Positions 1-26,078 of a stretch of DNA of 26,078 nt are shown one piece after another. The position numbers and the translations under genes were made by a program. The notes beneath the pieces were generated by a model. The model did not search any database and was not told the origin of the DNA. It was given only the letters and a program-made list of their open reading frames with translations. The stretch comes from a virus (taxonomy: Duplodnaviria; Caudoviricetes). How positions within the stretch are numbered: position 1 is the first letter of the stretch; each line of letters starts with the position of its first letter. The stretch is taken from positions 1-26,078 of IMG/VR virus record IMGVR_UViG_3300042314_000240; one strand, 5' to 3'.

Positions 1-10
1 AAATTATAAG

Positions 11-478
11 ATGGACCAAATATTTGCCAACCATAAGCATTGGATTAGAATCGTCGAAAAGTTCGGTGGTCGTCATTATGCGGAGGACATTGTTCAAGAG
101 GCATACATTAAGGTTTTGAAATTGAACAAAGAAATCAATGAGGCATATTTTTATTTCACATTGCGGAGTTTGACGATGCAATTGCACAAGCACAACGTCG
201 TAAAGGTTGAAATTACAAGTGAAATTGAATACGAATTGGTTGACGAAGAATACGAAGACTTTACATTTGAGAAAATAAAACCATACATTGATTTAATTAA
301 TACATGGCCGGAATACGACAAATTATTGTATTTGTGTTGGGTCCGGCAAAACATTTCAATACGCAAATTATCCCGCGAAATCGGGATTTCATTTGATTCA
401 GTTTATCACACAATAACAAATTGTAAAAAGCGAATAAAATTATGGCAAGACCAAGAAAAGACAACGGCACGACCGTAA
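11..478 (+). CDS. Phage-encoded sigma-70/ECF-like RNA polymerase sigma factor
   Basis: Region-2-like motif YAEDIVQEAYIKV and C-terminal region-4 HTH (SIRKLSREIGISFDSVYHTI); 155 aa. Confidence 0.75.
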   Translation: MDQIFANHKHWIRIVEKFGGRHYAEDIVQEAYIKVLKLNKEINEAYFYFTLRSLTMQLHKHNVVKVEITSEIEYELVDEEYEDFTFEKIKPYIDLINTWPEYDKLLYLCWVRQNISIRKLSREIGISFDSVYHTITNCKKRIKLWQDQEKTTARP

Positions 479-858
479 AGCATGAGCCAATTGAACCGAT
501 TAAATCGGAGGGATTAGGCGACACAATCGAGAAAATCACAAAGGCGACCGGAATAAAGGCGGCGGTTGAATTATTTTCAAGCGTAACCGGTTTGGATTGC
601 GGATGTGACGAACGCAAAGAAACGTTAAACAAATTATTTCCTTATCGAAGGGTAAATTGTTTGTCCGAACAAGATTACGGATATTTGAAGGATTTCTTTT
701 CGGAAAATCGGGGCGAGATTTCGGTGATTGTTCAACGTGAATTGTCGGCAATTTACAAACGAATCTTTGAAATCGATTTAGAACAAACGTCATGCGCGTC
801 ATGTTGGCGCGACTACATTGGGCAAATTAGGAAAATTTATAATGAATATGGAAGTTAA
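442..858 (+). CDS. Hypothetical phage protein with CGC and CxxC motifs (possible Zn-binding)
   Basis: GLGDTIEKITKATGIK...DCGCDERK and SCASC motifs; overlaps the sigma gene and precedes the terminase. Confidence 0.6.
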   Translation: MARPRKDNGTTVKHEPIEPIKSEGLGDTIEKITKATGIKAAVELFSSVTGLDCGCDERKETLNKLFPYRRVNCLSEQDYGYLKDFFSENRGEISVIVQRELSAIYKRIFEIDLEQTSCASCWRDYIGQIRKIYNEYGS

Positions 859-1105
859 AAAAGGAGGCAAGCGCGAAGGAGCAGGGCGCAAACCAAAAGC
901 GGAAGAACAATCGTTGATTGAAAAATTAACACCGTTGGAGCCAAAAGCATTTGAGGCATTGACGGCGGCAATAGAGGACCACAAAGATTGGGCGGTCAAA
1001 TTGTTTTTCCAATATAAGTTTGGAATGCCAAAGCAGGTCATTGACCAAAACACTACACACACAATGAATGACTTTGATATCAAGGACATCGTGAATTTCA
1101 AATGA
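842..1105 (+). CDS. Putative terminase small subunit
   Basis: Small protein with N-terminal GGKREGAGRKPK; stop overlaps the large-subunit ATG (ATGA). ATG at 842 or 848 is preferred over TTG 818. Confidence 0.55.
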   Translation: MNMEVKKGGKREGAGRKPKAEEQSLIEKLTPLEPKAFEALTAAIEDHKDWAVKLFFQYKFGMPKQVIDQNTTHTMNDFDIKDIVNFK

Positions 1106-2313
1106 TAACAATCAATAAAAAGTACATTCCACTTTTTAAAAACGATTCACGTTATTTCGTGATTACGGGGGGAAGGGGTTCGGGCAAATCATTCGCCATG
1201 AATTCCTTTCTTTTGCTTTTGACGTATGAAGTGGGTCATGTTATCTTATTCACCCGATACACTTTAGTTTCGGCCCACATATCAATCATTCCGGAGTTTG
1301 TGGAGAAAATTGAAATGGCTGAATTACACGACGACTTTTATATTACAAAAGACGAAATCGTAAATAAGCAAACCGGTTCCAAAATTATATTCAAGGGAAT
1401 CAAGACATCAAGCGGAACGCAGACCGCAAATCTGAAATCACTTTCGGGGGTCACAACATTCGTATTAGACGAGGCGGAAGAATTGGTTGACGAAGACGTT
1501 TTTGATAAAATTGATTTATCGGTCCGTAATAACACAAAACAAAACCGCGTCATTCTAATTCTTAACCCGACAACAAAGGAACATTTTATTTACAACCGTT
1601 TCTTTGAACAACGTGGAGTTGATGCGGGAGAGACCACAACAAAGGGCGACACGACGTACATTCATACGACGTACCTTGATAATGCCGAATACCTTTCGCA
1701 ATCATTCCTGAATCAAGTGGAGGCATTAAAGGAACACAACGCGAAGAAATACGAACACACGATTTTAGGCGGGTGGCTTGACAAAGCCGACGGTGTGGTT
1801 TTTACCAATTGGAAATTTGGTTCATTCAATCCCGATAAATTACAAACGTCATTTGGGCAAGACTTTGGATTTTCGATTGACCCAACGACATTGGTCGAAG
1901 TGGCAATTGATAAAAGCAAGCGGATAATCTACGTCAAGGAACATTTGTATAAGCCCAAATTGACGACTACGGAAATAGCGACCATCAACAAAACGGTATG
2001 CGGTAAAAACCTAATTATTGCAGATAGCGCGGAACCACGATTGATTTCAGAATTGCAGTCTCAAAGGTGTAACATACAACCAACGGAAAAGGGAGCCGGA
2101 AGTATTACGGCGGGTATTGCATTGATGCAAGATTACCAAATCATTTTGGACCCCGATTCGGGCAACATTGCAAAGGAATTTAATAATTACATTTATTCAG
2201 ACCGAAAATCGGGATTAGTGATTGACAATTATAATCACGCAATCGACGCAATTCGTTACAATGTTTTTTACCATTTATCAAACCCCAATAAAGGGAAGTA
2301 TTCGATTTATTAG
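1102..2313 (+). CDS. terL: Terminase large subunit (PBSX/SPP1-like)
   Basis: Walker A GGRGSGKS, Walker B FVLDEAEE, LNP motif, nuclease motifs GQDFGFSIDP, ADSAEP and NHAIDAIRY. Confidence 0.95.
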   Translation: MITINKKYIPLFKNDSRYFVITGGRGSGKSFAMNSFLLLLTYEVGHVILFTRYTLVSAHISIIPEFVEKIEMAELHDDFYITKDEIVNKQTGSKIIFKGIKTSSGTQTANLKSLSGVTTFVLDEAEELVDEDVFDKIDLSVRNNTKQNRVILILNPTTKEHFIYNRFFEQRGVDAGETTTKGDTTYIHTTYLDNAEYLSQSFLNQVEALKEHNAKKYEHTILGGWLDKADGVVFTNWKFGSFNPDKLQTSFGQDFGFSIDPTTLVEVAIDKSKRIIYVKEHLYKPKLTTTEIATINKTVCGKNLIIADSAEPRLISELQSQRCNIQPTEKGAGSITAGIALMQDYQIILDPDSGNIAKEFNNYIYSDRKSGLVIDNYNHAIDAIRYNVFYHLSNPNKGKYSIY

Positions 2314-2315
2314 AG

Positions 2316-2344
2316 TACAACAAAAACAATCAAAAACGGTTTAT
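2316..2344 (+). promoter_or_regulatory. Putative late promoter, copy 1
   Basis: TACAACAAAAA-N12-GTTTAT, 5 nt before ATG 2350; the same motif occurs at 12214 and 15651. Confidence 0.65.
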
Positions 2345-2349
2345 AGGTT

Positions 2350-3024
2350 ATGAAATTGGAAATTAATGTGCCGACCAAATTGAGCGAAATCAATTTAGGT
2401 CAATATCAAAGATTTTTAGAGATTAAAGACGAAGGTGACGGAGCGGATTTTGTGAATCATAAGTTGATTCAGATATTTTGTGGGGCCGATTTGGCGATGG
2501 TTTCAAAAATGAGGCAACGTGACATTATTGAAATAGTTAACGATGTTAATAAATTGTTTAAGTCACATCCGTCCCTTATTAATGAATTCGAATTGAATGG
2601 CAAGAAGTTTGGATTTATTCCAAATTTGGACAATATGAGCGCGGGGGAATACATGGATTTAGACCGTTATATTGTTGAACCGCAATTATTACATCGGGCA
2701 ATGTCCGTTTTGTATCGGCCAATTGTTAGAAAATATGGGGACCTATATCAAATTGAAGAATATGATGGGACCGACAAGTGGTGTGAGGCGATGAAAGAAA
2801 TGCCGGTTGACGTAGCGATTTCCGCGATGGTTTTTTTTTATCATTTAGGGAACGAGTTATTGAAAAGTACGACGGTTTATTTGGCGGAGGCAATACGGGG
2901 GAATTCGATTCAAACGCGCAATTCGGCAGACAATGGGGATGGTATCAGTCAATTTACGCGCTTGCAAAAGGAGACATATTACGATTTGATGACGTTACCA
3001 AATTACCAATTAATAAATGCTTGA
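2350..3024 (+). CDS. Putative tail assembly chaperone (0-frame product)
   Basis: 224-aa ORF containing GTT TTT TTT at 2830-2838, followed by an open -1 frame (lambda gpG/gpGT-like pattern). Confidence 0.55.
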   Translation: MKLEINVPTKLSEINLGQYQRFLEIKDEGDGADFVNHKLIQIFCGADLAMVSKMRQRDIIEIVNDVNKLFKSHPSLINEFELNGKKFGFIPNLDNMSAGEYMDLDRYIVEPQLLHRAMSVLYRPIVRKYGDLYQIEEYDGTDKWCEAMKEMPVDVAISAMVFFYHLGNELLKSTTVYLAEAIRGNSIQTRNSADNGDGISQFTRLQKETYYDLMTLPNYQLINA

Positions 3025-3089
3025 TGTATCTTACATTCGAAAAGCAAAAAAATGACTTGGAATTACAAATGATTAAAAATAAAAATTGA
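2832..3089 (+). CDS. -1 frameshift extension of the tail chaperone
   Basis: The -1 frame reads FFLSFRERVIEKYDGLFGGGNTGEFDSNAQFGRQWGWYQSIYALAKGDILRFDDVTKLPINKCLMYLTFEKQKNDLELQMIKNKN*. It is closed upstream by TGA 2808-2810, and its stop overlaps the next ATG (TGATG 3087-3091). Confidence 0.7.
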   Translation, partial: FFLSFRERVIEKYDGLFGGGNTGEFDSNAQFGRQWGWYQSIYALAKGDILRFDDVTKLPINKCLMYLTFEKQKNDLELQMIKNKN

Positions 3090-3562
3090 TGAAAGGCTTT
3101 TATTATGTGATTAATAGATTGAGACAATTCCTTAACAAAGATTTAGGAATTCAATCATTCACAAACGGCAATATGGATAAGATTATTGACCGTAAACAAT
3201 GGATTTATCCTTATGCCCACATAATGGTAAATAGCGTTTCACCGGACGAGCAGGTTTCAACATTTAACGTTTCGGTTATTCTTATGGACATTGTCGACCA
3301 ATCAAAAGAAGAATCGACCGACACGTTTGAAGGTAACGACAACGAGTTGGACGTACTTGACACACAATTAACTTACGCAATAAGATTGTCCGAGCAGTTA
3401 AGACGCGGAACTTTATATTCTGAATTGGTGCAGGTTGAGGGGAACATTAGTTGTGAACCATTTACGGACCGTTTTGAAGACGCGGTCGCGGGGTGGGTGT
3501 TGACATTTGATTTGATTATTCCCAACGAAATGACGATATGCGATGGAGTTGAAAAATGCTAG
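3089..3562 (+). CDS. Putative tail terminator/completion protein
   Basis: Acidic ~157-aa protein with YPYAHI and AGWVLTFDL motifs in a tail context; ATG 3089 preferred. Confidence 0.45.
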   Translation: MKGFYYVINRLRQFLNKDLGIQSFTNGNMDKIIDRKQWIYPYAHIMVNSVSPDEQVSTFNVSVILMDIVDQSKEESTDTFEGNDNELDVLDTQLTYAIRLSEQLRRGTLYSELVQVEGNISCEPFTDRFEDAVAGWVLTFDLIIPNEMTICDGVEKC

Positions 3563-4082
3563 TGAAGTAGTAAAGAAATTTCGCAATTATGTGGTCCAAC
3601 AATCACGAAGTAATTTATCGAGGTTAGGGCGCAACAATACGAATTCTCTTTACAATAGCATCAAGGGAACAATATTGCATGAGAAAAATTATTATTTGGT
3701 TGGGTTCCAAATGATGGATTACGGAAAGTTTGTCGACCAAGGTGTTAAAGGAGCATTTCCGGCATTGGTAAACGGAGTTCAAAAGGCACCAAAAAGCCCG
3801 TATAAATTTACAAACAAAATGCCCCCGCGTAAGCCGTTAATGGATTGGGCAAAACAAAAGGGAATTAGATTAAGGGATAAGGACGGCAAGTTTAAAAAAG
3901 GCGGTTATAATACGCTTGGTTTTTTATTACAAAGGAGCATTTACGCGCAAGGAATAAAACCAAGTTTATTTTTTACAAGGCCATTTGAAAGAGGGTTTAA
4001 AAAGTACATCGAAACCGATTTGTTTAAAGCGTTCGGTGATGACATTGAAGGATTGATTGATTTTAATTTAAAAAAAGTATAA
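3543..4082 (+). CDS. Putative neck/tail-completion protein (HK97 gp10-like)
   Basis: Basic protein with TNSLYNSI, YGKFVDQG and GIKPSLFFTRPF motifs. Confidence 0.5.
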   Translation: MELKNASEVVKKFRNYVVQQSRSNLSRLGRNNTNSLYNSIKGTILHEKNYYLVGFQMMDYGKFVDQGVKGAFPALVNGVQKAPKSPYKFTNKMPPRKPLMDWAKQKGIRLRDKDGKFKKGGYNTLGFLLQRSIYAQGIKPSLFFTRPFERGFKKYIETDLFKAFGDDIEGLIDFNLKKV

Positions 4083-5153
4083 ATGATTATTTACGCACGT
4101 TCCCCGTATTTCGTTGAAATTAATGAGGCAGGACAAGTAGGGTCAAAAGTTGAATTATTGATTTACAACGCACCCAATTCGGTTCCAACAACACCGACTT
4201 ACACGATTGCAAAATCGGCGGCCTCCACGACACAACGGGCCGGTATTTATAATATATCGCCATTTGTTCGTGAGTATATTGACAACATAGTTTCGTCAGA
4301 TTCAACAAACAATCGTTGGTGCAATGTGCGCGTTAATAAATACAAAGAAACGTCGGCGGGTGTTTATTCTCTTGTTCGTTACGACGATTACGCTTGCGTT
4401 GATGGGTACACGAATTACATGGGTGGCTACAATCAGGACGAAGTATTTGGCAGGTGTGCAATTTTAGCGGACGACACAAAGGAAATACAATACCTTTATG
4501 GCAACACGCATTTTATCGACGTTGTTAGTGACATATCATTAGGTGACCGGTTGGACGTAGAATATAGAAGTTTGAACGGCAACAACGCAACAACGGTAAA
4601 CGTTTTACCATCAACAACCCCGACGAAAAAATATATGAACAAAGTAAACGTCACAACAACGTCGCCAAATTACACGAACGGGAACACAATTACGTTTAAA
4701 TATTATGTTGGCGCAACGCTATCTTATTCATCTACATTCCGAGTGGTTCCGATTTGTGAACCCAAATACACACCGGTTGTTTGTTCGTTTATAAACCGAT
4801 TTGGAGGGTGGCAGTTTTTGACGTTTTTTAAGGCGCAGACGAACGCAATTAATGTCACAAGCACAAACTATTCATTGCTACCAAGTTCGGTCAATTACAA
4901 CGTTTATAAGGGCCAAAACAAAGCGTTTAATTTCAATGGAAATCAATCGGTAATTTTAAACACCGGATTTGTTCCGGAAAATTATTCGGATTTGATTCAA
5001 GATTTATTATTGAGCGAAACGGTATTGCTTGACAATAAGCCGGCAACGGTTAAGACACAAGCGACGGATTTAAAGTCGTCATTGAAAGACAATAATATCA
5101 ACTACACAATCGAATTTGAATACGCGTACAACCTTATAAATAACGTTATTTAA
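4083..5153 (+). CDS. Virion structural protein (distal tail/baseplate-like)
   Basis: Beta-rich 356 aa with FINRFGGW motif; TAATG-coupled to the next tail gene. Confidence 0.5.
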   Translation: MIIYARSPYFVEINEAGQVGSKVELLIYNAPNSVPTTPTYTIAKSAASTTQRAGIYNISPFVREYIDNIVSSDSTNNRWCNVRVNKYKETSAGVYSLVRYDDYACVDGYTNYMGGYNQDEVFGRCAILADDTKEIQYLYGNTHFIDVVSDISLGDRLDVEYRSLNGNNATTVNVLPSTTPTKKYMNKVNVTTTSPNYTNGNTITFKYYVGATLSYSSTFRVVPICEPKYTPVVCSFINRFGGWQFLTFFKAQTNAINVTSTNYSLLPSSVNYNVYKGQNKAFNFNGNQSVILNTGFVPENYSDLIQDLLLSETVLLDNKPATVKTQATDLKSSLKDNNINYTIEFEYAYNLINNVI

Positions 5154-7990
5154 TGATTACGACATCAATTTTTATTTACGGAGACGATGGAATTGCGCGT
5201 GAAATCGAATTATTCGAAGACGAAAAGATTTCAATAACGAGTTCAATACAAAATATAAACGACATTTCCAAAATTTATACGGATTTTTCTCAATCGTTTA
5301 CGGTTCCGGCAAGCAAAACAAACAACGCAATTTTCAAGCATTGGTATGAGAATTCGGTTAGCAACGCATTCGACGCGCGGACCCGAAAAAAGGCATACAT
5401 CGAGATTGACACAATCCCGTTTCGTCAGGGCAAAATCCAAATCGAAAAGGCGAATTTTAAGAATGGTCAAATCGACAATTACACCGTGACGTTTTTTGGT
5501 GCATTGGTATCACTTAAAGATTTATTTGCAGGTCGTTTTTTGCGTGAATTCGACTATTCGGAATTTAATTTTGTTTATAGTGGCGCATTTGTTAAAAATA
5601 CAATTACCGAAAATTTAAGTAGGGACGTAAAATTTCCATTAATTACATCAAATAACGTTTGGCAATACACCGGTAATGGTTCATCACAATCAAATTGGGA
5701 CATAAAAAATAATGCAACCCCTATTTATTACAATGACTTATTTCCTGCAATTCGCATAAGTAAAATATTTGATGTAATTGCGTCGCAATTGGGGATTACT
5801 TTTGAAGGCGATTTTTTAACTGACGCCCGTTTTACGTCTTTGTTTTTATGGTTAAAAAACACAGATACTTTTTTGGCAAAATCAATTCCGCAAAAAATAT
5901 TATTTGAAACGGTCACGAGTGTATCAGGGACGCAAAACATTTTTAACACCGAAACAAGTGAATTAAATTATGTAAAACCAACGTCACCGATAAGTTTAAG
6001 ACAATCGCACATTTTAATATCATTTACAACGGCGGGGGTACCTTTTACATTTTATATTTACAAAGACGGATTTAAATTAAGTGAGCAGAATTACGCAACC
6101 GAAACGGACCAAATGTACATTGAAGTACCCTTGGAAAATTCGGGCGTTTATTCTTTTTATATTTCATCAAACACCCCAATAACTTACAATAATTCGGTTT
6201 ATTTATTTGAAACAAGAAATAGGGGAACATTGATAAGTGACGTTACGGCGACACAGATTCAACAACAAACAACATCGTCAAGTTTAAATTTGGCGGAATA
6301 CATGCCGGAAATAAAAGCGGAAGACTTTTTTTCAGGTATTTTAAAAATGTTTAACATAACGTGTTATTCAGAGGACGGCATTAGTTACAATTTAGAACAA
6401 TTAGAAACATATTATTCGAATGGTAATATTTATGACATTACCAAATTTGTAAAATCTGACGACTTTGAGGTTGAGAGGGTAAAACCTTACAAGTCAATTA
6501 ATTTTAAATACCAAGAATGTGAAAACCTTTTGGCGACCGCATTTTTAGGCCAATCGGATATTCCTTACGGTGATTTAAAATACGACCTAATAAATGACGG
6601 CGACGAATATTCGGTTGAATTACCTTTTGAAAATATGCCATTCAGTAAATTCACGAATTCGAATTTACAATTAGGCTATTCAATAAGAAAAGATTTGACG
6701 GCATACATTCCAAAGCCGGTGGTCTTATATCATTACAACGAAATTCAAACGTTAAGTAATAGTCAATCATTCTTTTTTAATGATGGGTCACAGACAACCG
6801 CGTTGACTACTTACAATTTATTTGGTCAAGATGCGATTAAAGACGGGATAATTCACACAATTAATTTTGGAGCCGAACAATCGTCGTTCACAAATCAGGT
6901 CGAATTAAATAGTTTGTTCAATAATTATTATGACGATTATTTATCAAATTCGTTCGATATTAAATCAAGATTGGTCCGCGTAAAGGCAATTTTGCCTCCA
7001 CGTTTATTGTCTAATTTGGCCCTAAATGATAGGCTTATAATTAGGGATAAACGATACATTATAAACACGGCAAAATCAGATTTAAGCACCGGAGAAATTG
7101 ATTTAGAATTAATTACCGATTTGAGAACAATTGTTTCATCGGGAGGCGATACAACTTATTATATTTTAGTTCCATGTAGTGGCGGAGGCGGAAACCTATT
7201 GATTACGACCCAACCGGCAATGGCAAGTCAACGTTATTTGAACAACAACAATGGTATTTATTACTATTGGAATAACCAAACAACGACAACTTTGGGGCCA
7301 ATTGGGAACAACATGTCAGTAATTACGGGTCAAACGGGTTGTCCGGCCTCTACAATTTATTATAAATTAAATCCATGTACCGGTGGCGGCGCATCACTTT
7401 ATGTTACAAGTCAACCACCAATTGCAAGCCAAAGATATTTGGATTCAGTTACCGGAATAAATTACTCATGGGATAATACACAAACAACAACGCCACAAAC
7501 AATTGGCGCAAATTTAAATATTGTTACGGGTCAAACGGGTTGCCCGCCAATTATAACTTATTACAGAATTGTTCCATGTACCGGTGGCGGACCATCTGTT
7601 TACATAACGACGGCACCACCAATTGCAAGTCAAAGATACATTGATTCGATATCGGGAATTAATTACACTTGGGATAATACGTCAACAACAACGACGCAGA
7701 CGGTTAGCAATACGTTGCAAATTGTATCAGGTCAAGGCGGTTGTCCACAAACTACTTATTACCGATTAGAGCCATGCGTATTAGGTTCCGCAACTTACAC
7801 AACTATTGAACCGACAATTGCAAGTCAAAGATTTGTTGATTCGGTTACGTCTTACACATACTATTGGAACAATACGTCAACAACAACGACGCAAATGGTT
7901 AATTTAAACGTTCAAATAGTAACGGGTGAAGCGGGATGTCCGGCAACACCACCGTCAACCACAAGTTCAATTTTCTACACTTTAAAATAA
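5153..7990 (+). CDS. Tail hub/baseplate-like protein with four C-terminal Cys-bounded repeats
   Basis: N-terminal DFSQSFTVPASKTNNAIF motif, late LNDRLII...YIIN motif, and repeats from about 7157. Confidence 0.55.
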   Translation: MITTSIFIYGDDGIAREIELFEDEKISITSSIQNINDISKIYTDFSQSFTVPASKTNNAIFKHWYENSVSNAFDARTRKKAYIEIDTIPFRQGKIQIEKANFKNGQIDNYTVTFFGALVSLKDLFAGRFLREFDYSEFNFVYSGAFVKNTITENLSRDVKFPLITSNNVWQYTGNGSSQSNWDIKNNATPIYYNDLFPAIRISKIFDVIASQLGITFEGDFLTDARFTSLFLWLKNTDTFLAKSIPQKILFETVTSVSGTQNIFNTETSELNYVKPTSPISLRQSHILISFTTAGVPFTFYIYKDGFKLSEQNYATETDQMYIEVPLENSGVYSFYISSNTPITYNNSVYLFETRNRGTLISDVTATQIQQQTTSSSLNLAEYMPEIKAEDFFSGILKMFNITCYSEDGISYNLEQLETYYSNGNIYDITKFVKSDDFEVERVKPYKSINFKYQECENLLATAFLGQSDIPYGDLKYDLINDGDEYSVELPFENMPFSKFTNSNLQLGYSIRKDLTAYIPKPVVLYHYNEIQTLSNSQSFFFNDGSQTTALTTYNLFGQDAIKDGIIHTINFGAEQSSFTNQVELNSLFNNYYDDYLSNSFDIKSRLVRVKAILPPRLLSNLALNDRLIIRDKRYIINTAKSDLSTGEIDLELITDLRTIVSSGGDTTYYILVPCSGGGGNLLITTQPAMASQRYLNNNNGIYYYWNNQTTTTLGPIGNNMSVITGQTGCPASTIYYKLNPCTGGGASLYVTSQPPIASQRYLDSVTGINYSWDNTQTTTPQTIGANLNIVTGQTGCPPIITYYRIVPCTGGGPSVYITTAPPIASQRYIDSISGINYTWDNTSTTTTQTVSNTLQIVSGQGGCPQTTYYRLEPCVLGSATYTTIEPTIASQRFVDSVTSYTYYWNNTSTTTTQMVNLNVQIVTGEAGCPATPPSTTSSIFYTLK
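7157..7942 (+). repeat. Four tandem ~62-67-aa repeats
   Basis: Units start at 7157, 7358, 7559 and 7757; consensus YYxLxPC...ASQR(Y/F)...YxWxNxxTTT...GxxGCP. Confidence 0.9.
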
Positions 7991-7995
7991 AAGAA

Positions 7996-10299
7996 ATGCC
8001 ATATTTATCATTAGCGGACGCAAGGTCAAAAGTCACGAATCCCCTTATCGACAACGATTCGGTGATTCTTTATGGAGCAAATTCATCGTTAGACACATCG
8101 AATACTTTTTACACTAATTCGGCAAAAACGGTTTTGGCACCGGCCGATAATTACGTTGTCGCAACTAATTACAAAACTTATTACATTACGATTGGGTCAA
8201 ATGGGAAAATGACCGGCCCGCCGACTGAATTGATGCAAGGGACCGACACATCATGGGTCGAGGACCGTTTGAAAGATGGCGACACGAATCTTGTGTCGAA
8301 TCAATTAGGAATTGGGGGAACGTCTTTGTCATTAGATTCTAATTTATTATTGACTGACGCGGTTTGGGCATCAAGACCATACAACGGGCCAAAGGCTTGG
8401 ATTATTGACACGGGTGAAATATCAGGGTCGGCAATTACAAACATTGATGTTTCGGCGATGAGAGGTTACGACCTTAGATTAATTACGGGTGAATATGTAA
8501 ATGGAAAATTTGTCGCAGGCGATGCGGGTGTAAATACAACGTCGGCAATTATACATTTAGCACCGGACCCAAATCGCGTTGATGTCGCAGGAAATAAAAG
8601 GTATTTTTTCCGTCCCGATTATTGGATTCCATCACGTACATTTAATGCGCCATCTTATTTCCGCAGAATGCCGAATATTGAACCAATAATTGATGCGGGA
8701 GGCAATGAAAAAACTTGGGTAGATATGGCGACCCCATTGATGGACGTTGTTGAAAGGGGTTCACATAGTCCGAGAACCATGAAGCGAATGAATAAGGGTG
8801 TGACAGAATCGCAATCTATTGGAACTCAATGGAATTATACGCAAGTGATTCCAAGAGAAAAAAAATTACATTTTGACGGAGACGGAGCGTTTAGGAATTC
8901 AGTTTCTACGGCATGGGGTGTAAATTTTTTCGATGTTGATATGTCTAGTTTTTGGCAACATCGCACCGTTGCATTGTTAATTGCGCACGACGTTCCGGAA
9001 TCACAAAGGTCAACATGGCAATACAACGGTGGAGGTTACACATATTCGTATTATGAGGCTAACCCGTACGAATGGACGACGGCATGGGGTTCCGGTTCGC
9101 AATACACCGACAAAGGTTTAGCGTCTCAATTTCTTGGATATTTTGTTGAAAATCAACCATTTAATGCAATACATTTTGAATATGATTTTGAACATTTATC
9201 ATACGCATTATTCCGTGAAGACGCGGCAATTGCTTGGACAAAATGTTTTAATTCAGCACTAACGGTTGCGACAAATTTAAAAAATGATAATACACCTTTA
9301 TACATGAATTGGGTCGTTCCCAAATTTTCAAATTACGGAAACGGAATATATCAATCACGATATGTTGGCGCGCCGGGATTTGGATGGGAAAGCATGGAAG
9401 CGGGGAATAGCATAACCGGAACCGGCTTATATTCCGATTATCACGATTATTATATTAACGGAACCAAAACTTATCAACAATGTGGGCTTTATTATCCTTG
9501 GTTTAAGGGGGCGATTCAACATTACAAATATATGTATGTAACGAATTACCAATTTAAAATGAAAGACCAATTTCAGGTTTATTCAATAGTTCACAATACC
9601 GACATTACGCGAAAAATGTTGTTTCAAATTTTAGGCGCAACGCATGATAAGCGTGTATTGCCATACATTTGGAATAAGCAGGAGCCAATTTTAGGGTCCG
9701 ATTTTGGTATGCAACGCAAGACCGTAAGATTAAACGGACAATTAAAATTTGGAGACCGTAACCGTTTGGAAGTATGCCCGTCTCAAATGTATAATTTTGC
9801 CGTTTGGGGAATGTGTTATTGTGACGGATTGTTTGCGTGGTTTCAATCTACAATTGGCGAAGAAGTTACCGATTGCAGATATGACCAAGACGTTAACGGA
9901 ATGGACGACGATTTCGCTGACGCCAAATGGGGCGACACAACGGGTGTCGGAAAAATGACACTTGATTGGCCTTATGTTGGATATTTTCACGCAAAGCAGA
10001 ATCAAGATATTTTAAGCGCAAACACATCGTGGTTGGTTCCAAATCTTTCATTAGGTAGTGGTTCATGGACATCGGGGACCGCAGATTATCCGGTGAGTTT
10101 ATACAACCAACAACGACCAATTGCGCGATACAAATTAAACGCGGCAGGGACCGAGGCATTAGTATTGATTTACAACGGATTTTCAAACGGGTACACAAAG
10201 AATACCTACACATTGAGATTGCCGGCGAAAAACAATTACGAATTTAGCGTTGACACATGGGGTAATTACACAACGGTTTTAAGACTTTCAAATTTATAA
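7996..10299 (+). CDS. Large aromatic-rich virion-associated protein (possible receptor-binding or glycan-active protein)
   Basis: About 767 aa from ATG 7996, W/Y/G-rich, lying between the hub and the tape measure; no family motif recognised. Confidence 0.4.
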   Translation: MPYLSLADARSKVTNPLIDNDSVILYGANSSLDTSNTFYTNSAKTVLAPADNYVVATNYKTYYITIGSNGKMTGPPTELMQGTDTSWVEDRLKDGDTNLVSNQLGIGGTSLSLDSNLLLTDAVWASRPYNGPKAWIIDTGEISGSAITNIDVSAMRGYDLRLITGEYVNGKFVAGDAGVNTTSAIIHLAPDPNRVDVAGNKRYFFRPDYWIPSRTFNAPSYFRRMPNIEPIIDAGGNEKTWVDMATPLMDVVERGSHSPRTMKRMNKGVTESQSIGTQWNYTQVIPREKKLHFDGDGAFRNSVSTAWGVNFFDVDMSSFWQHRTVALLIAHDVPESQRSTWQYNGGGYTYSYYEANPYEWTTAWGSGSQYTDKGLASQFLGYFVENQPFNAIHFEYDFEHLSYALFREDAAIAWTKCFNSALTVATNLKNDNTPLYMNWVVPKFSNYGNGIYQSRYVGAPGFGWESMEAGNSITGTGLYSDYHDYYINGTKTYQQCGLYYPWFKGAIQHYKYMYVTNYQFKMKDQFQVYSIVHNTDITRKMLFQILGATHDKRVLPYIWNKQEPILGSDFGMQRKTVRLNGQLKFGDRNRLEVCPSQMYNFAVWGMCYCDGLFAWFQSTIGEEVTDCRYDQDVNGMDDDFADAKWGDTTGVGKMTLDWPYVGYFHAKQNQDILSANTSWLVPNLSLGSGSWTSGTADYPVSLYNQQRPIARYKLNAAGTEALVLIYNGFSNGYTKNTYTLRLPAKNNYEFSVDTWGNYTTVLRLSNL

Positions 10300-10300
10300 A

Positions 10301-10456
10301 ATGATAAAAAACATTCTTGATTTATTAATGGCAAGTGACCATTACAATCAGAGCGAAAATATTGAAATTGCAAAAGGTCGGTTTGAGTTGCCGACCACAT
10401 TTAATCAGGCATTGACACAAATTAAAAGACGCGCGAAATGGCACAAAAGAAAATAG
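10301..10456 (+). CDS. Small hypothetical protein (51 aa), missing from the ORF track
   Basis: MIKNILDLLMASDHYNQSENIEIAKGRFELPTTFNQALTQIKRRAKWHKRK*; fills the gap after stop 10299 and overlaps the tape-measure start. Confidence 0.6.
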   Translation: MIKNILDLLMASDHYNQSENIEIAKGRFELPTTFNQALTQIKRRAKWHKRK

Positions 10457-12207
10457 TTGAAGTAGAAATTAAAGAGAATCTTGACAAGGTTGACAAGAAA
10501 ATTGACAACGTAGTTCAATCCCTTACCGAAGTAAAACAAACGGCGGATAAGGTCGGTGATTCGCTTAACAAGGTTGAAAAAGAGGTTAATGACATTTCGG
10601 TTGCAGGTGGCAAAGCGTCGGGTGCATTGAAAAGAATGGGGTCCGCAATTAGTGACATTGGCGGAAATATTAAAGGTATTGGATTGGGTGCGTTAATTTC
10701 TCAATTCGACGATTTTAAAGATGCGATTTCGGGTTCAAATAAGGTTGTTGATTTTTACAATCAATCATTAAATGTAACAAAGAAATTTGCGGCACAAGCC
10801 GGCGATGTTTTGTTTAGTGGTAAGTTTTTGGAAACTACCGGTAACGCAATAAAGGATTTAGTTTTAAATCCAAGTGAAACAATCGCCAAAGCAACGGTGG
10901 CAATAAAGCAAGCGGCAAAAGAGGGTGACGAGATTACAAAATTAAAAAATAATGCCATGTTTGCGGCAGTTGAACAACAAGGCATTTTTGAGAAATACGA
11001 CAAGCAAGCGGAAGAACAACGTTTAATTCGAGATAATGAATTTGTTAGTTTACCAAAACGAACCGAAGCCAATAGAAAATTAGCCGGTATATTAGCGATG
11101 CAAAAAACAGAAATGTTGGCGCAGGCAGATTTGCAAATTAAATACGCAGAGGCAGAGGCTAAAAATAGTAATAATCAATATGAAGACGATTTAAAATTAA
11201 GAGAGGCCAAAGTGAATCGTTTGGGAATTGAAGCCCAATTACAAGGATTTATCACGGAGCAAAGTCAAGCGGAGGCAGGTTTGCAACGTGAAAGACTTAC
11301 TTTTTTAAATTCAGAACAAAGATTTATTAATGAAAATTTTGCGGCAGAGGAGCAAGCGCAAGCCGCATTAATTAAAAATGATAAATTAAGGCTTGAGACA
11401 GAAATTAGAAATTTAGAATACATTCAAGACCGCGAAGGCGAGTATTTGGAGAAAATTAAAAATCAAGAATTTGCAAACACACAAGCGCGTTTAGACGCGG
11501 AAGACGCGTTTACAAAAAAAATGATTGAGGTCAAATTGCAATTAAAAGCAAAGGAGGACGAATTGATGACTTACAATTATCAAAGAGACCAAGAATTACG
11601 TCAAAATGTTATAAATAACGAATTAGAGGCATTTTCGACGCGATTATTTGCATTGCAAAAATTCAACGAAGAAGCGCAAGCGTCAACACAAATAAGCGAA
11701 GACGAAAAACGTAGAATTCAATTAGAAACTTTCCAACAAGAAAGGGTTTTACAAAACCAAAGATTGGCAATGATTTCGAATACGATGGGAAATATTTCAT
11801 CATTGTTTGACGCGGCATCAACCGAGGGAAAGGCATTTGCGGTCGCACAAGCGTTGATAAATACCTATCAAGGTATCACGGCAGAATTGGCAACAAAGAC
11901 GGCAACACCGTTTGAATTTGGCCTTAAATTGGCAAACGTAGCGGTGACGGCGGCAATGGGTTTCAAAGCGGTTAAAGACATCATTAGCGTTCAACCATCG
12001 ACAAGCGGTGGCGGAATGGAAATGTCCGGACCTAGTGGAGGCGCGGCCCCACAATTTAACGTTGTTGGCACAAGCGGAATAAACCAAATTGCGCAAACAA
12101 TAAACGCAAAAGACAACCAACCGATTAAGGCATTTGTAGTAGCAAGCGAAGTGACTAGCCAACAAAGTTTGGACCGCAATAAGGTTTCGTCAGCGTCACT
12201 AGGGTAA
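10438..12207 (+). CDS. Tape measure protein (putative)
   Basis: Long helical/coiled-coil A/E/Q/K-rich protein; C-terminal AVAQALINTYQG and PIKAFVVASEV motifs. Confidence 0.7.
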   Translation: MAQKKIVEVEIKENLDKVDKKIDNVVQSLTEVKQTADKVGDSLNKVEKEVNDISVAGGKASGALKRMGSAISDIGGNIKGIGLGALISQFDDFKDAISGSNKVVDFYNQSLNVTKKFAAQAGDVLFSGKFLETTGNAIKDLVLNPSETIAKATVAIKQAAKEGDEITKLKNNAMFAAVEQQGIFEKYDKQAEEQRLIRDNEFVSLPKRTEANRKLAGILAMQKTEMLAQADLQIKYAEAEAKNSNNQYEDDLKLREAKVNRLGIEAQLQGFITEQSQAEAGLQRERLTFLNSEQRFINENFAAEEQAQAALIKNDKLRLETEIRNLEYIQDREGEYLEKIKNQEFANTQARLDAEDAFTKKMIEVKLQLKAKEDELMTYNYQRDQELRQNVINNELEAFSTRLFALQKFNEEAQASTQISEDEKRRIQLETFQQERVLQNQRLAMISNTMGNISSLFDAASTEGKAFAVAQALINTYQGITAELATKTATPFEFGLKLANVAVTAAMGFKAVKDIISVQPSTSGGGMEMSGPSGGAAPQFNVVGTSGINQIAQTINAKDNQPIKAFVVASEVTSQQSLDRNKVSSASLG

Positions 12208-12213
12208 TGAATT

Positions 12214-12241
12214 TACAACAAAAAACAAAAATAACGTTTAT
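12214..12241 (+). promoter_or_regulatory. Putative late promoter, copy 2
   Basis: TACAACAAAAA-N11-GTTTAT, 5 nt before ATG 12247. Confidence 0.65.
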
Positions 12242-12246
12242 AGGAT

Positions 12247-12828
12247 ATGAGAATTGTTGAATTAGTATTGGACAACGAAAACGACGGAATCGAGGCGATT
12301 AGTCTTGTGGACCGTCCGGCCATTGAAAGCAATTTTATTGCATTGGCAAAAGAAGTCGAAATTAAATTTTCAGAGGTTGACGGAAAGCGCGGAATCCTTA
12401 TGGGTCCGGCATTAATTCCCAACAAAAACATTTACCGTAAATTTGGAAAGGACGAGTTTTACGTTTATTTCTCAAAAGAAACGGTCCGTAAGGCATCCGA
12501 ATTGTACTTGATGAACGGGAACCAAGGGAACGCAACGTTGCAACACAAGAACAAAATTGACGGCATCACATTGGTTGAATCTTGGATTATTGACGACCCT
12601 AAAATGGACAAGTCGGTGAAGTACGGATTTAGCGAAAACGAAGGAACATGGATGGTTTCTTTGAAGGTTGACAATGACGACATAAAATCAAAAATCATTT
12701 CGGGCGAAGTTAAAGGGTTTTCAATTGAAGGTTATTTTACTGACAAAATTGAAATGGGTTTGCAGGACATTAGCGACGAACAATTAGTTGAAGAAATTTT
12801 AAACATTTTAGAAGATGGCGAAGAATAA
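12247..12828 (+). CDS. Prohead protease (XkdF-like)
   Basis: LMGPALIP, TLQH, LVESW, GTWMVSLKV and VKGFSIEG motifs; upstream of the capsid gene. Confidence 0.75.
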   Translation: MRIVELVLDNENDGIEAISLVDRPAIESNFIALAKEVEIKFSEVDGKRGILMGPALIPNKNIYRKFGKDEFYVYFSKETVRKASELYLMNGNQGNATLQHKNKIDGITLVESWIIDDPKMDKSVKYGFSENEGTWMVSLKVDNDDIKSKIISGEVKGFSIEGYFTDKIEMGLQDISDEQLVEEILNILEDGEE

Positions 12829-13003
12829 AAATAGTTCACCCGTAGGTGGTAAGCGCGCGTGTCTTTGCAAGGACGGAACGTATAGTTCCGAGTGTTGCCA
12901 AGGCGAATTGATTAATCAAGGAATTGGGTCGTTAGAGGGCCAAGAGGTTAGAACGGTAATAAATACAAGCACATCAAGAACAATCGTAAACACGTCGAAT
13001 TAA
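12815..13003 (+). CDS. Small Cys-rich hypothetical protein
   Basis: RACLCKDGTYSSECCQG...QGIG; tightly packed in the head module. Confidence 0.6.
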   Translation: MAKNKNSSPVGGKRACLCKDGTYSSECCQGELINQGIGSLEGQEVRTVINTSTSRTIVNTSN

Positions 13004-13004
13004 T

Positions 13005-13418
13005 ATGTCAGTAGAAAGCAAAGTATTTGACCAATTGAACAAGGTTGAATTGAAGTCACAAAAAATCGAACTTGGTTTGTACGATGATTTGAAAATAAGT
13101 TTAAATTCTTTACAAAACCAAATATTTATTGACAAGGATGTTTACAATAAAAGCCTAAAAATAAGTTCAAATTTAGAATTGTTAAAAAAAGAGGCTAAGG
13201 AAAGATTTGATAATAATGAATCAATTATTCAATCGTCATTTAAAAAAATACAATTAGCCGAAAAGGATATGGCGAAAGCCGAAAGAATTGCCAAAGAATT
13301 AGGCGTAGAAGTAAACACATTCCCGAATTATAAAGAATTAGTTTCGGCAAGAATTGAGGCACAAGACAATATTAAAAAATTGTCATCTGTATCAATGCAA
13401 TTGAAATCATTAATTTAA
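13005..13418 (+). CDS. Hypothetical coiled-coil protein (possible internal head protein)
   Basis: 137 aa, K/E/L-rich, between the protease and the scaffold. Confidence 0.5.
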   Translation: MSVESKVFDQLNKVELKSQKIELGLYDDLKISLNSLQNQIFIDKDVYNKSLKISSNLELLKKEAKERFDNNESIIQSSFKKIQLAEKDMAKAERIAKELGVEVNTFPNYKELVSARIEAQDNIKKLSSVSMQLKSLI

Positions 13419-13428
13419 TAAGTAAGCA

Positions 13429-14031
13429 ATGAAATATAAAAACAAAAAAAACCAAGTAAAGGCCCTTTTGGGTTACCAAGTTAATTTGGCACAAATGAAA
13501 CTTGAAGACGGTATTACCGTAATCGAAGCGGAACAATTCGAGCCGGAATATTCGGTTGGAATCGTAACGGCTGACGGCCTTGTGGCTATGCCGGTAGGTG
13601 AATACGTTTTGGAAGACGGCAAGATTTTAGTCGTTGAAGTAGAAGGTATCATTAAAGAAGTAAAAGAAGCGGAGGCAGAAGCCGAAGTTGAAGTGGAGGT
13701 TGAGGCATCACCGGAAGAAGTTGTTGCACCTGAAATGGAGGCAGAGCCGGTAGCACCCGCACCACAAGCAAAAAGAATTGTTGAATCAGTATCGAAAGAA
13801 ACATTCTTTGAAGAAATCGAAAAGATTCGCGCTGAATTTTCGTCTCAAATCGAAGCATTGAAAGCGGTGAAAGTAGAATTAGAAGCGGCAAAATTAGAAT
13901 TAGAAGAAATGCCGGCGGCAGAGCCAATCGCGTACAATCCGGAAGCGGAATCAAAAAGCGCAATGATGAACTTTGCACAAAATCGTCCTGAAAGTATTCA
14001 AGACAAAGTATTCCAAAGAATGTTTAAATAA
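13429..14031 (+). CDS. Putative capsid scaffolding protein
   Basis: Very Glu-rich with PVGEYVLEDG and a coiled coil; immediately before the major capsid gene. Confidence 0.65.
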   Translation: MKYKNKKNQVKALLGYQVNLAQMKLEDGITVIEAEQFEPEYSVGIVTADGLVAMPVGEYVLEDGKILVVEVEGIIKEVKEAEAEAEVEVEVEASPEEVVAPEMEAEPVAPAPQAKRIVESVSKETFFEEIEKIRAEFSSQIEALKAVKVELEAAKLELEEMPAAEPIAYNPEAESKSAMMNFAQNRPESIQDKVFQRMFK

Positions 14032-14056
14032 TTAAAAAAAACTAAATTAAAGAAAA

Positions 14057-15010
14057 ATGCCAACTACAACATCAATTACCACATCTTACGCGGGTGAATA
14101 TGCAGGGAAAATCATTTCCGCAGCGTTATTATCCGCGCCAACACTTGACAAAGGCGGTGTAGAGATTATCCCTAACATTGCATTTAAGCAAGTAATGAAG
14201 CGTATCAACACGGATGACATCTTAAAAAATGGAACATGTGATTTTACGGCTACGTCTACAATCACTTTGGACGAGAAAGTTTTACAACCGGAAGAATTCC
14301 AAGTTAACTTGCAATTATGCAAGCGTGATTTCCAATCAGATTGGCAAGCAATCGAAATGGGATACTCTGCATTCAAATCAGTTCCTAAATCTTTTTCTGA
14401 TTATTTAATCGGTTATTTATCTGCAAAGGTTGCGGCTAAAATGGAAACAAACATTTGGTCAGGTGTTAACGCAAACGCAGGTGAATTCGACGGTTTTGCT
14501 ACATTGTTAGCGGCTGACGCATCTTTGCCGGCGGCTCAAGAGGTTGCAGGTACTACGGTAACGGCATCAAACGTGATTGCAGAATTAGGCAAATTGGTTG
14601 ACGCAATTCCGGCGGCACTTTACACAAAAGAAGACTTACACCTTTACGTTTCTCAAAACATCGCTCGCGCTTACGTTCGTGCGTTAGGTGGTTTCGGTGC
14701 ATCAGGTTTAGGCGCAAACGGTACAGAGGGACAAGGAACACAATGGTATTCAAACGGCGCATTGTCATTTGACGGTATCAAAATCTTTGTTGCTGACGGT
14801 TTAGCATCAAACAAAGCAATCGCGGCACAAAAATCTAACTTATTCTTTGGAACGTCTTTATTAAGCGACAAGCAAGAAGTTAAATTAATCGACTTGGCAG
14901 ACATCGACGGTTCACAAAATTTCCGTTATGTAATGCGTATGTTCGGAGGTGTTCAATACGGTTTCGCAGGTGATATCGCGACTTACGGTATTACAAATTC
15001 AGCAAACTAA
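14057..15010 (+). CDS. Major capsid protein
   Basis: 317 aa after protease and scaffold; A-rich start; followed by a terminator. Confidence 0.8.
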   Translation: MPTTTSITTSYAGEYAGKIISAALLSAPTLDKGGVEIIPNIAFKQVMKRINTDDILKNGTCDFTATSTITLDEKVLQPEEFQVNLQLCKRDFQSDWQAIEMGYSAFKSVPKSFSDYLIGYLSAKVAAKMETNIWSGVNANAGEFDGFATLLAADASLPAAQEVAGTTVTASNVIAELGKLVDAIPAALYTKEDLHLYVSQNIARAYVRALGGFGASGLGANGTEGQGTQWYSNGALSFDGIKIFVADGLASNKAIAAQKSNLFFGTSLLSDKQEVKLIDLADIDGSQNFRYVMRMFGGVQYGFAGDIATYGITNSAN

Positions 15011-15015
15011 TTTTC

Positions 15016-15047
15016 AAAGCCCCCATCAAATCGGTGGGGGTTTATTT
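15016..15047 (+). terminator. Rho-independent terminator
   Basis: aaagCCCCCATC-aaatc-GGTGGGGGtttattt. Confidence 0.75.
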
Positions 15048-15070
15048 CAAAATTTTAAATTTAAAACACT

Positions 15071-15598
15071 ATGGCTTGCGATATTTCATTGGGCAGATTA
15101 GAACCATGTAAGACGAGCAACGGGGGTTTAAAAGCAGTTTATTTTGTAAATAACGGTGATGCGACCGGAGTGACTTATGATGTCACAGATACGGACGCAA
15201 TTACGGCAGTTGCAGGAACCCCGACGGCTTACAAGTATGATTTGAAAGGAACGTCATCGTTCACCCAAACAATCACATCGTCCCGCGAAAATGGGACAAC
15301 ATTCTTTGACCAAACGCTTGCGTTAACGTTGAAGAAATTGACAATTAAGGACCACAAGCAAATCAAATTGTTGTCTTATGGCCGTCCACAAGTTGTCGTT
15401 GAAGACAATAATGGAAATTTATTCTATTGCGGTTTAGTTCACGGAATGGATGTGTCAGGTGGCACAATCGTAACGGGTGCGGCATTAGGTGACCTTTCGG
15501 GATACACTTTAGAGTTGAAAGGTCAAGAGCCGGTACCGGCAAACTTTATCATTTCATCTTTGACAACGGCCGGATTTACGGTAGTGACCGGAGTTTAA
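15071..15598 (+). CDS. Major tail tube protein (putative)
   Basis: 175 aa T/G-rich beta protein (SRENGTTFF, DLSGYTLEL); flanked by terminators. Confidence 0.65.
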   Translation: MACDISLGRLEPCKTSNGGLKAVYFVNNGDATGVTYDVTDTDAITAVAGTPTAYKYDLKGTSSFTQTITSSRENGTTFFDQTLALTLKKLTIKDHKQIKLLSYGRPQVVVEDNNGNLFYCGLVHGMDVSGGTIVTGAALGDLSGYTLELKGQEPVPANFIISSLTTAGFTVVTGV

Positions 15599-15617
15599 TC
15601 AAAAGTTTGATATTGAT

Positions 15618-15651
15618 ACGAAATGGGGGCAGATGTCCCCTTTTTCGTTTT
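15618..15651 (+). terminator. Rho-independent terminator
   Basis: acgaaatGGGGGC-agat-GTCCCCtttttcgtttt. Confidence 0.7.
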
Positions 15652-15679
15652 ACAACAAAAACGGTCATTTGGTGTTTAT
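15651..15679 (+). promoter_or_regulatory. Putative late promoter, copy 3
   Basis: TACAACAAAAA-N12-GTTTAT, 5 nt before ATG 15685 and directly after a terminator. Confidence 0.65.
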
Positions 15680-15684
15680 GTAAT

Positions 15685-16035
15685 ATGATTATTCTCAAAG
15701 AATCGACATCCTTACAAGAGATTAAATTTGTTCCGGCACGTTTGGACCAAGCCAATTGGTGTTTTGTGAAAAACGAGACAACGGGCGAAGAAGTAAGTTT
15801 CCAAATTAATTGCAAAAAGGAAGGTATTTTTGCAAAGTTTAAAAATGTATTCGCATTAAAAGAGGGTCATTTTTATACGATTGAAATTAAGTTTTACGGA
15901 GTGATTAACAATAAAAGAGGCTATCATTTGGTAAATAGAATGAAAGCATTTTGCACAAACCAAGTGATTAAAGACTATTCGGTTAATAAAGACGAATACG
16001 TTAGTAAAGACACAAACATAATTTTCTATGAATAA
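15685..16035 (+). CDS. Hypothetical virion protein
   Basis: Start moved to ATG 15685 (MIILKES) because the track's start runs through the terminator; LKEGHFY motif. Confidence 0.55.
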   Translation: MIILKESTSLQEIKFVPARLDQANWCFVKNETTGEEVSFQINCKKEGIFAKFKNVFALKEGHFYTIEIKFYGVINNKRGYHLVNRMKAFCTNQVIKDYSVNKDEYVSKDTNIIFYE

Positions 16036-17794
16036 GAAGAAAGCACAATCAAACGTGCATTTAATTCAGTTAGAATCCTATAAAGCCCCGACGACGGTTG
16101 AATCAAATCGTGAGGATTGGGTTCAATTTGGTGAAGACAATAATTTTTTCAAATACCTAATTGACCGTTTCAATAATTCAACAACGAACAATTCGGTTAT
16201 TAATAACATTTCTAAATTAATTTACGGACGTGGTATTGATGCAACGGATTCAAATAAGAAGCCGAACGAATACGCACAAATGAAAATGTTGTTTCGTAAC
16301 GACATTGTAAAAAAGCAAGTTTTAGATTTAAAATTATTGGGACAATGTGTGTTTCAGGTAATTTACGACAAATCAAAGAAAAGCATTGTTAGGGTTGAAC
16401 ATTCCCCAATTCAATTGTGGAGACCGAAGAAATGCAACGAAAAGGGAGAAATTGAAGGTTATTATTATTCGGACAATTGGGAAGACCCAAAGAAATTCAC
16501 ACCTAAATTTTATCCGGCATTTGGAATGGGTGGGTCCGCACCTTTGGAAATTTTATGGGTAGGAAATTACACGGTCGGTCAAAAATATTTCTCAAATGTT
16601 GATTATATCGGGGCGGTTCCTTATGCAAAATTAGAAGAAGAAATTGCGGATTATTTAATCAATGACGTTCAAAACGGATTTAGCCCGACAACGGTTGTCA
16701 ATTTTAACAACGGGGTTCCTGACGAAGAAGAACAACAAATCACGGCGAGCAAAGTAAAGGGCCAATTAACGGGGTCGCATGGCAAGAAGGTTGTTGTTTC
16801 GTTTAATTCTGACGAGACTAAAAAGACGACGATTGACACGGTACCTTTAAATGATGCGCCAAAACATTACGAATATTTAGCGGACGAGTCACGAAGCAAA
16901 ATTTTATTAGGTCACGGGGTGGTAAGTGGTTTACAATTCGGAATTCCAAGTTCAAACGGATTCAGTTCAAACGCTGACGAATTAAAGAACGCGATTATCT
17001 TATTTGATAACATGGTAATTCGTCCATTCCAAGACACATACTTGGACGCAGTTGACAAAATATTGGCATTTAATGGAATATCATTACACCTTTATTTTAA
17101 GACATTACAACCGTTAGAATTCACCGATTTAAGTAAGCCAATAGGGTCCGAAACGTCAGAGGAAGAAACCGGTGTTAAATTATCGGCGCACATCGACGAA
17201 ATGGATTTGTCAGAATTTGGCGAAGACATTGACCTTGACGAATGGGAATTAATTGATTCACGAGTGGTTGAAAGTTTAGAAGACGAGGCGCGTTTGGATG
17301 CTGAATTAAACGCATTAAACAACCCTGAAAAATCATTACTTTCAAAGGCTTGGGATTTCGTTACAACCGGAGTCGCAAAGCCAAATTTAAAGAGTGAGCA
17401 GGACGGAAAATTATTCATGTCAAGATATCGTTATTCGGGCGACACAACGGCAAAGAGCCGCGAGTTTTGCAAAAAAATGACGGCCATGAATAAATTATAC
17501 CGCAAGGAGGACATTGAATTAATGAGTTCAAAGGCATCGACAAACGGAGCGTGGTCGAAAAAAGGTGAATCGACATACGACATTTTCCTTTATAAAGGAG
17601 GCGGCGGATGCCATCATTTTTGGACGCGCGAAACATACAAGAGATTCACGGACCCAAGAAAAAAAGGGTCCAAGCAAATAACACCGGCGGAGGCAAGAAA
17701 GGCGGGCGAAATACTACCAAAGAATAACCCAAAGGTTTACCAAAAACCGGTTGATATGCCTAACGGCGGATTTGTTACAAGAAATTTTAGATAA
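16028..17794 (+). CDS. Portal protein with a C-terminal extension
   Basis: Portal-like core (LIYGRG, NGFSP, ILLGHGV, VIRPFQ) to about 17130, then ~200 aa with REFC and YKGGGGCHHFW. Confidence 0.75.
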   Translation: MNKKKAQSNVHLIQLESYKAPTTVESNREDWVQFGEDNNFFKYLIDRFNNSTTNNSVINNISKLIYGRGIDATDSNKKPNEYAQMKMLFRNDIVKKQVLDLKLLGQCVFQVIYDKSKKSIVRVEHSPIQLWRPKKCNEKGEIEGYYYSDNWEDPKKFTPKFYPAFGMGGSAPLEILWVGNYTVGQKYFSNVDYIGAVPYAKLEEEIADYLINDVQNGFSPTTVVNFNNGVPDEEEQQITASKVKGQLTGSHGKKVVVSFNSDETKKTTIDTVPLNDAPKHYEYLADESRSKILLGHGVVSGLQFGIPSSNGFSSNADELKNAIILFDNMVIRPFQDTYLDAVDKILAFNGISLHLYFKTLQPLEFTDLSKPIGSETSEEETGVKLSAHIDEMDLSEFGEDIDLDEWELIDSRVVESLEDEARLDAELNALNNPEKSLLSKAWDFVTTGVAKPNLKSEQDGKLFMSRYRYSGDTTAKSREFCKKMTAMNKLYRKEDIELMSSKASTNGAWSKKGESTYDIFLYKGGGGCHHFWTRETYKRFTDPRKKGSKQITPAEARKAGEILPKNNPKVYQKPVDMPNGGFVTRNFR

Positions 17795-18295
17795 ATGGCA
17801 CAAGCATTATTTGTAAATCGTGAAGAAGTCGTAAAATTTACGGCCTTAAACGGAAATTTGGACACGGATAATTTCATTCAATTTGTAAAAATTGCGCAGG
17901 ATATCCACATCCAAAATTACCTTGGGACCAAGTTGTTCAATAAAATAAATGACGGAATTGTTGCCGATAATTTGGCGGCCCCTTATTTAATGCTTTTGAA
18001 CACCTATATTAAACCCATGTTGATTCATTGGACTATGGTTGAATATTTACCATTCGCCGCGTACACAATCGCAAATAAAGGGGTATTTAAACACACGTCA
18101 GAAAATAGTAATTCGGTAGAAAAGAACGAAATTGATTATCTTGTGGAAAAAGAACGACAAGTCGCGCAAAGTTACACGCGTCGATTTATCGATTACATGT
18201 GTTTTAATCAAAATACTTATCCTGAATATAACCAAAATAGTAATGCCGACGTTTATCCCGAAAAAGACGCAAGTTTTACCGGATGGGTCTTGTAA
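17795..18295 (+). CDS. Putative head-tail adaptor
   Basis: Helical 166 aa directly after the portal (AQDIHIQNYLGTKLF). Confidence 0.5.
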   Translation: MAQALFVNREEVVKFTALNGNLDTDNFIQFVKIAQDIHIQNYLGTKLFNKINDGIVADNLAAPYLMLLNTYIKPMLIHWTMVEYLPFAAYTIANKGVFKHTSENSNSVEKNEIDYLVEKERQVAQSYTRRFIDYMCFNQNTYPEYNQNSNADVYPEKDASFTGWVL

Positions 18296-18357
18296 ATCTT
18301 ACAAGCCAAAACCGGAACATATAAAAAAATTGAAAACATATTTAAGCAAAATAAAAG

Positions 18358-18696
18358 ATGAGTCTTAATTTTTCACACATAAAGGGGGACACGTTCGATA
18401 TCGTGAATTTTGAATTAAAGATTAATTCGGTAGTTCAAAATTTGACGGGCGCGGTTATTAAAATGCAGTTGCGTAAATGCGCAAGTGACGCGACACCGGC
18501 CTTGTCTTTGACATCGGTATCAGGTTTAGGCATCACAATTACGGCCCCAACGCTTGGTCAATTTTGCATCAATAAACAAATCATTGACATTCCCGTATAT
18601 GATTACGAATATGATATTCAAATCACATTCGCAAACGGGGATGTGCGTACTTACATAAGTGGAATTTTTTCAATTACAAAAGAAATTACGAGATAA
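18358..18696 (+). CDS. BppU-like Ig-fold virion protein
   Basis: KGDTF...[13 protein letters not shown]...YEYDIQIT...G pattern; precedes the fibre gene. Confidence 0.55.
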
Positions 18697-21386
18697 TGGC
18701 GGACCAAACGATTGATATTTTAGTAACTGACAATTCGCAGGTCGTTCAAATTAATACGACCCCGAATTTAATTGAAGTTAATGTTTTCAGTACATCGGGA
18801 AACATAATCGGGTCGAATTACCTTTTGGTCGCATCGATTTCCGCATTGCCAACGGTTGGAAATGAAACTACGTTTTATGTAACCAACGACACAAGTCTTT
18901 TGTATCGTTGGACGGGAACGCAATACGTTGAGGTTTCAACATCGGCGGCAGTTATTTGGGGAGGCATTGGCGGAAATATTGCCAATCAAACAGATTTACA
19001 AAACGCATTAGCGGCAAAGCAAGACGACCTTAATGGAACCGGTTTTGTAAAGGCAAACGGAACGACAATTTCTTACGATAACACAACATATTACCCTTAC
19101 CCTACCGGTACGGCAAATGAGGTCGTAAGAGGTGACGGAAGTTTAAGCGAAGGCGGTTTAATTCCTGACGGTGGTTTAGCCGGTCAGATTTTAGTAAAGG
19201 TTGACGAAACGGATTTCAATACGGAGTGGATTGATAATTACGCACTTTGGACAAGCGTATTGCGTCACAATGTAAAGGCCGGTGTGGCACTTACAAAGGG
19301 ACAAGCGGTTTATGTAAGCCCAACGCAAGACGGAACCAATATGATTGTCGTAAAGGCATCAAACGCGGCCGAAAATACATCAAGCAAAACACTTGGATTA
19401 ATTATGCAAAACTTGGCCGTAAATGGTCAAGGAACGGTTATTACCGAGGGTCTTTTGTCGGGTTTAAATACATCGTCAGCAACGCAAGGTGACCCCGTTT
19501 GGTTGGGTGTCGATGGGGCTTTAATTTATGGCCTAACAAACAAACCGGTTGCACCGGCACACCTTGTTTTTATTGGTATTGTTACGCGAGTTCATCAAAA
19601 CAATGGCGAAATCTTTGTTAAGGTTCAAAACGGATTTGAAATAGATGAGTTACACGATGTTTTAATTGTTAATAAACAAGCAAATCAAGGTTTATTTTAT
19701 GACACGGTTTCGGGATTATGGAAAAATAAAAGCGTTGTTGATGCGTTGGGCTATACCCCTGCAAACTCTACTACAACAATTACAATAAACGGTGAGACGA
19801 AAGATTTGTCCACTAATCAAACATTTACAATTTCCGAAGGTCCCGTGGGTCCTACCGGCCCGACCGGCCCAATCGGTCCAACGGGTTTAACCGGTCCGAC
19901 GGGTCCGACGGGTCCAATTGGTCCAACGGGTCCACAAGGAATTCAAGGAATTAAAGGAGACACCGGTGACATTGGTCCAACGGGTCCACAAGGTTTAACG
20001 GGACCAACCGGTCCACAAGGAATTCAAGGTATTAAAGGAGATACGGGTGACATTGGCCCAACGGGTCCAATTGGCTTAACCGGTCCCGCGGGTCCTATTG
20101 GTCCACAAGGAATTCAAGGTATTGCAGGGGAGACGGGTCCTACGGGACCACAAGGTGAGACGGGTCCGGCAGGTCCTATCGGCCCACAAGGAATCAAGGG
20201 AGACACGGGTGATACCGGTCCTATCGGCTTAACCGGTCCGGCAGGCCCTATCGGTCCGCAGGGAATTAAAGGTGACACCGGAGATACCGGACCAATTGGC
20301 TTAACCGGTCCAACCGGCCCCGCAGGTCCGCAAGGAATAAAGGGAGATACGGGAGAAATAGGACCAACCGGTCCGCAGGGTTTAACGGGACCAACGGGTC
20401 CGACCGGACCACAAGGTCCAACCGGATTAACGGGAGAAACGGGACCAACCGGTCCAACGGGTTTAACCGGTCCACAAGGTTTAAAGGGTGACACCGGTGA
20501 TACGGGTCCTATTGGTCCTATTGGTCCAACGGGTCCACAAGGTTTAGCGGCTACCGTTTCAGCAGGTCCAACAACAACCGGAGCGGCAGGAACAAGCGCA
20601 AGTGTTACAAATAGCGGTACAACATCAGCGGCCGTATTTAATTTCACAATCCCACAAGGTGCAACCGGACCAACCGGACCAACCGGACCAACGGGTCCAC
20701 AAGGTATTCAGGGAATCCAAGGAAATACCGGGCCGACGGGTCCGACGGGTTTGACGGGACCAACCGGTCCAACGGGTTCAGCGGCAACGGTTGCGGCAGG
20801 CACGACAACGACGGGAAACGCAGGCACAAACGCATCGGTTACAAATAGCGGAACAAGTTCGGCGGCCGTGTTTAACTTTACCATTCCAAGAGGTAACACC
20901 GGTGCAACCGGTCCAACCGGTCCAACGGGTAGCCCCGGACCTACCGGACCATCAGGTGGCCCCGGTCCAACCGGACCAACCGGAGCAACGGGACCAACCG
21001 GACCATCGGGTGGAAGTTCAACACACACGGTTTCACGCGCACACAATATCAATACGGGTTGGGCAAACCCCGGCCAAGTGGCTATTTATCAGGGTGATTT
21101 GCAAGGTGGCGGAACGTATGTTTGTAGTGTATATTTTGCAACAAACAACGGAAGTTGGGGTGTTTCAACGGCTTTCTTATTTAGCCCATACGGTGACACT
21201 TATGGTTGGGGAACAAGTGGTTGGACTTATGCGCCATTTTTTGCAAATAGAAGTACATCGTTTGATTGGTTACAAGTTACATCGGAATCAAACGGAGGTG
21301 CATCGTCAGGAATTCGATTAGCGATGGGTTACCAATTGACGGACAAAGGGGGAACATTATACATTACTTGTCGCAGAATATTTTAA
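18696..21386 (+). CDS. Collagen-like fibre protein
   Basis: Modular N-terminal fibre motifs, then Gly-X-Y blocks of 79, 14 and 14 triplets and a C-terminal aromatic beta domain. Confidence 0.85.
19839..21017 (+). repeat. Gly-X-Y collagen repeats interrupted by two copies of a ~38-aa linker
   Basis: [12 protein letters not shown] triplets; [38 protein letters not shown] at 20547-20660 and 20781-20894. Confidence 0.95.
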
Positions 21387-21398
21387 ACAAATAAAATT

Positions 21399-21824
21399 AT
21401 GGCTTACATTTTTCAATGGGATATTTTAGAAACGGAAGTAAGTAATTACGATTCATTATTTCCCGATACCGTTAAAAGAATAAAATTTGCATTTGTGGCT
21501 TATGATGTTGAATCGCAAGGAGACGAAACAACATTTATAATGAAAGATATTTATTTATCTAATCCAAAAGATGAAAATTTTACCCCATTTTCAGAATTAA
21601 AACACGCAGATTTTGTAAGTTTTGTGATTGATGCGTGTGGTGAATCAGATATTGATTTTATGAAGCGCAGTATGATAGCGGAATTAGAAGAAAGAAAGAT
21701 AAAAAAATTGCAAAAAAATCAAATAAAATCGCCATGGAGTGACCAAGAAATTGCGATTGAACAAAATGTTCCTAAATTTGATAATCAATTGGAATATTTA
21801 TTAAACCAAACCTTGCAAAAATGA
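21399..21824 (+). CDS. Fibre-associated hypothetical protein
   Basis: Acidic 141 aa with FTPFSEL and PW motifs; directly after the fibre gene. Confidence 0.5.
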   Translation: MAYIFQWDILETEVSNYDSLFPDTVKRIKFAFVAYDVESQGDETTFIMKDIYLSNPKDENFTPFSELKHADFVSFVIDACGESDIDFMKRSMIAELEERKIKKLQKNQIKSPWSDQEIAIEQNVPKFDNQLEYLLNQTLQK

Positions 21825-22405
21825 TAAAAGCCCTTTTATTCGAAACCGATTCAAAGATTGACCAAACTAATTATTACACATTCGCAAAAGCATTTTCAGA
21901 CGAGGAAATTGAGTGGATTCAAAACCTTGCAAATTTGTACGAATATAGCAAGGCGGAAACGATTGGAAATAGTGACGATTCAGTTCGTAAATCAAAAGTT
22001 AAATGGATTCACCACAATATTGAATCACATTGGCTTTATGAAAAATTGATTGGAATGGCCGTGGAGGCAAACGACGCATTATGGAAATTTGATTTACATG
22101 GGGTTGTTGATTCGATTCAGTTTACCGAATATGAAGAAGAAGGAGGCCATTATGATTGGCACATGGATATCGGCCCAAATACAATTAATCACCGAAAGAT
22201 TTCAATGGTGGTTCAATTGTCGGAAGCCGACGATTATGATGGTGGCGAGTTAGTTTTGTGGAATAGCAATGACACAACAATTGCCCCAAAAGGGATTGGA
22301 AATGTAATGTTATTCCCGTCTTTTATGTTGCACAAGGTTACCCCTATGGTAAAAGGAACACGCAAGAGTTTAGTTTTATGGATAGGTGGCGGAAGTTATA
22401 AATAG
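21821..22405 (+). CDS. 2OG-Fe(II) oxygenase (prolyl-hydroxylase-like)
   Basis: HxD (WHMD), RKISM, YDGGEL, FPS, distal His (LHKVTP) and 2OG-binding Arg (RKSLV). Confidence 0.9.
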   Translation: MIKALLFETDSKIDQTNYYTFAKAFSDEEIEWIQNLANLYEYSKAETIGNSDDSVRKSKVKWIHHNIESHWLYEKLIGMAVEANDALWKFDLHGVVDSIQFTEYEEEGGHYDWHMDIGPNTINHRKISMVVQLSEADDYDGGELVLWNSNDTTIAPKGIGNVMLFPSFMLHKVTPMVKGTRKSLVLWIGGGSYK

Positions 22406-22433
22406 AATTTTAACAATTTAAACAAATAGTAAA

Positions 22434-22748
22434 ATGGGTTTTGATGACATTATTGTACCATCAATCACGGGCGGAATCGCATCGTTTGTCACTTATTTAG
22501 TAGGGCGAAAAAAGGAAAACATTGAAGTACAAGGAAACGCGTTGGACAATGTAGACAAGGCCGTAAAAATGTGGCAAGATACCGCCGAAAAGATGTCGCA
22601 ACGAGTCGACGAATTAAGTGAAAAGGTTGAATTACTTACAAAAGAAGTTCATAGCCTACGCGCTGAAAATTCAGATTTAAAATCAAAACTTGATTTGGAT
22701 AAATTCACAAAAGTTCGAGTTAAGAAAACACCGGCATCCGAAAAATAA
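22434..22748 (+). CDS. Putative holin
   Basis: N-terminal hydrophobic helix plus coiled coil; TAATG-coupled to the endolysin. Confidence 0.5.
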   Translation: MGFDDIIVPSITGGIASFVTYLVGRKKENIEVQGNALDNVDKAVKMWQDTAEKMSQRVDELSEKVELLTKEVHSLRAENSDLKSKLDLDKFTKVRVKKTPASEK

Positions 22749-23167
22749 TGGTAACATCGCAACAAGCCCAAAAGAAATACGGACCCGCAATTAACGGGAA
22801 CCCTAATTTAATTCTTTGGGATGTTCCTACGCATTTAGAAATTGGGGTCATTCCAAAAAGAATCTATTGCAACAAAGATTTAGTTGCCCCATTGTCGCAA
22901 GCATTCGAAAAGCTAATAAAAACCGGATGCGTCAAAGAATTAAAAACGTGGGACGGATGTTTTAACATTCGCAACAAGCGTGGATTACCGTCAATGTCAT
23001 TGCATTCATGGGGTATTGCCATCGATGTAAATGCGTTCGAAAATGGATTGAATCAAATCCCACAATTATCAAAAAAATTTGTTGAATGTTTTACGTCATC
23101 CGGATTCGATTGGGGTGGGGAGTGGAAGCGAAAGGACGGGATGCACTTTCAATTGGCTAAAATATGA
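22748..23167 (+). CDS. Endolysin, M15 family Zn peptidase
   Basis: R...SLHSWGIAIDVN, WGGEW and DGMHFQ motifs. Confidence 0.9.
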   Translation: MVTSQQAQKKYGPAINGNPNLILWDVPTHLEIGVIPKRIYCNKDLVAPLSQAFEKLIKTGCVKELKTWDGCFNIRNKRGLPSMSLHSWGIAIDVNAFENGLNQIPQLSKKFVECFTSSGFDWGGEWKRKDGMHFQLAKI

Positions 23168-23412
23168 ACATCGACCAATATACAAACCTTATTAAAGCCG
23201 TAACCATGTTTGGCTTTCTTATGCTTTCAGCAATTATTGTAAACCGTTGCGCATTTAATCCGACTAAAAAACCGGAAAATGTTGCACTTATTCCGACGAA
23301 CCCGTATGAAAAGAAAATTATTTTTATCGATTCCGCTATTGTTAGCATTCCTTTTGCTTACGCAGATAGTACGCGCACAAAATTCTTTAAAGATTACACC
23401 AAAAACCGGTAG
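23164..23412 (+). CDS. Membrane-anchored lysis accessory protein (spanin-like, putative)
   Basis: N-terminal TM helix followed by a Cys; ATGA overlap with the endolysin. Confidence 0.4.
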   Translation: MNIDQYTNLIKAVTMFGFLMLSAIIVNRCAFNPTKKPENVALIPTNPYEKKIIFIDSAIVSIPFAYADSTRTKFFKDYTKNR

Positions 23413-23671
23413 GTCAATAACTTTGTCGGCAGGTTTAGCGGACACAATTATTCACGACTTAAAGGAACGTAAATTACTAACGCGAAAAGATAGTATTCAA
23501 AAGGCATACATTTCGATTTTAGAGAGAGAAAGCGCATCAAGACAAACGAATGTATATGAATTGCAAAAATCATTGCTTATAAGCGAAAAGAAACGGTCAC
23601 GAAATGGGTGGCAAAGAAATTCATTATTAATAATTACCGGATTTCTTACATATTTAATCATAACAAAATGA
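23306..23671 (+). CDS. Exported coiled-coil protein with a C-terminal TM helix (spanin-like, putative)
   Basis: Signal peptide MKRKLFLSIPLLLAFLLLTQIVRA-Q from ATG 23306; C-terminal SLLIITGFLTYLII. Confidence 0.45.
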   Translation: MKRKLFLSIPLLLAFLLLTQIVRAQNSLKITPKTGRSITLSAGLADTIIHDLKERKLLTRKDSIQKAYISILERESASRQTNVYELQKSLLISEKKRSRNGWQRNSLLIITGFLTYLIITK

Positions 23672-24807
23672 AATCATATCGGGAATTAATAGACGAAACG
23701 ATTGAATTAAAAAGGTCCAAGGGGTTAGGGTCCAACGAAGCGGCCCGAATTATTTGTGAAATTTACAAATATGACAATTACAAAGCCATCGCTAAAAACC
23801 TAGGACGGTACGAATCTAAAGACCGGTTAAAATCGGACCATGCCGGCCTTGCAAAACATTGCGACGAACGCGGAATTGAAATAAGTGACGTCAAATTGTA
23901 TTGGGATAAAACAAAGGAATATTCCGTCGCGGTTAAAATGGACCAATCGGTCAAAACTTACGAAGACTTACGGGATGAAATCATTGACGAAATGCAAAAG
24001 TATTCGCCGATTTATCCGGAAATCGAGCGAAAAAATATTGAAGACGGACATCTTTTAGTCGTTGACCCCGCCGACATCCATATTGGAAAACTTTCAACAG
24101 ATTATGAGACCGGTGACGAATATAATTCAAACATCGCATTTAAACGAGTATTGGAAGGGGTGAAAGGAATCATTCAGAAATCACAAGGATTTAATATTGA
24201 CCGAATTTTATTTATAGCAGGCAATGACATATTACACATTGATAGCCCCAAACGAACTACCACGAGCGGCACACCACAAGACACCGATGGAATGTTTTAT
24301 GAAAATTTCCTATGTGCCAAAAAACTTTATGTTGAAGTAATTGAAATTTTGTTGCAGGTGGCAAACGTTCACTTTGTATTCAATCCATCAAATCACGATT
24401 ATCAATCCGGATTCTATTTGGCGGATGTGATTCAATCGTGGTTCCGCAATTCAAAGAATATCACTTTTGATTGTTCGATTTCACATCGTAAATATTTTCA
24501 ATACGGTAAAAACTTAATCGGGTCTACACATGGAGACGGGGCCAAACCTAGCGACTTGCCATTACTTATGGCCGTTGAGGCAAAAGAAATGTGGGCAAGG
24601 ACACAACACAAATACGTTTATTCACACCATTTACACCACAAGGTTTCAAAGGATTTCATAGGGGTCACGGTTGAGTCATTGAGGTCACCAAGCGGTGCAG
24701 ATTCATGGCATCACCGGAACGGATACCAACACGCAACAAAGGCGATTGAGGGGTTCATTCATCACAAAGACCATGGACAAGTTGCGCGCTTGTCTCACAT
24801 TTTTTAA
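23668..24807 (+). CDS. Calcineurin-like metallophosphoesterase
   Basis: DIH, GND, NHD, HGD and HLHH motifs; ATG 23668 overlaps the upstream stop (ATGA). Confidence 0.8.
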   Translation: MKSYRELIDETIELKRSKGLGSNEAARIICEIYKYDNYKAIAKNLGRYESKDRLKSDHAGLAKHCDERGIEISDVKLYWDKTKEYSVAVKMDQSVKTYEDLRDEIIDEMQKYSPIYPEIERKNIEDGHLLVVDPADIHIGKLSTDYETGDEYNSNIAFKRVLEGVKGIIQKSQGFNIDRILFIAGNDILHIDSPKRTTTSGTPQDTDGMFYENFLCAKKLYVEVIEILLQVANVHFVFNPSNHDYQSGFYLADVIQSWFRNSKNITFDCSISHRKYFQYGKNLIGSTHGDGAKPSDLPLLMAVEAKEMWARTQHKYVYSHHLHHKVSKDFIGVTVESLRSPSGADSWHHRNGYQHATKAIEGFIHHKDHGQVARLSHIF

Positions 24808-24848
24808 GTTTGTAAAGTTTGATTTCATAATGATAGGTTTAGGGTTGG

Positions 24849-24883
24849 AAAGGGGTTTCGTTTTACGATTCCCCTTTTTTTTT
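24849..24883 (+). terminator. Rho-independent terminator ending the late region
   Basis: AAAGGGGttTCGT-ttt-ACGAttCCCC followed by T9. Confidence 0.8.
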
Positions 24884-24886
24884 AGA

Positions 24887-24928
24887 CCAATAGGTTAAAA
24901 ATAGGTAACCTATTAAAAACCTATTTGG
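24887..24928. repeat. Symmetric array of four AATAGGT heptamers
   Basis: AATAGGT at 24889 and 24900; ACCTATT at 24908 and 24919. Confidence 0.8.
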
Positions 24929-24960
24929 AAAAAATTTTACGGTCGAATGAAAATAAATTA

Positions 24961-25029
24961 AAAAAACTTTTTTTATTCATTTCTTTTTGCAATATTTGCT
25001 CAACGAAAAACAAAAACACTATCAAAATG
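24961..25029 (+). promoter_or_regulatory. Putative host-RNAP early promoter and leader, copy 1
   Basis: AAAAAACTTTTTTTATTC...AATATTTG (one mismatch to Bacteroidota TAnnTTTG)...AAACACTATCAAAATG. Confidence 0.45.
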
Positions 25030-25395
25030 AAGACTTTTAATCAAATTTCAGCAGAACAAGCAATTAATCACGCGCGCAACGAGTACAATCCGTATGAGTG
25101 GAAAAAGCAAATCATGCTTATGCAAAAATGTTTTAATTCAAATTTTTACGAATGCGATGGCAAGGTTTATTCAATCTATGTAAATAAGGCTGACGGCTTA
25201 AAATACATGAACGAAGTTGAATATTGCAATTCAATTACTAATGCAGGATTGATTGCTTTCTACTTTGACGGTGTTGAAATTATTCAAATCGATAAAGTTT
25301 ATTTTCCTAAAACAAAAGAAGGGTATAAGGCAATGCAACAATTTGCAGAAGGAGACAACGAATTAGTTTTTGCATCCGTTTATTTTCAATTATAA
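25027..25395 (+). CDS. Hypothetical early protein (122 aa)
   Basis: ATG 25027 follows the shared CTATCAAA leader. Confidence 0.7.
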   Translation: MKTFNQISAEQAINHARNEYNPYEWKKQIMLMQKCFNSNFYECDGKVYSIYVNKADGLKYMNEVEYCNSITNAGLIAFYFDGVEIIQIDKVYFPKTKEGYKAMQQFAEGDNELVFASVYFQL

Positions 25396-25402
25396 TTCAA
25401 CC

Positions 25403-25431
25403 CCGAGCCAAGGCGGATTCCTTGGCATTTT
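25403..25431 (+). repeat. 29-nt repeat with terminator-like hairpin, copy 1
   Basis: CCGA-GCCAAGG-cggatt-CCTTGGC-ATTTT, identical to 25933-25961. Confidence 0.85.
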
Positions 25432-25447
25432 TTAAACACCTATCAAA

Positions 25448-25708
25448 ATGAAATATCCTTTATCAATGTTGATGACCATTAGCAGGTATGACAAAGAAAT
25501 GTATCAACTTATTTTGTCTTATTATATCAAAGAACAAAAGAAATTTGGAAGAAGTCTTAATCAAATAAAGAAAGACTTTGACCGATTAACTTGCTCAAAA
25601 ACTTGTATTATTTCATCTTGCATTACTATTGACAATACAAAAGAGGGAAGAGCATATTGGAAAAGCATGGAGAAAAAATATGAATCAAGATATACTAATT
25701 TATTTTAA
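25448..25708 (+). CDS. Hypothetical early protein (86 aa)
   Basis: Preceded by AAACACCTATCAAA; C-terminal TKEGRAYW motif. Confidence 0.7.
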   Translation: MKYPLSMLMTISRYDKEMYQLILSYYIKEQKKFGRSLNQIKKDFDRLTCSKTCIISSCITIDNTKEGRAYWKSMEKKYESRYTNLF

Positions 25709-25726
25709 TCTTAAATACCTATCAAA

Positions 25727-25924
25727 ATGGAAAATTTAACTAAATTAAATCAATCACAAGAAATTTTAAAAATGTCAAATATTCTTATTGAATTGATGTC
25801 TGTATCAGAAAATAATGACAATCACATATCGTATGCCGAAAATTTGATAATAGAAAAAATTGAATCAATTATCAATGAAATGAAAAAAGAAAGAATTGTT
25901 TACAATTCATTGATGGGCTTATAA
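25727..25924 (+). CDS. Hypothetical early protein (65 aa)
   Basis: Preceded by AAATACCTATCAAA. Confidence 0.65.
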   Translation: MENLTKLNQSQEILKMSNILIELMSVSENNDNHISYAENLIIEKIESIINEMKKERIVYNSLMGL

Positions 25925-25932
25925 TTTAACAA

Positions 25933-25961
25933 CCGAGCCAAGGCGGATTCCTTGGCATTTT
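25933..25961 (+). repeat. 29-nt repeat with terminator-like hairpin, copy 2
   Basis: Identical to 25403-25431. Confidence 0.85.
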
Positions 25962-26031
25962 AAAAAACTTTTTTTATTCCAAATCTTTTTATTACATTTA
26001 CAAAATCAAACACATAAACACTATCAAAATG
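25962..26031 (+). promoter_or_regulatory. Putative early promoter and leader, copy 2
   Basis: AAAAAACTTTTTTTATTC...TACATTTA...AAACACTATCAAAATG; parallels 24961-25029. Confidence 0.45.
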
Positions 26032-26078
26032 AAAAACATTATCACACTTTTAATCGGGGATTTTAATCAATCAGACGT
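26029..26078 (+). CDS. Partial hypothetical early protein (runs off the window)
   Basis: MKNIITLLIGDFNQSD after the shared leader. Confidence 0.55.
   Translation, partial: MKNIITLLIGDFNQSD

Follow-up and report, generated by a model that had tools for sequence, protein, structure and literature searches.

A candidate small-RNA gene of the FopS/Rfp18 kind in a tailed phage, predicted to pair with the phage's own early-gene starts

Why should a short segment between the last late gene and the early region of a tailed phage carry, on its opposite strand, a copy of the start of the early genes? The window analysed here is the whole stretch of DNA, a complete 26-kb contig of 26,078 bases, in which the genes run in the order sigma-factor-like protein, terminase, tail, capsid, portal, holin/endolysin, the gene at 23668-24807, the element under study and then the beginning of the early region. 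Both the TAnnTTTG boxes and the A-rich leaders point to a Bacteroidota host, and the closest cultured match of the capsid is Nonlabens phage P12024 (30%). Two late genes are preceded by the motif TACAAC-N16/17-CG(G/T)TTATAGG (window positions 2317-2350 and 12215-12247), a candidate promoter for the sigma-factor-like protein encoded at 11-478. The gene directly ahead of the element is the following.

23668..24807, plus strand: final gene of the late block, exonuclease/phosphoesterase-like, PHROG 704 'DNA repair exonuclease'.

The name 'phosphoesterase' comes from the earlier note on this DNA, and one GenBank relative is annotated likewise. A Pfam search with this gene returned no match, and its relatives occur in Flavobacterium phages (59%) but also in a Synechococcus phage (56%).

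The earlier note had proposed that the segment is antisense to a translation-start region common to the early genes, and the mirror match that it described is indeed there. The minus strand of 24822-24838 reads ACCTATCA-TT-ATGAAAT, while 25438-25454, at the start of the gene at 25448, reads ACCTATCA-AA-ATGAAAT, the two being identical at 15 of 17 positions with the ATG in register. The motif said to mark all four early starts, CTATCAAAATG, is found four times in the 26,078 bases, only at 25027, 25448, 25727 and 26029. The pattern CTATCANNATG (CTATCAnnATG) has five matches in the window where 0.10 would be expected: one at each of the four early starts and a minus-strand one in the element. None of 100 shuffles reaches five. 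The looser 17-mer, with three mismatches allowed, also gives five matches, against 1.53 expected and with one of 100 shuffles reaching five; this search, with one match at the late gene 23668 and none at 25027, is weaker than that with CTATCAnnATG.

With regard to its anatomy, the element comprises the following parts.

24805..24812, plus strand: Bacteroidota primary-sigma -7 box TAAGTTTG, a sequence match, with a predicted start site at 24817-24819.
24817..24883, plus strand: predicted small RNA of ~65-67 nt, from model R1 and the Rfam FopS alignment, its length resting on the predicted start site.
24817..24846, plus strand: single-stranded seed, consisting of UUUCAU (anti-AUGAAA) and GAUAGGUUUAG (anti-leader), from the predicted fold and alignment A1.
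24847..24883, plus strand: intrinsic terminator hairpin and U-run, from fold and covariation.

The TAA stop of the upstream gene forms the first three letters of TAAGTTTG. The consensus of this box is placed at positions -12 to -5 in two studies (PMC7366714, PMC9723704); transcription would start at 24817 by that placement (PMC9723704), and at 24819 by the spacing in Rfp18, a small RNA discussed below. Our own model R1 matches 24816-24881 with 61.8 bits, near-identical relatives being part of its training set. Within the seed, which is kept in alignment A1, the unpaired probability is mostly 0.5-1.0, and the consensus fold of the relatives predicts no structure. The terminator hairpin folds at 24847-24879 and is followed by a T9 run at 24875-24883 (U9 in the RNA); a simple terminator scanner run over the window did not list this hairpin. 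Across 46 relatives, compensatory changes are seen at 9 of its 14 consensus pairs. With its own -7 box, about 30 largely unpaired bases and a terminator, the unit thus looks like a complete small-RNA gene. Four short contigs from the one small-share run consulted for RNA evidence all lie outside the element, which counts neither for nor against a transcript. Right after the terminator, at 24889-24925, lies a palindromic arrangement of two AATAGGT and two ACCTATT copies, with an ATAGGT core in common with the seed; it is present in only some relatives, the rest carrying other short inserts there.

This anatomy lends no support to the suggestion that the segment is merely a late 3' UTR acting late in infection, since the element brings a host-type promoter box of its own, like those of the early genes. 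Given an early-type box before the element and a different candidate motif before two late genes, expression may start early, and a 'late shut-off' is not established. The earlier note had also considered that the mirror match might be the start of a leftward gene.

24703..24828, minus strand: 41-aa open reading frame, judged incidental, short in relatives.

This frame does exist in the window and in the relative L002, with an ATG-AAA start and a typical leader, yet it is not conserved in relatives, where its median length is 11.5 codons: it has 10 codons or fewer in 27 of 58 and reaches 30 in 7 of 58, and it counts 11 codons in a 99%-identical relative. It has no PHROG match, and a leftward promoter box is seen in 3 of 59 relatives, against 53 of 59 with a rightward -7 box of the early kind before the first early gene. 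A real leftward gene is therefore hardly credible.

How widely is the element kept? Among 78 related loci chosen by the upstream gene, it follows that gene directly in 17 and comes after an inserted HNH gene in 3 more, while in the remaining 58 that gene is followed immediately by other genes or a short contig end. A pattern scan yielded 106 stretches which, together with the earlier loci, gave 53 distinct elements with a terminator, and the element is retained behind several different upstream genes. In 36 of these 53 elements a strict promoter box lies no more than 40 nt ahead of the seed, against 259 of 9742 background windows (2.7%), the shuffles giving a mean of 3 and a maximum of 9; it is absent in 17 of the 53. 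All five complete relatives have one strong copy at one position, and two copies are present in L273 and L274. The reach of the family is limited: among 75 loci selected through a second SSB-like family, from more distant phages, model R1 matches one, eight candidates came out of a de novo scan of a further 191 loci (six of the same family and two noise), and R1 matches neither the cultured Flavobacterium phage lillamy9-1 nor Nonlabens phage P12024S. As variations around this theme, a tandem doubled TTTTCAT seed occurs inside the element in L118, L132, L090 and L144. Furthermore, P12024S (L466, ~10170-10245) carries after its holin a unit of box, U-rich stretch and terminator, whose 5' part mirrors CAATTAAAAAC ahead of gene 16313; the unit is of low complexity and not an R1 match, and the phage is a cultured one.

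The central claim of the earlier note, pairing over the start codons of several early genes, was addressed with ViennaRNA duplex and cofold energies, gene starts being taken by a simple ATG rule by which some may be wrong. The four predicted targets are as follows.

25001..25035, plus strand: start of early gene 25027 (122 aa, no family), -15.7 kcal/mol, rank 4 of 29.
25430..25456, plus strand: start of early gene 25448 (86 aa, no family), -15.8 kcal/mol, rank 3 of 29.
25705..25735, plus strand: start of early gene 25727 (65 aa, no family), -18.2 kcal/mol, rank 1 of 29.
26005..26040, plus strand: start of gene 26029, a 36-43-aa hydrophobic protein cut by the contig end, -17.3 kcal/mol, rank 2 of 29.

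With the full RNA, multi-target pairing is thus predicted as claimed, these four starts taking ranks 1-4 of 29 at -15.7 to -18.2 kcal/mol, followed by the next-best start at -13.8. None of 20 shuffled seeds places the four at ranks 1-4, and the predicted duplexes span the AUG itself. The pairing is AU-rich and modest, and in an unbiased duplex scan of the whole window a coding site at 12591 (-20.0) scores above the best early start (-19.4), so that raw energy alone is insufficient to single out the targets.

Complete relatives give a graded picture. In the 99% relative G006, the first four early genes take ranks 1-4 of 52, with erf on top. The other four complete genomes are looser, enrichment of the first five genes being seen only in G007, and this enrichment is significant in only two of the five genomes. 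When early starts are compared with late ones, they pair better in all five, beating all six seed shuffles in each, and 5 to 8 of the best 8 partners are early genes; the p values are 0.05 and 0.09 in two genomes, and the boundary in G010 is poorly placed. When RNAs were crossed among five genomes whose classes are related, no genome had its own RNA as the best partner.

Two kinds of gene near the element deserve mention in their own right. The 36-43-aa hydrophobic protein (window 26029 onward; L002:8234-8347) is encoded by one of the first early genes throughout the group; it has no match in a Pfam search and is a candidate for exclusion or host takeover. An HNH endonuclease gene lies between promoter box and element in L013, L017 and L018, and an HNH gene start is the top predicted partner in G008.

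A further question is whether the seed changes together with the leaders across lineages, a check that the earlier note had called for and that turned out in its favour. We used 67 elements with enough downstream DNA, from which L026, L050 and L088 were dropped for their different context, the remaining 64 being collapsed to 59 sets. With the common UUUCAU left out, the pairing of an element with the first three leaders of its own phage is stronger than the mean with foreign ones in 51 of the 59 sets, eight showing no preference; the mean pairing is -12.1 for own against -9.7 for foreign leaders, whereas the best of 10,000 permutations gives -10.8. Once coding similarity is removed, pairing still tracks element similarity (partial r 0.40, 0 of 999 permutations). 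Five sequence classes, defined after seeing the data, match their leaders: CATCT in 13/13 sets against 3/46 others, TTCT in 11/11 against 0/48, CTT in 9/9 against 4/50, ACCT in 7/10 against 3/49, and GAT/TATCA in 12/14 against 7/45. The natural seed alleles across the classes are GAUAGG, GGUUUAGAUG, GGUUUAGAAUUG and GGUUUAAG. The CTT class and the two-copy loci come from protein-chosen rather than element-chosen loci, and each copy of the latter matches its own downstream leader. On a weak tree that covers 36 of the 59 sets, the classes for the most part correspond to clades, so that only about four to five independent seed/leader switches are represented.

The dependence on lineage bears on a reading without any pairing role, in which the element would be an ordinary terminator, preceded by a relic or inverted copy of an early leader whose similarity recombination or descent has maintained. 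Such a history would agree with classes that follow lineages, with early cassettes that are repeat-bounded and exchanged in a phage encoding an Erf recombinase, and with the null outcome of a G:U asymmetry test of RNA pairing versus an inverted DNA copy (0.099 vs 0.097). However, the conserved promoter box is oriented to give antisense RNA, the element is kept as one copy at one position in 5/5 complete relatives and behind different upstream genes, and it resembles expressed host small RNAs; we hold a relic to be quite improbable. With regard to the cassettes, an identical 20-nt GC-rich hairpin stands at 25407-25426 and at 25937-25956, between early gene cassettes, and the cassettes vary across three near-identical phages (the window, L002 and L003), which suggests repeat-mediated exchange or processing sites. 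The near identity of the leaders, ascribed by the earlier note to the silencing RNA, may also come from such recombination.

It is with the first leaders that the covariation shows most clearly, and the two copies in L273 each match the gene that comes next. These two observations would suit an action in cis, by which the element in read-through transcripts would fold onto the leader of the first early gene, 100-170 nt further on, and prevent late re-expression of that gene. Against this stand the strong terminator in between, the element's own promoter box and the best partner in a complete near relative, which is the fourth gene, 1.4 kb away; a cis mechanism accordingly appears highly improbable.

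Which known RNAs does the element resemble? FopS (RF04319)/GibS of Bacteroides thetaiotaomicron is like it in layout, length and UUUCAU seed (PMC11697453, PMC7366714). According to the FopS study, this RNA of ~65-70 nt is made from a primary-sigma promoter, has a single-stranded 5' UUUCAU seed over start codons and one terminator hairpin, represses SusC-type transporters, binds RbpB and blocks translation near start codons in vitro, and one copy lies in a Caudovirales phage (PMC11697453). The element has the same predicted fold, a single-stranded 5' stretch and one intrinsic terminator, and at 24805-24812 its TAAGTTTG corresponds, as a sequence match, to the canonical sigma-ABfr promoter. For the R1/R1' seed of FopS, the cmscan alignment gives a partial match over the seed. 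The Rfam FopS model aligns full length at 24819-24884 with 23.2 bits (E 0.08-0.9), short of the gathering cut-off of 56, and gives no match at E<=1 in 18 short loci, 17 of which have the element. FopS further differs in having 12-15 chromosomal paralogues in Bacteroidaceae, according to the same study (PMC11697453), whereas the element is a single phage copy with predicted targets in the phage's own early genes and with a seed that varies by lineage.

The second relative is Rfp18 of Flavobacterium psychrophilum, described as an expressed RNA whose sigma-A start has been mapped and which is predicted to pair around the starts of its targets (PMC9723704). It has the sigma-A promoter, the same seed, a U/G-rich stretch and a terminator like the element (PMC9723704), and its first 16 nt from TTTTCAT equal, by eye, those of the phage elements L063 and L064. 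Rfp18 differs in its length of 97 nt, an extra 5' hairpin, a chromosomal place beside hppD and predicted targets that are protease and adhesin mRNAs rather than phage early genes (PMC9723704); the window has no Rfp18-type 5' hairpin between box and seed and no hppD-DUF3108 position. The phage-built model R1 nevertheless matches 23 of 81 Flavobacteriaceae genomes with 36-44 bits, and 7 of 10 matched loci that were fetched are flanked by hppD and a DUF3108 gene, agreeing with Rfp18 in position and sequence. Over five whole host genomes R1 gave no match at E<=0.001, although two of these genomes contain loci that score 38-39 bits locally, so such genome searches miss weak copies. The host-side look-alikes reach 34.5 bits at most against FopS. 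For six host copies, the early starts of the phage fall at ranks 1-23 and are not singled out, which suggests a tuning of the phage copy to the leaders of the phage itself. The Rfp18 homologues (L495-L504, Flavobacteriaceae) and FopS-like units (L347, L370, L404 and L354, Bacteroidales), none of which reaches an Rfam cut-off, suggest one phylum-wide superfamily of anti-start-codon small RNAs.

Two other types of antisense RNA were set aside. In type I toxin-antitoxin systems, a single small hydrophobic toxin gene has an antisense RNA of long complementarity that serves this gene alone; here the pairing is short, several genes share it, and in G006 it is best with erf. The c4 antisense RNA of P1/P7, which acts in trans on phage translation-start regions and has a variable specificity part (PMC5320573), parallels the predicted action of the element in function only. 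It has three stem-loops with loop seeds, an RNase P cut and a role in lysogeny (PMC5320573), whereas the element has a single hairpin and the window no Rfam C4 match; membership in c4 was rejected. No tyrosine or serine recombinases (PF00589, PF00239) were found in the five complete relatives, which does not decide on a part in lysogeny, as P1 itself is a plasmid prophage. By the tests run, the element is a new variant of the FopS/Rfp18 kind and a member of neither. A literature search, beyond whose reach most subscription papers lay, found no description of this phage element.

The likeness to FopS raises the question of whether the RNA acts mainly on host mRNAs, for instance lowering outer-membrane receptors in superinfection exclusion or host takeover, the match with early leaders being secondary. 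FopS represses SusC-type transporters (PMC11697453), and of 190 starts taken from two surrogate Flavobacteriaceae genomes, 5 reach a pairing energy of -15.7 or lower; the strongest of them (-19.8), among three top matches scanned for families, belongs to a gene for an outer-membrane beta-barrel with a TonB plug domain. Host targets would leave the covariation with the phage's own leaders unexplained, and CTATC-n-ATG is found in none of the 190 leaders of the surrogate hosts. We regard host mRNAs as unlikely to be the main targets, though those of outer-membrane proteins may be among the targets.

The direction of regulation also has to be weighed. Deletion of Rfp18 lowered two target (metalloprotease) mRNAs (PMC9723704), so that repression by the element is not guaranteed. 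An RNA that pairs with the early leaders and stabilises or activates the messages would agree with that result and with a promoter of the early type. The predicted duplexes cover the AUG, though, the geometry by which FopS blocks translation in vitro (PMC11697453), and activation is in our estimate very unlikely.

Taken together, the element is real and conserved, and it is probably a functional phage small-RNA gene. The reading that we favour, with a probability of roughly 0.6, is a gene for a small RNA of the FopS/Rfp18 type, with an open 5' end that by prediction pairs over start codons and leaders of the first early genes and so would lower their translation. Host RNA polymerase would start at ~24817-24819, perhaps with a second, longer form from late read-through that stops at the same terminator. 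In the seed, UUUCAU would cover AUGAAA, common to many Bacteroidota starts, while the variable part (here GAUAGG) would serve as a lineage-specific address. As the RNA builds up, it would cap early output, that is the small proteins, the 36-43-aa hydrophobic protein and the Erf recombinase. The gene would be of common origin with host anti-start small RNAs and re-tuned to phage leaders. A bolder extension, which we put forward tentatively and consider doubtful, is that a captured host RNA of the Rfp18/FopS kind could serve as a protein-free master switch, with an anti-AUGAAA anchor and a co-evolving lineage address; it might time the early-to-late transition, define RNA-based exclusion groups among related, apparently non-integrating phages and perhaps silence host outer-membrane receptors.

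The element is a variation on a known mechanism and rests on prediction. Bacteroidota ribosomes work without Shine-Dalgarno pairing, according to PMC7797042, and the control of early-gene output in Bacteroidota phages has been little studied. FopS/GibS and Rfp18, separate in the cited papers, would be joined as one architecture common to hosts and phages. For the phages themselves, the finding would mean an RNA that addresses a class of their own start regions, and the five classes of natural compensatory alleles offer a ready swap experiment.
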